Shown here: piece by piece, positions 1-64,000 of the stretch
Numbering within the stretch: position 1 is the first letter of the stretch
How the letters are laid out: every line of letters starts with the position of its first letter
DNA from: Shigella phage CM8
Length of the DNA: 64,000 nucleotides
Reading direction: 5' to 3' (one strand)
Sequence record: MK962750
Program-made: the position numbers and the translations under genes
Notes under the pieces: generated by a model
Databases searched by the model: none
What the model saw: only the letters and a program-made list of their open reading frames with translations
Told to the model about the DNA's origin: nothing

Positions 1-351
1 GAAATCTTTACTGCTGGCAGATTCATTAAGACGTGTACCGTTAACGGTGATTTCGAAAACGTTTGGTTTTTGTCCTCTTTTGATATAGTACTTTTTCTCA
101 TCATATTCCATCCACAGTTCAACTAAAAGTTCTTTCTTATTTGTGCTGTTTATTAATTGACCTTTCTTTACATCACGAAATGGTTTGCCAAAAAGCCCAA
201 ATGTGATGGCTTCTAACATAGTAGACTTACCACCGCCATTTCGGCCAGTAATAAGAGTTTTTTGAACCTTATCTAATTGAATGTCAACTCCATTTTGACC
301 AACTGACATTATATTTTTATATTTTACTCTATTAAGTTTAAATGATTTCAT
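1..351 (-). CDS. 46: Recombination/repair nuclease subunit gp46 (Rad50/SbcC-like ATPase), N-terminal part; gene runs off the window edge
   Basis: Reverse complement from 351 reads MKSFKLNRVKYKNIMSVGQNG...GRNGGGKST (Walker A). Matches recalled T4 gp46 N-terminus; sits next to 47. Confidence 0.9.
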   Translation of the reverse strand, partial: MKSFKLNRVKYKNIMSVGQNGVDIQLDKVQKTLITGRNGGGKSTMLEAITFGLFGKPFRDVKKGQLINSTNKKELLVELWMEYDEKKYYIKRGQKPNVFEITVNGTRLNESASSKDF

Positions 352-366
352 TTTGTATCCAATTGT

Positions 367-1221
367 TCACAATGAAGAAAATTCTTTAACTAAAGCCTGT
401 AATGAAGCCTCTATTGGATATCCATTCTTAACTAACATTTTCCTAAACATTACATGTTTAGGACGATTATATGATATCCACAATTCATACAATTTATCTT
501 TATTATCCCAATGATAGCCTTTTCGTCGAGATGCTATATGAGCTTTTCTAATCTCCGGATTTTTCCAACTAGCAGCTACTGAATTTGATATAGCTATTTT
601 ATATTCAGGTTTTGATAAAGCAGCACGAACAGCCTTTTGGTGTTTAATTTTATTTTCTTCGTTATTAAACCATTCCCTTGAAGCCATTGAAATTTTTTGT
701 TTTGTTTTAAAATTATTTAATCTTTCTTTATTATCTTTCCTATTTTTTGCTACTGAAAAATATTTTAATGCCCTTTCTCTAGCAGCATTTCTATTTTGCG
801 GATTTGAATAATACTGTTGAAGCCTTTTTGATATTGTGTCACTTACATCTTGTTTTATAAAACTATATTCAGCAGCTATTAAATCAACTTCGGCTAAAGA
901 TAAATTTTTATATGTTTTTCCTGACATCATTCTATTTAAAGCATTTAGCATTTTTCCATTTTTACCTTTTGCTAATAAGAAGTGTGCTTTAAAATGATTA
1001 AAATGACTTAAATTAACTAAATTCCATGTAGATTTTAAATATTCAGGAAATATTGATTTAGGAAGCACGTGGTGTGCTTCCGTTTTACCTGGAGTTTTAA
1101 CAGTTGAATTCACAGAAATAAAATTAATGTAAGACTTGGCGTCTTCTTCACTCAACGCTAATTTTTCAACTAATTCCTTTATTAAAAATTCATCATTAAT
1201 GTCAAGTTTAAAATTCTTCAC
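367..1221 (-). CDS. Free-standing HNH homing endonuclease (Mob-family-like)
   Basis: 284-aa ORF with HNH-type motif (HHVLPKS...NLVNLSHFNHFKAHFLLAK) and basic repeat-rich tail. Apparent GTG start overlaps the stop of the upstream ORF. Architecture resembles the ORF at 21097-21876. Confidence 0.65.
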   Translation of the reverse strand: MKNFKLDINDEFLIKELVEKLALSEEDAKSYINFISVNSTVKTPGKTEAHHVLPKSIFPEYLKSTWNLVNLSHFNHFKAHFLLAKGKNGKMLNALNRMMSGKTYKNLSLAEVDLIAAEYSFIKQDVSDTISKRLQQYYSNPQNRNAARERALKYFSVAKNRKDNKERLNNFKTKQKISMASREWFNNEENKIKHQKAVRAALSKPEYKIAISNSVAASWKNPEIRKAHIASRRKGYHWDNKDKLYELWISYNRPKHVMFRKMLVKNGYPIEASLQALVKEFSSL

Positions 1222-1481
1222 AAAAGATTCCTTTTAATGTATCTTTTAGACCATTCTATCATATCATCATAATCTAAAAAGTATTCATCAAATTCAGCCA
1301 TGCAAACAACGCCTTGTGCTGCTTTTGATGTGATATAAATTATTCCAACATATCTAGAATCTTCTTCGGTGTAATCAATATTTGCTATGAATTCATCATT
1401 AATGTCAAATGTCGAAAACTTCACAGTATGCATCCTTAATACAAGATACAGCCATATCTCGTAATGATTTAGGTGTGTCAT
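1218..1481 (-). CDS. Hypothetical protein; start uncertain, overlaps 1405-1668 in another frame
   Basis: Six-frame ORF of 87 aa. Shares a 19-nt DNA stretch (aattcatcattaatgtcaa) with the 5' end of the HNH ORF. Confidence 0.3.
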   Translation of the reverse strand: MTHLNHYEIWLYLVLRMHTVKFSTFDINDEFIANIDYTEEDSRYVGIIYITSKAAQGVVCMAEFDEYFLDYDDMIEWSKRYIKRNLL

Positions 1482-1668
1482 TATCTAAAATGTTGAAGTT
1501 AAAAGATACAGCCCAGTCAGTGCAGACTGTAACCTTTTTAATACAATTATCTTCAACCTCTAGCGGTTCAAACCAATATTCAATAATTTCTTTATGACCA
1601 ATATCATCTTTTACTTCGCATTCAAAATGCTGACTCATCATAACATTTTTAAATTCATCAAAAGTCAT
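1405..1668 (-). CDS. Hypothetical small protein downstream of gene 47
   Basis: 87-aa ORF; its start overlaps the gp47 stop (coupled arrangement). Confidence 0.4.
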   Translation of the reverse strand: MTFDEFKNVMMSQHFECEVKDDIGHKEIIEYWFEPLEVEDNCIKKVTVCTDWAVSFNFNILDNDTPKSLRDMAVSCIKDAYCEVFDI

Positions 1669-2684
1669 TGTGTTGCCTCTACATATAGCTGATTCGCATA
1701 TTGAATAAGTGCTTCACGGTCAGAATCAGTGATGTCTGGAATTGCATTAATGTATTCTTCCATCAACGTCTGAAGAGATTGAACTTCAACTTCTTCACTT
1801 TCATCTGACTCGACAGAGTTATCAATTTTTGACACAACTCGTAATGAATGCACAACTTTTTCTAGTTCAGATTCGAACTTCGTCAGATTTTTGTCTACCT
1901 CAGTTACTATAACACGTACTGATAGATTTGTAAAATCTTTATAGTCAATTTTTCCTTTAAATGGATAATGAATTCTACGATGCCAGGTAGTATTGTTTGG
2001 AATAAATTCCATTCGTTCTGTTTCTGTATCAAACATCCAGAACCCACGAGGGTCATTCTCGTCACCTGCAGTTAGTGTCCATGGTGTCCCAATATATCTG
2101 ACGTTAGCAGCCTCAGAGATAGTATGGAAGTGACCAGACCACACCTCTTTATAAGTCTTAAGGAAATCAGGTTCAAGACCGTGAGATTTCATTCCTTTAT
2201 AAAAATAAAATCCATTCAGCTCCCAGTGACCAACACAAAAAGAAGCAGATGAAGTTTTGATGTGTTCAAGAATTTCACCAGTATTTTCTTCACACATCCA
2301 AGGAATTAAATCAATCAAACATCCGTCAAAATCTACTGTAGTAGGCTTATCATACACTTTAACATTAGGATATTTAGCCAAAAGCTCAGTAGAGGCATTT
2401 GGAGTTAAAGTATTTTTAAAGTGCATATCATGGTTTCCTACAACAGTATGTAGGGTAATACCAGCATCATCAAGCATTTGAACTATTTCACGAGCGAACT
2501 CCATAGTTTTATGTGTGATTGCTTTTCGCACATCAAAAATATCACCATATTGAATCCATACAGTAATTCCATTTTTCTTAGAATATTCTATCGCTTGCTT
2601 AATTCCATCAATTTGAATACCGCGAATCCACTCATCATCGGCTTTAACGCCTAAATGCCAATCACCTAAATTTAAAATTTTCAT
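1665..2684 (-). CDS. 47: Recombination endonuclease subunit gp47 (Mre11-like phosphoesterase)
   Basis: 339-aa ORF with ATG start; metallophosphoesterase motifs (GDWHLG, GDIFD, GNHD); same length as recalled T4 gp47. Confidence 0.93.
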   Translation of the reverse strand: MKILNLGDWHLGVKADDEWIRGIQIDGIKQAIEYSKKNGITVWIQYGDIFDVRKAITHKTMEFAREIVQMLDDAGITLHTVVGNHDMHFKNTLTPNASTELLAKYPNVKVYDKPTTVDFDGCLIDLIPWMCEENTGEILEHIKTSSASFCVGHWELNGFYFYKGMKSHGLEPDFLKTYKEVWSGHFHTISEAANVRYIGTPWTLTAGDENDPRGFWMFDTETERMEFIPNNTTWHRRIHYPFKGKIDYKDFTNLSVRVIVTEVDKNLTKFESELEKVVHSLRVVSKIDNSVESDESEEVEVQSLQTLMEEYINAIPDITDSDREALIQYANQLYVEATQ

Positions 2685-2845
2685 ATATCAAGAACCGTCA
2701 TTGAAATGCAAAATAAAATTATTGAAATAAACCCATCTGGTGTGCTAAAGAACCCAATCCAACATGCTCTAGTGAATAGATAAAATGCAAGAAAAAGTAT
2801 CACATATCCAAGAAATATCATTATATCAAACTCCGTATAAAGCTA

Positions 2846-2862
2846 AAGGGCCGAAGCCCTTT
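2846..2862 (-). terminator. GC-rich hairpin (aaagggc-cgaa-gcccttt) at the 3' end of a-gt
   Basis: Perfect inverted repeat seen in sequence; on the minus-strand RNA it gives a C(UUCG)G tetraloop hairpin followed by a U-containing tract. Confidence 0.4.
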
Positions 2863-4063
2863 ATTTTGTAATAATGTCAAACTGTTCTTTAAAGCAGAAG
2901 CTTGAATCTTGATGCTGATACAAAAATTCATATGCTTTTTCTCGCTCACGGTCATAAAGAGCTCGGTCAGATGACAGTTCTTTAATACGTTCAAATGTTG
3001 ATTCCATATCATTTTCATCAAACCAAATGATACCGCTATCATGCGAGGTCAAAGGAGTATTATCAACACGGAATTTTAAATTTTCGCCAGTAGATTTCCA
3101 AAATACCGGAATTGTTCCACATGCACCAAGCTCGAGATGAGTATATTCTAAAGAACGTTGTAGATATTTTTTATCCAACTTACTCAACTGATAACCAAAT
3201 CCGGATTTACTCATACGTTCAAGCATTTCGCTATTTACATAACGGTCAAGAATTTGCGTTGGCAAATTAGGAGCAATTTTAATTTGGTCTACTTGATGAA
3301 GACGATAATACTCGTATGGAATTCCTTTTTCTTTAATAGGAATGAACGCTGGAGAACGTTCCAGACCTTCCATAATAGTACTTAGTCCTGCAGGTTTAAG
3401 ATGTTTTTCGTGAAAATCAAACATCTGATAAAAACCTTTCCATGTAGTCGTACGACCAATCCAACGGTTGATATTCATGTTAATTTCAGAAACATCTTTC
3501 CAGTAGGTTGACCGAACCTTCGCAATATCCATAGGAGGCTGAAAGTTATATACTGTCGGTGCTTCTTCAATATCATCAAACAGAGAAACTGTTTCTGGAT
3601 ACCATTCTTTCATCAGAACTTTATTAAAATCGCCATTATCAGAATGACTAAAAATAACATCAGCTCGACGAACAGTTTCTTCTAATCCCAAATTTCGGCG
3701 CAAAGAAAGAGAAGAATGGTCATGTTGATAAACTACAACACGAACAGAAGGTTTAATGTTATCAATAATTTTTTTATAGTTATTAATAGTGTCTTCTTCA
3801 ACCGAAGTAGCAGGAACTGAATTGATAATTAGAATATCACAATCATTTACCAGCTTAAGTGTTTTATCATATTCTTTTGCCAATAAAACCGGAATTGAAA
3901 ATGATTTATAATCATGCGCGCAATTACGAGTAAATGATTTATCTTTAGCATAAACCAAAGTTACTTCATGACCATTTTTAATAAACCAATCACGTTGCTC
4001 AAGAGAAAATTTAGTTACACCACAACCTTCAAGACCTCGAGCCATAAAAATACATACTTTCAT
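2861..4063 (-). CDS. a-gt: DNA alpha-glucosyltransferase (hydroxymethylcytosine glucosylation)
   Basis: 400-aa ORF, MKVCIFMARGLEGCGVTKFSLEQRDWFIKNGHEVTLVYAKDK..., near-identical to recalled T4 alpha-gt (400 aa). Confidence 0.9.
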   Translation of the reverse strand: MKVCIFMARGLEGCGVTKFSLEQRDWFIKNGHEVTLVYAKDKSFTRNCAHDYKSFSIPVLLAKEYDKTLKLVNDCDILIINSVPATSVEEDTINNYKKIIDNIKPSVRVVVYQHDHSSLSLRRNLGLEETVRRADVIFSHSDNGDFNKVLMKEWYPETVSLFDDIEEAPTVYNFQPPMDIAKVRSTYWKDVSEINMNINRWIGRTTTWKGFYQMFDFHEKHLKPAGLSTIMEGLERSPAFIPIKEKGIPYEYYRLHQVDQIKIAPNLPTQILDRYVNSEMLERMSKSGFGYQLSKLDKKYLQRSLEYTHLELGACGTIPVFWKSTGENLKFRVDNTPLTSHDSGIIWFDENDMESTFERIKELSSDRALYDREREKAYEFLYQHQDSSFCFKEQFDIITK

Positions 4064-4306
4064 TTAATATCCTCTTTGTTTTGGTTTATTTTACCAAAAA
4101 TTTATAAAGCAATATAGGAGCCGAAGCTCCTATCCACATAATACGCCATACAGAGACTCGTTAGAACTTTTAAATTTTATGCGCTTATATGTTATAGTTC
4201 CTTCTGCTTTAGCTTTATCATGAGACTCTTTAAAGCGTCTCATCATTTCCTCTTTAGAGGAACGAATTTTATTATAATCTATTTCAGAAGTCTGGATGTT
4301 CATCTT

Positions 4307-4513
4307 TCACAGTTGCCACCATTTTTTGACTTGATAAGAATCAACCCACACTTTCATATTAGGGTCTGCTCTTACAATAGGAGGATTAACTTCTTTAATT
4401 GAACTATCATGGTATTCTTTTTCAGAAATTTTCACACAAAGATGACCATTCAAAGATTCAGTAAATCCTGCATTAATTTTAAGACGCTTGAATTTTACGT
4501 GTGTAAGCATCAA
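4307..4513 (-). CDS. Hypothetical small protein
   Basis: 68-aa ORF in the early transcription direction; no recognisable motif. Confidence 0.25.
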   Translation of the reverse strand: MMLTHVKFKRLKINAGFTESLNGHLCVKISEKEYHDSSIKEVNPPIVRADPNMKVWVDSYQVKKWWQL

Positions 4514-4796
4514 TCATATCCTCAATTTGCGATCTAGTAGTCTTCCAAAGAATACTGATGAGTTCATCGTTATATGGCTGTTTTAGAATATCCCGACTTT
4601 TCTTGATAGCATATTCGTATTGAGCAAAATTATTGTTTTCAGCTGCGATCTGAGCGTGCTTATAAAGACGATTCAGTTCGCGTTTGTTTTTAGACAATAA
4701 CTTATTTGCTTTTCTTTCTGCTTCAAGACGGTTCTTTTCTTCAATAGAAGAAATAAGCTTTTCCACTTCATCATTAATTTCGGGTTTATCAGTCAT
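4479..4796 (-). CDS. Hypothetical protein
   Basis: 105-aa ORF, coiled-coil-like and charged. Confidence 0.4.
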   Translation of the reverse strand: MTDKPEINDEVEKLISSIEEKNRLEAERKANKLLSKNKRELNRLYKHAQIAAENNNFAQYEYAIKKSRDILKQPYNDELISILWKTTRSQIEDMIDAYTRKIQAS

Positions 4797-4797
4797 A

Positions 4798-5016
4798 TTA
4801 TTTCTCTAATATAAAATAAAAATCATCATCTGTTAAATGATACCTGTAATTTAATTCTACACCATTAGATTTAAAAGCGGTATCATACGGATTTTCTGGA
4901 TCAATATCAATGTCAAGAGCTAAAACTTCCCTGAGATACATTTTAAGTAAATAGGGAATAGCTTCAACTTCAGGTATTTCTTCCAAGAATCCGGAGAGGT
5001 TAATCGTTAGCCTCAT
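4798..5016 (-). CDS. Hypothetical small protein
   Basis: 72-aa ORF immediately downstream of gene 55. Confidence 0.35.
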
Positions 5017-5557
5017 ATAAAAAATCCAAACTAGGAGAATCGTCTACAACACTTTTCTTTTCAGCCCCCGGTGTTCTATAGGTTGATTCTTCGTAATGCG
5101 TCATTTTATCGTAAATGTCTTGAATAAAAGTTTCATCTACTAACGCAACCATATCGTCGTCACGGCTGTCATAGACATTGTGAACGAAGTAACTATATTT
5201 CTTTGCAACTTCCTTACGTTCTTTTTTAATACGTTGGACGAATGCATTAAAACAAGCTTGAGTTATATACGCATGTGGGTTTTTATATTTCGTTTCATCA
5301 AAATTATGAAGCCCCTTAATAGAAGCTTCTATACCATCTGCAATCATTTCTTGTTTCCAAGACTGGGTGTATCCTGAAAAGTTGAAACGTTTAGATAAGC
5401 CTTCTGCAATAAGCATAATGGCTAATCCGATAGTATCATTCTGACGAACTACTTTATTTGGGTCTTTATTATTTGCTAATTCTGTTTTCCAATCAATAAT
5501 AGCTTGTAAAAGCTCTTTATTGTTTACGTAATTATATTTAGGCTTAGTTTCTGACAT
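5000..5557 (-). CDS. 55: Late-transcription sigma factor gp55
   Basis: ATG at 5555-5557 preceded by GAGGTG; product [23 protein letters not shown]... is 185 aa, matching recalled T4 gp55. Confidence 0.9.
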
Positions 5558-5635
5558 TTTCACCTCTTAGCTCAATTCATAGATCTATTATATCATAATA
5601 TTTGAAGATCTATCTTAAAGCATAGAGGATATCAG

Positions 5636-5905
5636 TTATCTAAGTAAACAGTATGCTTGGAACACTTTATCCATCATCTTTTTAAATTCATGAATATCTA
5701 TATAATGACTAGTTAGATCAGCATGATATAAAAAGTCTAAAAACTTTTCATGTGTACTAACATATTCACTTTCATTTAATTCAGAAACATGACTTTCCCA
5801 ATATCCAACACCAGTCTTATTTGGGAAAAATGAAATTTTCATGTATTGGTCAACATAGAAAATGCCATAATTTTCAATAGTAATAGAAATATTAATAAAT
5901 TTCAT
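5636..5905 (-). CDS. Hypothetical protein
   Basis: 89-aa ORF upstream of 55. Confidence 0.4.
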   Translation of the reverse strand: MKFINISITIENYGIFYVDQYMKISFFPNKTGVGYWESHVSELNESEYVSTHEKFLDFLYHADLTSHYIDIHEFKKMMDKVFQAYCLLR

Positions 5906-6123
5906 ACATTCATCAACTTAGCCGCTTCAAGAGCTGCATCTAGTGAATCAAATTGATCAACATATTCAATCAATTCGCCGTAATTGGCATATAACCACCA
6001 TTGGCTAAATTCATACTCAAGGATGAATCCGTTTCCTTCAATTTGAGTTAAACCAATGCCATTTGTATTTACTTCATATCCGGCAAGACGCAAATCGTTA
6101 ATAAGAGCTTCGTTCATATTCAT
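5902..6123 (-). CDS. Hypothetical protein
   Basis: 73-aa ORF whose start overlaps the stop of its upstream neighbour. Confidence 0.4.
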   Translation of the reverse strand: MNMNEALINDLRLAGYEVNTNGIGLTQIEGNGFILEYEFSQWWLYANYGELIEYVDQFDSLDAALEAAKLMNV

Positions 6124-6446
6124 ACCTTAGCAATTTTCAGGTCTGCAAATTTTTTCTTGCGTTGATTTTTCATGCGACGAATAGTTTTATCGGAAATTTC
6201 ATGCTTTTGATAAGCTTTAGATTCTACGCCAAAAGCTTTAACATCAAATTCCGACAAGATATATTGAACCAGCAATTCACGGACAGTATTACGTCCAATC
6301 TTCTGATCATTCTGTTTCATCGTCTGATGAAGCTCTTTTTCCCATTTATCCAAAATTTGAGGAGTTACAATATCGCCTTTTTCTAACAAAGAAACTACTT
6401 TATCATATGCGTAAGAATTGATGGCGTTTTTAATTTGAATAGTCAT
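6120..6446 (-). CDS. Hypothetical protein
   Basis: 108-aa ORF with basic C-terminus. Confidence 0.45.
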   Translation of the reverse strand: MTIQIKNAINSYAYDKVVSLLEKGDIVTPQILDKWEKELHQTMKQNDQKIGRNTVRELLVQYILSEFDVKAFGVESKAYQKHEISDKTIRRMKNQRKKKFADLKIAKV

Positions 6447-6483
6447 ACATTATCCTCAATTACGTTAAAATTTTATTATCCAA

Positions 6484-6500
6484 AAAGGGCCGAAGCCCTT
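6484..6500 (-). terminator. Intrinsic terminator-like hairpin (gggc-cgaa-gccc) with T-run on the minus strand
   Basis: Reverse complement reads aagggcttcggcccttttt, directly after the stop of ORF 6499-6699. Confidence 0.5.
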
Positions 6501-6699
6501 AGCTAAACTTTTTGGCACCCTTCCAGCCTTCATACATCATTGCGGCTGATATTAATATTGCTCCTGAGCAACTTGAATATTTGTGATTCCAAAACCAGTT
6601 TAGAAAAACTTCATCATCAATACCTTGGGCTATCATATTTTCAAAGAACTGACGACGAGATTCGGCAATTCGTTGTGATAATTTAGATTCAGGATTCAT
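6499..6699 (-). CDS. Hypothetical small protein
   Basis: 66-aa ORF. Confidence 0.4.
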   Translation of the reverse strand: MNPESKLSQRIAESRRQFFENMIAQGIDDEVFLNWFWNHKYSSCSGAILISAAMMYEGWKGAKKFS

Positions 6700-6831
6700 T
6701 TAAATTTTCCAGTTACCGTTTTCATCAATAAATTTAATCCAGTCATTTACTGACCACTTAGTTGTATCGCCTTTTGGAGTAGCATTTAAAGTATATAGTC
6801 CTTGCTTAAAAAGCATTCGTTTGATATTCAT
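6700..6831 (-). CDS. Hypothetical small protein (start trimmed to internal ATG)
   Basis: ORF track gives 6700-6915 overlapping the neighbour; internal Met gives 43 aa. Confidence 0.25.
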   Translation of the reverse strand: MNIKRMLFKQGLYTLNATPKGDTTKWSVNDWIKFIDENGNWKI

Positions 6832-6838
6832 ATTTTCC

Positions 6839-7132
6839 TCAGCTATAACGATAACACTCGTTTGATTTACGTTTAGCAACTCGTTGAGAAGTATTATAAT
6901 CAAAATCATCGTCAATGTAAACAGATTTTTTCAACTTTCTTACTTCGCCGCGTAATTGACGATTTAGCTCATCTTTAACTTCTGAATCAATACCTTTCAT
7001 TCTACGCCATTTATCTGAGCGAAAAATGTTTTCAACCATATCTTTATGACTTACACCATCAGGAGCTTTACGCTTTCCGAAATAGTCATAATCACGCACT
7101 TTTAAGTCTTTACGACGATACGTTTTACCCAT
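6839..7132 (-). CDS. Hypothetical basic protein
   Basis: ATG at 7130-7132 (MGKTYRRKDL...); lysine/arginine-rich. Confidence 0.4.
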   Translation of the reverse strand: MGKTYRRKDLKVRDYDYFGKRKAPDGVSHKDMVENIFRSDKWRRMKGIDSEVKDELNRQLRGEVRKLKKSVYIDDDFDYNTSQRVAKRKSNECYRYS

Positions 7133-7307
7133 GGAGTTTAATTTCCTTAGCAACTGAACTAAATACAGCACGATCACAAATCATACGTTTATGTAACTTG
7201 AGTATAATATAGCAAACTTCAAAACTATTTACATGAGTAACACGAACAGCATTACCATTAATGAGATAATACTGTCCCTTTTTAATTTCTTTATCAACCA
7301 CAACCAT
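7125..7307 (-). CDS. Hypothetical small protein
   Basis: 60-aa ORF. Confidence 0.3.
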   Translation of the reverse strand: MVVVDKEIKKGQYYLINGNAVRVTHVNSFEVCYIILKLHKRMICDRAVFSSVAKEIKLHG

Positions 7308-7448
7308 ATCAATTCCTCAAAGGTAATTCATATGTTAATAATACCACGGTTTGAACTTGTTGTAAACAACTTTGTGAAAATTATTTTAGGGAATGATAAG
7401 AAAGGAACGATAGCTTAGAATGGTAATATACAGAATGTGAGAAAGAAA

Positions 7449-7461
7449 GGCCCAGAGGGCC
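7449..7461 (-). terminator. Short GC hairpin followed by a T-rich tract downstream of nrdH
   Basis: ggccc-aga-gggcc inverted repeat; minus-strand RNA continues with uuucuuuc. Confidence 0.35.
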
Positions 7462-7465
7462 CGTC

Positions 7466-7774
7466 TTAATCTTCTATGATATCTCTATCATATCCAAGTG
7501 AAATGAGAGTTTCTTTGAAGTGTTTAATGTTCTTTTGTCTAGAATCATTAATGAAAATGACTGGATAACGAATGTTAAGAGATGTGAATCCAGCGCGTTT
7601 AGCAAGAGATACAATCAGTGGACGATCATACTCAATCTTACCGTTATTTGTAAGAACTTTATAGAAAGTAAAAGGAGCATTGAGCTCCTTTAGAAGTTTT
7701 GTAACTGATTGACATCCAGGACAACGACCTACTTCATCTGGAATTCCATAGACTTCAATCTTATTTTGTTTCAC
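7466..7774 (-). CDS. nrdH: Glutaredoxin/thioredoxin-fold redoxin (NrdH-like)
   Basis: 102-aa ORF with CPGC active-site motif; GTG start after AAGGA; lies beside nrdG/nrdD. Confidence 0.6.
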   Translation of the reverse strand: MKQNKIEVYGIPDEVGRCPGCQSVTKLLKELNAPFTFYKVLTNNGKIEYDRPLIVSLAKRAGFTSLNIRYPVIFINDSRQKNIKHFKETLISLGYDRDIIED

Positions 7775-7776
7775 AA

Positions 7777-7989
7777 CTATTCCTTACTAAGAGCAGCATT
7801 CAGCTTGTTAGTAATTTTATCCAGACGCTCATTGAACTCACTAGAAGATAAGCCTTTTTCTGGAGAAATTAAGCTAATCACGAAAAATACAACAATAAAA
7901 GGAATAAGGAAAATAGCTCCAACTGCCATAAACAGAAAGAATGTTACAGTTGTAAGAAAATCAGCTAAACCTTTACGAAATTTATACAT
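7777..7989 (-). CDS. Small membrane protein (one hydrophobic helix)
   Basis: 70-aa ORF with hydrophobic stretch FFLFMAVGAIFLIPFIVVFFVISLI. Confidence 0.4.
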   Translation of the reverse strand: MYKFRKGLADFLTTVTFFLFMAVGAIFLIPFIVVFFVISLISPEKGLSSSEFNERLDKITNKLNAALSKE

Positions 7990-8104
7990 ATTTTACCCTT
8001 AATTGATTAACCAAGCATTGATAAGCACTAAACTATACTGCGAATAAAATTCTGGACCAAAATGAAAAATCATATCATTTATAGTATCCATAATGTAATT
8101 CAAT

Positions 8105-8575
8105 TTAATCATGTTTCCACACCCCATCGGTATTTGACCAAAGCCGCTGATTATCTGATCCTCTCCACAGCTTTTTGGTCGGAAGATTTTTCTCATACTT
8201 CCCATCAATAATAACATCAACATATTTAAGCATTTCTAGTTGTTTAATATCTTCAAACTTATATCCTGTCCACAACCAAATGCTTTTATTTGGATAAAGA
8301 TTTTTTACTGTTTGAACAATGCAATGAATAACATCTCGATTATCAGGATAGAGAGGGTCTCCTCCAGTTATAGTTAATCCTTCTATATAATCATTATTCA
8401 AACATTCAATTAATTGTTCTAGTGTTTCACCAGTAAATGGAATACCATTTCTAGCATTCCATGTTGATTTATTATAACACCCTTCGCATTTATGCAAACA
8501 ACCTGTAACGAAAAGAACGGCCCTGCATCCAGGGCCGTTCACAAAATCGCAAGGATAAAATCTATCATAATTCAT
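8105..8575 (-). CDS. nrdG: Anaerobic ribonucleotide reductase activating protein (radical SAM)
   Basis: 156-aa ORF with cysteine motif CLHKCEGCYNK; same length as recalled T4 NrdG. Confidence 0.88.
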   Translation of the reverse strand: MNYDRFYPCDFVNGPGCRAVLFVTGCLHKCEGCYNKSTWNARNGIPFTGETLEQLIECLNNDYIEGLTITGGDPLYPDNRDVIHCIVQTVKNLYPNKSIWLWTGYKFEDIKQLEMLKYVDVIIDGKYEKNLPTKKLWRGSDNQRLWSNTDGVWKHD

Positions 8576-10389
8576 TGGTGTTTAACCCTATGCATGATTT
8601 CTTTATTTTTACCGAGATTAAATCCGCGTTCGTTCGGATTTCCCAAATAACCACATGTTCTTCTTATTGTGTTCATCTTTTTAGGATCAGTTTCTCCACA
8701 AATAGAACAAACAAATCCGTTTTCAGTAGGAGTCATTTCATGGGTACTTCCACATGTAAAACATTTATCTACTGGCATATTAACACCAAAATAATCTAAA
8801 TGTTGTGCAGCATAATCCCATACGGCCTCAAGACCCTTTAAGTTATTTTTCATATCAGGAAGTTCAACATAAGAAATGTGACCACCTGTCGCAATGAAAT
8901 GATATGGCGCTTCACGAGAAATCTTTTCAAACGGAGTAATATTTTCTTCTACTGAAACGTGGAAACTGTTAGTGTACCAGCCTTTATCGGTAACATCTTT
9001 TACACTTCCATATTTTTCTGTATCAAGTTTACAGAAGCGATAACAAAGGTTTTCAGCAGGAGTCGAATATAAACTAAAAGCAAATCCAGTTCTTTCAGTC
9101 CACTGTTTAAGATGAGCATTCATTTTAGTTAAAATTTCTTGTCCAATATCACGACCGACAAGAATATTCAATTCGTGAATACCAATGTATCCTAGGGACA
9201 CTGAACTTCTACCGTTTTTAAATAACTCAATTATGTCGTCATCAGGTTTAAGACGAACCCCGAATGCACCTTCTTGGTAAAGAATAGGAGCAACAGTAGC
9301 TTTAACTCCTTTTAAGGAACTAATTCTACACATCAATGCTTCAAAACATAAATCCATTCGTTCATTGAACAATTCAACAAATTTCTGTTCATTGAATTGT
9401 GTTCCAATATAAGAATCTAACGCGATGCGAGGAAGATTCAATGTTACAACACCAAGATTATTACGTCCATCAAGAATTTCATTGCCAGTCGAATCTTTCC
9501 ATACGCTCAAGAAACTACGGCATCCCATCGGAGAAACAGGAACAGATGAACCAGTGATAGCTTTATTGTTCTTAGCCGAAATGATGTCAGGATACATTCT
9601 TTTGCTTGCGCACTCTAAAGCAAGCTGCTTAATATCATAGTTCGGGTCGTCTTTATAAAGATTAACACCTTCTTCAACGAACATAACAAGCTTAGGGAAA
9701 ATAGGAGTTATCCCATCACGACCAAGACCTTTAATACGATTTTTCAGAATTGCTTTCTGAATCATTCGTTCAGTCCAGTCAGTTCCCGTACCAAATGTAA
9801 TTGTTACAAAAGGCGTTTGTCCGTTTGAACTAAAGAGAGTATTTACTTCATATTCATAAGCTTGGAATGCATCGTATACGTCTTTTTCTGTTTTAGATTG
9901 AGCATAATTTAACGCATCAGCGATTTGCCATTTTTCTGCATCCTCAATATGTTTTGCATAGGTGCGTTTAACATAAGGAGAAAGTACTTTATCTACATTA
10001 GCAAAAGTCGTTCCGCCGTATTGATGGGAAGCAACCTGTGCAGTAATTTGTGCCATAATTGCAGTAGCAACACCGATTGATTTAGGAGTTTCAATCTGTG
10101 CATTACCAAGCTTAAATCCATTCTCAAGCATTCCTTTTAAATCTACTAAACAACAATTAGTAAATGGAAGAGCAGGGGAATAATCAATATCGTGGAAATG
10201 AATAATTCCGCTTTCATGCGCTTTCATAATAAAAGACGGGACCATATTTTTGGCAATGTGTTTAGACACAATACCAGCCATAAGGTCCCGTTGAGTTGGA
10301 AAAACACGAGAATCTTTATTAGCATTCTCGTTTAAAAGGTCTTTATTAGTTTTATGAATCAATCCTTCAATTTCTTTTTCAATTGTCAT
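8572..10389 (-). CDS. nrdD: Anaerobic ribonucleoside-triphosphate reductase (glycyl-radical enzyme), uninterrupted
   Basis: 605-aa continuous ORF; C-terminal glycyl-radical motif RRTCGYLG and zinc-ribbon cysteines. Confidence 0.92.
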   Translation of the reverse strand: MTIEKEIEGLIHKTNKDLLNENANKDSRVFPTQRDLMAGIVSKHIAKNMVPSFIMKAHESGIIHFHDIDYSPALPFTNCCLVDLKGMLENGFKLGNAQIETPKSIGVATAIMAQITAQVASHQYGGTTFANVDKVLSPYVKRTYAKHIEDAEKWQIADALNYAQSKTEKDVYDAFQAYEYEVNTLFSSNGQTPFVTITFGTGTDWTERMIQKAILKNRIKGLGRDGITPIFPKLVMFVEEGVNLYKDDPNYDIKQLALECASKRMYPDIISAKNNKAITGSSVPVSPMGCRSFLSVWKDSTGNEILDGRNNLGVVTLNLPRIALDSYIGTQFNEQKFVELFNERMDLCFEALMCRISSLKGVKATVAPILYQEGAFGVRLKPDDDIIELFKNGRSSVSLGYIGIHELNILVGRDIGQEILTKMNAHLKQWTERTGFAFSLYSTPAENLCYRFCKLDTEKYGSVKDVTDKGWYTNSFHVSVEENITPFEKISREAPYHFIATGGHISYVELPDMKNNLKGLEAVWDYAAQHLDYFGVNMPVDKCFTCGSTHEMTPTENGFVCSICGETDPKKMNTIRRTCGYLGNPNERGFNLGKNKEIMHRVKHQ

Positions 10390-10859
10390 TTTAAACTCTT
10401 TCTAAGCTGCTTCTTAAATGAAGCTATTAATTGTGTTTTGGTGTCAGATTCATTATATTCAAATCCTCTTTGAAGCATCTCGGCCATCATTTCCTCTTTT
10501 CCTAAACGAGAAAATTCCTTTGTTTTATCTCCAACAAAGTTAGGGTGAATATTATTTTGGGTGTAATCGGATTTTAAATAAGTAAGTAAATTTTCTAACC
10601 ATTCAAGATAATCAACACCTTGTCCCTTTAAGCCAGAACGATTAAATTTGTGCTTCATTTGACCTTCTGCGGCATTACAGAGATTACAAAGCAATCCACG
10701 TACCTTTCCTGCTTTTGGTCCATTTAATTCATGGTCATGATCAAGATGATTAGCTTGAACATCAGGATTTAGTTCTCGTTGGCAAATTAAGCATTTACCG
10801 TTTTGTGCATCATAAAATTTCTGTTTTTCTTCTTTATATAATTTGCCAGTCAATAACAT
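10386..10859 (-). CDS. 49: Endonuclease VII (Holliday junction resolvase)
   Basis: 157-aa ORF MLLTGKLYKEEKQKFYDAQNGKCLICQRELNPD..., matching recalled T4 gp49 in length and sequence. Confidence 0.9.
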   Translation of the reverse strand: MLLTGKLYKEEKQKFYDAQNGKCLICQRELNPDVQANHLDHDHELNGPKAGKVRGLLCNLCNAAEGQMKHKFNRSGLKGQGVDYLEWLENLLTYLKSDYTQNNIHPNFVGDKTKEFSRLGKEEMMAEMLQRGFEYNESDTKTQLIASFKKQLRKSLK

Positions 10860-10900
10860 AATAAACCCTTACCTTAAATAGATAAGGGTATTTATTATTT

Positions 10901-11386
10901 TCAAGTATTGTAAAACATTTGATGCAATCGCTTATATTGCCGAATCTTTTGGTCAGAAAAAGAAATTTGGGTTTCAAGCCATTCAATATATTCTGCCGCA
11001 GCTTGCATCAAATTTCCTTCATAGCCATCGTTATTTTCTTGTGCAGCTAATTTAGCTAATGCGTATGAAATACGTTCACCCTGAAAATCGGCTTTAGGCT
11101 TCTGAACAACTTGATTAGTTCGCTCTACAACTTCTTCAATTTCGCCATTTTCGACTGATTCAGTATTCCACAAACACCAATACGTAATTGGCTTATCGTA
11201 GATGTTAATAATCTTTCCATCAGAAAGTTCAATTTCAATAATTCCAGTATCAGGTTCTATATCATCTTCACATTCTTTTGCAAGTTCACGAACCTTAAAG
11301 ACAGTACCTGCACTAAGTTCCGGCCAGTAATTACACAGCCCTGTATCAGCACGATTAATTCTAAACCACTTATCTACTGTAATCAT
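10901..11386 (-). CDS. pin: Pin-like protein (putative host Lon protease inhibitor), assigned by position and length
   Basis: ATG at 11384-11386 gives 161 aa directly downstream of gene 49, as recalled for T4 pin; no motif check possible. Confidence 0.45.
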   Translation of the reverse strand: MITVDKWFRINRADTGLCNYWPELSAGTVFKVRELAKECEDDIEPDTGIIEIELSDGKIINIYDKPITYWCLWNTESVENGEIEEVVERTNQVVQKPKADFQGERISYALAKLAAQENNDGYEGNLMQAAAEYIEWLETQISFSDQKIRQYKRLHQMFYNT

Positions 11387-11509
11387 GTCCCATCTCCATA
11401 TCAATTAAGTCATTTATCGTTGGTTCATTATATACTGTTTCTTCATCAGTGTAAACCGGTTCTTCCGGCTCTGGCTCTACAGTTTCCCATCTAGCCGCCC
11501 ACCAAGGTT

Positions 11510-11830
11510 TTATAGCGTAATCCATTCTCGTACTGTCTGAGTTACTACACGTTCATGGGGCTCGACTAGTTCAACAGTCGGAACTGCATAATACCAGTCA
11601 GAATGATAAGAACCTGACCGAGATTCATTTACCGCTACATGTACATTATGTTTTGGACTAAAGTAAACAAACTGACGATATTGGCATTTACCATCTTGCA
11701 CCCAGTCTTCTATTTCGATAGGTTTAAGATAGTCGGAAAAATCGAAATCATAGTTTTCCGAAAATGCATCATGGTCTTCAATGATTTCGCTCAGAACTGC
11801 ATCAACATCTAATTTATTTTCAATAGTCAT
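11510..11830 (-). CDS. Hypothetical protein
   Basis: 106-aa acidic ORF. Confidence 0.4.
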   Translation of the reverse strand: MTIENKLDVDAVLSEIIEDHDAFSENYDFDFSDYLKPIEIEDWVQDGKCQYRQFVYFSPKHNVHVAVNESRSGSYHSDWYYAVPTVELVEPHERVVTQTVREWITL

Positions 11831-11840
11831 TTTTCACCAA

Positions 11841-12050
11841 TTAATTTCGCAATTTATTAAGTTCTTCATAATCAATCCAGGATTCTAATCCTGATGGCAA
11901 ATCACATTCAATTTCCCAAAGAAGTTCTTCAATTTTATGAAGACGATCTAGTTCTTCAGCAGGAATAGTAACCATTGACGGAGCTCTTGCTACATTAATA
12001 TCGTAAATCATATTTACACCAGTTTGACCATACAATCGCCGTATTTCCAC
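11841..12050 (-). CDS. Hypothetical small protein
   Basis: 69-aa ORF. Confidence 0.35.
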   Translation of the reverse strand: MEIRRLYGQTGVNMIYDINVARAPSMVTIPAEELDRLHKIEELLWEIECDLPSGLESWIDYEELNKLRN

Positions 12051-12229
12051 TTAGAAATAGACTTTTCACCATTAGAATAATAAACTTCAAGTTTAGCACG
12101 ATTATTTTTAATTTGAATAACCTTTGCTGTCATCAAAGTTCCATACCCATAATAAACTGCAACTTCATCACCTACATATACAGCGCTTCCGCGGTAATCG
12201 TGAATATAGTCAGTTCCTTCGAGCATCAT
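12014..12229 (-). CDS. Hypothetical small protein
   Basis: 71-aa ORF whose end overlaps the start region of nrdC. Confidence 0.35.
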   Translation of the reverse strand: MMLEGTDYIHDYRGSAVYVGDEVAVYYGYGTLMTAKVIQIKNNRAKLEVYYSNGEKSISKWKYGDCMVKLV

Positions 12230-12489
12230 TTAAAATATTCTCGCAGTTGGTCAAATCCACCAATATGACTTCCATCAGGAGCAAATACCTGAGGCATTGT
12301 CAAGCCGATTTGAGTATCACGACCTAGTTTAGTCAGAAGCTCAGCGATTTTCTCATCATCAAAAACACCTTTTTCCGGCATAATGTTGATAAATTCAAAC
12401 GGCTGTTTCTTCACGGTCAAAAGACGTTTTGCATTATCGCAATACACACATTTATGAATGTTGCTATCATAACCATATACTTTAAACAT
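12226..12489 (-). CDS. nrdC: Phage thioredoxin/glutaredoxin
   Basis: 87-aa ORF MFKVYGYDSNIHKCVYCDNAKRLL... with CVYC active site; matches recalled T4 NrdC. Confidence 0.9.
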   Translation of the reverse strand: MFKVYGYDSNIHKCVYCDNAKRLLTVKKQPFEFINIMPEKGVFDDEKIAELLTKLGRDTQIGLTMPQVFAPDGSHIGGFDQLREYFK

Positions 12490-12490
12490 A

Positions 12491-12733
12491 TTATTCCTTA
12501 ATTCCTAGTACTTGTTTAAAAGTCTCGTCGTAATCAAGACTTTGGCCCGTTTGTTCTTTATGTTTGTATATAATATCACTTACTTCTGATAGCATATTTT
12601 TATATGAACGAGTTAAAGCAGATTTAAGCACGCTGTATCTATCAGGAAATTTACCATGTTCATTATAATAAGCTATTGCTAATTCATGGACTGCCTTTTC
12701 AGCAGCCTCCATATATTCTTTACGCTTGGTCAT
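12491..12733 (-). CDS. Hypothetical protein
   Basis: 80-aa ORF with ATG start. Confidence 0.45.
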
Positions 12734-12735
12734 TT

Positions 12736-13125
12736 TTAATCCAAAATATTATTAGGCATTGGTTGAACACTCACAAGTTCTTTAAAGAACTCAGTAGAGT
12801 CAGGCAATTTAACCATTTCCGGAGCATGCTTACTGAATTTATGTTTACATTGACGGCATTTATATTCAAGCTCTGGTTTACGCCAGTTAATCAATTGAAC
12901 TTGTTCAGTACCGCATTCAGGGCAATTAGGAACGTTTTTAGAAGCTCTTTCACGTCGTTCAACCATAGCCATAATAGCATCCCATGCTGGAGGTTTAAAA
13001 TCTAAATCGTCGCAGCCGTGAATCTTTCCACGCATTTCCATATCATCTTCCTCACCAGCCATAATAATTTTAATTAGACTAGAATTACTTGAAGCTGCAA
13101 TATCTTCTAATAAACGCTTTTTCAT
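12736..13125 (-). CDS. Hypothetical zinc-ribbon protein
   Basis: 129 aa; paired cysteines CPECG...CRQC. Confidence 0.45.
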
Positions 13126-14048
13126 TTCAGTACCTCAATAGCATCACGTAAACCATTTGCTTTGGCGGTTAAAGCCTTAAGAACTTTAGTATGCTCTTCA
13201 ATTTGTTTTTCAACTTCAATCAAACGAGCATTGAGATATTCGCGTTCTTCTTTCATAGTATCATTTCCATGATTAGATTTTGGTGTAGGTTTAAATTCAC
13301 TAGGGTCCTTTAATTTAATAACAAATTTAGTTTCAAACAGTGAAAGACCATAATTCGTATTATCATCAAAGGATTTGACTACATCCATATCAGATAATAA
13401 CACGCGCAAATTATAAGCCAAAGAACTAATAGTTTCATTGTGTTTATTAGCTTCGCGTGGTTTCATATACGGAAGATTTTTATATATCTCATGCGGAGCG
13501 CAAACGATAATTGACAATTCAAATTGTCCATTCTGGGACGATGGAATGAATTTAGCCGTAACCCAGTCTTTTACATTCACATTAATAGTACGGTTATCAC
13601 CATGACAAAACAGTCTACGAGAATGCTTAAAAAGCATATTCACGTTATTATTGAATTCGTGTGAAAATTCACTAGCAAATTTTTCTTTACTATCTTTAGA
13701 AAACCATTCTTCTAAATAAGTTCTTTTCACATCGTTAATAATATTAAATGTAACAACACTAGCATTTGATACATTAGTCTCAATGTAGCTTGGATACATA
13801 AATTTTTTAACATTATTAACAGCTATCACAGAAGATAGTAATCGGGAACGTTTGAACCACTCGAGCAAAGAACCAAGAGAATGTGAATACGCATTTTGTG
13901 TATCTTTACAAATATGGTTTTCCCATCCAATATAGTCTAAAAAATCACGAAGAATATTATTGATTACTGCTCTGTGTCCTATCTGATAATCACGATGTTT
14001 AGTAATAAGACTGTCAAAATAATCAATATAATGTTTACGAGTTTTCAT
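13122..14048 (-). CDS. Hypothetical protein with C-terminal coiled coil (first of four tandem genes)
   Basis: 308 aa; ATG start; C-terminal ~40 aa heptad-like ([42 protein letters not shown]). Confidence 0.5.
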   Translation of the reverse strand: MKTRKHYIDYFDSLITKHRDYQIGHRAVINNILRDFLDYIGWENHICKDTQNAYSHSLGSLLEWFKRSRLLSSVIAVNNVKKFMYPSYIETNVSNASVVTFNIINDVKRTYLEEWFSKDSKEKFASEFSHEFNNNVNMLFKHSRRLFCHGDNRTINVNVKDWVTAKFIPSSQNGQFELSIIVCAPHEIYKNLPYMKPREANKHNETISSLAYNLRVLLSDMDVVKSFDDNTNYGLSLFETKFVIKLKDPSEFKPTPKSNHGNDTMKEEREYLNARLIEVEKQIEEHTKVLKALTAKANGLRDAIEVLK

Positions 14049-14102
14049 GTTCTTCTCACTTGGTTAATGATTTATACTCCGAGCCATCCTTGGCTTTAAA
14101 TT

Positions 14103-15101
14103 TTACTTAATTAACTGTAAAGCTTGTTCAAGACGATCCAAGCGATTGACAGATTCTTCCCAAATCCTTTTAGCCTGCTCATATTCTTTCTGCGCTTTAT
14201 TAGAAATTTCTAGAACTTCTTTATAAGCTTTTTCTAATGCAATAACTTCTGGACGAATTTCTACCGGTTCAGGTGAATCATCAAGACATTCCATTAGTTC
14301 CTCAAGGGTAGTTTCTTCTTTAGGAGTATTCACAATTTCATCACATTTTTGTTGGTAAATTTCTTTACTAGTAGGTGAATAAGTACATTTCACTTCACGA
14401 AGACTAACTACAATTTTATATCCTTCCCAACCGCATATATTCTTAAAAGGATATGTATGAATATTTTCTACTGTTTCCATACAGCCCAAAACCGCCTTTA
14501 ATTGATAAGTTATAGTGCTAGCAATTGAGAAAAATTTATTAATATTCTTTTGGTTAGCGTTTGGTGTAAAAAATCCATAATTCACAAAAATAGCTACTTT
14601 ATTTTCATCAAGCTCATATTCTTTTACGATAATCATATCAGAAGCCAAAGGATGAATTTGACGATAATCGCCATAACATAATTTAGAAGCTGATTTTAGA
14701 ATTTGTCCTTTGAAAAGTCTGAAATTACTAATCCAACGACGAGTAAAAATATTCTCAGGGGCTTCTTTATTAAGATGATAAGAATTAACATCACCGAACC
14801 AATTATATCCTACTACATCTTTAGTTCGTTTAATTTCTTTCCCAAATTTACTAAGAATATCTCTGTTGACTAAGTATGAAAGAAGACGAGACCCTTTAAA
14901 GGTTTTCTTAATGTCATCTTTATCTACACGGCTAGAAATTTCACGAACTTCATGAATAAATTTGCCGGAAGAAACAATACTTGCATCAGTATTATTGAGC
15001 CATTGATTGATAATAGAAATCACACTATTCTTACTAGACATAGGTTTAACTTTATCATCAATAACGCTATTGAATGATTTGATATATTCGTTACGAGTCA
15101 T
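14103..15101 (-). CDS. Hypothetical protein with C-terminal coiled coil (second of four)
   Basis: Start reset to ATG at 15099-15101 after GAGGAG; 332 aa; C-terminal helix QKEYEQAKRIWEESVNRLDRLEQALQLIK. Confidence 0.5.
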   Translation of the reverse strand: MTRNEYIKSFNSVIDDKVKPMSSKNSVISIINQWLNNTDASIVSSGKFIHEVREISSRVDKDDIKKTFKGSRLLSYLVNRDILSKFGKEIKRTKDVVGYNWFGDVNSYHLNKEAPENIFTRRWISNFRLFKGQILKSASKLCYGDYRQIHPLASDMIIVKEYELDENKVAIFVNYGFFTPNANQKNINKFFSIASTITYQLKAVLGCMETVENIHTYPFKNICGWEGYKIVVSLREVKCTYSPTSKEIYQQKCDEIVNTPKEETTLEELMECLDDSPEPVEIRPEVIALEKAYKEVLEISNKAQKEYEQAKRIWEESVNRLDRLEQALQLIK

Positions 15102-15158
15102 AATAATCTCCTCAGTAGAAAGTAAGAACATTATACCACATCCTTGTGGCAAAGTAAA

Positions 15159-16178
15159 CTAGTTCAGTGCATTTAGTGCATTGTTCAGTTTAGAACGTTG
15201 CTTCGTGAGATTTTTGACTTTTTCTTGAGCTTTTTCTAGCATCTTTTCAGCTTCTAGCACTTCATTGGTCGCTTTAACGAGTTCATCATCTACTGCCTTG
15301 ATAGACTTCTCAATCGCATCCGCGTGCCATTTTTCAACAGGTTTAAGACTCGGATTTTCAATAGGAAGAAAATTCACTTTATTGAATTTCCATGCATCTT
15401 TATTACCTGAACTATACATCCAAAATTTAGGATCGTTTGATGAGTAATTAGATGAATTTAAGTTATCTTGCACTTCTTGCTTTTTCTCTTGCGGGACTTC
15501 GTCCTTTCTCAAAAAATCGTATTTAAATGAAACGATCATATCAAGTTCATATGTTGTTGTATGTTCCCAATTTCGCTCAAAACGAGGTAAAATCTTAGAA
15601 TGAACAGCGGCAACAACATCCATATACTTAAATGCTTCTGTCAACTGCGATTTAAGGCATTCGCAAATTGAAAGAGAATTTTTTGTATTAGGTTTAAAGC
15701 TAATTCGTGCAGTTCTATTATTTTCTTTTAATGGTCTTACTTCCATCTGAAGAGTATAACCATCAAATTTCAGGTTCTTTAAGTTAATATCAGAACCTTT
15801 TAATCGACTAGCCGTCGACAAAATTTGCTTTAATTGTTTACGGAATAGAGCAATAAATCTCCATTCAATACGATAATGATTTGGATTGAAAAATCCAGAT
15901 GATAAATCGACCTTACTCTGACCAACACCTTGAACAAACAGAGGATTTTTATAATCAATAGTTTTACAGAAATCGGTGAGCTGCTCACGAGCAGTCATTT
16001 GTGTAATATATCCCGCTTTACTAAAATGACGTAACCATTCACTGCTATTCATATACTTAAAGTGAATGGAACTATTAACTCTATCAGGGTCTAAATTATT
16101 TTGGCACAAAAATGTCATAACATCACGAGTATAGCTGGCATTACGAACCATATCTTCAATTTGAGAACGAGTTTTCAT
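15159..16178 (-). CDS. Hypothetical protein with C-terminal coiled coil (third of four)
   Basis: 339 aa; C-terminal helix VLEAEKMLEKAQEKVKNLTKQRSKLNNALNALN. Confidence 0.5.
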   Translation of the reverse strand: MKTRSQIEDMVRNASYTRDVMTFLCQNNLDPDRVNSSIHFKYMNSSEWLRHFSKAGYITQMTAREQLTDFCKTIDYKNPLFVQGVGQSKVDLSSGFFNPNHYRIEWRFIALFRKQLKQILSTASRLKGSDINLKNLKFDGYTLQMEVRPLKENNRTARISFKPNTKNSLSICECLKSQLTEAFKYMDVVAAVHSKILPRFERNWEHTTTYELDMIVSFKYDFLRKDEVPQEKKQEVQDNLNSSNYSSNDPKFWMYSSGNKDAWKFNKVNFLPIENPSLKPVEKWHADAIEKSIKAVDDELVKATNEVLEAEKMLEKAQEKVKNLTKQRSKLNNALNALN

Positions 16179-16186
16179 AGTGTTCC

Positions 16187-17074
16187 TTAAGATTTAAGTA
16201 AATCAACAATTTTAATTAATTTTTCACGCTCAGATTTAGCTTTACTACTCAATCCAGATAGTCTGAAAATTTCATCGTCATATTGTTGAATAGAAATATT
16301 CAGCTCTTCAATTTGCTTATTAAAATAATCAATTTGTTCAGAATGTTTTTCGTTACTACGAACTGGTACAGGTTTTGTAGGCAATTTAGTTGAACTGGAT
16401 TCATCCGGGCGATAAATTAAAATACAACTTGAACCAATAGGGCATTTAGCACCAGATGAATATTCTAACGTTCCAGCTTCTTTTAAAACTTCAAAAGCTA
16501 AACAGAGATGATGCCCCATATTAACATAATCTGTAGAGCGAGCTCTGATATAATAATCATCGCCGCGAATACTAAATTTAAAGCATTTAAGGTCTTCTGT
16601 ATTATTGGTCTTAAAAATCATTTGTTTATCTAGACCTTTAGCTAATCGAGCGCCTAATGCTAATAATCGTCGTTGATTTTCCCACAAATCCGCAATCATT
16701 TGATCGAATGATAATTTCGGCATTAGTCGACCATAAAGGTCATATCCTTTATTATAATTGCGAAGGATTTCACTCGCATTAATACGAGACAACGCTCCAA
16801 TTTTATTAAGGGCTTTCATAATGCGATTAGATAAACCCATTCCAGACCCGTTTGTTCGTTGTAAATGTTTATCTAATCCAAACCCAATATCAACTTTAAA
16901 TTTATCTAAAATTTCAGCATGAACATCTCTGTCAATAACATTCAAATCCAAAGTTGGGTTAAATCTATGAAAAAATTTATCTGGCTCTCCACGACGAAGT
17001 ACAGTCCATTCATTTAATTTTTTATTAACTAAAGATTTAATTACTGCATTGACATTATTAATTACTACTGACAT
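16187..17074 (-). CDS. Hypothetical protein with C-terminal coiled coil (fourth of four)
   Basis: Start reset to ATG at 17072-17074 (MSVVINNV...); C-terminal helix QIEELNISIQQYDDEIFRLSGLSSKAKSEREKLIKIVDLLKS. Confidence 0.5.
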   Translation of the reverse strand: MSVVINNVNAVIKSLVNKKLNEWTVLRRGEPDKFFHRFNPTLDLNVIDRDVHAEILDKFKVDIGFGLDKHLQRTNGSGMGLSNRIMKALNKIGALSRINASEILRNYNKGYDLYGRLMPKLSFDQMIADLWENQRRLLALGARLAKGLDKQMIFKTNNTEDLKCFKFSIRGDDYYIRARSTDYVNMGHHLCLAFEVLKEAGTLEYSSGAKCPIGSSCILIYRPDESSSTKLPTKPVPVRSNEKHSEQIDYFNKQIEELNISIQQYDDEIFRLSGLSSKAKSEREKLIKIVDLLKS

Positions 17075-17085
17075 ATTTTTCTCAC

Positions 17086-17490
17086 TCAATTTTCAATTTT
17101 ACTAAATACACAGAATATGATGGAAAAGACTATATAAGCACAACACACAGATTGAACTAATACCATTCCAAAGAACCAAACAATATTATCAAACAATGTC
17201 TGTTTTACGTCGAAAGGACGTAAACTTACAGTAATATTATCGCCTTTTTCTATTGATGAATACATCTCTGGTGAAATATATTCGCTAAATCTATAACCGT
17301 CATTGAGTTCATATACGGCAATAAACGATAAACTAGACCCCTTTCCTTGAGTTCCTGTAAGGGTATTAACTACAGTAACATCATAATCTTTATAATGCAT
17401 ATAATCATTAATTGCGTAATAACCATATGCAACTACTACACATAAACAACATATCAATAAATTCAATCTTTTAATTATCAACTGTTTCAT
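17086..17490 (-). CDS. Hypothetical membrane protein
   Basis: 134 aa with hydrophobic segments at both ends. Confidence 0.45.
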   Translation of the reverse strand: MKQLIIKRLNLLICCLCVVVAYGYYAINDYMHYKDYDVTVVNTLTGTQGKGSSLSFIAVYELNDGYRFSEYISPEMYSSIEKGDNITVSLRPFDVKQTLFDNIVWFFGMVLVQSVCCAYIVFSIIFCVFSKIEN

Positions 17491-17545
17491 AATAATCTCA
17501 ATTAAAAGGGCTTAGAACCATTATACCATCCTTGGTATAAAGCGG

Positions 17546-18073
17546 TTATGCGAGTACCGTCTTTAACCGTTCTTCAAACTTCCGAAGAGTATTCTGGCGT
17601 TCAGCTCTTTGCTTTTTGTAAGTTTCAATACGCTCTGAAATGAGAGTGTATCGTTCATTTACTGATTCTTTCATAAAATCAGGAATTTCACGAGAAGCTT
17701 TAATCTCATCAAATTTATCAATAACAGCTTGCTCTTCAGCAATTAAGTTATCATACATCAAAATATCTTTCTTGATGAACTCAATATCTTCTTGAGTTAC
17801 ACGAGATAACTTAGATGCTTTATCCTTTTTGTACTGTTCGTTAGTATCACGAGACCAGTGTAATGTACGATTTTTATTCGTATTCTTGTAAATTTCTACA
17901 ATACCAATCTCATCAATAATAACGATCCAATTCCAACGAGATTTGTAAATTTGTCCTCCGTCAACCGTGATTTCACCTCCGATTGAGATGTCATTAAAGA
18001 ACTTGCTTTGTGCTTCTGATTTAAATTTACCATCGTTGTAATTTACCAGGTTGAAAATATCTTTAGCGTTCAT
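17546..18073 (-). CDS. Hypothetical protein
   Basis: ORF-track N-terminus (MFTRPFLCGTIQLSTTEE) is translated promoter; true ATG at 18071-18073 after GGAGGA gives MNAKDIF... Confidence 0.5.
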   Translation of the reverse strand: MNAKDIFNLVNYNDGKFKSEAQSKFFNDISIGGEITVDGGQIYKSRWNWIVIIDEIGIVEIYKNTNKNRTLHWSRDTNEQYKKDKASKLSRVTQEDIEFIKKDILMYDNLIAEEQAVIDKFDEIKASREIPDFMKESVNERYTLISERIETYKKQRAERQNTLRKFEERLKTVLA

Positions 18074-18094
18074 TTTGTGTTCCTCCGTAGTTGA

Positions 18095-18135
18095 TAGTTG
18101 TATAGTACCACAGAGGAACGGTCTTGTAAACAACT
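18095..18135 (-). promoter_or_regulatory. Early-promoter-like module: GTTTAC (-35-like), ~18-nt spacer, TACTAT (-10-like), then GGAGGA
   Basis: Minus strand reads gttGTTTACaagaccgttcctctgtggTACTATAcaactatcaactacGGAGGA upstream of the 18073 start; same module recurs across the early region. Confidence 0.55.
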
Positions 18136-18448
18136 AAAAGAAACTTCTTTCACAATTTTTTCCACTGAACCACGCACTCACTGCTTTCTTAGTCTCAGGA
18201 GCAGTGTTATCCATAAACCATTCAAAGGCAGCCTTTTTATGATTCTGGAGGTCTTCTCGGGCTTTAATCTGCTCACGGTCTATTAACACTAACATATGAG
18301 CCTTTCTTGTCACCATGGGCTTCTTATGATTTTTTGAATACTCCCAGTCATTTGTCCATCGCATTGTCGTTGCGAATTGAAATACAGCTTCTTTAATTTT
18401 AGTTTCGTAAATTTCACGAGCCTTTGAGTATAACATCATTACCTCCAT
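18134..18448 (-). CDS. Hypothetical protein
   Basis: 104-aa ORF. Confidence 0.4.
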   Translation of the reverse strand: MEVMMLYSKAREIYETKIKEAVFQFATTMRWTNDWEYSKNHKKPMVTRKAHMLVLIDREQIKAREDLQNHKKAAFEWFMDNTAPETKKAVSAWFSGKNCERSFF

Positions 18449-18537
18449 TTACCAGTTTAATTCTAGTCATCTTTTTGATGGCAGTCCATATAATCTATTT
18501 CTGAACTGCCTTTTTATCTTAGAAGGCCTCTTATGAA

Positions 18538-19506
18538 TTATTTCAGAAGAGTAACCTCAGCGATTTCTTCCCAACCGTTTTTGTCGGTCATAATAAAGTC
18601 AGCAAGATAAAGAGCAGTACGCAGTGAAACATTGCGTAAACGATTAACATTGACTTTCATCCATGATAATGCTTTATAAGTTTCTTCATCAGAAAGACCG
18701 CGCTTTTGCATCATGTCAGTTGAAAGAATAACATCTTCAACCCTGACCATAATTTCTTCATTAGTGTGAACACCCAAATCTAAATAAACTGAGCGGGACA
18801 CTAATGCTTGTAAATGTGGAGCAAGTTTAGTACCACGGTCTAATTCGCGGTCAATATCAACGTTTGTGATAAAAACAATCGTTCCTTTAAATTCAAACTC
18901 ACGCTCAATGCCTTTTTCTTCTAAGTAAGAAGATGCAGTGCTCCAGCAGACTTTACGGGTCTCTCCGGTGTCCAGAGCAGCTTTCAGAAGATTAAGAATG
19001 TCCATATCAGAGAAAACATCCACATCATCAATCAAAAGGACAGAATTCTCTTCACGATTATTCCAAAGCTGTTCATAAAGACCGATACCAGAGATTTTAC
19101 CATTAATGCTTTTATACTCAATGTATCCAATATCATTTGCTTTATTTAAAGCTTTATCTAAAGAATACGTTTTACCAATACCTGCTGCTCCCGAGATAAT
19201 TAATGAACGAATGTTTCCGTTAATAATACCATTCGTCATCATTCCCATAACATTAAATCTTTTATTAATGCGGGTTTTCATATCTTCATACGATTCTTTA
19301 ACTTCTTCAACTTTTACACCATCATATGAAATGTCTGATTTGTAAACCCAAACACCGCGACGTTTACCGTCAATTTCAACAAAAACTTTACCATCTCCTT
19401 GTGCATCTACCGGAGCATTATCTGGGAACCATTCGCCTAAGAGCTCAAAAGTTCCAGAGATTTCTTTACCGAAGTAGATACCCTTATTGATAGTTACAGT
19501 TTTCAT
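18538..19506 (-). CDS. P-loop NTPase (AAA-like ATPase), function unknown
   Basis: Walker A GAAGIGKTYS and Walker B-like VLLIDDVD; ORF track starts at GTG, ATG at 19504-19506 after GGAGAA preferred. Confidence 0.6.
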   Translation of the reverse strand: MKTVTINKGIYFGKEISGTFELLGEWFPDNAPVDAQGDGKVFVEIDGKRRGVWVYKSDISYDGVKVEEVKESYEDMKTRINKRFNVMGMMTNGIINGNIRSLIISGAAGIGKTYSLDKALNKANDIGYIEYKSINGKISGIGLYEQLWNNREENSVLLIDDVDVFSDMDILNLLKAALDTGETRKVCWSTASSYLEEKGIEREFEFKGTIVFITNVDIDRELDRGTKLAPHLQALVSRSVYLDLGVHTNEEIMVRVEDVILSTDMMQKRGLSDEETYKALSWMKVNVNRLRNVSLRTALYLADFIMTDKNGWEEIAEVTLLK

Positions 19507-19534
19507 TTTGTTCTCCAATTTCACATTTGTTTTG

Positions 19535-19575
19535 ATAGGGTAATAATATCACACTACTACCCTGCTGTAAACAAT
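19535..19575 (-). promoter_or_regulatory. Early-promoter-like module upstream of the ATPase gene
   Basis: tgtaaac at 19566-19572 on plus (GTTTACA on minus) with gatagggtaataatatcac -10 region. Confidence 0.5.
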
Positions 19576-19839
19576 TTATTTTAATGTTTGCCAAATTTTT
19601 ACTGCTTCACGACGAGATACTTCTACAGCTCCAAGTTCTACAGCTTTTTGGCGTCGCCGAGCGTGTAAGTCATAATGTTTAATGCGTTTATCTTGAAACC
19701 AAGAACGTTTCATTCCTATTGCTTCTGCCATTTCATGAAGCTCTTCAATATCTCCATCAGTGAACATATGACAATTTTTAGTTGGATGACCGCGAAGTTT
19801 CCATCCATGATTCATTAAAACATCTACGTAAACTGTCAT
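19576..19839 (-). CDS. Hypothetical small protein
   Basis: 87-aa ORF with ATG start overlapping the upstream stop. Confidence 0.45.
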   Translation of the reverse strand: MTVYVDVLMNHGWKLRGHPTKNCHMFTDGDIEELHEMAEAIGMKRSWFQDKRIKHYDLHARRRQKAVELGAVEVSRREAVKIWQTLK

Positions 19840-19985
19840 TGATTCTTCTCCAAATAAGTTTCGATAATTTTCTGAGCGAGATAAACTGCATTATCTTCAG
19901 TTGCATCTTCTAAGAAACTTTCAAAACACTCTGAAATTTCTTCTGTGTCAATCAACTTTTTTACTTCAATTGGTGTAATTTTCAT
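19836..19985 (-). CDS. Hypothetical small protein
   Basis: ORF-track N-terminus is translated promoter; ATG at 19983-19985 gives MKITPIEVKKLIDTEE... (49 aa). Confidence 0.4.
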   Translation of the reverse strand: MKITPIEVKKLIDTEEISECFESFLEDATEDNAVYLAQKIIETYLEKNQ

Positions 19986-20014
19986 TTTGTTTTTCCGTTT
20001 AAGTGTTTGTTTTG

Positions 20015-20055
20015 ATAGTTGTATAGTACCATAAAGCTTTATGCTTGTAAACAAT
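20015..20055 (-). promoter_or_regulatory. Early-promoter-like module
   Basis: tgtaaac at 20046-20052 and gtatagtacc at 20021-20030 on plus. Confidence 0.5.
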
Positions 20056-20082
20056 TTTGTGAAAAATTTTTGAAATAAAAAA

Positions 20083-20100
20083 GGGAGCCCGAAGGCTCCC
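20083..20100 (-). terminator. Intrinsic terminator (gggagcc-cgaa-ggctccc plus T-run on the minus strand)
   Basis: Minus-strand RNA reads gggagccuucgggcuccc followed by uuuuuuauuuc, immediately after the stop of the 20103 gene. Confidence 0.6.
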
Positions 20101-20102
20101 TA

Positions 20103-21113
20103 TCATTTATAATAACTTCGGTGGTTTTCAAGATAAACCCTCTCAAGGAAGTCATCCCAAAAACCCATGTCTACTTTTTGCTGCATACCGTTCTTAGAAG
20201 CTTCAGTAGATGCTGCTTCTACTTGATCGACCACATCTTCCAAAAACTCTTGAACCGTTTTAAATGGATGTTTACCCAACTTCACGTCGAGAATAAATGG
20301 AGCATCTTGGAGTGGATAAACCAAGTCACCAGTTTTGTAAATTTCCAATAGTTGGAGTCCACCACGGCAAGCATGACTCATAGCTTTCCAGTCAATACCT
20401 TCATTGGCTTCGGCCTTACGAGCACGTTCACCGTATTCAGCATCTAATTTGTTCAGTGACTGCTTAAGCTCAATAAGAGAAAGCGTTGTCTGATATTTAC
20501 GACCCAACACTGTGTAAAACGTCTGTGGGCCTGTTTTCTCATGATTATGGAACACCCATTCACAGAATTCGTTTTCTGGAAGACGATGCTTAATATCTTC
20601 AACTTTAGTACGACGCTGCTTAATGGAACCGTCTTCTTGGTAATCAACCCATTGCTCAGGGATTTGATTAACTACTTTCAATACATCGCGTAATGCAGCC
20701 AAACGAGAACCCTTAACGCCGTATTTAGAAGCTTGCTTACGGACATATCCTAAATAGGATTTCATGTTAGTCGTATAAAAACGAGAACGGTTGTCTTGAA
20801 TAAACTTCCACACATCAGGCAAATCAGATTTAACCACTAACTCAGGTGGAGTGTGAAGCATATCTAACGCTACAGTTTCACCATCTGCTGCTAATTTAAA
20901 GAAATATTTAAGACTATACAATTCGTGGTCAATATCATCTTTAGTGTTTTTAGATGATGTGTTGTTAGTGTTTTTACTCATATGCTCTTTAACATTTCCG
21001 ATAAGAATATCGCGAGCAGGAGGAACAAAAATTTCTTTAAAATCTACATCAGATTCTGGAGTAGAAGTTCCATAAAGATGACTACCAAAATAAGACTTAA
21101 CTACAGTTTTCAT
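20103..21113 (-). CDS. Predicted nucleotidyltransferase-fold protein (pol-beta-like minimal NTase motif)
   Basis: N-terminal GSHLYGTSTPESDVDFKEIFV fits the GS-x(9-13)-DxD NTase signature. Start ambiguous (ATGs at 21137, 21128, 21113); overlaps the 3' end of the HNH gene. Confidence 0.5.
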   Translation of the reverse strand: MKTVVKSYFGSHLYGTSTPESDVDFKEIFVPPARDILIGNVKEHMSKNTNNTSSKNTKDDIDHELYSLKYFFKLAADGETVALDMLHTPPELVVKSDLPDVWKFIQDNRSRFYTTNMKSYLGYVRKQASKYGVKGSRLAALRDVLKVVNQIPEQWVDYQEDGSIKQRRTKVEDIKHRLPENEFCEWVFHNHEKTGPQTFYTVLGRKYQTTLSLIELKQSLNKLDAEYGERARKAEANEGIDWKAMSHACRGGLQLLEIYKTGDLVYPLQDAPFILDVKLGKHPFKTVQEFLEDVVDQVEAASTEASKNGMQQKVDMGFWDDFLERVYLENHRSYYK

Positions 21114-21876
21114 TATTAGACCTTTCATAATCTTCATTAAATTGTACAATCAATCGATGATAATTAGATTTTGGATATCCTAATTTACTTATATAAGTTC
21201 CGAATGACCCACGTTTAGGTCTATTTAATTTAATCCATAACTTATAAAGTAAGTCATAGTCTTGCCAATGTTTACCAGTTCTTTGTCTAATTTTAGATGA
21301 ATTTGATTGTTTCTTTTTAGTTTCAAAATTATTCAAAGATTTTTTGACTGCAGCAGAGTGTTTTTCTTTAACTCCCGGTCGTTTAAAAGCAGCTTTCACC
21401 CCTTTAGATATTTTTTCTTTAACTTCCGGTTTGTTTTGTGCTTCTAACTGGGATTCTGAAATTTTAGCCCTTATTTCAGGAAGACTTAATGTTATCGAAC
21501 GTTTTTCTCTGTATTCATTAGACTTCCACATTTCTTTCATTGTATTAGAATGTATTTTTGAAAATTTTTCTCTAACTAACTGATATCCTCTTGAAGTTAA
21601 TTTGAGATTTCTTCCTAAAGAATCTTCTCCAAAATTATAAAATGACCACCATGCATAAATTAATCCAGGCGAATTATAATGAATTTTAGCTAAAAGCCAA
21701 TGGGCTATAAAATGCTCTCTAGCTGTTAATAAAACTAGATTATCAGAATCATCATTACCACCAATACAAGATGGAATAATATGATGCTTTTCCGTATAAA
21801 AATTTAATTTAGATTTATCTAATTTTCTGAGTTTTCCTTTCTTAATTAAATTATTATATACTTTAGTATAATTCAT
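21097..21876 (-). CDS. mobD: HNH homing endonuclease, MobD-like by position
   Basis: 259 aa; ATG start; HNH motif EKHHIIPSCIGGNDDSDNLVLLTAREHFIAHWLLAK; repeated basic KEK-type motifs in the C-terminal half. Confidence 0.65.
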   Translation of the reverse strand: MNYTKVYNNLIKKGKLRKLDKSKLNFYTEKHHIIPSCIGGNDDSDNLVLLTAREHFIAHWLLAKIHYNSPGLIYAWWSFYNFGEDSLGRNLKLTSRGYQLVREKFSKIHSNTMKEMWKSNEYREKRSITLSLPEIRAKISESQLEAQNKPEVKEKISKGVKAAFKRPGVKEKHSAAVKKSLNNFETKKKQSNSSKIRQRTGKHWQDYDLLYKLWIKLNRPKRGSFGTYISKLGYPKSNYHRLIVQFNEDYERSNNENCS

Positions 21877-21950
21877 TGGTTTTTCGTCTCATTTAATTTT
21901 GCTTTGCATTTATAACACATGTCTGTTCCACTTGAAATAAACATATTTCC

Positions 21951-22508
21951 TCACTTTGAAATCATAGTTGGAATGACAGAATCAAGATAAGTCTTTAGTG
22001 CAATAGCTTCGTCTTTGGTAAATGTGACAATATGTGCTCGAAAATCATCAATTTGACGAATAGTTAAGACATCTCCATCTTCATAACATTTTGATACGTT
22101 TAAAACAGTTTCATCATTCTGATTGCAAGCGTTAGTAATAATAGCATTGCAATTTTTAAACCATTTTAAACTATGTTTTCTTTCATTAGAATAATAAAAA
22201 TATTTAATCTTATCTATAAAACTATCCCAATGGATAACTGATAAACACATTGACTCACTTTTAATATTAAATCCTGGGCATGAAGAATAAAAATGAATTT
22301 TGTGCTCATCATTGATGCTTACTATTTTATCAGTATAAGGATATTCAATTTGGGTTAAATGAATGATTTCACTAGGCGTAAAATATAGCATATCGTCTTC
22401 TTGTGTCAAACGATACATATTATTTACTTTTTCTATAGCTAATTCACCAAAAAGCGGACTAACTTCTAATACTAATCGTTTCATATTGATTCTCTTCGAC
22501 TCACTCAC
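21951..22508 (-). CDS. Hypothetical protein
   Basis: 185-aa ORF; GTG start 9 nt after AAGGAG (alternative ATG at 22484). Confidence 0.45.
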   Translation of the reverse strand: MSESKRINMKRLVLEVSPLFGELAIEKVNNMYRLTQEDDMLYFTPSEIIHLTQIEYPYTDKIVSINDEHKIHFYSSCPGFNIKSESMCLSVIHWDSFIDKIKYFYYSNERKHSLKWFKNCNAIITNACNQNDETVLNVSKCYEDGDVLTIRQIDDFRAHIVTFTKDEAIALKTYLDSVIPTMISK

Positions 22509-22838
22509 AATTACATACTCCTTTGAATAATATCAATAATGTTGTTCACCAGATTATAAGTAAACATTGGATAATTATATTGAATCATCACATACACAAC
22601 AAACAAAACTTTCATTCTCTTCTCCTTGGAAGTTGACAAGATTACTATACCATAACCTTGCCAACTTGTAAACCATTAAATGGCGTTTTCAATAAAATTC
22701 TGAAGCTTTGTGTGAGCATCAACCATGATTTTCATTTCTTCTTTGGCGAAAGCTGTACCTCTTTCCCGAGAAGAACATTCATAGTCAGAAACTGCATTAG
22801 CATATTCTTCAATTAGTTTCATTAAAAACATCTGCTTT

Positions 22839-23033
22839 TCAGTTTTCATTATTCCACCTAATCATTTCAAGATATTGAACTAACTTAGCTTTAGATTTAT
22901 CCAAATCCTTTTTAGCTGCTTCTATACCATCGTATGAATATCCTTCACAATGCTCAACTGCTAATTGATATGAATCTATTTCAATATCACGTGCTAATTT
23001 AATGATTTTTTCAAACTGTTCGCGTGTTAGCAT
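22839..23033 (-). CDS. Hypothetical small protein
   Basis: 64-aa ORF. Confidence 0.35.
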   Translation of the reverse strand: MLTREQFEKIIKLARDIEIDSYQLAVEHCEGYSYDGIEAAKKDLDKSKAKLVQYLEMIRWNNEN

Positions 23034-23035
23034 AC

Positions 23036-23239
23036 TTACACTCTCGTATTATGATCGATAATTTCATCAAGAAACATATCTAACGCTTCTATAGCATTAT
23101 CCACTTTAGTTTCAAAGTCTTTAATGCCTTTATTCGAAATACCCGATGAATACCAAGCAAAGTCAATCAGCTCTTCATCTGCTTTACGAATTGAAGCCAC
23201 TAATTCCTTGATTTTATCTGCTTGCTCTATACTAATCAT
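23036..23239 (-). CDS. Hypothetical small protein
   Basis: Start trimmed to internal ATG ([14 protein letters not shown]...). Confidence 0.35.
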   Translation of the reverse strand: MISIEQADKIKELVASIRKADEELIDFAWYSSGISNKGIKDFETKVDNAIEALDMFLDEIIDHNTRV

Positions 23240-23427
23240 TATTCCACCACATATGACAGAGAGAATATTGCACACGCCATGTGAGTTGCAACTTCATCAC
23301 ACATATCATAACGTTTCTTAAGAAGTTCTACAAGTTCTTCACTAGTGACTTCATCCATGTCGACGAAAAAATCACCATTAATGATGACATAGATATTTCC
23401 TTCTTGATTAAGTGCTTCAATTTTCAT
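23239..23427 (-). CDS. Hypothetical small protein
   Basis: ORF-track N-terminus is translated promoter; ATG at 23425-23427 gives [21 protein letters not shown]... Confidence 0.4.
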
Positions 23428-23449
23428 GATGTTCTCCTCTTTATCCGAT

Positions 23450-23490
23450 GGTTGTATAGTACCACAGCTCAAACGGAAAGTAAACCGGTA
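23450..23490 (-). promoter_or_regulatory. Early-promoter-like module
   Basis: gtaaacc at 23480-23486 and ttgtatagtacc at 23452-23463 on plus. Confidence 0.5.
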
Positions 23491-23501
23491 AAATGAAAAA
23501 A

Positions 23502-23517
23502 GTCTCCCGAAGGAGAC
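23502..23517 (-). terminator. Intrinsic terminator (gtctcc-cgaa-ggagac plus T-run on the minus strand)
   Basis: Minus-strand RNA reads gucuccuucgggagac followed by uuuuuuc, directly after the 23523 stop. Confidence 0.6.
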
Positions 23518-23522
23518 TAATG

Positions 23523-23909
23523 TTATTCGAGGGAAAGAAGATACTTACTCTGGTAAAACATTCCAGTAATATCATCTATCGTGCTTTGGATGGCTGGAGG
23601 CATTTCTTTATAAATGCTGTTAGATTGGTCTAGTATGTGATCAATCATTCTAATTGTGTCGGTAGGAAGTTTACTAGCATCTGGAATTGAAGGTGTGTAT
23701 TTTCTACCAGAATACCCCAAATATTGCTCACCAAATTTATCAATCAAATCTGGCAACTCGGAGAAAATAAAATCGTATGCTTTGTGTCTAGCATAACTTT
23801 TAGTTTCAAAATGTGCAGAATGAAAATAAGCTTGTGCAGCCATTAATAAACCTAAGTATTCATCTGCCTTTGAAGGTTTTCCACTTTGTGAAAAGTCGCT
23901 GAATTTCAT
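23523..23909 (-). CDS. Hypothetical protein upstream-adjacent to rI (rI.-1-like by position)
   Basis: 128 aa; sits immediately 3' of the rI-like gene. Confidence 0.45.
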
Positions 23910-24199
23910 TCAGTCTCCAATTTAATGTTCATAATTCTAGCGTATGATTGTGCCATCTCCGCGCCTCGCTCTATACATTCAAAATCGGAAGAGCACGGGT
24001 CATTTTTATAAGTCGTTCGCATAAAACTATAGAACTGTTCAGATGATTCTACGCTTTTGTTTTCAAAAAGCATATAAACGTGTCTAATACCAGATTCCAT
24101 AAATTTATCAAAATGAGGATCGACATTCGCTTCAATTGGTGGAGATAAAGCAAACGCTAATCCTAGCATGGCAAATAGTGCCGTTGCTTTTAAGGCCAT
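23906..24199 (-). CDS. rI: Lysis-inhibition regulator rI-like periplasmic protein
   Basis: 97 aa with N-terminal signal-anchor (MALKATALFAMLGLAFALS); length and position next to tk match recalled T4 rI. Confidence 0.7.
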   Translation of the reverse strand: MALKATALFAMLGLAFALSPPIEANVDPHFDKFMESGIRHVYMLFENKSVESSEQFYSFMRTTYKNDPCSSDFECIERGAEMAQSYARIMNIKLETE

Positions 24200-24211
24200 A
24201 AAGGCCTCCTA

Positions 24212-24424
24212 TCATTTTTGTCCTGTATTTACTTTATGCCGATGCACGGCCTTAACTTTATCAAGGTATTTTTCAAAATTTCGCAATCTAGTATAGTCTG
24301 CCGGAGATTGGTTGAGTGATACTTCTCGACGCAAAGCTGAAATGATATTTCCAACTTCCCTACGAATTTCATCTAATTGAAGAACAGTAAGATTGCGAAG
24401 TTGCTTTTCAGTTAATTGTAGCAT
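24212..24424 (-). CDS. Hypothetical small protein
   Basis: 70-aa ORF between tk and rI. Confidence 0.4.
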
Positions 24425-24466
24425 ATATACCCCTTTAGTTAGATAAACCTATTTATAACTTTTGCA

Positions 24467-25048
24467 CTAACCGAGCTTTTTAGTTAATTCATTCCAATGT
24501 TTTCTACACAAAGAAACATAAATTTCATCACCAATACAGATTTGATTACCTTCTTTAACTGGTGTTCCATCTTCCATTAATCGAGCTGTCATAATAGCTT
24601 TTTTACCACAATGACAAACTGCCTTTAGTTCAATAAGTTTATCTGCAATCGCCAAAAGTTCTTTAGAACCTTCAAATAATTTTCCAGCGAAATCAGTCCT
24701 TAGCCCATAAGCCATAACAGGAACATTATATGTATCAACAATTCGACTTAATTGATGCACCTGTTTAGTTTTTAAAAACTGAGCTTCATCTACAAATACA
24801 CAATGAATATCTTTTTGTGCTTCAGCCCATTTATAGAACTCAAAAATATCCATATCATCCGTAATAATATTCGCTTCCTGCTTAATTCCAATGCGAGAAA
24901 CGACTTCACAGACAGAATCACGAGTATCAATAGCAGGCTTAAGAACTAATACACCCATTCCGCGTTCTTTATAATTATGTGCAGCAGTCAAAAGAGAAGC
25001 AGATTTTCCAGCATTCATTGCTGCGTAAGTAAAAATTAAACTCGCCAT
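24467..25048 (-). CDS. tk: Thymidine kinase
   Basis: 193 aa; P-loop NAGKSASLL; zinc-ribbon cysteines CHCGKKA...C; matches recalled T4 Tk. Confidence 0.92.
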   Translation of the reverse strand: MASLIFTYAAMNAGKSASLLTAAHNYKERGMGVLVLKPAIDTRDSVCEVVSRIGIKQEANIITDDMDIFEFYKWAEAQKDIHCVFVDEAQFLKTKQVHQLSRIVDTYNVPVMAYGLRTDFAGKLFEGSKELLAIADKLIELKAVCHCGKKAIMTARLMEDGTPVKEGNQICIGDEIYVSLCRKHWNELTKKLG

Positions 25049-25057
25049 ATCACCTTC

Positions 25058-25243
25058 TTAAAGCGTATTCACATAAGCTATTAATTCGTTTTCTTTCTTA
25101 TCAAACCGATCAGCAAATTCTTCTTGCTGATCGGGAGATAGCGGGCCGTATTCATCATAAAAGGTGTTTGCTTCTGTATGCTCATCTAGAAGTTCATGGA
25201 TAAGCTCAAACAATTTATCTTTTTGTTCTTTACTCAGACTCAT
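25058..25243 (-). CDS. Hypothetical small acidic protein
   Basis: 61-aa ORF. Confidence 0.35.
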   Translation of the reverse strand: MSLSKEQKDKLFELIHELLDEHTEANTFYDEYGPLSPDQQEEFADRFDKKENELIAYVNTL

Positions 25244-25409
25244 ATATTAATTTCCAGGAGTTTTAAAATAATTCGCTTTTGCTTAAATATTTCCATAGTT
25301 AAATGACCAGTATCTTTTTGACCGATTCCAATGGCAAAACCTTTATTGACAGCGAGTTCAATTAAATTATCAAGCTCACGTAACACTTCATATTGTAACT
25401 CAAAACTAT

Positions 25410-25616
25410 TCATTTCGGTTTACCTTCTTTAACGAAATCAGGATAAGGATAAAATCCTGAATAAAATCCTTCACCTTTATGATTGATGCATCCTTTATTA
25501 GAACAATAGCACCAATAATCGAAATCACAAGCCATTTCATCATTACATAAAGCAAAAACAACTGGCCATTCACACTTTTCGCAGTGGGCATTTTTAAGAA
25601 TACTGGTTTGGCTCAT
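25410..25616 (-). CDS. Hypothetical cysteine-rich small protein
   Basis: ATG at 25614-25616 overlaps the upstream stop; many Cys/His (CEKCEWP...CDFDYWCYCSNKGCINH). Confidence 0.4.
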   Translation of the reverse strand: MSQTSILKNAHCEKCEWPVVFALCNDEMACDFDYWCYCSNKGCINHKGEGFYSGFYPYPDFVKEGKPK

Positions 25617-25825
25617 AACCATGTAACCTTTAAACAATATTCTTCTACATGTTGTTTACGACCTTTCCTATCAATAAAGGTATATTCAACGAATGTTCCA
25701 ATATAGTCTTTATCTACATCATGTGGACTATTAATTGGGCATTTAGTACGGCAAATGCGTTCCCATTGACGAATAATTTCCACTTTGTTTTTAGGATCAA
25801 ACGGATGCGGGTAATGTACTTTCAT
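25613..25825 (-). CDS. Hypothetical small protein
   Basis: 70-aa ORF. Confidence 0.4.
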   Translation of the reverse strand: MKVHYPHPFDPKNKVEIIRQWERICRTKCPINSPHDVDKDYIGTFVEYTFIDRKGRKQHVEEYCLKVTWL

Positions 25826-26276
25826 AATCCACCACTATTAAATCAATATCAGGAGTAAACATGTCGATTAATTTAGAAACCTTATCCCAATCGCCGCCAG
25901 CAATACCGCAACCTATGCGTGGAATGTAAATTACTGGTTTAAACAAAAGGGTTTCTGCCTGTAGATTTAATTCTATCATGCAGTTTACTAAAGCACCATA
26001 ATCAAGATTAGGACCCGGTTCGTATTGTGTATACAGGTTATAGCATATACCAAATCCCGTAGGACTATGTTTAAAAACAATAGACATATCGCCTAATTTA
26101 TCACGAGAACCGTACTCGGTAGTGGTTTTATCTATTTCTAAAATTTTGGGATAGGCTCTTGCTAATTGACCCGCTACGCCAGAGCCCATTGTGTGGAAGC
26201 AATTGCACCCGTGCGCAATAATATTACCTTGAAGAAATAGGGCGACAATATCGCCCTTGATATATTTTACAATCAT
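25797..26276 (-). CDS. Macro-domain-like protein (putative ADP-ribose binding/processing)
   Basis: 159 aa; KGDIV...NIIAHGCNC...MGSGVAGQLA and later IPRIGCGIAGGD parallel the macro-domain core (VNAAN...GGGVxGAI and ISTGVYG), as recalled. Confidence 0.5.
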   Translation of the reverse strand: MIVKYIKGDIVALFLQGNIIAHGCNCFHTMGSGVAGQLARAYPKILEIDKTTTEYGSRDKLGDMSIVFKHSPTGFGICYNLYTQYEPGPNLDYGALVNCMIELNLQAETLLFKPVIYIPRIGCGIAGGDWDKVSKLIDMFTPDIDLIVVDYESTLPASV

Positions 26277-26614
26277 CTAGTACTCAATCCTCGATTATAA
26301 GAATCTACTAAACGGTCAACCATTGAATGACAAGCGGCTTTATCTTTCTCCTCCGCAACTGAACATTCTAAAGTATTCCACTTTTTAGCATATCGTTTTA
26401 ACAATGTATCATTTTTATATCTGCTTGATTTATCTCTTTCTCCGTCTTTATATGCATATATTAATTTCTGCGCAAATTCAGCTTGGCATGCTTTATTTTT
26501 CCCACAATAATCCGCGGCAGTACGGTTTACATACTCTCTAATTTCAGTATATGATGTATCTGCTAACGCAGAAAATGAAATTAATCCTATACATAAAACC
26601 AAAATTTTAGTCAT
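26273..26614 (-). CDS. Hypothetical secreted protein (cleavable signal peptide predicted)
   Basis: 113 aa; N-terminus MTKILVLCIGLISFSALA; four cysteines. Confidence 0.45.
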   Translation of the reverse strand: MTKILVLCIGLISFSALADTSYTEIREYVNRTAADYCGKNKACQAEFAQKLIYAYKDGERDKSSRYKNDTLLKRYAKKWNTLECSVAEEKDKAACHSMVDRLVDSYNRGLSTR

Positions 26615-27152
26615 TTACTATTTCCAAAAGTTTATTATTTTTAAGGTAATTAGCCTTTTCTAGGACTTCAGAAGCATATTTAGAACCAGCTTTAACATTC
26701 CATCCCGAATTATAAGAGGATATTGCTTTTCTTATATCGCCCTTATGTATATTTAACCAATAAGAAAGTTCAATGTACGCCCAGGAAGCTGAATTGGATC
26801 GTTTATTCAACATTCTTTTTATTTCAGCATCGGTCATATTATAACCAAGTTCCTTAACTCTTGCTCGCATAGTAGGCAAATAATTTTGGAACATTCCATA
26901 AGCGTGATGCTTTGGTTTAGATTTTAAATTAACTCCGCCAGAGCTTTCTTGCCATAAAATAGCAGCCATTATATGACCTAATCCGCTCTTGTGGATATTT
27001 TTGTGTGTTTTATATTTTCCATCCTTAGAAAATTGTTCCCCGAATTGATACGCGTAACGCATGTTATCGAGTTGGACATTACTGAAAGTATGCTCGGAGC
27101 TATGTGCCATCATTGAAATGGCCAATAGACCAGCGAGTAGTGCTTTTCTCAT
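26607..27152 (-). CDS. Secreted lytic-transglycosylase-like protein (SLT domain)
   Basis: 181 aa; signal peptide; catalytic-region motifs ILWQESSGG and AYGMFQ typical of the lysozyme-like SLT fold. Confidence 0.6.
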   Translation of the reverse strand: MRKALLAGLLAISMMAHSSEHTFSNVQLDNMRYAYQFGEQFSKDGKYKTHKNIHKSGLGHIMAAILWQESSGGVNLKSKPKHHAYGMFQNYLPTMRARVKELGYNMTDAEIKRMLNKRSNSASWAYIELSYWLNIHKGDIRKAISSYNSGWNVKAGSKYASEVLEKANYLKNNKLLEIVND

Positions 27153-27159
27153 GCTTACC

Positions 27160-27621
27160 TCATTGAGTTTTAATTACTGCTTTAGAAGCCTTTCCTGGTA
27201 AACGACGACTGTTAATAATTGCCATCCTACATTGAAGTGACGGGTCTTTGAACTTCGCATTAGGTTTACAAACTGTAAATCCAAGCCAAAGATTTCCATC
27301 TGTGATTTCTAAACGTCCAGGACGGTATTCAACCCCATCAATAAAATCCTCGTCAATGTCAGGACGCGGAGGCATACTCAGGAATTCATTAACTTCTAAA
27401 ACATGGTCTTTTATTTTGTGGAATAATTCAAAAACATATGTCTCATCAATCTCCCGTTGAATTGCACGATCAAGAAGATGCTGAGAATATTTTAGATGAA
27501 ACGATGAGACCCCTGCTGCTTTTGATGCCTCACGAATCTCATTGTTAATTTGACGAAACTCCGACTCAAAGTGACGACGAAGCTTATTTCGACGGATAAA
27601 AACTTCTGTGTTGATAGTCAT
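27160..27621 (-). CDS. regB: Sequence-specific endoribonuclease RegB
   Basis: 153 aa, MTINTEVFIRRNKLRRHFESEF..., matching recalled T4 RegB in length and sequence. Confidence 0.85.
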   Translation of the reverse strand: MTINTEVFIRRNKLRRHFESEFRQINNEIREASKAAGVSSFHLKYSQHLLDRAIQREIDETYVFELFHKIKDHVLEVNEFLSMPPRPDIDEDFIDGVEYRPGRLEITDGNLWLGFTVCKPNAKFKDPSLQCRMAIINSRRLPGKASKAVIKTQ

Positions 27622-27639
27622 GTTATTCTCCTCTTAACT

Positions 27640-27680
27640 GATAGAAAAATTATACCACAGTCAAGAGGAAAAGTAAACAG
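27640..27680 (-). promoter_or_regulatory. Early-promoter-like module upstream of regB
   Basis: gtaaac at 27673-27678 with upstream tataccacag -10-like region. Confidence 0.45.
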
Positions 27681-27959
27681 TTATTCTTTAAATCTAATCA
27701 ATTTATTCATAGACTTTGAAACTTCTGCACGGACCTCATGAAGGTTTTTGAGCTGTTCAAGACGTTGCTCATAGTAAGCAATTTCATCTTCTTCAAGACA
27801 GTCCTGTGAATCTTCTTTAAGATAACGTGCATAGTCCTGAAAAGCTTTACGGACTACTTCCTGGAAGTCATCAAGACTTTGAATTTTCTTAGGAGCAGCA
27901 GACACACGACGAGGGGCAGTATAATACTCATAACCAAACCCTGCGCTTAATTGAGCCAT
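27681..27959 (-). CDS. Hypothetical protein
   Basis: Start trimmed to ATG at 27957-27959 ([13 protein letters not shown]...). Confidence 0.4.
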
Positions 27960-28261
27960 TAGTATTTTTCCTCTGGTTGGAACACAGCACGACAAGCCCA
28001 CATACTGGCTTCTTTGAGTTTCGTTTTAGCAATAGCTAAATGATCGAGGCTTTCAGCGTAATTCTTCGCGAGTTCAAAGTCTTCGCAATTATCTAGTGCT
28101 TCCCAGAATTCATCATATAAAGCATCAAAGATAAGTCCTAAACGAACTTCAGCGTCTTTAATAGCATTTACTTTACCGATTTTTTCGTCGGTATGTGGCT
28201 TATAACCTTTAATATCTTCAATCATATTTGACTTCCTCACCAGTACATAAATCGTATTCAA
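27959..28261 (-). CDS. Hypothetical protein
   Basis: 100-aa acidic ORF. Confidence 0.4.
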
Positions 28262-28439
28262 CTAAACGAATAGGTTCATGAATGCCATATCCTTGAACAG
28301 AAATTTCTGTCGTAGGATAAATTCCATTAATATCACCCATGTTCCATGCTTCGTTAAATTGCTGTTCGCCTGAATTACTAAACCACTCGGCGAAAGCATT
28401 TAGCACATCTTCAGAACCTTCAATAATTATCTTTGCCAT
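28218..28439 (-). CDS. Hypothetical small protein
   Basis: 73-aa ORF. Confidence 0.4.
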   Translation of the reverse strand: MAKIIIEGSEDVLNAFAEWFSNSGEQQFNEAWNMGDINGIYPTTEISVQGYGIHEPIRLVEYDLCTGEEVKYD

Positions 28440-28801
28440 TACAAACTCTCGGTGAAGGTACGAGCGATAACGTCGCGCTGCTGTTCCGGAGTCAGAGAGT
28501 TAAAGCGAACTGCATAACCGGATACACGGATGGTCAGCTGCGGATATTTTTCCGGATGCTTAACTGCATCTTCCAGAGTTTCACGACGCAGAACGTTAAC
28601 GTTCAGGTGTTGACCACCTTCAATTTTAACTGTAGGCTGTTGCTCAATTTCAATTTCACGGGCATGCAAACCATAGAAAATTTCTGGGTCTACAAAAGAG
28701 TCCTCTTTAAAGGTTTTAGAGACAATAATTCGTGCTTGAATACCATCTTCAAAATAAATAGTACCTTTATGTGTGCCTTCAAGAATTTGATATGCTTTCA
28801 T
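28439..28801 (-). CDS. Autonomous glycyl-radical cofactor-like protein (GrcA/YfiD-like)
   Basis: 120 aa; C-terminal [25 protein letters not shown] carries the glycyl-radical fingerprint (RVSGY) of pyruvate formate-lyase C-termini and GrcA. Confidence 0.65.
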
Positions 28802-28807
28802 ATAACC

Positions 28808-29188
28808 TCAATTAGAAAATAAATTTATCCAAGATTGTTCTTTAATTAAAAATGGCTCAGAATCATATGCCATTAAACTCTGTGTGATTAGTCCTTTAAA
28901 AGGCCCATCAATAAATTCCATGGTAAAATATGGAATTTTATTCATTAGCCGTGCATTAGGAGCCGTGCACAAAACTCTGCATCCTTTGAATACGCCTTTT
29001 TGTAATTTGTATTGCTTGGGATAAAATTCGCTCAAAATGTTATTTTTTGCCAAAATTTCAAAATGATTCACCAATTTATTTTTAATAGTTTTTGGCGAAA
29101 AATAAAGATATTCGAAAAGCTGAGTGTCTGTCATCATTGCATTCCGATTACGAAAAACTGTGGACGAGTAATACCACCAATGCAACAT
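28808..29188 (-). CDS. Hypothetical protein (start uncertain)
   Basis: 126-aa ORF overlapping the next ORF's 3' end. Confidence 0.3.
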   Translation of the reverse strand: MLHWWYYSSTVFRNRNAMMTDTQLFEYLYFSPKTIKNKLVNHFEILAKNNILSEFYPKQYKLQKGVFKGCRVLCTAPNARLMNKIPYFTMEFIDGPFKGLITQSLMAYDSEPFLIKEQSWINLFSN

Positions 29189-29673
29189 TTAATATTACAG
29201 CAGCAGTGTACAGTGTCAATATGGACACTATAAATCTTATCCATATCAGGAGATTTGACAGGCTCATCAATTATATACAAAATTCGCGAAAGCGATAAAC
29301 CTCTGAACTTGCTTCCTTTATTACCAATAAAACTGCGCACAGAATCAGTAAATAAACGAAAACGTATATCATCATTAGAATAACGCGAAAATTCCTTTTT
29401 AATATTATCTGCGGAAATTTTAGCGTAAGCTGAAGTATTAGAAAGAACAATAACTGTTCCACCGTCATACAACCAATTAGCGGCAAAATTAGTTACTGCA
29501 GTTGATTTACCAGATTGACGCCCACCATCTAGTCGAAGTGTACAATACTGTTTAAGTAAGTCTTCAAATGGCGGGATATATTCGTTTTTACAAATTTCTT
29601 CTACTCTAGCATCAGAATGGTGTGTAAAAGCATTCATCAGGGATAGATAAGGACCAGTTAAAAATGTTCTCAT
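29134..29673 (-). CDS. Hypothetical P-loop protein
   Basis: ATG at 29671-29673; Walker-A-like GGRQSGKSTAV. Confidence 0.4.
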   Translation of the reverse strand: MRTFLTGPYLSLMNAFTHHSDARVEEICKNEYIPPFEDLLKQYCTLRLDGGRQSGKSTAVTNFAANWLYDGGTVIVLSNTSAYAKISADNIKKEFSRYSNDDIRFRLFTDSVRSFIGNKGSKFRGLSLSRILYIIDEPVKSPDMDKIYSVHIDTVHCCCNIKCCIGGITRPQFFVIGMQ

Positions 29674-29818
29674 TTTGTTCTCTCTAGGTTTGGGCCATTC
29701 CATGGCGCATGAATTGTCCATTTCTGTATTTACCCATTACCGCACTTGGGCTCGACCTTATTACAGGTTGGCGGGAATCCCTCACAGAATCATGAGGTCC
29801 AGGTTATTCCCATGTTAT

Positions 29819-30235
29819 TTAAATGTAAATATTTTTGCCGTAATACTTATACCAGTGTGGCTTCATTAAAATTTTTTCATCGAGTCGTTGTTGACTCAAC
29901 TTAATAGCTGATTTGCATGGATTATAATCATTTTTCCATTCTACTGGAATATCGCTGATGTCAGGAACTTCAGTATCTTTTATACTGAACCCGCGTTTTA
30001 AGCATTCCGTTATAATGTCCGATTGACGCTTTCGCAAAAATTCTAACTTATCGTAAAAGAAAGTAACATGACCAGAACCTAAAATAAATTTAGAAGATAT
30101 TTTAAAATCTTTAACGCGCTTACCGTTTGCCACATGCTTACGAACTATACCAAAAACACGCGGCAATTCACGGTATTCTGCGATTAAATGTTGATCAGCA
30201 AGTTCAGATACTAAAGTCAAATTAATACGAGTCAT
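29819..30235 (-). CDS. denV: Endonuclease V (pyrimidine-dimer DNA glycosylase)
   Basis: 138 aa, [29 protein letters not shown]..., near-identical to recalled T4 EndoV. Confidence 0.93.
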
Positions 30236-30254
30236 TTTATCCCTCCAAGTAACT

Positions 30255-30292
30255 GTGAATATACTATCACAATTCTAGGAGAAAGTAAACAA
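30255..30292 (-). promoter_or_regulatory. Early-promoter-like module for denV, overlapping the 3' end of e
   Basis: gtaaac at 30285-30290; GGAGGG Shine-Dalgarno at 30241-30246 (reverse complement) before the denV ATG. Confidence 0.45.
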
Positions 30293-30294
30293 CT

Positions 30295-30825
<531 letters not shown>

Positions 30826-31281
30826 TTAAAAGAGGCTGTTCATTATTCGGTAAAGTGAAGGACCCATCACATATTGCCACTGAGTACGAGGAATAAGGGC
30901 AAAAGCATCCATCTCTGGAATCATAACACCATCTTTATTTTCAAAATAAGACTCGCAATGGCAATTTCTGAACATCTCATGCTCTACTGGAATCGTATAA
31001 TAAAATAACTGTAAGTCTTTATTACTAGAATATTTAAATACACCTAGGTCTTCTAGAAGGTCTGGATTATAATTGCTAAAACCGGTCTCTTCTAAGCATT
31101 CTCTTTTTGCAGCTTCCAGTGCATTCAAATCAGAACTTTCTACGCGGCCCTTTGGAATATCCCAGCGATGTGCCATCATTCCAGGCTTACGAGAACCAGT
31201 AACCCGACCCATAAATAAATCTTTATCTTCTGTCATAAAGATAATACCAGCTGATAGTGTTTTCATTTTAATTTCCTGCAT
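30826..31281 (-). CDS. nudE: Nudix hydrolase
   Basis: 151 aa with Nudix box GRVESSDLNALEAAKRECLEETG; adjacent to e as in T4 (e.1). Confidence 0.85.
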   Translation of the reverse strand: MQEIKMKTLSAGIIFMTEDKDLFMGRVTGSRKPGMMAHRWDIPKGRVESSDLNALEAAKRECLEETGFSNYNPDLLEDLGVFKYSSNKDLQLFYYTIPVEHEMFRNCHCESYFENKDGVMIPEMDAFALIPRTQWQYVMGPSLYRIMNSLF

Positions 31282-31454
31282 TCAGTGATAAAGTTATTTA
31301 AATTTTGAGTATATTTCTTTTCATCAAAAATCTTTTGTTGTCTGCGTAAACGCCATGGCATTTCAATGAACATACGCCATATTCCTGATAATACTGCTGC
31401 TGTAAAAATATTAACAAGTATAGTTAAAAGAACCCAATCTCCTATTCTGTCCAT
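31263..31454 (-). CDS. Hypothetical small membrane protein
   Basis: 63 aa with one hydrophobic helix. Confidence 0.35.
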   Translation of the reverse strand: MDRIGDWVLLTILVNIFTAAVLSGIWRMFIEMPWRLRRQQKIFDEKKYTQNLNNFITECRKLK

Positions 31455-31752
31455 TGGATTTTTTTATAAAAAAGTAAAATACGAACGATGATATAGGAAG
31501 ACTAATGATATACCACAGAAGAACCTTCTTATCTGTGAACCAATCAGCATTCGTTAACTTAGCGCGACCGTTTTGAATACATACGAACTTATCATCTGTT
31601 ACAGTAAATGGCTTAGCTGCTTGATATCCCATTCTAAACTCCCTAATCAACAAATTTTTCATATCTTCGGAACAACCATTCCAGTCAACTCTATCAACTG
31701 AAATGCCATCATCCCCATCATCTAAATCATACCAGCGAGTTTTTAAAATCAT
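31411..31752 (-). CDS. Hypothetical protein
   Basis: 113-aa ORF with C-terminal hydrophobic segment. Confidence 0.4.
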   Translation of the reverse strand: MILKTRWYDLDDGDDGISVDRVDWNGCSEDMKNLLIREFRMGYQAAKPFTVTDDKFVCIQNGRAKLTNADWFTDKKVLLWYIISLPISSFVFYFFIKKSNGQNRRLGSFNYTC

Positions 31753-32111
31753 TTAATTTTCCTACAATCACTCACAAACTCTTTCATTGACTCATTTTCA
31801 ATATAAGACATGTAGCTATTATATTCTTTTAATTGTATTTTGTAATCTTTTTTTCTTTGCCAATTTATTTTAAAATTATCATAATGAAAATATAAAATGA
31901 TACCAAAGAATGAAAACAATGAAATAATTTTAGTATAACAAAGCTCACTCCAAACTTCTGTTATATTTACTGTGCCGTCGATGTTTAAAATAAGACAGTC
32001 AATTAACAATCCAAAAAGACTACCTGCAAGAGCTGCAGCCAACGCCACAGCAAAAATTAAAAATGACTCAGAAAACGAATATTTGACTTTATTTAGTTTT
32101 GGCTTTTGCAT
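31749..32111 (-). CDS. Hypothetical membrane protein
   Basis: 120 aa with two hydrophobic helices. Confidence 0.4.
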   Translation of the reverse strand: MQKPKLNKVKYSFSESFLIFAVALAAALAGSLFGLLIDCLILNIDGTVNITEVWSELCYTKIISLFSFFGIILYFHYDNFKINWQRKKDYKIQLKEYNSYMSYIENESMKEFVSDCRKIK

Positions 32112-32506
32112 CGTGATTCCTTAACAAATTTCATAATTTCATCAAATTCATACGCAGCAAGTTTAAGCTGATGTTCCTTTTTAATCTTTTTACACTGTGC
32201 TTTCCAATCACGCACGCGTTTACGATAATGCCTTCCTTGATACCAGTATCCTACCCAATTTACGGGTACTAATAAAAGTGGAACTATTAATGGAAGAATT
32301 AGCATTAACACAAGTATTTCGCCAGAATCAATATCAGTCATAACATCTAAAACACCTCCAATAATCAATAGAATTACAAATGATATGAGTATAACAGGAC
32401 CTATTAACACATCAGTAGAAATTATCTGACGCTTTAATTCATACTTCAACGGTTTACTTGGAAGGTATAGTGATGGCTTTGACATATTCTCTACATTCCT
32501 TAACAA
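32093..32506 (-). CDS. Hypothetical membrane protein
   Basis: 137 aa with two hydrophobic helices. Confidence 0.4.
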   Translation of the reverse strand: MLRNVENMSKPSLYLPSKPLKYELKRQIISTDVLIGPVILISFVILLIIGGVLDVMTDIDSGEILVLMLILPLIVPLLLVPVNWVGYWYQGRHYRKRVRDWKAQCKKIKKEHQLKLAAYEFDEIMKFVKESRCKSQN

Positions 32507-33068
32507 ATTTTTCTAGTAATAAATCACTTTCAAAATTGGGATTTTCTACAAATTTATCAAAAAGATCATCAACAATAGTTAAGATATTCTTTTTACTAAG
32601 AATACGTTTATTTTCATGCTTCGTTTCAGAATCAACTATAAGAGTAAAGAAATATTTCTTGCCCTGAAATTTTACAGTAGTATCAATATAAAATAAATTT
32701 GACTTTTGTAAATTACGTTTAAACCATGCGTCACTTAAACTATAAACACCGAGATAATCAAAATCGTCGTTTAAATAACAAACCGTCCATTCAGGAGAAA
32801 TGAAATCAGTAAATTCAACATCAAAATCACACGTCAATGAATGAATTGATTCAATACTGTTAATGAGTATTCCAGGACGTATTAAAGACTTTTTACCTCT
32901 AGAAAATCTTCCGGAAAGGCTTTCATCAGTTTCATATGAAGACCCCCAATAGTAATTACGTCCTTCTGCCATGCGTTTAAGAGCATTTAGTAATTGGTCT
33001 GGAACATCAACCTGTCTTTGGAACTCTTCAAACATTGAATTGAAATCACTTTGCATTTTCATTTTCAT
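32454..33068 (-). CDS. Hypothetical protein
   Basis: 204-aa ORF with ATG start. Confidence 0.45.
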   Translation of the reverse strand: MKMKMQSDFNSMFEEFQRQVDVPDQLLNALKRMAEGRNYYWGSSYETDESLSGRFSRGKKSLIRPGILINSIESIHSLTCDFDVEFTDFISPEWTVCYLNDDFDYLGVYSLSDAWFKRNLQKSNLFYIDTTVKFQGKKYFFTLIVDSETKHENKRILSKKNILTIVDDLFDKFVENPNFESDLLLEKFVKECREYVKAITIPSK

Positions 33069-33109
33069 TCCTATTTACTCCAAGTATAAGGGGCCGAAGC
33101 CCCTTATCA

Positions 33110-33703
33110 TTATTTCAGAGAATTAATGTATTCCTGAACATCGGCAGAGGTAGTTTCAACCCCAGAAATATTACCGTTAAAGGTTTCAACTCGAGCAAGG
33201 GTATCTTCAATATCAACCTTAGTCAGTGCTGCAATTTCAACTACATCATCAGCAGTACTAATTCCAAGGGCATTTGCTGCACGAGTTTCACGGATATATT
33301 CCAATTTAACTGCAAGTTCTTGGCGAGCATCATCCAATTCAACTACTTTCTTGGCGATTTCAATTCGCATTTCAGCATAACCATCAGCTTTAGTAGTCAA
33401 CTGTTCAGCTGTTCGACGATATAGCAAGCCGAGTTTAGCATGCATTGTTACATCTTGACTTTCAGAAAGAAGCTTGCGAATTTCACGCTCTTTTGATTCG
33501 GCCTGTCGATTCTTTTCGACAATAAGTTCACGAATACGTTTTTCTTCATTAATAGATTTAACAGAAGCAGTTTTTAGATCTTTAATTTTATCAAGTAGTT
33601 TTGCTGCTGCAGCAGTATACTGTTCTTCGACAGATAGATTTTTAGCCATAGCAGAACCAAGTTTAGTGCGAATAAACTCAACAATTTTCTTCAGTGTGTT
33701 CAT
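33110..33703 (-). CDS. Hypothetical coiled-coil protein
   Basis: 197 aa, largely predicted helical with charged heptads. Confidence 0.45.
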
Positions 33704-33991
33704 AGTATTTCCTTAGGTTGATTAAGATTTAAAATCCGTGAGAGTATTATACTCCGGATAGTTTGTAAACTATTTCAACATCGCCTTTTGCTGCTTTATA
33801 ACCTTCAGCCCAAGATATAACCGAGTTTTTATCTGAAGATTCAAATTCTGGCATTGGGCTTTCGCCAATGTTCACGCAGTATGTTTCTTCATTTTCGTCG
33901 AACCAAATAATTAAAGTAGTCATTTATTTCTCCGTTTCTGTATTTGTTTTGATAAGTCTATAATAACACCGTCCTTGGTGTTTGTACACAA

Positions 33992-34255
33992 TTATTTCAT
34001 ATTATTGAAATATTCTTCTGCGATTTCGTCGTTATCATGGTAAACTTTAGAAGACAGTTTAACATAACCTTCAGCAGTGAACATGTTAATCACAACCTTT
34101 ACAGTATACCACTGACCATCTTCATTACCCATTACTGCGTAAGTTTCAAACATCGGATGGTCAGGACCGATAACTTTAATATCATTCACTGTACGACCGA
34201 AATCTTCTGAAACACATTTCATAAAGAAGTTGAACAGCTCACCGTAATTATCCAT
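33992..34255 (-). CDS. Hypothetical protein
   Basis: ORF-track start is TTG inside the promoter; ATG at 34253-34255 after GGAGAA gives MDNYGELFNFF... (87 aa). Confidence 0.45.
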   Translation of the reverse strand: MDNYGELFNFFMKCVSEDFGRTVNDIKVIGPDHPMFETYAVMGNEDGQWYTVKVVINMFTAEGYVKLSSKVYHDNDEIAEEYFNNMK

Positions 34256-34294
34256 TTCATTCTCCAAGTTGTTTTCTGTATCAGTAGTTGATAG

Positions 34295-34328
34295 TTGTAT
34301 AGTACCATGGAAGGACAAGGATGTAAAC
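34295..34328 (-). promoter_or_regulatory. Early-promoter-like module
   Basis: tgtaaacc at 34322-34328 and ttgtatagtacc just upstream on plus. Confidence 0.5.
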
Positions 34329-34465
34329 CGTTTTGTGAAAAAATTTTTAAAAAGTTTTGGGGAATTCTAGGGCAGGAAGGGGAAATCAAAGGATAGGATA
34401 ATATATTATAAAGGGTAGAAACTAAATGATGTCTAGAGAGGCCTGGAAAGGCCTAGATACCAAAA

Positions 34466-34489
34466 AGCCCCAACCTTTCGGTCGGGGCT
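34466..34489 (-). terminator. Intrinsic terminator (agccccaacc-tttcg-gtcggggct plus T5 on the minus strand)
   Basis: Inverted repeat seen in sequence; same element recurs at 35021-35044. Confidence 0.6.
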
Positions 34490-34496
34490 AAGAATG

Positions 34497-34970
34497 TTAT
34501 TTGATTTGTTTAGCAGACCAAATGCGATCTTTAATAATTTTTTGGATGTCTTCAACATACTCAAGAGAGTGAGCATGTGGATTATCTTTGAAACTATAAG
34601 CACGAGCTAGTTTTTGGCCTTCAGTTTTGATTACTAAAAGCTCTTTAAGGATAGCTTCATATTTGGAGATAATTCCTTTAACAATATTTTTTTCTTGTGC
34701 AGCTTTAGGATCTGCTTTAGGAGCAGGTTTACCCGAAGCCTTTGCAAAAGCAGCGCCAGTAGCAACTAAACTTTTCCAGGCCATACTAACTGCATTTCCC
34801 GTAAATCCTTCCGCTTTCATGTCGCGTGCGAACTGGAATCGCGATTCATCAGAAGCATCTTTATAAGAATATTTACCCGCTGCAATGGCTGCTTTTGCGA
34901 CAGCTTGAATTTCGGTGCTAGATGCTTCATTTAACACCGCTTCATTTAAAAATTGAGTATATGATTTCAT
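34497..34970 (-). CDS. Basic Ala/Lys-rich protein with capsid-targeting-like N-terminus; candidate internal (head-packaged) protein
   Basis: 157 aa; N-terminus MKSYTQFLNEAVLNE resembles the T4 internal-protein leader MKTYQEFIAEA; a late promoter lies upstream. Confidence 0.5.
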   Translation of the reverse strand: MKSYTQFLNEAVLNEASSTEIQAVAKAAIAAGKYSYKDASDESRFQFARDMKAEGFTGNAVSMAWKSLVATGAAFAKASGKPAPKADPKAAQEKNIVKGIISKYEAILKELLVIKTEGQKLARAYSFKDNPHAHSLEYVEDIQKIIKDRIWSAKQIK

Positions 34971-35006
34971 CTTATTTCCTGTTTTAATTCGTGGTTTTAA
35001 TATACT

Positions 35007-35014
35007 TATTTATA
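35007..35014 (-). promoter_or_regulatory. Late promoter (TATAAATA) upstream of the 34970 start
   Basis: Plus-strand tatttata at 35007-35014, about 37 nt upstream of the ATG. Confidence 0.55.
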
Positions 35015-35020
35015 CTAAAA

Positions 35021-35044
35021 AGCCCCAACCTTTCGGTCGGGGCT
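35021..35044 (-). terminator. Intrinsic terminator, second copy of the agccccaacc/gtcggggct hairpin
   Basis: Same sequence as 34466-34489, followed by a T-run on the minus strand; closes the stable-RNA region. Confidence 0.55.
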
Positions 35045-35054
35045 AAGCCTTGCG

Positions 35055-35350
35055 GCAACCTTGTCGGGGTTCCACCTGCTAAGGCAAGTGTTTGTACGAA
35101 ACGCCGGGATTCGAACCCGGTTATTAAGCAGTTGACGCTACTCAATATTTTTAAAAGGCCATATCTCGACCATATCCGAACGTTCCGTCAAAAACGCTAC
35201 TCGGCTTACGGCAAAGATATTTCCTCGAATCGATAATTCGGTGCGCCGTTTCTGCTGTGATGTAAGAGGGCATCAATAAACGCAAAGATTATTAACGCAA
35301 TTCCTTACTCAGGGAACATCAGTCCGACGACTTACCGGTAGCGACCCGGT
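35055..35350 (-). ncRNA. Putative stable small RNA region, tRNA-like in part
   Basis: ~300 nt without an ORF between a terminator and a protein gene; canonical T-arm ccgggTTCGAATcccgg (reverse complement of 35103-35120) and a 7-bp acceptor-like pairing (cggaacg/cgtttcg), but the D-to-T distance is too long for a standard tRNA. Confidence 0.3.
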
Positions 35351-35353
35351 TTC

Positions 35354-35704
35354 TTAATATTCTTTTAAAGCATCAATCTGTTTACGGCGTTCACGCCATA
35401 AATCAATTGCTTCATACGCGGATTCAACATTTCGAATTGGACGGCATTTATATAAAGATTTGTGATTTTGATATTGCGTAGATAACGGAATTTTATCTAA
35501 AAGGTCTTTACGTTCAAAGTATTCGTAACCATCTAAGCCAAATGAACGATTTTTGAGAAATTGCCAATGACCAAATTCGTTTTGAATATAAATATAATCC
35601 GCATGTTGATAAAGTAAATTAATTTCACGAAATGAGATATGTTTTTCATATTCATTGAAGTAAAATGTTAAATCATGAACTACTAAATAAACATTACCTT
35701 TCAT
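35354..35704 (-). CDS. Hypothetical protein inside the RNA-gene region
   Basis: 116 aa, ATG start, aromatic-rich. Confidence 0.45.
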   Translation of the reverse strand: MKGNVYLVVHDLTFYFNEYEKHISFREINLLYQHADYIYIQNEFGHWQFLKNRSFGLDGYEYFERKDLLDKIPLSTQYQNHKSLYKCRPIRNVESAYEAIDLWRERRKQIDALKEY

Positions 35705-35722
35705 ATTTTCCTCACTTATAAT

Positions 35723-35798
35723 TGGTCGAGGCAGTAGGGATCGAACCTACGACCTAGGACTTAGAAGGTCCTTGCTCTTCCTTCTGAGCTATGCCCCG
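35723..35798 (-). tRNA. tRNA-Arg (anticodon UCU)
   Basis: 76-nt cloverleaf by hand: acceptor cggggca/tgcctcg, anticodon stem aggac/gtcct with loop cttctaa, T-arm gtagg-ttcgatc-cctac, encoded CCA. Confidence 0.8.
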
Positions 35799-35802
35799 TA
35801 AT

Positions 35803-35890
35803 TGGGGTGACCGATGGGAGTCGAACCACCCGAGTCGCAATGACAATGGATTTACAGTCCACACCGCTACCTCTACGGGATAACTCCCCT
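35803..35890 (-). tRNA. Degenerate tRNA-like element (possible remnant or atypical tRNA; anticodon-like GUA)
   Basis: Has a TTCGACT T-loop-like motif, terminal CCA and a 5-bp stem with loop ctgtaaa, but no consistent acceptor or T stem could be paired by hand. Confidence 0.25.
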
Positions 35891-35902
35891 TAATTCTTAA
35901 TT

Positions 35903-35977
35903 TGGTGGCCCTGGGTGGAATTGAACCACCATCTGGCGATTATGAGTCGCTTGCTTGAACCTTCCAGCTACAGGGCC
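35903..35977 (-). tRNA. tRNA with CAU anticodon (Ile2-type or Met)
   Basis: Acceptor ggccctg/cagggcc, anticodon loop ctcataa, T-arm ggtgg-ttcaatt-ccacc, encoded CCA. Confidence 0.7.
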
Positions 35978-35978
35978 T

Positions 35979-36054
35979 TGGTGCTGATTGACGGAATCGA
36001 ACCGCCGACCTTCTCATTACAAGTGAGTTGCTCTACCTACTGAGCTAAATCAGC
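35979..36054 (-). tRNA. tRNA-Thr (anticodon UGU)
   Basis: Acceptor gctgatt/aatcagc, anticodon loop cttgtaa, T-loop ttcgatt, encoded CCA. Confidence 0.8.
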
Positions 36055-36059
36055 AAAAC

Positions 36060-36149
36060 TGGCGGAGGCGATAGGATTTGAACCTATGAGTCGCCGGAGC
36101 GACTGCCGGTTTTCAAGACCGGTGCATTAAACCACTCTGCCACGCCTCC
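36060..36149 (-). tRNA. tRNA-Ser (anticodon UGA), class II with long variable arm
   Basis: Acceptor ggaggcg/cgcctcc, anticodon stem-loop ccggt-cttgaaa-accgg, long variable arm, T-loop ttcaaat, CCA. Confidence 0.85.
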
Positions 36150-36155
36150 AAATAT

Positions 36156-36806
36156 TTATATATTGTTAATTTGATTTAGAATTCTTTTTGCTTGAGTATG
36201 ACTTACGCCAATATGCTTAGCATATTTAGACAATTCGCCACGTTTAGAAAAATCATATAATTTAGAAATTTCTATTCTTCTTTTTCTTTCATCCGCAGAA
36301 ACTTTTGCTTCGTTTGCTTTTGCTATTTTACGTTTAGCTTCTTGAGAATGAGTTTTACCAGCAAAGCCATTCTTCATTAATCCATTTGAAGACCATCCTT
36401 TTAATTTTCCGTTAGAATGTGCCTTTTTAACACCCAATGAAATTAATTCGCGTTGCTGATCTGTCATAGGATAATTATTTATATGATCCCATCCACCTTC
36501 ACCTCCAAGTTTTAAATTATACACATCTGGTCTATTTAAAAACTCTTCTGTGACAATATTTTTCTCGGCTTCAAGCATAGATTCTTTATCGTCAAAATAC
36601 TCTAATATTTCTTTAGAAAAATTTTCTATACCATATTTATCTTGGGCTCTTTTTAATAATTTACCAGAACCCATATATCCATCATCTAAATTTTCGGTAG
36701 AATGCACACCAATATAAATTTTATTATTAATTTTATTTGTTATTTTATAAAGATAAAAATGCATATCAGTCCCTAATAAAGAACTGAGCGTCTCACGACG
36801 AGTCAT
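36156..36806 (-). CDS. segB: GIY-YIG homing endonuclease, SegB-like
   Basis: 216 aa; GIY-YIG motif YLYKITNKINNKIYIGVH...GYMGSG; inserted in the tRNA cluster; alternative start at 36764. Confidence 0.7.
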   Translation of the reverse strand: MTRRETLSSLLGTDMHFYLYKITNKINNKIYIGVHSTENLDDGYMGSGKLLKRAQDKYGIENFSKEILEYFDDKESMLEAEKNIVTEEFLNRPDVYNLKLGGEGGWDHINNYPMTDQQRELISLGVKKAHSNGKLKGWSSNGLMKNGFAGKTHSQEAKRKIAKANEAKVSADERKRRIEISKLYDFSKRGELSKYAKHIGVSHTQAKRILNQINNI

Positions 36807-36810
36807 AAAT

Positions 36811-36884
<74 letters not shown>

Positions 36885-36889
36885 AAATT

Positions 36890-36976
36890 TGGTGCGAGAA
36901 GTGGGACTCGAACCCACAAGGAAATCATTCCGCAGCATTTTAAGTGCTGTGCCTTTACCAATTTGACCATTCTCGC
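36890..36976 (-). tRNA. tRNA-Leu (anticodon UAA), class II
   Basis: Acceptor gcgagaa/ttctcgc, anticodon stem-loop cagca-cttaaaa-tgctg, long variable arm, T-arm tgggttcgagtccca, CCA. Confidence 0.8.
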
Positions 36977-36982
36977 GCTATA

Positions 36983-37591
36983 TTATTTATTACGTGAAAA
37001 AGACTGTTCTATCAATTCTGGACACTTTCGTTCTATCCATTTTCTAGCTTTTTGTGGGCTTATACCTATTATTTTAGCAGCTTTACTAACCCATCCAAAT
37101 TTAGAATAATCGATTTTAACTAATTCTTCGTAAATTTCATCAGTTAAAATCTTTTCATTAATATTTACCAGTAAATGATATAATTTATTATCATTAGCAA
37201 TTTTAATGAATCTTTTATAGTTTCCGCCTTTACTTAAACCTAATGAAGTAATTGCAGATGATATAGTAGCCGAATTTAATAGTGCGTTTAAAATTTCTTC
37301 ATCACTAACATTATAACGCTTTTTATTATTTTTAATATTTTTACCAGCAAAAGTATCAGTTTGCGAATGGCAGTTTGGACATAATAATCTTAAATTTGAT
37401 TTAAGATGATTTTTGTTATTTCCATCAATATGGTCTAATTGCAGAACAATATGCTTATTTTGCCATTTTGAAATTTTACAAATTGCACACTCATATGGAA
37501 AAATATTTTCTTTTATTATTTTGTCTTTCAGCTTTCCTGTACTAAAATTTGGATGTTTTCCTTCAAAAATTTCAGCTAATTTAGTATCCAT
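36983..37591 (-). CDS. Free-standing HNH homing endonuclease
   Basis: HNH/zinc motif CAICK...HIVLQLDHIDGNNKNHLKSNLRLLCPNCH; ATG at 37589-37591 chosen over the ORF-track TTG; C-terminal helix-turn-helix-like region. Confidence 0.7.
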   Translation of the reverse strand: MDTKLAEIFEGKHPNFSTGKLKDKIIKENIFPYECAICKISKWQNKHIVLQLDHIDGNNKNHLKSNLRLLCPNCHSQTDTFAGKNIKNNKKRYNVSDEEILNALLNSATISSAITSLGLSKGGNYKRFIKIANDNKLYHLLVNINEKILTDEIYEELVKIDYSKFGWVSKAAKIIGISPQKARKWIERKCPELIEQSFSRNK

Positions 37592-37690
37592 AATATGATT
37601 CCCAATTATTAACAAAGGCTCTCTAACAAGAACCCTTGATGATAGAGGGTATTAATCAGTGCGGTATGAGTTAATAATAACAAATAATTC

Positions 37691-38206
37691 TTAAAGCAAA
37701 TTAAACATTTTAACGGTCGGCAAAACAATTTCTTTTTCTATATAAGAGTATTTAACACTCTCAACTACACGCAAAAAATCATAATCATAATACTCAGAAG
37801 CATTACCTAAAATATTAATAAGTCCTTCAAGCACTTTATTACCATTCACAAAGAATAAGTCAAATACGCGTTCTTCGTCTTCTTCGGATTTATTACCAAG
37901 GTCAACTTCTATATCAAAGACCTTTTTAATGAATTCTGGATAAAGTTGTTCTGAGAACAGTCCTTCAACCAAGTATTCATAAATAAAAAGCGATTGCTCG
38001 CTGAACAAGCCATTACCACAATAACGTTCAGCTTTAGTACTAGAATGTCTACTTTTAAACTTCTTTAAAAGATATTGAAATTGTAAGATTTCATGCTCTT
38101 CTACGCCAAACAGTGTTTTAGTTTTATAGTTGTCACCATCATTTTCCCAGGTAGTGACATCAATTACGTAACCCTGTGGAATTGTAGTACCTAAACAAAT
38201 ATTCAT
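37691..38206 (-). CDS. Hypothetical protein
   Basis: 171-aa ORF with ATG start. Confidence 0.45.
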   Translation of the reverse strand: MNICLGTTIPQGYVIDVTTWENDGDNYKTKTLFGVEEHEILQFQYLLKKFKSRHSSTKAERYCGNGLFSEQSLFIYEYLVEGLFSEQLYPEFIKKVFDIEVDLGNKSEEDEERVFDLFFVNGNKVLEGLINILGNASEYYDYDFLRVVESVKYSYIEKEIVLPTVKMFNLL

Positions 38207-38496
38207 TTGCTCACCATATTAATGTAAGTATATTCAATACATTCAAGACCCAAAGGATTCTTGAAAATATCATATTCAAGAGGACCTTTTTCTGTTTCAA
38301 TAAAGAAATCAAAATTTACTGTATTAAATTTACGGTCTTCCTTCACTAATTTAACCTGAGAAGATGAACGGTCAATGTAAACCTTTTCAACTTCAAAACA
38401 TGTTAAAACGCCATAATCATCAATCAAGGCTTTAGCCGCGTCTTGATCATATTTATATCCATTTTCAATTGACGATACTTTAGCATAAAGAATCAT
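38203..38496 (-). CDS. Hypothetical protein
   Basis: 97-aa ORF. Confidence 0.45.
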   Translation of the reverse strand: MILYAKVSSIENGYKYDQDAAKALIDDYGVLTCFEVEKVYIDRSSSQVKLVKEDRKFNTVNFDFFIETEKGPLEYDIFKNPLGLECIEYTYINMVSK

Positions 38497-38498
38497 TA

Positions 38499-38879
38499 TC
38501 AGCCTTCATCAACAATAGTATGAGTGTGGGCATTTACAATTTGCCACCAATCAAAGCGATTAGAACCACACATCGGTTTGTTTTCATTTTCTTTGATAAT
38601 ATCACGAAGTTCATCTTCGGTAGCGGCTTTCGCGATTAAATCAGCATATCCACCGCGAGGATAATAATTATCACCTGCAAAAAGTAAAAAGTTCGGTTTA
38701 ATATTATTGAACTCTTCAAGAGTAATAACTTTTCCTGTCGGTTGAACAATCTCTACATATTTATATCCTAATTTTTGAGCAGCATCTACTGCTTCAAGCA
38801 AAGTATCATGAGCCCATCCAATTTGACAACCTGGCTTTTCAGATGGATTAGCCTGATAATCCGCGTACACTTTATACAT
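38499..38879 (-). CDS. Hypothetical protein
   Basis: Start reset to ATG at 38877-38879 (MYKVYADYQANPSEKPG...). Confidence 0.45.
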   Translation of the reverse strand: MYKVYADYQANPSEKPGCQIGWAHDTLLEAVDAAQKLGYKYVEIVQPTGKVITLEEFNNIKPNFLLFAGDNYYPRGGYADLIAKAATEDELRDIIKENENKPMCGSNRFDWWQIVNAHTHTIVDEG

Positions 38880-38880
38880 T

Positions 38881-39066
38881 CTATTCACCTTTAGAAATTT
38901 TATCCATAACGATAGCAATTAAACCAATTAAAAATGCTACTACAAGTGAAAAAACATTTTCTGCTGTAGTTAATAATCCGCATATAAATCCAACAAACAT
39001 TGAAAAACTAAAAGCAGAAGCAGAAATTGCAATAGCAACATTTCGAATTAATTCACAACGTTTCAT
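38881..39066 (-). CDS. Hypothetical small membrane protein
   Basis: ORF-track N-terminus is translated promoter; ATG at 39064-39066 gives a 61-aa protein with a hydrophobic core. Confidence 0.4.
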   Translation of the reverse strand: MKRCELIRNVAIAISASAFSFSMFVGFICGLLTTAENVFSLVVAFLIGLIAIVMDKISKGE

Positions 39067-39127
39067 TTTATTCTCCTCAGTAGCTGATAGGGTAATAGTA
39101 TCACTACTAAAACCCAATGTAAACAAT

Positions 39128-39352
39128 TTATTCAACGCCAGCGGCTTTCAAAAGTTTCTTAAGATTGGCAACACCTTGAGCAGAAAATGTGACCTTGCCA
39201 CCTTTTTCACTGATAGAACCAACCAATTTAGCAAGTTTATCATTAGGAATTTTTTTAAAATCAGCCAATGTTCCATCAAAGGTTTTTGAAACAAAAGGCA
39301 GTTCGTCTTCGCGTCTTTTAGCTTCTACAATAAATTCTTGATATGTTTTCAT
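39128..39352 (-). CDS. Internal (capsid-targeted) protein A with T4-type leader MKTYQEFIVEA
   Basis: ATG at 39350-39352 gives MKTYQEFIVEAKRREDELPF... (74 aa); leader matches the T4 internal-protein capsid-targeting sequence as recalled. Confidence 0.65.
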   Translation of the reverse strand: MKTYQEFIVEAKRREDELPFVSKTFDGTLADFKKIPNDKLAKLVGSISEKGGKVTFSAQGVANLKKLLKAAGVE

Positions 39353-39385
39353 TTTAGTTTCCATTTGAGTGTTTGTTTTGATAGG

Positions 39386-39418
39386 GTAATAGTATCACTA
39401 CTAAAACCCAATGTAAAC
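39386..39418 (-). promoter_or_regulatory. Early-promoter-like module (repeated before each gene of the internal-protein locus)
   Basis: tgtaaac at 39412-39418 and gtaatagtatcac at 39386-39398; near-identical copies near 39090-39125, 39745-39790, 40070-40120, 40360-40392, 40720-40765 and 41045-41095. Confidence 0.5.
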
Positions 39419-39436
39419 AACTTTGTGAAAAATTTA

Positions 39437-39724
39437 TTACAAAAGATTTTTAGCAATAATCTTGAGATGTGCCGCAGAAATGTGTTTAGCTTTAAACAAC
39501 GCAGTTTCTTCAGCAGGAGAGATAACGATTGTAGCACCATCCTTTTTAGCAGACCACCCATCGCCTAGGTAAACAGTACCTTTGATTTCTTCGCCATCAA
39601 CCAGACTAATCATTGGTTTACCTTCTCGTCCTTTATTTGCTTTAATAACTTCAGAAGTAAGAGTAGCTTCGGTAATAGTAGAAACCGGGGTAGTTGTAGA
39701 AGTAAATTCTTTGAAAGTTTTCAT
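39437..39724 (-). CDS. Internal (capsid-targeted) protein B, copy 1 (leader MKTFKEF)
   Basis: 95 aa, MKTFKEFTSTTTPVSTITEATLTSE...; ITE motifs fit prohead-protease sites; differs from copy 2 only in the last ~9 residues. Confidence 0.6.
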   Translation of the reverse strand: MKTFKEFTSTTTPVSTITEATLTSEVIKANKGREGKPMISLVDGEEIKGTVYLGDGWSAKKDGATIVISPAEETALFKAKHISAAHLKIIAKNLL

Positions 39725-39796
39725 TTTATTTTCCTAATTAATTTTGATAGGGTAATAGTATCACAACTAAAACCCTATGTAAACAACTTTGTGAAA

Positions 39797-40054
39797 TTAT
39801 TTTAAATCTTCTAATCGTTTCTTCATCTTAGAACCGTTCTTAGCGATTTCGCCTGCATCAGAGCATAATGCTAAAAGCGCTTTAACTTTAGTTTGGTCTC
39901 CTTTAAAAGATGAAGGATCAACAGCAGCAGCAAGTTCTTTAATACGAGAGAAAAGACGCTCAGCTTCAGCTAAAGCCATTCCAAGCTTTACTTCCATACC
40001 GCGGGAAGATTCAGTAATAGTAGTTTTTGTAGCAAACTCTTTGAAAGTTTTCAT
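39797..40054 (-). CDS. Internal (capsid-targeted) protein C, copy 1 (leader MKTFKEF)
   Basis: 85 aa, MKTFKEFATKTTITESSRGME...; identical to 40771-41028. Confidence 0.6.
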   Translation of the reverse strand: MKTFKEFATKTTITESSRGMEVKLGMALAEAERLFSRIKELAAAVDPSSFKGDQTKVKALLALCSDAGEIAKNGSKMKKRLEDLK

Positions 40055-40126
40055 TTTATTTTCCTAATTAATTTTGATGAGGTAATAGTATCACTACCTC
40101 ATCAGTATGTAAACAACTTTGTGAAA

Positions 40127-40698
<572 letters not shown>

Positions 40699-40770
40699 TT
40701 TATTTTCCTAATTAATTTTGATAGGGTAATAGTATCACAACTAAAACCCTATGTAAACAACTTTGTGAAA

Positions 40771-41028
40771 TTATTTTAAATCTTCTAATCGTTTCTTCAT
40801 CTTAGAACCGTTCTTAGCGATTTCGCCTGCATCAGAGCATAATGCTAAAAGCGCTTTAACTTTAGTTTGGTCTCCTTTAAAAGATGAAGGATCAACAGCA
40901 GCAGCAAGTTCTTTAATACGAGAGAAAAGACGCTCAGCTTCAGCTAAAGCCATTCCAAGCTTTACTTCCATACCGCGGGAAGATTCAGTAATAGTAGTTT
41001 TTGTAGCAAACTCTTTGAAAGTTTTCAT
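40771..41028 (-). CDS. Internal (capsid-targeted) protein C, copy 2
   Basis: 85 aa, identical to 39797-40054. Confidence 0.6.
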   Translation of the reverse strand: MKTFKEFATKTTITESSRGMEVKLGMALAEAERLFSRIKELAAAVDPSSFKGDQTKVKALLALCSDAGEIAKNGSKMKKRLEDLK

Positions 41029-41100
41029 TTTATTTTCCTAATTAATTTTGATGAGGTAATAGTATCACTACCTCATCAGTATGTAAACAACTTTGTGAAA

Positions 41101-41785
<685 letters not shown>

Positions 41786-41786
<1 letters not shown>

Positions 41787-42511
41787 TATAGTACCTTTAG
41801 TGTATTTTTAATTTTAGAAAAAAGTTCTTCAAGAGAACCATCGTTTGTAATTACTAAATCGCCATCACGAATTGGCAATCCAGCTTCTGTAATATGTGTA
41901 TCATTGGATTTTTGACCAGGACGAACTACATGAATTACTGTAGCACCCATCGCCCTAGCCGCATCCATTTCATGATCTTGACGGGTATCAGGAACGATAT
42001 AATAATCATAACCTGAGTTAAATTTATCAAGATAATCTAAAGCAAATAATTTTACCCAGTACATGCGGTCGAAGTTATTAACAATCAAATCCGTACCTAG
42101 GGCTTGCATCAGACGACGGACTGACCATTGATCTTCAATATTATTTATAACGTCAATAATCTTGTTAAATGCTACGGAATTAACTGATTCTTGTCCTTCG
42201 TCATCAAAAACAAACACACCCTTAATTGGGCTTTTACCGTTAAGATAGCAAAATGCTTGTTCCATAATCGTGATTACTTCTGATTTAGTCAGATTTAAAT
42301 TAGTCTCACGATCATAGTCAATTCCTTCAAACTCTTTACGAGTTAAGCAAGGATAGTCAGTGTTTGCTGCAAATACTCCCCATGCATAAGCCAATGCATC
42401 CTTAATAGGACCAGCAAGTTGGTATTTAACTGCAGAATAATTGCTCATGATAAAATCAGCAGTAGTATCTTTTCCACTACGCTTTACACCGCTTAAAAAG
42501 ATTAGTTTCAT
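41786..42511 (-). CDS. 1: Deoxynucleoside monophosphate kinase
   Basis: ATG at 42509-42511 after GAGGAG gives MKLIFLSGVKRSGKDTTADF... (241 aa) with P-loop; matches recalled T4 gp1. Confidence 0.88.
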
Positions 42512-42560
42512 GTGTTTCTCCTCAAATTTAATTAAGATTATAACACACAAAACTGAAGCA

Positions 42561-43091
42561 TTAAACTTCTGCTATAATTTTACCATCTTTTTCTACTTGA
42601 AAATACGTATAAGGAATCGTAGCTGTACATACTAAAGCCGGGTCTGAATCTTCTGTGTAGCTAAATTCTACTTCAGATAGGTCAGAAACCCAAGGCTTAT
42701 AAAAATTTATTGACATCACGATTTCAGTTTTGCTATTATCTAAGATGTAAAGCGTAATGTACTCAGGACCTGTTTTTTGGGCAGTATTTTCACCTGTAAG
42801 ATAGTTGCTAGTTCCTAGCATCCATTCATACATTCCTATCCACGACTTAAGTTCTTCATCAACTATAAATCTCACAATGAGTGGATCATACTCAAATGTA
42901 ACACCTGGACGTTGTGCTCTACCCAGTCCAAACGGCCCAGTCACGGTATCAGTAACAGGTATTCTAATTCCTGGAATAGGAACTGACTGAGCATTTAAAG
43001 TAAAAGCAGATGTAGTATTACTATGTGGTATTGATACTACAAAGTTAGTTGTATTTGCTTGGTTAAAAATTTGTTGCAGAGCTTGCGACAT
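42561..43091 (-). CDS. 3: Tail tube terminator / sheath stabiliser gp3
   Basis: ATG at 43089-43091 after GAGGA gives MSQALQQIFNQANTTNF... (176 aa), matching recalled T4 gp3 length. Confidence 0.85.
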   Translation of the reverse strand: MSQALQQIFNQANTTNFVVSIPHSNTTSAFTLNAQSVPIPGIRIPVTDTVTGPFGLGRAQRPGVTFEYDPLIVRFIVDEELKSWIGMYEWMLGTSNYLTGENTAQKTGPEYITLYILDNSKTEIVMSINFYKPWVSDLSEVEFSYTEDSDPALVCTATIPYTYFQVEKDGKIIAEV

Positions 43092-43197
43092 ATATTCCTC
43101 ATAATGCTTTATAACTGTTGGTGGTATAATGGGTCTAAGTCCCTTCCATTCAATTCCATTTAGAACAAACAACAGAAAAGAATGGAAGATAATAGAA

Positions 43198-44022
43198 TTA
43201 GATATTTGACCAGACTTTGTTTGCAGAGAAACGTTTTCCTTTTGAAACGAACTGCTGAAGTGGCATCAACACAACGTTCGCCCAGTCTTTCGGGGCGATT
43301 TCAACAAGGCTACCCATAATATTACCAGGTATATATGCCTTAATCATTTGGTCTGCACCCCTAAATCCTTTCACTTGACTCCAATCAATTTTTAATTTCG
43401 TTTTATTAGTAATAGTAGGTGTATTTGCATATTGCTTTAAAAGCTCTTCTAGGAATTGCTGACGAGCTTTAGGTGGAATATAGTGCAAGTTTAATCCGTA
43501 CATTAAATTATGCTTACCTAAACCAAGGTAAATTATCAAAGGAAATTTATCCCAGTAAGGAAGAGTTTCCTTGTGTTTAGCATCATAAGCAAAAGCATAT
43601 ATTCGTCCCGGCTGCGGGCGAACAACTTTATGTCCTTTTACTTGCTTAATAGTTTCAGCAAACCATTTTCTGGTTTTATTATTAATTGCTGCACCTTCAT
43701 TACGAATTTTATCACGCAATGTTTGTCTGAATGAATTTATCATAAGCAGTTGTCTTTCTTGCTTATTGAGCTTATTCATTGGTTTTGATTCAAGCTTTTG
43801 AATCTTTTCAGCCGTTTTAATTCCTGAAGCATATTTTGACATTGCCGAAGTAAACGTAGAGTATTTGATTCCTCTTTCTTCAGCAAATTGCTTTCCTGTC
43901 ATTCCTTTTGCTTTGGCCTTTTTATATTCAAGACCTATCTGAATCCATTTCTTTTCGTTTAATGATTGCTTAACCTTTGGAACTTGGGGAGTGCTTTCAT
44001 TAATTATTTGAAAAATAGCCAT
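43198..44022 (-). CDS. 2: DNA end-protector protein gp2
   Basis: 274-aa ORF; length and neighbours (3, 4) as in T4. Confidence 0.85.
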
Positions 44023-44474
44023 TATGCCCCCTTAAAGCCAAGAGCTCGTAATCCATCTTCTGTTAAAATTCTAAATTTTATTCCACGCTTTTCAGCTAAA
44101 GATTGTGCTGCTTTCCATTTGTCGGTGTTAACAGACCAGGTATAAATTTCATTCATAAATCTTTTCTTCGCTGCGGTTGTTAGATGCGCCGGTTTAACTG
44201 GTGGTTGTGTTTCTTTTTTAGGTTTTATTTCAATAAAAAATTCTTGTCCAGAAGAATCTTTCATCCAAATATCCATGAAGTATCTACGTTTTTTCCCTTC
44301 TGCATTACAAAAATAAGGAATTACTGCTGTTTCACTACCCCATGCAATAATTTCTGGATTTTTATCTAACCATTCAAAAAAGAATTTTTCCCAATTTGAT
44401 CTATACGTAATTTTTTTAGGGTCACCTCTATACTTTGATATATTTTTAGGAACCCATTTTCCAGAATATGCCAT
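44022..44474 (-). CDS. 4: Head completion protein gp4
   Basis: 150-aa ORF; start overlaps the gp2 stop; position between 2 and 53. Confidence 0.85.
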
Positions 44475-44485
44475 TGGATTCTCCT

Positions 44486-44493
44486 TATAAATA
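44486..44493 (+). promoter_or_regulatory. Late promoter (TATAAATA) for gene 53
   Basis: Exact TATAAATA on plus, 28 nt upstream of the gene 53 ATG. Confidence 0.65.
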
Positions 44494-44500
44494 GATAATA

Positions 44501-44508
44501 TATTTATA
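44501..44508 (-). promoter_or_regulatory. Late promoter (TATAAATA) for gene 4 on the minus strand
   Basis: Plus-strand tatttata is TATAAATA on the minus strand, 27 nt upstream of the gene 4 ATG; divergent with the gene 53 promoter. Confidence 0.6.
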
Positions 44509-44521
44509 AACAGGAGGGCCC

Positions 44522-45112
44522 ATGCTCTTTACATTTTTTGATCCGATTGAATATGCGGCCAAAACGGTGAATAAAAACGCGCCGACTATTCCTATGACAG
44601 ATATTTTTAGAAACTATAAAGACTATTTTAAACGCGCTCTTGCGGGATACCGCTTACGTACTTATTATATCAAAGGTTCACCACGCCCGGAAGAATTAGC
44701 AAATACTATATATGGAAATCCACAGTTGTATTGGGTTTTATTGATGTGTAATGATAATTATGACCCGTATTATGGATGGATTACTTCACAAGAAGCAGCT
44801 TATCAAGCATCTATACAAAAATACAAAAATGTAGGTGGAGACCAAATAGTATATCATGTGAATGAGAACGGTGAAAAATTTTATAATTTAATATCATACG
44901 ATGATAATCCATATGTTTGGTATGATAAAGGCGATAAAGCTAGAAAATATCCTCAATATGAAGGAGCACTTGCTGCGGTCGATACGTATGAAGCTGCTGT
45001 TCTTGAAAATGAAAAACTTCGTCAAATAAAAATAATAGCAAAATCAGACATCAATTCATTTATGAACGACCTTATACGTATAATGGAGAAATCTTATGGA
45101 AATGATAAGTAA
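44522..45112 (+). CDS. 53: Baseplate wedge protein gp53
   Basis: 196-aa ORF, same length as recalled T4 gp53, directly before gene 5. Confidence 0.88.
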   Translation: MLFTFFDPIEYAAKTVNKNAPTIPMTDIFRNYKDYFKRALAGYRLRTYYIKGSPRPEELANTIYGNPQLYWVLLMCNDNYDPYYGWITSQEAAYQASIQKYKNVGGDQIVYHVNENGEKFYNLISYDDNPYVWYDKGDKARKYPQYEGALAAVDTYEAAVLENEKLRQIKIIAKSDINSFMNDLIRIMEKSYGNDK

Positions 45113-46823
45113 TAACCTTAATTGGTTTGTTGGTGTTGTTGAAGATAGAATGGACCCATTAAAATTAGGTCGTGTTCGTGTTCGTGTGGTTGGTCTGCAT
45201 CCACCTCAAAGAGCACAAGGCGATGTAATGGGTATTCCAACTGAAAAATTACCATGGATGTCAGTTATTCAACCTATAACTTCTGCAGCAATGTCTGGAA
45301 TTGGAGGTTCTGTTACTGGTCCGGTAGAAGGAACTAGAGTCTATGGTCATTTTTTAGACAAATGGAAAACTAACGGAATTGTCCTTGGCACGTATGGTGG
45401 AATAGTTCGCGAAAAACCTAATAGACTTGAAGGATTTTCTGATCCGACTGGACAGTATCCTAGACGTCTAGGAAATGATACTAACGTATTAAACCAAGGC
45501 GGAGAAGTAGGATATGATTCGTCTTCTAATATTATCCAAGATAGCAATCTAGACACTGCGATAAATCCTGATGATAGACCACTATCAGAGATTCCAACTG
45601 ATGATAATCCAAATATGTCAATGGCTGAAATGCTTCGCCGCGATGAAGGATTAAGACTAAAAGTTTATTGGGATACTGAAGGATATCCGACAATTGGTAT
45701 TGGTCATCTTATCATGAAGCAGCCAGTTCGTGATATGACTCAAATTAATAAAGTTTTATCAAAACAGGTTGGTCGTGAAATTACCGGAAATCCAGGTTCT
45801 ATTACAATGGAAGAAGCGGTAACTTTATTTGAACGTGATTTGGCTGATATGCAAAGGGATATTAAATCACATTCTAAAGTAGGACCAGTCTGGCAAGCTG
45901 TCAACCGTTCTCGTCAAATGGCATTAGAAAATATGGCGTTTCAGATGGGTGTTGGCGGTGTAGCTAAATTTAACACAATGTTAACTGCTATGTTAGCCGG
46001 AGATTGGGAAAAAGCATATAAAGCCGGTCGTGATTCATTGTGGTATCAACAAACAAAAGGCCGTGCATCCCGTGTTACCATGATTATTCTTACGGGGAAT
46101 TTGGAATCATATGGTGTTGAAGTGAAAACCCCAGCTAGGTCTCTATCAGCAATGGCTGCTACTGTAGCTAAATCTTCTGACCCGGCTGACCCTCCTATTC
46201 CAAATGACTCGAGAATTTTATTCAAAGAACCAGTTTCTTCATATAAAGGTGAATATCCTTATGTGCATACAATGGAAACTGAAAGCGGACATATTCAGGA
46301 ATTTGATGATACTCCTGGGCAAGAACGATACAGATTAGTTCATCCGACTGGAACTTATGAAGAAGTATCACCGTCAGGAAGAAGAACAAGAAAAACTGTC
46401 GATAATTTGTATGATATAACCAACGCTGATGGTAATTTTTTGATAGCCGGTGATAAAAAGACTAACGTCGGTGGATCAGAAATTTATTACAACATGGATA
46501 ATCGTCTTCACCAAATAGATGGAAGCAATACAATATTTGTACGTGGCGATGAAACTAAGACGGTTGAAGGTAATGGAACTATCCTAGTTAAAGGTAATGT
46601 TACTATTGTAGTTGAAGGTAATGCTGACATCACAGTTAAAGGAGATGCTACCACTTTAGTTGAAGGTAATCAAACTAATACAGTAAATGGAAATCTTTCT
46701 TGGAAAGTTGCTGGGACAGTTGATTGGGACGTTGGTGGTGATTGGACAGAAAAAATGGCATCTATGAGTTCTATTTCATCCGGTCAATACACAATTGATG
46801 GATCGAGGATTGACATTGGCTAA
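45096..46823 (+). CDS. 5: Baseplate central spike / tail lysozyme gp5
   Basis: 575 aa; OB-fold N-terminus, internal lysozyme domain (MAEMLRRDEGLRLKVYWDTEGYPTIGIGHL, paralogous to e), C-terminal VEGN beta-helix repeats. Confidence 0.95.
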   Translation: MEMISNNLNWFVGVVEDRMDPLKLGRVRVRVVGLHPPQRAQGDVMGIPTEKLPWMSVIQPITSAAMSGIGGSVTGPVEGTRVYGHFLDKWKTNGIVLGTYGGIVREKPNRLEGFSDPTGQYPRRLGNDTNVLNQGGEVGYDSSSNIIQDSNLDTAINPDDRPLSEIPTDDNPNMSMAEMLRRDEGLRLKVYWDTEGYPTIGIGHLIMKQPVRDMTQINKVLSKQVGREITGNPGSITMEEAVTLFERDLADMQRDIKSHSKVGPVWQAVNRSRQMALENMAFQMGVGGVAKFNTMLTAMLAGDWEKAYKAGRDSLWYQQTKGRASRVTMIILTGNLESYGVEVKTPARSLSAMAATVAKSSDPADPPIPNDSRILFKEPVSSYKGEYPYVHTMETESGHIQEFDDTPGQERYRLVHPTGTYEEVSPSGRRTRKTVDNLYDITNADGNFLIAGDKKTNVGGSEIYYNMDNRLHQIDGSNTIFVRGDETKTVEGNGTILVKGNVTIVVEGNADITVKGDATTLVEGNQTNTVNGNLSWKVAGTVDWDVGGDWTEKMASMSSISSGQYTIDGSRIDIG

Positions 46824-47352
46824 TATACTTCCAATGAGCGCTGATTTAGGAGAATCCATGGAAGGTTCTTCTATCGACGTCACCTTTACCGCTCAATTAG
46901 AAACAGGTGAAACGTTAGTATCTATAAATATAACTAGTTACGAAGAAACTCCTGGGGTTTTAGTAGAAGAAAATCGCTTATATGGAACATATGAATCTGT
47001 GTTTGGATTTGGAAATGACGCGTTGAAATATCGTTTAGGCGATGAATTTAAAACTGCTGCTTCATGGGAAGAACTTCCTACTGATTCTGATACTCAGTTG
47101 TATTTGTGGAAAGCTCCTCAAAATCTCCAGAAGACATTCACTTACGAAGTAACATTAATATATGACTACCAAGAACAAAGTGAATCTGGAGGTTCTGGCA
47201 GTAATTCTAGGTCATCTTCTGATACTACTGAACCGACGGATCCTCCTGCTCCAGTAAGAAAAACTCTCGTTAAAAATTATACTAAAACTATAGTTGGAAA
47301 TTGGAGTCGTTGGGCTAATAAATTAAGAAGCTATGTGTATGAGAGGTCATAG
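46798..47352 (+). CDS. Hypothetical protein between gene 5 and the PAAR-like protein (5.1-like by position)
   Basis: First ATG at 46798 overlaps the gene 5 end; alternative ATG at 46834. Confidence 0.5.
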
Positions 47353-47646
47353 ATGTCAGGATTAAGTTATGATAAATGTGTTACTGCTGGTCATGAAGCA
47401 TGGCCTCCAACAGTTGTGAATGCTACACAAAGTAAAGTATTCACTGGAGGAATTGCTGTTCTCGTAGCAGGTGATCCAATTACAGAACATACAGAAATTA
47501 AAAAGCCATATGAAACACATGGCGGAGTGACACAACCCAGAACTTCTAAGGTATATGTCACTGGAAAGAAAGCTGTTCAAATGGCTGATCCAATATCATG
47601 CGGTGATACTGTGGCTCAGGCATCATCTAAAGTATTCATTAAATAG
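47353..47646 (+). CDS. 5.4: PAAR-repeat spike-tip protein gp5.4
   Basis: 97-aa ORF directly upstream of gene 6; length matches recalled T4 gp5.4. Confidence 0.75.
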
Positions 47647-47654
47647 GATTTAAA

Positions 47655-49637
47655 ATGGCAAATACCCCTGTAAATTATCAATTAACAAGAACAGCAAATG
47701 CTATTCCCGAGATATTCGTCGGGGGTACGTTTGCTGAAATAAAACAAAATCTCATTGAATGGCTTAATGGCCAAAATGAATTTTTGGATTATGATTTTGA
47801 AGGCTCAAGATTAAACGTTCTGTGTGACCTTTTAGCTTATAATACATTGTACATTCAACAGTTTGGTAATGCTGCTGTGTATGAAAGCTTTATGCGTACT
47901 GCTAACTTACGAAGTTCAGTTGTTCAAGCTGCACAAGATAACGGATATTTACCTACTTCAAAATCCGCTGCGCAGACCGAAATTATGTTAACATGCACCG
48001 ACGCATTGAATAGGAATTACATTACTATTCCTCGCGGAACTCGCTTTTTAGCATATGCAAAAGATACTTCTGTTAATCCATATAACTTCGTTTCTACCGA
48101 AGACGTTATTGCTATTCGTGATAAAAATAACCAATATTTTCCGCGTTTAAAATTGGCCCAGGGACGTATAGTAAGAACTGAAATCATTTATGATAAATTA
48201 ACACCTATTATCATTTATGATAAAAATATTGATAGAAACCAGGTTAAATTATACGTTGATGGAGCAGAATGGATTAACTGGACAAGAAAGTCAATGGTTC
48301 ATGCTGGTTCTACATCGACAATTTACTACATGCGTGAAACTATTGATGGAAATACTGAATTCTATTTTGGTGAAGGTGAAATTTCTGTTAATGCTTCTGA
48401 AGGAGCTTTGACCGCTAATTATATCGGAGGTCTTAAACCTACTCAGAACTCTACGATTGTTATTGAGTACATCAGTACTAATGGTGCTGACGCGAACGGA
48501 GCAGTCGGATTTTCATACGCAGATACATTAACAAATATAACTGTCATCAATATTAATGAAAATCCAAACGATGACCCAGATTTTGTTGGGGCAGATGGCG
48601 GCGGTGATCCAGAAGATATTGAGCGTATCCGCGAATTGGGTACTATTAAACGCGAAACCCAGCAACGCTGCGTAACTGCGACTGACTATGATACATTCGT
48701 TTCAGAGAGATTTGGTTCTATTATTCAAGCAGTTCAGACTTTCACTGATTCTACTAAACCTGGTTATGCATTTATTGCTGCTAAACCTAAATCAGGTCTG
48801 TATTTAACTACCGTACAGCGTGAAGATATTAAAAATTATCTCAAAGACTATAATTTAGCTCCTATTACGCCATCAATTATTTCTCCTAATTATCTTTTTA
48901 TTAAGACTAATTTAAAAGTCACATATGCTTTAAATAAACTGCAAGAATCCGAGCAGTGGCTTGAAGGTCAAATAATTGATAAAATTGATCGCTATTATAC
49001 CGAAGATGTAGAAATTTTTAACTCGTCTTTCGCTAAATCTAAGATGTTGACATATGTAGATGATGCAGATCATTCTGTCATTGGTTCATCAGCGACTATT
49101 CAAATGGTTCGTGAAGTACAAAACTTCTATAAAACGCCTGAAGCGGGTATTAAATATAATAATCAAATAAAAGATCGTTCTATGGAATCTAATACGTTTT
49201 CATTTAATTCTGGACGAAAGGTTGTAAATCCTGATACTGGTTTAGAAGAAGATGTATTATATGATGTTCGTATAGTATCAACAGACCGAGATTCTAAAGG
49301 AATTGGTAAAGTTATTATTGGTCCATTTGCTTCTGGCGATGTTACAGAAAATGAAAACATTCAGCCGTATACAGGCAATGATTTTAATAAATTAGCAAAT
49401 TCTGATGGACGTGACAAATATTATGTTATCGGTGAAATAAATTATCCAGCTGACATGATTTATTGGAATATCGCTAAAATTAATTTAACATCTGAAAAAT
49501 TTGAAGTTCAGACTATTGAATTATATTCTGACCCAACCGATGATGTTATCTTTACTCGCGATGGTTCACTGATTGTATTTGAAAATGATTTACGTCCGCA
49601 ATACTTAACTATCGATTTGGAGCCTATATCACAATGA
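47655..49637 (+). CDS. 6: Baseplate wedge protein gp6
   Basis: 660 aa, same length as recalled T4 gp6; gene order 6-7-8. Confidence 0.92.
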   Translation: MANTPVNYQLTRTANAIPEIFVGGTFAEIKQNLIEWLNGQNEFLDYDFEGSRLNVLCDLLAYNTLYIQQFGNAAVYESFMRTANLRSSVVQAAQDNGYLPTSKSAAQTEIMLTCTDALNRNYITIPRGTRFLAYAKDTSVNPYNFVSTEDVIAIRDKNNQYFPRLKLAQGRIVRTEIIYDKLTPIIIYDKNIDRNQVKLYVDGAEWINWTRKSMVHAGSTSTIYYMRETIDGNTEFYFGEGEISVNASEGALTANYIGGLKPTQNSTIVIEYISTNGADANGAVGFSYADTLTNITVININENPNDDPDFVGADGGGDPEDIERIRELGTIKRETQQRCVTATDYDTFVSERFGSIIQAVQTFTDSTKPGYAFIAAKPKSGLYLTTVQREDIKNYLKDYNLAPITPSIISPNYLFIKTNLKVTYALNKLQESEQWLEGQIIDKIDRYYTEDVEIFNSSFAKSKMLTYVDDADHSVIGSSATIQMVREVQNFYKTPEAGIKYNNQIKDRSMESNTFSFNSGRKVVNPDTGLEEDVLYDVRIVSTDRDSKGIGKVIIGPFASGDVTENENIQPYTGNDFNKLANSDGRDKYYVIGEINYPADMIYWNIAKINLTSEKFEVQTIELYSDPTDDVIFTRDGSLIVFENDLRPQYLTIDLEPISQ

Positions 49638-52600
49638 CAGTAAAAGCACCTTCAGTCACTAGTCTCAGAATTTCCAAGTTATCCGCAAATCAGGTGCAAG
49701 TACGCTGGGATGACGTTGGTGCTAATTTCTACTATTTTGTAGAAATCGCTGAGACAAAAACAGACTCGGGGGAAAATCTCCCGAGTGATCAATATCGTTG
49801 GATTAATTTAGGATATACAGCAAACAATAGTTTCTTTTTTGATGATGCTGATCCACTAACATCATACATCATTAGAGTAGCTACAGCTGCACAAGATTTT
49901 GAGCAATCTGATTGGGTTTATACGGAAGAGTTTGAAACTTTTGCTACGAATGCTTACACATTTCAAAACATGATTGAAATGCAATTAGCCAATAAATTCA
50001 TTCAGGAAAAGTTTACTCTTAACAATTCTAATTATGTCAATTTTAATAATGACACTATAATGGCTGCATTGATGAATGAATCGTTCCAATTCAGCCCATC
50101 ATATGTTGATGTTTCATCAATCAGTAATTTTATTATTGGTGAAAATGAGTATCATGAAATACAAGGTTCCATTCAGCAAGTATGTAAGGATATTAACCGA
50201 GTTTATTTAATGGAATCAGAAGGGATTCTATATCTTTTTGAGCGTTATCAACCCGTGGTTAAAGTATCTAATGATAAAGGACAAACCTGGAAAGCTGTAA
50301 AGCTCTTCAATGACCGTGTAGGATATCCTTTATCTAAGACAGTATATTACCAATCTGCGAACACTACATACGTTCTAGGATACGACAAGATTTTCTATGG
50401 CCGCAAATCTACTGATGTTAGATGGTCAGCCGATGATGTCAGATTTAGTTCACAGGATATAACATTCGCTAAACTTGGCGACCAATTACATCTAGGATTT
50501 GATGTAGAAATTTTTGCCACTTACGCGACTTTACCAGCGAATGTATATCGTATAGCTGAAGCCATTACTTGTACGGATGATTATATCTATGTTGTCGCCA
50601 GAGACAAAGTTAGATACATAAAAACGAGTAATGCACCTATAGATTCTGATCCATTATCTCCAACATATTCGGAAAGACTTTTTGAACCTGATACCATGAC
50701 TATAACCGGAAATCCTAAAGCAGTATGCTATAAAATGGATTCTATTGGTGATAAAGTTTTTGCTCTTATTATCGGTGAAGTTGAAACATTAAATGCTAAT
50801 CCTAGAACGTCAAAAATAATTGATTCTACTGATAAAGGAATATATGTTTTAAATCATGACACAAAAACGTGGAAAAGAGTTTTTGGCAACACTGAAGAAG
50901 AAAGAAGACGTATTCAACCTGGGTATGCGAATATGTCAACTGATGGTAAATTAGTTTCTCTATCTTCGAGTAATTTTAAATTTTTAAATGATAACGTTGT
51001 TAATGACCCTGAAACTGTAGCAAAATATCAGTTAATCGGTGCCGTTAAATATGAATTTCCTCGTGAATGGTTAGCTGATAAGCATTATCATATGATGGCA
51101 TTTATAGCAGATGAAAAGTCTGATTGGGAAACTTTTACGCCTCAGCCAATGAAATACTACGCAGAACCGTTCTTTAATTGGTCTAAAAAATCTAACACAC
51201 GCTGTTGGATAAACAACTCTAATAGAGCTGTAGTAGTTTATGCTGATTTAAAATACACTAAAGTTATAGAAAATATTCCGGAAACATCACCAGATAGATT
51301 AGTTCATGAATACTGGGATGATGGTGATTGTACGATAGTAATGCCAAATGTTAAATTCACGGGATTTAAAAAATATGCGTCTGGGATGCTTTTTTATAAA
51401 TCTTCTGGTGAAATAATTTCTTATTATGATTTTAACTATCGTGTGAGAGATACAGTAGAAATTATTTGGAAGCCGACTGGAGTATTTTTAAAAGCATTTT
51501 TACAAAACCAAGAGCATGAGACTCCTTGGTCGCCAGAAGAAGAGCATGGATTAGCTGACCCTGATTTAAGACCATTAATTGGCACAATGATGCCTGATTC
51601 TTATTTGTTGCAGGATTCGAATTTTGAGGCATTTTGTGAAGCATATATTCAATATCTTTCTGACGGATACGGAACTCAGTATAATAATTTACGAAATTTA
51701 ATTCGTAATCAGTATCCACGAGAAGAGCATGCGTGGGAATATTTGTGGTCAGAGATATATAAAAGAAACATTTATTTAAATGCTGACAAACGTGATGCTG
51801 TTGCAAGATTTTTTGAATCACGTAGTTATGATTTTTATTCTACTAAAGGAATTGAAGCATCATACAAATTTCTTTTTAAAGTTCTTTATAATGAAGAAGT
51901 TGAAATTGAAATTGAATCTGGAGCTGGTACTGAATATGATATAATCGTTCAATCTGATTCTTTGACTGAGGATTTAGTAGGACAAACGATTTATACAGCT
52001 ACAGGAAGATGTAATGTTACTTATATAGAAAGAAGTTATTCTAACGGTAAATTGCAATGGACCGTGACTATACATAATCTTTTGGGGCGTTTAATAGCAG
52101 GGCAAGAAGTTAAAGCAGAAAGACTTCCTAGTTTTGAAGGCGAAATTATTCGTGGGGTTAAAGGAAAGGATTTGCTTCAAAATAATATAGACTATATTAA
52201 TAGAAGTCGATCATATTATGTAATGAAAATTAAATCCAATTTACCTTCTTCTCGTTGGAAATCTGACGTTATTCGTTTTGTTCATCCAGTAGGATTTGGA
52301 TTTATAGCAATCACGCTTTTAACTATGTTTATTAATGTCGGTTTAACTCTTAAACACACAGAGACAATAATTAATAAATATAAAAACTACAAATGGGATT
52401 CTGGATTGCCTACTGAATATGCTGATAGAGTAGCTAAATTAACTCCAACTGGCGAAATTGAACATGATTCAGTAACAGGAGAAGCAATTTATGAACCTGG
52501 CCCAATGGCTGGTGTAAAATATCCTCTTCCTGATGACTATAATGCTGAAAATAATAATTCAATATTTCAAGGTCAATTGCCTTCTGAACGACGCAAGTTA

Positions 52601-52732
52601 ATGAGTCCTCTATTTGACGCATCTGGAACAACATTTGCACAATTTAGGGATTTAGTTAATAAACGTCTAAAAGATAATATAGGAAATCCAAGAGACCCTG
52701 AAAATCCAACACAGGTTAAAATAGATGAATGA
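49634..52732 (+). CDS. 7: Baseplate wedge protein gp7
   Basis: 1032 aa, same length as recalled T4 gp7. Confidence 0.92.
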   Translation: MTVKAPSVTSLRISKLSANQVQVRWDDVGANFYYFVEIAETKTDSGENLPSDQYRWINLGYTANNSFFFDDADPLTSYIIRVATAAQDFEQSDWVYTEEFETFATNAYTFQNMIEMQLANKFIQEKFTLNNSNYVNFNNDTIMAALMNESFQFSPSYVDVSSISNFIIGENEYHEIQGSIQQVCKDINRVYLMESEGILYLFERYQPVVKVSNDKGQTWKAVKLFNDRVGYPLSKTVYYQSANTTYVLGYDKIFYGRKSTDVRWSADDVRFSSQDITFAKLGDQLHLGFDVEIFATYATLPANVYRIAEAITCTDDYIYVVARDKVRYIKTSNAPIDSDPLSPTYSERLFEPDTMTITGNPKAVCYKMDSIGDKVFALIIGEVETLNANPRTSKIIDSTDKGIYVLNHDTKTWKRVFGNTEEERRRIQPGYANMSTDGKLVSLSSSNFKFLNDNVVNDPETVAKYQLIGAVKYEFPREWLADKHYHMMAFIADEKSDWETFTPQPMKYYAEPFFNWSKKSNTRCWINNSNRAVVVYADLKYTKVIENIPETSPDRLVHEYWDDGDCTIVMPNVKFTGFKKYASGMLFYKSSGEIISYYDFNYRVRDTVEIIWKPTGVFLKAFLQNQEHETPWSPEEEHGLADPDLRPLIGTMMPDSYLLQDSNFEAFCEAYIQYLSDGYGTQYNNLRNLIRNQYPREEHAWEYLWSEIYKRNIYLNADKRDAVARFFESRSYDFYSTKGIEASYKFLFKVLYNEEVEIEIESGAGTEYDIIVQSDSLTEDLVGQTIYTATGRCNVTYIERSYSNGKLQWTVTIHNLLGRLIAGQEVKAERLPSFEGEIIRGVKGKDLLQNNIDYINRSRSYYVMKIKSNLPSSRWKSDVIRFVHPVGFGFIAITLLTMFINVGLTLKHTETIINKYKNYKWDSGLPTEYADRVAKLTPTGEIEHDSVTGEAIYEPGPMAGVKYPLPDDYNAENNNSIFQGQLPSERRKLMSPLFDASGTTFAQFRDLVNKRLKDNIGNPRDPENPTQVKIDE

Positions 52733-53729
52733 TTCAAGTGTTATCTATCGTGCGATAGTTACTTCAAAATTTAGAACAGAAAAAATGTTGAATTTTTATA
52801 ATTCAATTGGGAGTGGTCCGGATAAAAACACTATCTTTATCACATTTGGAAGATCAGAACCGTGGTCATCAAATGAAAATGAGGTGGGCTTTGCCCCACC
52901 TTATCCAACCGATTCTGTATTAGGCGTAACTGACATGTGGACGCATATGATGGGAACAGTAAAAGTTCTTCCATCAATGCTTGACGCTGTTATTCCTCGC
53001 AGAGATTGGGGAGATACTAGATATCCGGATCCATACACATTTAGAATTAACGATATTGTAGTGTGTAACTCAGCTCCTTACAACGCTACTGAATCAGGCG
53101 CAGGCTGGTTAGTATATCGTTGTTTAGATGTTCCTGATACCGGAATGTGTTCAATAGCATCTTTAACTAATAAGGATGAATGCCTCAAATTAGGCGGAAA
53201 ATGGACTCCTTCTGTTAGGTCAATGACTCCTCCTGAAGGTCGAGGAGATGCGGAAGGAACAATCGAACCTGGAGACGGATATGTTTGGGAATATCTTTTT
53301 GAGATTCCGCCCGATGTATCTATAAATAGATGCACAAATGAATATATCGTAGTTCCTTGGCCTGAGGAATTAAAAGAAGATCCAACTAGATGGGGGTATG
53401 AAGATAATCTCACTTGGCAACAAGATGATTTTGGATTAATTTACCGGGTTAAGGCAAATACTATCCGTTTTAAAGCATATTTAGATTCAGTTTACTTTCC
53501 TGATGCTGCATTGCCAGGAAATAAAGGATTTAGACAAATATCAATAATCACAAATCCTCTTGAAGCTAAAGCTCATCCAAATGACCCAAATGTTAAAGCT
53601 GAAAAGGATTATTATGATCCAGAAGATTTAATGAGGCATTCGGGCGAAATGATTTATATGGAAAATAGGCCACCTATTATCATGGCAATGGATCAGACAG
53701 AAGAAATCAATATTCTGTTTACATTTTAA
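52725..53729 (+). CDS. 8: Baseplate wedge protein gp8
   Basis: 334 aa, same length as recalled T4 gp8. Confidence 0.92.
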   Translation: MNDSSVIYRAIVTSKFRTEKMLNFYNSIGSGPDKNTIFITFGRSEPWSSNENEVGFAPPYPTDSVLGVTDMWTHMMGTVKVLPSMLDAVIPRRDWGDTRYPDPYTFRINDIVVCNSAPYNATESGAGWLVYRCLDVPDTGMCSIASLTNKDECLKLGGKWTPSVRSMTPPEGRGDAEGTIEPGDGYVWEYLFEIPPDVSINRCTNEYIVVPWPEELKEDPTRWGYEDNLTWQQDDFGLIYRVKANTIRFKAYLDSVYFPDAALPGNKGFRQISIITNPLEAKAHPNDPNVKAEKDYYDPEDLMRHSGEMIYMENRPPIIMAMDQTEEINILFTF

Positions 53730-53735
53730 ATTAAG

Positions 53736-53758
53736 GGAGCCCATGGGCTCCCTTTTTC
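53736..53758 (+). terminator. Intrinsic terminator after gene 8 (gggagccc-atgggctccc plus T5)
   Basis: Perfect inverted repeat followed by ttttt on plus. Confidence 0.6.
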
Positions 53759-53760
53759 TT

Positions 53761-53768
53761 TATAAATA
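53761..53768 (+). promoter_or_regulatory. Late promoter (TATAAATA) for gene 9
   Basis: Exact TATAAATA 25 nt upstream of the gene 9 ATG. Confidence 0.7.
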
Positions 53769-53792
53769 CTATAAACTCATAAGGAAACCGCT

Positions 53793-54659
53793 ATGTTCAT
53801 TCAAGAACCAAAGAAATTGATTGATACCGGCGAAATTGGTAACGCTTCTACTGGTGATATCTTATTCGACGGTGGTAATAAAATTAATAGTGATTTTAAC
53901 GCAATTTATAATGCGTTTGGCGATCAGCGTAAAATGGCAGTAGCAAATGGCACTGGAGCAGATGGTCAAATTATCCATGCTACTGGATATTATCAAAAAC
54001 ACTCTATTGCTGAGTATGCAACTCCAGTAAAAGTTGGCACTAGACATGATATTGATACCTCTACTGTAGGTGTTAAAGTTATCATTGAAAGAGGAGAACT
54101 TGGCGATTGTGTTGAATTCATTAATTCTAATGGATCAATATCAGTTACTAATCCTTTAACGATTCAGGCTATTGATTCAATTAAAGGTGTTTCAGGTAAT
54201 TTGGTAGTAACTACTCCATATAGTAAAGTTACTTTACGCTGTATTTCATCTGATAATTCTACGTCGATTTGGAATTATTCTATTGAAAGCATGTTTGGTC
54301 AAAAGGAATCACCAGTTGAAGGTACGTGGAATATTTCTACATCTGGATTAGTTGACATTCCATTGTTTCATCGCACTGAATATAACATGGCTAAATTGTT
54401 AGTTACATGCCAGTCAGCAGATGGAAGAAAAATTAAAACAGCAGAAATAAATATTCTTGTGGATATTGTTAATTCAGAGGTCATTTCTTCTGAATATGCT
54501 GTCATGCGAGTTGGGAATGAAACCGAAGAAGACGAAATCGCTAATATTGCATTTAGTATTAAAGAAAATTATGTAACGGCGACTATAAGTTCTTCAACTG
54601 TCGGTATGAGAGCAGCAGTTAAAGTTATCGCTACGCAGAAAATCGGGGTGGCTCAATAA
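53793..54659 (+). CDS. 9: Baseplate protein gp9 (long tail fibre attachment)
   Basis: 288 aa, same length as recalled T4 gp9. Confidence 0.92.
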   Translation: MFIQEPKKLIDTGEIGNASTGDILFDGGNKINSDFNAIYNAFGDQRKMAVANGTGADGQIIHATGYYQKHSIAEYATPVKVGTRHDIDTSTVGVKVIIERGELGDCVEFINSNGSISVTNPLTIQAIDSIKGVSGNLVVTTPYSKVTLRCISSDNSTSIWNYSIESMFGQKESPVEGTWNISTSGLVDIPLFHRTEYNMAKLLVTCQSADGRKIKTAEINILVDIVNSEVISSEYAVMRVGNETEEDEIANIAFSIKENYVTATISSSTVGMRAAVKVIATQKIGVAQ

Positions 54660-56464
54660 TGAAACAAAATATTAATATCGGTAATGTTGTAGATGATGGT
54701 ACCGGTGACTACCTGCGTAAAGGTGGTATAAAAATAAATGAAAACTTTGATGAGCTTTATTACGAGCTTGGTGACGGTGATGTTCCATATTCAGCTGGTG
54801 CCTGGAAAACTTATAATGCTTCATCAGGACAAACATTAACAGCAGAATGGGGAAAATCATATGCCATTAACACTTCATCTGGAAGAGTAACTCTACAACT
54901 TCCTAAAGGAACCGTTAATGATTATAATAAAGTAATTAAAGCTAGGGATGTATTTGCAACATGGAATGTTAATCCAGTTACTCTAGTAGCCGCTTCTGGT
55001 GATACTATTAAAGGATCATCGTCATCAGTTGAAATTAATGTTCAATTTAGCGATTTAGAATTAGTTTATTGTGCTCCAGGACGTTGGGAATATGTCAAAA
55101 ACAAACAAATTGACAAAATTATTAGTTCAGATATTAGTAATGTAGCACGTAAAGAATTTTTAGTCGAAGTTCAAGGACAAACAGACTTTTTAGATGTTTT
55201 CCGTGGAACTAGCTATAATGTTAATAACATCCGAGTAAAACACCGCGGTAATGAATTATATTATGGCGATGTATTTAGTGAAAACAGTGACTTTGGCTCT
55301 CCTGGGGAAAATGAAGGAGAATTGATTCCTCTTGATGGATTTAATATTAGGTTAAGACAGCCTTGTAATATTGGTGACACTGTTCAAATTGAAACATTTA
55401 TGGATGGTGTATCACAATGGAGAAGTTCATATACAAGACGCCAAATAAAAGTACTGGATTCAAAACTAACATCAAAGACTTCTTTAGAAGGAAGCATTTA
55501 TGTTACTGATTTATCAGCGATGAAATCAATTCCATTTTCTGCATTTGGATTAATTCCTGGTGAACCCATTAATCCTAACTCTCTTGAGGTTCGTTTTAAT
55601 GGAATTTTACAACAACAAGCTGGAACAGCCGGATATCCTCTGTTTTTGTGTGAAGGTGCTAATTCAGATACGCAAGAAGGATGTATATCTCTTGGTGGTG
55701 AATGGAAGGAATCGAATACAGATTATTCTATAGAATATGAAGATGGAAAACCTGTCAGTCTTTTATTTGATAGAAAATTTGAATCCGGTGATATAATCGT
55801 TATAACATGGTTCAATAATGATTTAGGAACTCTTTTAGAAAAAGATGACATTATTGAATTAACTGATGACCGTTATGTTAGTAAAGGATCATCTACTGAA
55901 GTTACTGGTGATGTAGCCTTAACAGATTTTGATAAAATCGGTTGGCCAAATGTTGAAAAAGTTGATTCTTATACTAGAACGTATAATTCAATATCATCTA
56001 TTTTCGACAGCATTTATCCTGTTGGTTCAATTTATGAAAATGCTATAAATCCAAATAATCCAGTGACTTATATGGGATTTGGTTCATGGAAATTATTTGG
56101 TAAAGGGCAGGTTTTAGTAGGATGGAATGATGATGTTACAGATCCAAACTTTGCATTAAACAATAATGATTTAGATTCTAGCGGAAATCCTTCACATACC
56201 GCCGGTGGAACAGTTGGTACAACATCAGTAACGCTTGAAAACGCAAATCTTCCTGCGACTAAAACTGATGAAAGAGTTTTAATTGAAGACGAAAATGGAT
56301 CAGTTATTATTGGAGGATGTCAATATGACCCAGACGAAACTGGTCCTATATATACAAAATATCGTGAAGACTACGCAACAACAAACTCTTCACATACTCC
56401 TCCTACTAATATTAGTAATATTCAACCGTCTATTACTGTATACCGTTGGATAAGGATTGCATAA
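54659..56464 (+). CDS. 10: Baseplate wedge protein gp10
   Basis: 601 aa (T4 about 602); stop overlaps the gene 11 start. Confidence 0.92.
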
Positions 56465-57123
56465 TGAGTTTACTTAATAATAAAGCGGGAGTTATTTCCC
56501 GCTTAGCAGATTTTCTTGGTTTTAGAACTAAGAAAAATGATATTTCGGTTATGAATAATCAGCCGGTAGGCGCTGTAACAATTTCACAAATAGCAAAAGG
56601 TTTTTATGACCCAAATGTAGAATCTGCTATCAATGATGTTAGAAATATGGCAGAGCAACAGGTTGGAGCTGTATTAATTAATATAAGCGGCGTATCTCCT
56701 ACTGGAGTGCAACAAACAGACTATTGGTCATTTGAAGGAACTGTTACTGATACTTCAGCCAAACCAGGTGACCCAGTTATTGTTAACATGTTTGGTATTC
56801 CAGTTAAAGCTACTAACGGAATGACTTCAATTGAATTTACCAGTGCCGTTAGAATAGCTCTACAGGAAATGGTTGCAAAATTTATTGCAATTGATTCATT
56901 TGAAGACCATCCTACCATAGGAAATAAAATACAAGTTAAGTATTTAGATAACCAAGAACATATCTTAGAGCAATACTCTGATAAAGGAATTACTTTCAAG
57001 CAAGAAATAATTTCTCCTTCTAAACCTGGATATGGAACTTGGCAATTATTAGGTGCGCAAACTGTCACGTTAGATAGTCACACACAACCTACAGTATTTT
57101 ATTATTTTGAGAGAATAGCATGA
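56464..57123 (+). CDS. 11: Baseplate wedge protein gp11 (short tail fibre attachment)
   Basis: ATG at 56464 gives [19 protein letters not shown]... (219 aa); ORF-track start is upstream in gene 10. Confidence 0.92.
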
Positions 57124-58670
57124 GTAATAATACATATCAGCACGTATCAAATGAATCAAAATATGTTAAATTCGATCCCATTGGATCGAATTTTCCTGAC
57201 ACTGTTACGACGGTTCAGTCTGCATTATCAAAAATAAGTAATATCGGCGTAAATGGTATTCCTGATGCAACTATGGAAGTTAAAGGAATAGCAATGATTG
57301 CATCAGAGCAAGAGGTTTTAGATGGAACAAATAATTCTAAAATCGTTACACCAGCTACATTAGCAACAAGATTATTGTATCCAAATGCTACTGAAACTAA
57401 ATATGGTTTAACGCGTTATTCAACAAATGAAGAAACATTAGAAGGCTCAGATAATAATTCATCAATAACACCGCAAAAACTGAAATACCATACTGATGAT
57501 GTGTTCCAAAATAGATATTCGTCTGAGTCATCAAACGGGGTTATTAAAATATCATCTACGCCTGCAGCTTTGGCTGGTGTCGATGATACTACGGCGATGA
57601 CTCCGCTGAAAACCCAAAAACTTGCAATAAAATTAATTTCACAAATAGCTCCTTCAGAAGACACTGCAACAGAATCTGTGAGAGGAGTAGTTCAATTATC
57701 TACTGTTGCACAAACTCGTCAAGGAACTCTCCGCGAAGGATATGCAATTTCCCCGTATACCTTTATGAATTCTGTTGCAACACAAGAATATAAGGGTGTT
57801 ATACGTCTAGGAACACAAGCAGAAATTAATAATAATTTGGGGGATGTTGCAGTAACAGGTGAAACACTAAATGGTCGAGGAGCTACCGGTTCTATGCGTG
57901 GGGTAGTAAAATTAACGACGCAAGCTGGTATTGCTCCTGAAGGTGATAGCTCTGGGGCATTAGCCTGGAACGCAGATGTAATTAATACTCGTGGTGGACA
58001 AACTATTAATGGTTCTTTAAATTTAGATCATCTCACAGCAAATGGAATTTGGTCGCGCGGCGGAATGTGGAAAAATGGCGATCAACCTGTTGCCACTGAA
58101 AGATATGCGTCCGAAAGGGTTCCGGTTGGAACTATTATGATGTTTGCGGGTGATTCAGCACCTCCAGGTTGGATTATGTGTCATGGTGGAACTGTGTCAG
58201 GAGACCAATATCCTGATTATAGAAACACTGTTGGAACAAGATTTGGTGGGGATTGGAATAATCCAGGGATTCCTGATATGCGAGGTCTTTTTGTTAGAGG
58301 AGCGGGCACCGGTGGTCATATTTTAAATCAACGAGGACAAGATGGTTATGGGAAGGATAGACTGGGCGTAGGATGTGACGGAATGCATGTTGGTGGTGTT
58401 CAGGCACAACAAATGTCATACCATAAACATGCTGGTGGTTGGGGTGAATATAACAGAAGTGAAGGCCCATTTGGCGCGTCAGTTTATCAAGGATATCTTG
58501 GAACTAGAAAATATTCCGACTGGGATAATGCTTCATACTTCACTAATGATGGATTTGAATTAGGTGGACCGAGAGATGCTCATGGTACACTTAATCGTGA
58601 AGGATTAATTGGTTATGAAACTAGACCATGGAATATATCATTAAACTATATTATTAAAGTTCATTACTAA
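57120..58670 (+). CDS. 12: Short tail fibre protein gp12
   Basis: 516 aa (T4 about 527) in the expected position; C-terminal receptor-binding region. Confidence 0.9.
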
Positions 58671-58679
58671 GGATTACAA

Positions 58680-60137
58680 ATGATTGAATTAAAAGAGTTA
58701 CCTTTTGTTGATAGCGTTCCTGACGAAGGTCAGGAACGTATTTCATGGATTAAAAATGGTGAAGAAATATTAGGAGCTAGTACTAAGTATGGAAATGATG
58801 GATCAATGAATAGACCAATTGTTTCCGTGTTTAAAAACGTCGAAGTTCTTGATGAAAATGTGGGAATTCTTAAAACTGCCATTGAAACATCACAGAAAGA
58901 TATTAAAACAATTCAAGGAGTTTTAGATGTATCAGGAGATATAGAAGCACTATCGCAGATCAGTGTTAATAAAAATGACATATCGAATTTAAAGACACTT
59001 ACCAGTGAACACACTGATATATTAACTGGAACTAATAATACAGTTGACAAAATTATTGCTGATATAGGTCCATTTAATGATGAAGAAAACTCTGTTTATA
59101 GAACAATTAGAAATGATTTATTGTGGATTAAACAGGAATTAGGACAATATTCTGGCCAAGACATTAACGGTCTTCCTGTTGTTGGTAATGCTAGCACAGG
59201 AATGAAACACAGAATAATAACAAATAGTACATTATTATCTTCACAGGGCATTCGTTTAAGCGAATTAGAAAATAAATTTACTGAATCTGACGTAGGATCA
59301 TTAACTGTTGAAGTTGGTAAATTACGTGATGAACTTGGTAATAAACCAGTAGATTTTGGGCCAAATATTTATAATAGATTAAACACCATAGATGATAAAC
59401 AAACTTTAATAATTTCTGATATAGCAGAAATTAAATCTTCTATTGGATACCCAGAAAATGTTTCTATAATAACAGAAATTAATAATAACAAAAGTAGCAT
59501 TGAAGCTATTAATAATGAATTAAATCAGAGTGAAGGTGTTAAACAGCGCTTAACGGCTATTGAAACTTCTATAGGTTCAGATGATATTCCTTCTAGTATT
59601 AAAGGAAAAATTAAAAATCACACAACTTCTATTGAGTCTTTAAACGGAATTGTTGGTGAAAACACTTCGTCTGGTTTAAGAGCGAATGTTTCGTGGTTAA
59701 ATCAAATTGTTGGAACTGACTCCAGCGGAGGACAACCGTCTCCTTCTGGATCTCTATTAAATAAAGTTTCAGTGCTTGAAGGAGAAGTTTCAGTTTTAAA
59801 CAATAATGTTCAAAATATACAAGTTGAAATAGGAAATAATAGAACAGGAATTAAAGGTCAAGTTATTGAACTTACTTCACTTATAAATGGAAATAATCCT
59901 GACGGATCAACTGTTGAAGAACGAGGATTAACTAATTCTATAAAAACGAATGAAACCAACATTGCGGCAGTCACACATGAAGTAAATACAGCTAAAGACA
60001 ATATATCCTCTTTACAGAGCAGCGTTCAAGCTCTACAAGAAGCAGGTTATATTCCTGAAGCTCCAAAAGATGGCCAAGCTTACGTTCGTAAAGACGGCGA
60101 ATGGGTACTACTTTCTACCTTTTTATCACCAGCATAA
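58680..60137 (+). CDS. wac: Fibritin (whisker antigen control)
   Basis: 485 aa, long coiled-coil segments, C-terminal foldon-like [27 protein letters not shown]. Confidence 0.93.
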
Positions 60138-60140
60138 CAT

Positions 60141-60156
60141 GGGGCCGCAAGGCCCC
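60141..60156 (+). terminator. GC hairpin with GCAA (GNRA) tetraloop after wac
   Basis: ggggcc-gcaa-ggcccc inverted repeat; weak T tract follows. Confidence 0.4.
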
Positions 60157-60168
60157 AAAGGATTTTAA

Positions 60169-61871
<1,703 letters not shown>

Positions 61872-61912
61872 TAAATATTATAAACTAATTAAAGCCCAGA
61901 TTAGGAGAAATC

Positions 61913-64000
<2,088 letters not shown>

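Follow-up and report, generated by a model that had tools for sequence, protein, structure and literature searches.

In enzymes of the GIY-YIG class the choice of target is set by the C-terminal DNA-recognition domain. The structural archetype of the class is I-TevI, the endonuclease of the td intron of phage T4, and two further members, T4 SegB (NP_049745.2; PMC2330249) and T6 SegB (KMB99_gp265; PMC13096335), are encoded in the tRNA clusters of T-even phages. T4 segB is placed between tRNA-Ile and tRNA-Arg (NC_000866). Its product targets a T-loop motif, with a 27-bp site and a preferred site in tRNA-Asn (PMC2330249). T6 segB lies between tRNA-Tyr and tRNA-Arg, directly upstream of the latter, where T2 has tRNA-Asn. 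Since this is the gene that holds the preferred site of T4 SegB (PMC2330249), T6 segB provides a precedent for a cassette that replaces its own target gene. For T6 SegB both biochemical and genetic data exist: Y17A/G19A abolishes its activity, and a SegB-dependent amplification of a unit of tRNA-Tyr plus segB has been reported against Septu, OLD and ToxIN (PMC13096335). The sequestration of the Shine-Dalgarno sequence in a hairpin has been described for T4 segB, I-TevI and mobE (PMC2988022).

The gene considered here is placed in a stretch of 64,000 nucleotides of Shigella phage CM8 (MK962750), which as a whole is called the window. The cassette that carries it is already labelled homing endonuclease in dozens of genomes, and it is another, uncharacterised member of a well-known class. 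T6 segB and the window gene are both free-standing GIY-YIG genes in a T-even tRNA cluster, share the same 46-nt leader and the same catalytic module, and each occupies the slot of a missing tRNA, although the slots differ (tRNA-Asn in T6, tRNA-Pro in the window). T4 SegB is also encoded in a tRNA cluster and also has a hairpin over the ribosome-binding site before the start codon, whereas its leader, first 14 nt, C-terminal half and slot (Ile|Arg) differ from those of the window gene, whose protein is 19 aa shorter. With I-TevI the window protein has the N-terminal GIY-YIG domain in common and, behind it, a predicted flexible linker and a putative DNA-binding part with a motif of the NUMOD3 type and an end that may be HTH-like. 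On the other hand, I-TevI is intron-encoded while the window gene is free-standing, the two proteins are only about 25% identical, and the linker of the window protein shows no evident zinc finger.

The tRNA cluster and the cassette in the tRNA-Pro slot

ARAGORN calls six tRNAs in the entire window, and each of them is on the minus strand (Table 1). The GIY-YIG ORF stands between tRNA-Gly and tRNA-Ser, as the preliminary description had placed it; the distances of 5 and 7 given there are correct as coordinate differences and correspond to gaps of 4 nt and 6 nt. The same description names a tRNA-Pro between these two tRNAs in T4 and had found none here. The T4 gene is indeed present at that place in NC_000866, and in CM8 no tRNA-Pro is detected by ARAGORN in the whole window, by the Rfam tRNA model (E<=1) over 34900-38300, or by blastn-short with T4 tRNA-Pro as query against the whole window. 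The idea that the leader or the ORF end preserves remains of tRNA-Pro was considered and rejected, blastn-short giving only a T-loop match inside tRNA-Ser. Of the two findings that the preliminary description named as refuting it, a tRNA-Pro in this interval and a lack of SegB similarity on alignment, neither was made, and by its own standard it stands.

The slot is occupied by a 655-bp cassette (36805..36151) that stands exactly for 80 bp of T4 (72285..72206), namely a spacer and tRNA-Pro, and the same 80-bp stretch is found in T2; this exact replacement is not mentioned in the preliminary description. In the left flank, the sequence that begins with tRNA-Leu and extends 5 nt beyond tRNA-Gly agrees with T4 at every position (100%). 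The right flank is 95% identical, with homology restarting 1 nt before tRNA-Ser. Within closely related phages the cassette is a presence/absence polymorphism, with about 55 phage records that carry this C-terminal half against about 448 with an intact Gly-Pro-Ser arrangement. Carriers include RB18 and KIT03, and the cassette sequence is 98-100% conserved in about 55 phage genomes. A Gly-Ser junction free of tRNA-Pro and also of the cassette was not found in IMG/VR, a weak negative, as the Gly-Pro-Ser control itself is represented there by one contig only.

In agreement with the preliminary description, endonucleases of two different families are encoded in the cluster. The second, an HNH ORF, is directly upstream of tRNA-Leu and two tRNAs upstream of the GIY-YIG ORF. 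Its residues 9-210 match the HNH endonuclease phrog_14736 (E 6e-124) and its translation reads CAIC...DHIDGN...NLRLLCPNCH, an HNH motif with flanking Cys pairs; the Pfam HNH match is weak (17.3 bits, under the cut-off of 21.4). This HNH cassette, present in 62 phage records, sits inside tRNA-Gln and replaces all but a 7-nt remnant. Further along the cluster, a pseudo-tRNA combines the 5' three-quarters of tRNA-Tyr with the 3' end of tRNA-His, the joint being inside the T-loop, a fusion by T-loop recombination that deleted tRNA-Asn and most of tRNA-His. The pseudo-tRNA is not called by ARAGORN, reaches 22.7 bits with the Rfam tRNA model against a gathering score of 29, and its fusion junction is absent from IMG/VR.

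Table 1. Features of the tRNA cluster of the window and of the GIY-YIG cassette.
Feature	Position	Strand	Basis
7-nt remnant TGGGAAT of tRNA-Gln 5' end	37598..37604	-	comparison with T4 72560..72440
HNH endonuclease ORF, 202 aa from ATG (maximal ORF to 37615)	36983..37591	-	phrog_14736
tRNA-Leu(UAA)	36890..36976	-	ARAGORN and Rfam tRNA model
tRNA-Gly(UCC), left flank of cassette	36811..36884	-	ARAGORN and Rfam tRNA model
46-nt leader, tRNA-Gly to ATG	36765..36810	-	folding, comparison with relatives
Maximal GIY-YIG ORF, 216 aa, ATG start	36156..36806	-	ORF list, Pfam, phrog_314
Likely true CDS, 202 aa, begins MHFYLYKITN	36156..36764	-	start shared with relatives
Catalytic GIY-YIG module, codons 1-96, common to T4 and T6 segB	36476..36764	-	blast, AlphaFold, Foldseek
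Putative C-terminal DNA-binding module, codon 97 onward: NUMOD3 and three-helix HTH-like end	36156..36475	-	Pfam, phrog_16521, AlphaFold
tRNA-Ser(UGA), right flank of cassette	36060..36149	-	ARAGORN and Rfam tRNA model
tRNA-Thr	35979..36054	-	ARAGORN and Rfam tRNA model
tRNA-Met(CAU)	35903..35977	-	ARAGORN and Rfam tRNA model
Chimeric pseudo-tRNA Tyr/His	35803..35889	-	alignment with KIT03, PBM-1, Ec_O157kw
tRNA-Arg	35723..35798	-	ARAGORN and Rfam tRNA model

Start codon, leader and the two halves of the gene

The maximal ORF matches the Pfam GIY-YIG family (26.8 bits, cut-off 22.6), is also above the cut-off for Pfam SegE_GIY-YIG, and matches the homing endonuclease phrog_314 (E 1.5e-55). Translation almost certainly begins at the second ATG (36764), because this is the start of T4 SegB, T6 SegB and the Jiaodavirus ortholog (202 aa), because an indel in the Jiaodavirus ortholog disrupts the frame of the upstream ATG, and because the GenBank records of PBM-1 and Ec_O157kw annotate 609 nt. 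The 216-aa reading was dropped on these grounds in favor of 202 aa, and the first 14 codons of the longer ORF are probably not translated. The coding sequence so defined opens 46 nt after tRNA-Gly, and its first residues are identical to those of T6 SegB.

Within the leader, a 9-bp hairpin (36787..36766) buries the Shine-Dalgarno sequence AGGGA, with a minimum free energy of -14.1 kcal/mol and a modest z of about -2.1. The same fold is found in the ortholog of the Klebsiella phage KP13MC5-5 (-15.0). T6 segB has nearly the same leader, while that of KP13MC5-5 is about 83% identical. A sigma-70 and terminator scan was informative only in finding the same stem-loop again. That T4 late promoters are represented by the TATAAATA motifs, which occur at the stop codon and where the modules join, was considered and rejected, as 16 occurrences in the window against 11.7 expected are not above chance.

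The N-terminal half is nearly that of SegB. Positions 36750..36476 of the window are 99.3% identical to T4 71904..71630 over 275 bp, and the first 289 nt of the coding sequence are 97.9% identical to T6 segB, from nt 1. At the protein level, codons 1-96 match T6 SegB at 95 of the 96 residues and T4 SegB at 92. This near-identity to the active T6 SegB lends indirect support to a site-specific double-strand cleavage by the window protein. Residues Y6, Y17, G19, E67 and N83, which include the two altered in the inactive T6 SegB, are invariant among 25 full-length homologs and align with the GIY, YVG, E75 and N90 regions of I-TevI; no confident position in this alignment is found for an equivalent of I-TevI Arg27. 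The catalytic domain is predicted to take the GIY-YIG alpha/beta fold: residues 1-80 of the AlphaFold2 model have a pLDDT of 90-96, and the top three Foldseek matches of the module in the PDB are I-TevI's catalytic domain (1MK0, E 7e-4; 1LN0 chains B and A), with a probability of 1.00 and target TM-scores of 0.63-0.66. A PDB sequence search with the whole protein gave nothing meaningful.

The C-terminal half has no similarity to SegB, at either the DNA or the protein level, in blast comparisons with T4 and T6 segB. The blastp alignment ends at residue 117 for T4 SegB and at residue 120 for T6 SegB, and blastn finds no match to either gene past nt 289. The term SegB-like, used in the preliminary description, thus stands for the catalytic half, whose closest T4 relative is SegB, and not for the rest; the protein is not a full-length SegB homolog, nor is the gene in the SegB position upstream of tRNA-Arg. 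As the 27-bp T-loop site and the tRNA-Asn preference of T4 SegB are documented only with the T4-type C-terminal half, and this domain sets the target choice, they are not simply transferable to the window gene. Scanned alone, the C-terminal half contains a NUMOD3 match (22.7 bits, Pfam cut-off 20.4) and a weak HTH_10 match (E 0.023), and it matches phrog_16521 (E 6e-13). In the model, two linkers (90-96 and 122-136) are of low confidence, and the protein ends in three helices (157-201, pLDDT about 90). The Foldseek matches of this half are to assorted HTH proteins and none is significant, and a PDB search with a profile of the module gave nothing meaningful.

Judged by its sequence, the C-terminal half, and with it the leader, is part of a lineage of its own, whose members in other T4-like phages are neighbors of tRNA-Pro genes. 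Among 11 contexts examined, from phages other than CM8 and from metagenomic contigs, full-length homologs adjoin tRNA-Pro(UGG) in 8. These contexts are not phylogenetically independent, as three of the eight share one Pro|Ala arrangement; the remaining three of the 11 are not beside tRNA-Pro. In KP13MC5-5 (Jiaodavirus) the C-terminal half is 86.6% identical in nucleotides and 82% in amino acids (77% over the whole protein), while the Aeromonas phage Aes012 gene (Aes012_118) is 44% identical in amino acids overall and 39% in the C-terminal half. These two genes and that of Mineola (CPT_Mineola_142) are collinear with the window gene over the full length, leader included, and all four begin 46-47 nt past a tRNA-Gly(UCC). 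In Jiaodavirus and Aes012 the gene lies between Gly and Pro and keeps tRNA-Pro directly downstream, overlapped or abutted by the ORF end, whereas in the window tRNA-Pro is gone.

The comparison with KP13MC5-5 also separates the two halves. For the N-terminal half dS reaches 2.13, for the C-terminal half 0.43; this five-fold difference shows the gene to be recombinant, and the much greater divergence of the N-terminal half comes from its being, in the window, the Tequatrovirus segB module. Omega is 0.10 for the N-terminal and 0.27 for the C-terminal half, that is, purifying selection on both.

Proposed homing into the Gly-Pro-Ser allele and other explanations

The explanation favored here, which is considered probable as a whole, is a homing-endonuclease gene of the GIY-YIG type, intact, free-standing and mosaic in its origin, whose target would be the Gly-Pro-Ser allele and, as position and neighborhood suggest, probably tRNA-Pro. 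The gene would be transcribed within the tRNA precursor and its translation limited by the hairpin over its ribosome-binding site. In a mixed infection, the C-terminal domain would bind a Gly-Pro-Ser allele that has no cassette, tRNA-Pro or its border being the most likely place, and the cut of the enzyme would fall near the bound site. Subsequently, repair by recombination off the cassette-bearing genome would copy the cassette in and remove tRNA-Pro. The carrier genome would be immune because the target is gone. The tRNA-Gly of the window carries the T6 SegB cleavage motif RAWTSGAAC, and the window genome may be subject to self-cutting there. T6 is without both tRNA-Pro and tRNA-Ser, so the cluster loses tRNA genes without this cassette; given these losses and those of tRNA-Asn and tRNA-His in the window, tRNA-Pro could have gone independently.

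It is unlikely that the gene is a plain ortholog of T4 SegB that moved within the cluster and kept both its T-loop (TpsiC) specificity and its role in the preferential inheritance of the tRNA region, the reading towards which the preliminary description points. SegB is the best T4 match and the catalytic module hardly differs from that of T4 and T6 SegB; this domain gives part of the cleavage-site preference of GIY-YIG enzymes, as in I-TevI (PMC2330249). The T6 SegB motif RAWTSGAAC is, moreover, a T-loop sequence, and several GenBank records name the gene segB. However, the half responsible for recognition is the one without detectable SegB similarity, and together with the leader it has orthologs at tRNA-Pro sites in other genera. 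The difference in dS marks the gene as recombinant, and the slot is Gly|Ser here, whereas T4 has segB at Ile|Arg and T6 at Tyr|Arg.

Another explanation that appears improbable is that the gene is kept mainly for the benefit of the phage, through breaks in the tRNA cluster that cause tRNA genes and other anti-defence genes to be amplified in tandem or reshuffled, homing being secondary. This is what the SegB-dependent amplification of tRNA-Tyr plus segB in T6 would suggest (PMC13096335), for the window gene has the T6 segB leader and catalytic module and sits among tRNA genes, in a cluster where the Tyr/His fusion records a T-loop-mediated rearrangement. That rearrangement, however, is a deletion that destroyed tRNA-Tyr, tRNA-Asn and tRNA-His and not an amplification, the window contains no tandem repeat of the cassette, and the DNA-binding domain is unlike that of T6 SegB, so that the cleavage pattern may differ. 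A benefit of this kind and homing are compatible with each other.

An inactive relic, decaying and merely carried, is very improbable: the records of RB51 and vB_SsoM_113 read 'truncated SegB-like', the protein is shorter than T4 SegB and T4 itself has endonuclease genes that are defunct, mobA and I-TevIII among them, but the apparent truncation is an artefact of comparison with the unrelated C-terminal half of SegB, and the frame is open over 202 aa as in orthologs of another genus, with the low omega values, the five invariant residues and the conservation over about 55 genomes given above.

Meaning for the tRNA clusters of T-even phages

With the homing explanation as the preferred one, a wider and more tentative reading is possible, in which the tRNA clusters of Tequatrovirus would be places of interchangeable endonuclease cassettes. 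One leader-plus-catalytic module would be combined with DNA-binding modules swapped at a fixed junction (GGATGGGATCAT-A/G-TAAATA), each steering the enzyme to a tRNA gene that is then replaced (the SegB type to tRNA-Asn, the window type to tRNA-Pro). If true, this would be a natural retargeting of a homing endonuclease through domain exchange and, taken with the HNH cassette in tRNA-Gln, would mean that phage tRNA genes are lost and rearranged mainly through endonucleases.

The labels 'segB', 'segD' and 'truncated SegB-like' in public genomes are misleading, because only the catalytic half is SegB. The results obtained with T4 and T6 SegB, including the target motif, marker exclusion and the escape from defence via tRNA amplification, do not carry over to the window gene without testing.

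If the proposed mechanism is true, the T6-type and window-type genes form a natural matched pair, with the same leader and catalytic domain and with different binding domains and slots, and this pair would allow a direct test of the role of the binding domain in the target choice of GIY-YIG enzymes. The mechanism would also help to account for a tRNA content that varies so much among near-identical T-even phages, a variation that matters because phage tRNAs counter the tRNA-cleaving defences of the host.

The Gly–Ser interval of the tRNA cluster

The window comes from the genome of a T4-like phage of the genus Tequatrovirus; it is collinear with T4 34.6-97.5 kb, and its nearest database relatives are Escherichia phages (e.g. 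PBM-1, Ec_O157kw and KIT03). The GIY-YIG ORF of its tRNA cluster scores above the Pfam GIY-YIG cut-off and is separated from the flanking tRNA genes by merely 4 nt on the Gly side and 6 nt on the Ser side. The preliminary description had placed such an ORF here, had found no tRNA-Pro between tRNA-Gly and tRNA-Ser and had given T4 as having one at this place. The observation is confirmed, since the ORF is real at the tabulated coordinates and tRNA-Pro is absent from the whole 64 kb (ARAGORN, the Rfam tRNA model and short-word blast with T4 tRNA-Pro), whereas the order in both T4 and T2 is Gly-Pro-Ser.

The stretch that begins at tRNA-Leu and ends 5 nt beyond tRNA-Gly matches T4 perfectly, and homology returns 1 nt before tRNA-Ser. 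A cassette of 655 bp stands where T4 has 80 bp (spacer and tRNA-Pro), and short-word blast with T4 tRNA-Pro detected no trace of a remnant at the cassette site. At the other end of the cluster, the position of the T4 small stable RNAs rnaD and rnaC is taken by an ORF of unassigned function; their sole remaining match is 56 bp (35300-35354) to rnaD.

Features of the tRNA cluster and of related loci
Feature	Position	Strand	Context
HNH ORF	37591..36983	-	First in minus-strand cluster order, then tRNA-Leu
HNH cassette	36980-37604	-	
Helix-turn-helix segment, HNH protein	36983-37110	-	
tRNA-Gly	36884..36811	-	After tRNA-Leu, before GIY-YIG ORF
GIY-YIG ORF	36806..36156	-	Between tRNA-Gly and tRNA-Ser
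TATAAATA, first copy	36476-36483	-	
Helix-turn-helix segment, GIY-YIG protein	36156-36260	-	
TATAAATA, second copy	36153-36160	-	
tRNA-Ser	36149..36060	-	Then tRNA-Thr, tRNA-Met(CAU), 87-nt tRNA-like remnant, tRNA-Arg
Chimeric pseudo-tRNA	35803-35889	-	Between tRNA-Met and tRNA-Arg
116-aa ORF (phrog_3355)	35354-35704	-	After tRNA-Arg
T2_137 (phage T2 ORF)	1809-2210 of T2 locus		Between tRNA-Ser and tRNA-Met
Protein 185 (Citrobacter phage Ursula)	1315-1794 of Ursula locus		Between tRNA-Asp and tRNA-Met

SegB-like catalytic half and mosaic origin

The second ATG of the ORF (36764) corresponds to the start position in T4 SegB, T6 SegB and the 202-aa ortholog of Klebsiella phage KP13MC5-5. In the latter an indel disrupts the frame of the upstream ATG, the 46-nt stretch being otherwise kept as DNA. 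This stretch is therefore a leader and not coding sequence. It is predicted to form a 9-bp hairpin that occludes the Shine-Dalgarno sequence just before the ATG (-14.1 kcal/mol, z about -2), and the KP13MC5-5 leader is predicted to fold in the same way (-15.0 kcal/mol, z about -2). T4 segB has a hairpin at the same place, but a different and stronger one. Hairpins that sequester the ribosome-binding site are an established T4 means of restraining its own endonucleases (PMC2988022).

The catalytic half is that of SegB. Window 36750..36476 and T4 segB 71904..71630 share 99.3% nucleotide identity, and the match to T6 segB begins in the leader and extends to nt 289 (97.9%). Among the first 96 residues, 95 are identical in T6 SegB and 92 in T4 SegB; those common to T6 SegB include Y17 and G19, whose mutation abolishes T6 SegB activity (PMC13096335). 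The AlphaFold2 model of the catalytic domain is confident, with the I-TevI catalytic domain as best PDB matches. From codon 97 onward, on the other hand, similarity to SegB is not detectable at the DNA or protein level. Nor is the location the same: the neighbours of segB are tRNA-Ile and tRNA-Arg in T4, and tRNA-Tyr and tRNA-Arg in T6. The earlier interpretation of the ORF as SegB-like is thus partly supported, holding for the catalytic half but not for the C-terminal half or the location. Two of the tests that define SegB proper, full-length homology and location, speak against this identity.

The C-terminal half scores above the NUMOD3 (Pfam) cut-off when scanned alone, and its three-helix end is confident in the predicted model. 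Its lineage is present in other genera; the Jiaodaviruses KP13MC5-5 and Mineola and Aeromonas phage Aes012 each have a collinear full-length homolog between tRNA-Gly and tRNA-Pro. In comparison with KP13MC5-5, nucleotide identity is 86.6% in the C-terminal half and just 72.6% in the N-terminal half, with dS of 0.43 and 2.13, respectively. This five-fold difference inside one gene indicates that the halves have different histories, both under purifying selection (omega 0.27 C-terminal, 0.10 N-terminal). The gene is a recombinant between a Tequatrovirus segB catalytic module and a recognition module of the lineage found between tRNA-Gly and tRNA-Pro, with the junction at GGATGGGATCAT(A/G)TAAATA. 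Together with the two segB genes it forms a three-way mosaic on a shared N-terminal module: T4 segB has its own leader and the SegB-type C-terminal half (type B), T6 segB combines type B with the window-type leader, and the window gene joins that leader to its own C-terminal half (type A). The gene is very probably an intact mosaic GIY-YIG endonuclease gene.

The T4 late-promoter consensus TATAAATA lies precisely at the SegB/non-SegB breakpoint, and another copy shares bases with the stop codon shortly before tRNA-Ser. Chance may explain this placement, since the window has no excess of the motif (16 copies against 11.7 expected).

The HNH endonuclease and other rearrangements

A second, different endonuclease had also been claimed for the cluster, and it is indeed there: the HNH ORF matches phrog_14736 (E 6e-124), with the HNH motif readable in translation. 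Direct comparison with T4 places its cassette inside the tRNA-Gln gene, of which 7 nt of the 5' end (TGGGAAT) and ~2 nt of the 3' end are left. The HNH cassette occurs in 62 phage records, and together with the window-type GIY-YIG gene in only ~4 database phages (PBM-1, Ec_O157kw, BP32 and JEP6). Multiple endonucleases in the cluster are not exceptional, since other sets of two or three endonuclease-type ORFs exist (e.g. pSe_SNUABM_01 and Pu-Krd phages). The C-terminal helix-turn-helix segments of the GIY-YIG and HNH proteins are related to each other (12/24 aa; both proteins match phrog_16521), and T2_137 and Ursula protein 185 carry the same module on a different small Cys-rich N-terminal domain.

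In the chimeric pseudo-tRNA, the 5' three-quarters of tRNA-Tyr(GTA) run into the 3' end of tRNA-His, with the fusion point within the T-loop sequence common to both, GGTTCGACTCC. Compared with KIT03 and PBM-1, the window has lost tRNA-Asn, a ~110-bp spacer and most of tRNA-His. The fusion scores 22.7 bits with the Rfam tRNA model (gathering score 29) and receives no ARAGORN call; its junction sequence was not found in IMG/VR. T4 and T6 SegB cut at the T-loop motif; a plausible but speculative cause of the fusion is therefore break-induced recombination from one T-loop to another.

Outside the cluster, window 39378-39812 and 40352-40786 both match T4 73532-73967 (internal-protein ipI region; 95.6% and 93.8%), and 40020-40339 and the start of a long block from 40994 both match T4 from 73844, which points to a ~1 kb block duplicated relative to T4. 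T4 segC and gene 5.3 are missing at 47329-47349, where the match passes directly from T4 80192 to T4 80775. The window has a mobD ortholog (21100-21876, 99.6% aa), and a further mob-like HNH ORF near the window start (about 379-1098) is ~30% identical to MobD and MobB.

tRNA-Pro as probable target

Free-standing GIY-YIG endonucleases are well documented, as are their modular architecture and their link with phage tRNA clusters (PMC2330249, PMC2988022, PMC13096335). In the phage collection, the window-type C-terminal half occurs in ~55 records (coverage of that half >= 80%), the T4-type segB C-terminal half in ~67 and uninterrupted Gly-Pro-Ser in ~448, a presence/absence pattern as expected for a mobile endonuclease gene. 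Genomic contexts were looked up for 11 full-length homologs from phages and metagenomes. The gene lies directly beside tRNA-Pro(UGG) in eight (between Gly and Pro in three, Pro and Ala in three, Pro and Gln in one, Pro and Pro(CGG) in one) and not beside it in three. In clusters of 10-20 different tRNAs this association is striking, the contexts being not fully independent.

The preferred cleavage site of T4 SegB lies in tRNA-Asn of phages without segB (PMC2330249), and the T6 segB cassette occupies the exact position of T2 tRNA-Asn. A cassette that has replaced the gene bearing its own target thus has a direct precedent. The window enzyme most likely would work like SegB but on another target. 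By analogy, it would recognise the Pro-bearing allele, probably at tRNA-Pro or its edge, and repair of the break would bring in a copy of the cassette and remove tRNA-Pro. Taken as a whole, homing into a Gly-Pro-Ser allele with tRNA-Pro as target is given a slight leaning in its favour. The T6 cluster (NC_054907 65676-66967) reads Gln, Leu, Gly, Thr, Met, Tyr, segB, Arg; tRNA-Pro and tRNA-Ser are both missing, yet no cassette is present at that site.

Dozens of deposited genomes already contain the window gene, under the labels 'homing endonuclease', 'segB', 'segD' or 'truncated SegB-like protein'. In the searched literature, no description was found of the gene as a SegB domain-swap relative with an unrelated recognition half, of its tRNA-Pro slot or of the tRNA-Pro-site orthologs in other genera. 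It is classified as a putative, uncharacterised GIY-YIG endonuclease of a class itself known. Within this well understood framework, the locus may provide a case, open to test, in which an endonuclease was naturally retargeted and a selfish element drove the loss of a tRNA gene.

Follow-up and report, generated by a model that had tools for sequence, protein, structure and literature searches.

SegB of phage T4 is a GIY-YIG enzyme that recognises a tRNA-gene motif and reaches about 100% inheritance in T4 x T2L crosses (PMC2330249). It was recently shown to drive tRNA-Tyr amplification as an anti-defence measure (PMC13096335). HNH endonuclease genes are also found within phage tRNA clusters, both in T5 (F-TflI, II and IV) and in mycobacteriophages, where those of the tRNA arrays have been implicated in the diversity of the tRNA repertoire (PMC6409571). 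One of the T5 genes, hegA/F-TflIV, is described as an HNH endonuclease gene of the T5 tRNA region (Akulenko et al. 2004, as cited in PMC2330249 and PMC5714182). [quoted passage not shown] The replacement of mobC/mobE by SegH/Hef (Sandegren et al. 2005, PMC1275590) is a precedent in T4-like phages for an endonuclease gene that takes the slot of a resident sequence and does not simply insert.

We analysed a stretch of 64,000 nt of Shigella phage CM8 (sequence record MK962750), hereafter the window, in which an HNH endonuclease ORF lies at the head of the tRNA operon. The reading that we prefer, to which we give a probability of about 60%, is that this ORF encodes a free-standing HNH homing endonuclease with its target at the tRNA-Gln/tRNA-Leu junction, occupying the tRNA-Gln slot of the Tequatrovirus operon. 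We regard the gene not as a new kind of system but as an uncharacterised representative of a type of mobile element that is already known. The features of the locus are given below in the direction of transcription.

37674-37700, minus strand: putative T4 middle promoter (MotA box TTTGCTTTA, 12-nt spacer, TATTAT), from a consensus match
37605-37673, minus strand: leader of the tRNA operon with an 11-bp hairpin, common to phages without the HNH gene
37596-37604, minus strand: remnant of the tRNA-Gln 5' end, 9 nt, reading TGGGAATCA in the window, from the alignment
36983-37591, minus strand: HNH endonuclease ORF, 202 aa (ATG at 37591, TAA at 36985-36983)
36977-36982, minus strand: spacer TATAGC, 6 nt, from the stop codon to tRNA-Leu, from the alignment
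36890-36976, minus strand: tRNA-Leu(UAA), immediate 3' neighbour of the HNH ORF (ARAGORN, Rfam)
36811-36884, minus strand: tRNA-Gly(UCC) (ARAGORN, Rfam)
36156-36806, minus strand: GIY-YIG endonuclease gene, the second endonuclease gene in the cluster (likely start ATG at 36764)
35723-36149, minus strand: rest of the tRNA cluster, from Ser to Arg, comprising the next five features
36060-36149, minus strand: tRNA-Ser(UGA)
35979-36054, minus strand: tRNA-Thr
35903-35977, minus strand: tRNA-Met/Ile2(CAU)
35816-35887, minus strand: Tyr/His chimeric pseudo-tRNA, sub-threshold in a permissive scan
35723-35798, minus strand: tRNA-Arg(UCU)

The original prediction placed an HNH ORF at 36983-37615, abutting the 5' end of the tRNA cluster. 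The ORF is real, the motif quoted for it is present in its translation, and only 6 nt separate its stop codon from tRNA-Leu(UAA); the start was corrected from a TTG at 37615 to the ATG at 37591. This ATG is annotated as the start in all deposited relatives, and PHROG 14736, of which the protein is a member, aligns with it end to end. A Cys4-zinc HNH domain occupies about residues 30-90 in the N-terminal part of the protein; behind it come two modules of three helices each that resemble helix-turn-helix motifs (about residues 97-134 and 151-201). Residues C35, C38, H54, N66, C71, N73, C74 and H75 are invariant in 40 homologues and unchanged in the 12 Tequatrovirus alleles. The fold agrees with the beta-beta-alpha-metal type, the catalytic set (the His of a DH pair, an Asn and a terminal His/Asn) lying on a beta-beta-alpha core and two CxxC pairs making up the zinc site. 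The Pfam HNH score of 17.3 bits is below the gathering cutoff of 21.4, but this is compensated by matches to HNH PHROGs (E=5e-124, 2.5e-29 and 1.3e-11) and by a precomputed PF01844 match in several homologues. Domain searches of the protein gave no GIY-YIG match. From these sequence features, the product is predicted to be a PF01844-type member of the HNH/His-Me finger superfamily, and this predicted nuclease can be likened to SegB by function only, not by fold.

By analogy, SegB of T4 would be the nearest functional counterpart of the HNH gene. Both are free-standing genes of the same tRNA operon in the same phage genus, present or absent among close relatives. Both ORFs are packed against the next tRNA, with tRNA processing expected to trim the message, and neighbouring tRNA genes were lost on acquisition in both cases. 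They differ in fold (HNH versus GIY-YIG) and in place, SegB being located between tRNA-Arg and tRNA-Ile and not in the tRNA-Gln slot; furthermore, the activity and homing of SegB were shown by experiment, whereas the HNH gene is known from its sequence.

The nearest named relative is T5 hegA/F-TflIV, with 34.7% identity over residues 16-184 (84% of the length, E=5e-15, tblastn). The alignment spans the HNH core and the C-terminal GW...PQK helix region, so that both proteins share the same core and a helix-turn-helix-like C-terminal region. The T5 gene is likewise part of a tRNA cluster: it follows tRNA-Ile2 at a distance of 23 nt and has the same orientation as the tRNAs. Differences include the phage family (Demerecviridae), the low similarity, an additional N-terminal domain of about 80 aa, different tRNA neighbours and the lack of any sign that hegA replaced a tRNA. 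GenBank records already label the Tequatrovirus gene as an HNH endonuclease "similar to T5 TflIV".

Like the HNH gene, MobA-E and I-TevIII are PF01844-type and free-standing in T-even genomes. They are often placed under middle promoters, and a candidate middle promoter is likewise present at the HNH locus. None of them is found in the tRNA region, however, T4 mobB for instance lying between alpha-gt and alpha-gt.2. BLAST-level similarity to the widespread Mob genes seems to be absent, as the tblastn search matched 251 phage records and more than 1,000 Tequatrovirus records exist. The case of SegH/Hef differs in that one endonuclease gene replaces another, whereas at the HNH locus a structural RNA gene was destroyed. 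The mycobacteriophage HNH genes likewise lie within tRNA arrays, but in other hosts and phage families, and no specific tRNA partner has been described for them. Our literature search found no paper on an HNH gene replacing tRNA-Gln in Tequatrovirus or on its exclusivity with tRNA-Gln, and none on a preference of this family for Gln(UUG)/Leu(UAA) boundaries; nor did it find reports of nuclease activity, a cleavage site or biased inheritance for this protein or a close relative.

It had been proposed that the tRNA-Gln which opens the T4 cluster ahead of tRNA-Leu is missing here and that the endonuclease may have replaced or displaced a tRNA gene. The T4 reference record indeed gives the order Gln-Leu-Gly-Pro-Ser-Thr-Ile. 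Upstream of its tRNA-Gln there is only a 97-nt leader without an ORF, and the HNH gene is absent from T4. ARAGORN and the Rfam tRNA model each returned the same six tRNAs in the whole 64-kb window, with no tRNA-Gln among them. A permissive tRNA scan (E<=1) of positions 35000-38300 added a single sub-threshold candidate, at 35816-35887, and nothing near the HNH ORF.

The replacement itself was borne out by alignment with T4, KAW1E185, PinkRuby and SH-1, which places the cassette inside the tRNA-Gln gene. A first alignment compared the window with T4 and KAW1E185, which lack the HNH gene (HNH-minus), and with phage Lutter, which carries it (HNH-plus); a wider one took in 11 more HNH-plus loci and 4 HNH-minus loci. 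Both classes are collinear, with almost no differences, across the leader and the first 9 nt of tRNA-Gln. Apart from 4 nt before the ORF and 3 nt after it, the cassette contains nothing but the ORF itself, and it takes the place of nucleotides 10-70 of tRNA-Gln. The HNH-plus junctions read TATT-ATG...TAA-TAT, with the sequences rejoining at AGC-GCGAGAATGG, that is, the end of the tRNA-Gln region followed by tRNA-Leu. What is left of tRNA-Gln in HNH-plus phages is TGGGAAT(T/C)A on the 5' side and AGC on the 3' side. In 4 of 12 HNH-plus alleles the 5' remnant reads TGGGAATTA, identical to tRNA-Gln nucleotides 1-9, and the AGC at 36977-36979, left over from the 3' end of tRNA-Gln, also provides tRNA-Leu with its native -1 to -3 context. 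According to the alignment, the interrupted tRNA-Gln was deleted and not split.

These remnants also bear on the polarity of the exchange. The HNH arrangement could in principle be ancestral, with tRNA-Gln inserted later in most Tequatroviruses, and HNH homologues are indeed present at the syntenic position in other T4-like lineages. Yet the first 9 and last 3 nt of tRNA-Gln flank the ORF, as expected only if the full tRNA-Gln came first, and the closest outgroup context, locus L015, has both genes with tRNA-Gln intact. Of the three alternatives considered in this study, this extremely improbable one is the only one that is essentially excluded.

The gene is free-standing, lying outside any self-splicing intron or intein. 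No intron or other RNA family was found in Rfam under or beside the HNH ORF. An endonuclease encoded by a group I intron within the tRNA gene was considered and rejected: no intron model matched, and only the 9 + 3 tRNA nucleotides are left. About 400 nt of GC-rich non-coding DNA following the L015 homologue had also prompted an intron-borne reading, which was discarded as no Rfam family matched.

We then assessed how the gene is distributed. The 3 kb around the locus are 95-99% identical to hundreds of T4-like phages of Escherichia, Shigella and Yersinia. The shared leader was found in 510 records of the phage collection, of which 62 have the HNH gene (full gene at >=99% identity) and 433 have tRNA-Gln. 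Among 16 Tequatrovirus loci, tRNA-Gln is absent from 12/12 HNH-plus loci (the window, L002, L003, L005-L012 and L019) and present in 4/4 HNH-minus loci. KAW1E185, the nearest relative of the window at this locus, has tRNA-Gln instead of the HNH gene and is 98-100% identical to the window in every compared flanking segment except trna.3. The HNH-plus loci are spread over at least 6 ICTV species with differing flanking gene content: segB is present or absent, tRNA-Pro alternates with the GIY-YIG gene and tRNA-Thr with a 160-aa ORF, and an upstream 171-aa ORF is found in some backgrounds only. Phages ACG-C40, teqhad and HY03 are among the carriers. The HNH gene is also carried by phages T4_ev151/240; a literature search on these phages as possible laboratory recombinants gave nothing useful.

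The HNH ORF is more uniform than its surroundings, with 98.0-100% nucleotide identity across the HNH-plus loci versus 74-98% for neighbouring ORFs. All 12 alleles are intact. Their variable codons comprise 18 with synonymous changes only versus 6 with an amino-acid change, none of the latter at catalytic residues, a pattern indicating that the gene is under purifying selection. Such conservation could reflect selection for a role beneficial to the phage rather than recent spread. The gene would then be kept for the benefit of the phage and not be (primarily) selfish, its patchiness resulting from ordinary Tequatrovirus recombination. Possible benefits include the exclusion of competitors' markers, or the promotion of recombination and segmental amplification of anti-defence genes, as for SegB in T6. 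SegB-driven amplification has been shown for tRNA-Tyr and other anti-defence loci (PMC13096335). In the window, internal-protein genes 2-3 kb upstream are duplicated in tandem (974 bp), which would fit this idea, as would the homologues at the syntenic place in other T4-like lineages, which suggest long residence. The gene is, however, present in only about 12% of the records with the locus, unlike what would be expected of a generally useful gene, and it destroys a tRNA kept by most relatives. Moreover, a benefit to the phage is compatible with homing and would need the same nuclease activity. We consider it unlikely as the main explanation.

The flanks of the cassette are informative as to its spread. 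No fixed difference between HNH-plus and HNH-minus loci was found in any column of the 108-nt leader or of the 170-nt Leu-Gly block, and tRNA-Leu(UAA) is identical in both classes. The sole fixed difference within 108 nt upstream and 170 nt downstream is the tRNA-Gln body, the only nearby sequence that would be able to tell carrier from target DNA. Flank polymorphisms are common to both classes and reshuffled as far as the junctions themselves, a pattern suggestive of very short conversion tracts and, in consequence, of a break near the insertion point. Taken together, the distribution, the conservation and the flanks point to a mobile cassette exchanged via very short homologous flanks. Two natural alleles of tRNA-Gln exist, with 8 differences in the anticodon stem-loop, and were considered as possible endonuclease-resistant variants; T4 and KAW1E185 have the T4-type allele and PinkRuby has the second one.

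Relatives of the HNH protein in other phages give further clues regarding its target. A large protein database holds about 5,500 homologues, and the closest full-length ones (68%, 58% and 58% identity) are encoded on uncultured T4-like contigs. Their genes are syntenic, following gp2, gp3, gp1, 57A, 57B and trna.x ORFs at the head of a tRNA cluster. Relatives at 35-68% identity, T5 hegA/F-TflIV included, likewise sit in phage tRNA clusters. The homologue at L015 starts 14 nt after an intact tRNA-Gln resembling that of T4, and more distant homologues start 39 nt (L023/24) or 50 nt (L025) after a tRNA-Gln(UUG); with L073, four relatives thus have an intact tRNA-Gln directly beside the HNH gene. 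Others adjoin Glu, Tyr, Lys, Pro, Leu or Ile2 tRNAs, so the specificity clearly varies within the family.

A search of IMG/VR with the single HNH protein gave no match. We therefore rely on an alignment-based IMG/VR scan, which yielded 80 loci, 76 of them distinct after removal of near-duplicates. A tRNA is located within 1.5 kb in 68/76 distinct relatives and a co-oriented tRNA within 150 nt in 49/76. Gln(UUG) is the 5' neighbour in 5/32 cases versus 12 of 371 background tRNAs, and Leu(UAA) the 3' neighbour in 8/32 versus 29/371 (binomial P=0.003 in each case, which is optimistic given that the loci are phylogenetically non-independent). Both neighbours had been predicted from the window before the census, and both are enriched. 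The end of the ORF falls between -15 and +10 nt from the next tRNA in 21/47 cases.

The original prediction also raised the conserved tRNA sequence as a possible homing target. Three independent observations lead us to favour such a target: the tRNA-Gln body is the only nearby fixed difference between the alleles; the homologues lie in tRNA clusters, enriched 3' of tRNA-Gln(UUG) and 5' of tRNA-Leu(UAA); and SegB, of the same cluster, is known to recognise tRNA-gene sequence (PMC2330249). Within this target, the Gln/Leu junction is more likely than the tRNA-Gln body, given the four distant relatives with an intact tRNA-Gln beside the HNH gene. In the lineages of L015, L023/24, L025 and L073, the body alone would be insufficient as a target.

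Alternatively, the protein could be an active homing endonuclease with its target elsewhere, either a generic tRNA motif or a distant site, the cluster being a permissive landing zone and the loss of tRNA-Gln collateral, through imprecise repair or later deletion. Models for this are SegB, which cuts around the T-psi-C sequence, and MobE and SegG, which cut at some distance. Free-standing T4 endonucleases often cut a neighbouring gene (PMC2988022, Table 1), and the SegB motif is common to many tRNA genes. The cluster has also received other insertions (the SegB-like GIY-YIG gene for tRNA-Pro; the 160-aa ORF for tRNA-Thr in Lutter and OE5505), members of the family adjoin many different tRNAs, and distant relatives hold the HNH gene together with an intact tRNA-Gln. 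On the other hand, a generic tRNA motif would occur six times in the carrier's own cluster, and the approximately 100-170 nt on either side hold no fixed difference other than the tRNA-Gln body. The reshuffling of the flanks up to the junctions suggests a break close to the insertion point, and the enrichment of both a priori neighbours, Gln(UUG) and Leu(UAA), came from an independent census. A target elsewhere is therefore possible but doubtful.

Regarding expression, the consensus of T4 middle promoters, which depend on MotA and AsiA, is well established. A putative promoter of this type heads the tRNA operon and is kept at all loci, in HNH-plus and HNH-minus phages alike. The call is based on the match to the T4 MotA-box consensus and on the "promoter" that the depositor annotated at the corresponding position in the phage Lutter record; a generic scan for sigma-70 promoters and terminators was uninformative. 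No promoter is part of the cassette, which is placed some 75 nt downstream of the putative MotA-type middle promoter of the operon, an arrangement in which the HNH gene would be co-transcribed with the tRNAs. The only Shine-Dalgarno-like bases before the ATG are GGA, located inside the tRNA-Gln remnant, which probably supplies a weak ribosome-binding site for the ORF. A leader hairpin hiding the ribosome-binding site, as in I-TevI and segB, was rejected, since the leader folds no better than shuffled sequences (z=-0.78). RNase P processing at tRNA-Leu would trim the HNH message to a 3' end 6 nt past the stop codon. Since tRNA-Leu begins at that distance, the message would be nearly devoid of a 3' UTR; the same kind of limit was proposed for segB expression (PMC2330249).

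The rest of the cluster carries other traces of rearrangement. In the second endonuclease gene, a GIY-YIG catalytic domain of the SegB type is followed by another kind of C-terminal domain, and the gene fills exactly the place of tRNA-Pro. Its catalytic half is 83% identical to T4 segB in protein and about 99% in DNA, while its C-terminal half is unrelated. Further downstream, a deletion within the T-loop sequence GGTTCGAC/TCC, shared by tRNA-Tyr and tRNA-His, has removed tRNA-Asn and left a pseudo-tRNA made of the 5' part of the former and the 3' end of the latter; none of the best-matching records carries this deletion. The phage retains 6 of up to 11 tRNAs found in its relatives. The upstream tandem duplication includes a truncated 57B copy and two internal-protein genes, and at its borders lie seven copies of a 45-nt repeat that contains a promoter.

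Under the preferred reading, that of a homing endonuclease in the tRNA-Gln slot, cleavage and homing would proceed as follows. When a carrier and an HNH-minus relative infect the same cell, the enzyme would nick or cut the relative's genome at the tRNA-Gln/tRNA-Leu junction or close to it. The HNH allele would then be copied across by the recombination-dependent repair of T4, with the identical leader and the tRNA-Leu/Gly sequences as homology arms. Having lost the tRNA-Gln part of the site, the carrier genome would itself be immune, and the cost to the phage would be the loss of its own tRNA-Gln(UUG). The loss of tRNA-Gln in Tequatrovirus may, however, be a secondary deletion or an accident and not the basis of immunity. 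As genomes of the L015 type keep both genes, the comparison points to an insertion at the 3' edge of tRNA-Gln that was followed, in Tequatrovirus, by deletion of the tRNA body; the replacement may also have arisen in one step by imprecise repair.

More tentatively, the HNH clade as a whole might be a homing lineage specialised on tRNA-gene boundaries, notably that of tRNA-Gln(UUG) and tRNA-Leu(UAA), tracking these tRNAs through distant phages. Its ORFs would abut the next tRNA so that RNase P both defines and limits their messages, and the Tequatrovirus element would in addition have deleted tRNA-Gln. Considered with the replacement of tRNA-Pro and the Tyr/His fusion, the tRNA repertoire of T4-like phages would, in this rather speculative extension, be shaped largely by endonuclease conflict and not by codon usage.

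For annotation, the replacement explains why about 1 in 8 Tequatrovirus genomes "lack" tRNA-Gln. The locus also provides a ready experimental system, with natural near-isogenic HNH-plus and HNH-minus phages, a predicted target of about 70 bp, and two natural tRNA-Gln alleles as candidate sensitive or resistant sites. The tendency of the family to sit between Gln(UUG) and Leu(UAA), its stop codons in contact with the next tRNA, hints at a class of HNH enzymes, as yet uncharacterised, that are specific for tRNA genes; the many natural variants could be used to work out how they recognise their sites. Phage tRNAs are described as counter-defence cargo against host tRNA-cleaving immunity (PMC13096335; Azam 2024; van den Berg 2023). 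One such tRNA-targeting defence, retron Eco2, cuts tRNA-Gln (PMC12916289). A selfish endonuclease spreading by erasing a counter-defence tRNA would set the interests of a mobile element plainly against those of its phage.

The window's tRNA cluster holds a second endonuclease gene besides the HNH gene, and this gene exactly replaces tRNA-Pro:

Window 36156-36806 (-): GIY-YIG endonuclease gene, between tRNA-Gly and tRNA-Ser

The stop codon falls 6 nt upstream of tRNA-Ser. The N-terminal catalytic domain shares 83% protein identity with SegB, the free-standing GIY-YIG homing endonuclease of the T4 tRNA cluster, and the DNA is about 99% identical to T4 segB across 42% of the gene. The C-terminal half is unrelated to T4 SegB. 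The gene looks like a domain-swapped SegB paralogue, presumably with a target other than that of SegB. It is also carried by KAW1E185, a near-identical phage lacking the HNH gene, and by PBM-1.

The same cluster contains the remains of a deletion, detected with Rfam:

Window 35799-35902 (-): chimeric Tyr/His pseudo-tRNA (pseudo-tRNA call at 35816-35887)

This pseudo-tRNA scores 22.7 bits, under the Rfam threshold of 29, and joins the 5' part of tRNA-Tyr through to the T-loop (…GGGTGGTTCGAC) to the 3' end of tRNA-His (TCCCATCGGTCACCCCA). The deletion took away tRNA-Asn and a 114-nt spacer together with the 3' end of tRNA-Tyr and the 5' portion of tRNA-His. The junction falls within the T-psi-C motif, which is the reported recognition motif of SegB (PMC2330249). 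None of the 12 best-matching phage records shows the deletion, all of them matching in two pieces over 405 nt.

Other ORFs are found in and beside the tRNA operon:

Lutter (locus L002) 1123-1605 and OE5505 (locus L007) 1623-2105: 160-aa ORF in the tRNA-Thr slot, between tRNA-Met/Ile2 and tRNA-Ser
Window 37691-38206 (-): 171-aa ORF, PHROG 2290 (unknown function)

The 160-aa ORF takes the place of tRNA-Thr in some of the phages carrying the HNH gene and, in Lutter and OE5505, has no match in Pfam; here, too, an insertion may have displaced a tRNA. The 171-aa ORF lies immediately upstream of the tRNA-operon promoter, its stop codon overlapping the MotA box, and is present or absent among relatives independently of the HNH gene.

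In Tequatroviruses that lack the HNH gene and retain tRNA-Gln(UUG), this tRNA exists as two alleles:

T4 (locus L004) 3959-4031: T4-type tRNA-Gln(UUG)
PinkRuby (locus L013) 2501-2573: second tRNA-Gln(UUG) allele

Identity to the T4 allele is at least 95% in 135 records and 80-90% in 298 records of the second allele (about 89% among those listed). The T4 and PinkRuby genes differ at 8 positions, only in the anticodon stem, where the changes are compensatory, and at loop positions 32 and 38; the flanks of both alleles are nearly identical. Such differences might have helped tRNA-Gln to evade either the endonuclease or an anticodon nuclease of the host.

Further along the window, a segment is duplicated in tandem:

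Window about 39366-41300: 974-bp tandem duplication
39366-39665 and 40340-40639: 300-nt repeat pair inside the duplication, 97% identical
39085, 39379, 39745, 40075, 40353, 40719 and 41049: seven copies of a 45-nt repeat

Two internal-protein-like genes, of 85 and 95 aa, lie within the duplication, as does a truncated copy of the 57B gene's 3' end (40127-40372). The duplication was probably mediated by the 45-nt elements, all seven of which are located ahead of the small genes and which resemble the early-promoter stem-loop cassettes of T4-type phages. It is reminiscent of the reported SegB-linked segmental amplification of anti-defence loci (PMC13096335).

HNH relatives were also found in other settings. 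An unrelated tRNA cluster in metagenomic phage DNA (L020 and L021, 3001-4436) has an HNH homologue followed after 210 nt by a faintly SegE-like GIY-YIG ORF, with two tRNA-Lys genes in between; HNH and GIY-YIG endonucleases are thus paired in one tRNA array, as in the window's cluster. An uncultured T4-like contig (L015), whose HNH homologue follows an intact tRNA-Gln, carries a further element:

L015 4604-5010: GC-rich stretch of about 400 nt, apparently non-coding, separating the HNH homologue from the tRNA that follows

It also has an additional 190-nt leader running from the conserved MotA-type promoter to the first tRNA. Rfam at the gathering threshold assigned no family to either the stretch or the leader.

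Across the family (IMG/VR loci L030-L109, together with L020, L022 and L028), the HNH ORF very often runs right up to the next tRNA: the distance between them is -15 to +10 nt in 21 of 47 cases, so that the 5' end of the tRNA overlaps with the stop codon or the final codons. When RNase P processes that tRNA, it would cut off the stop codon or 3' UTR of the message. Such trimming may constitute a built-in expression brake in the HNH family, as likewise proposed for segB (PMC2330249).
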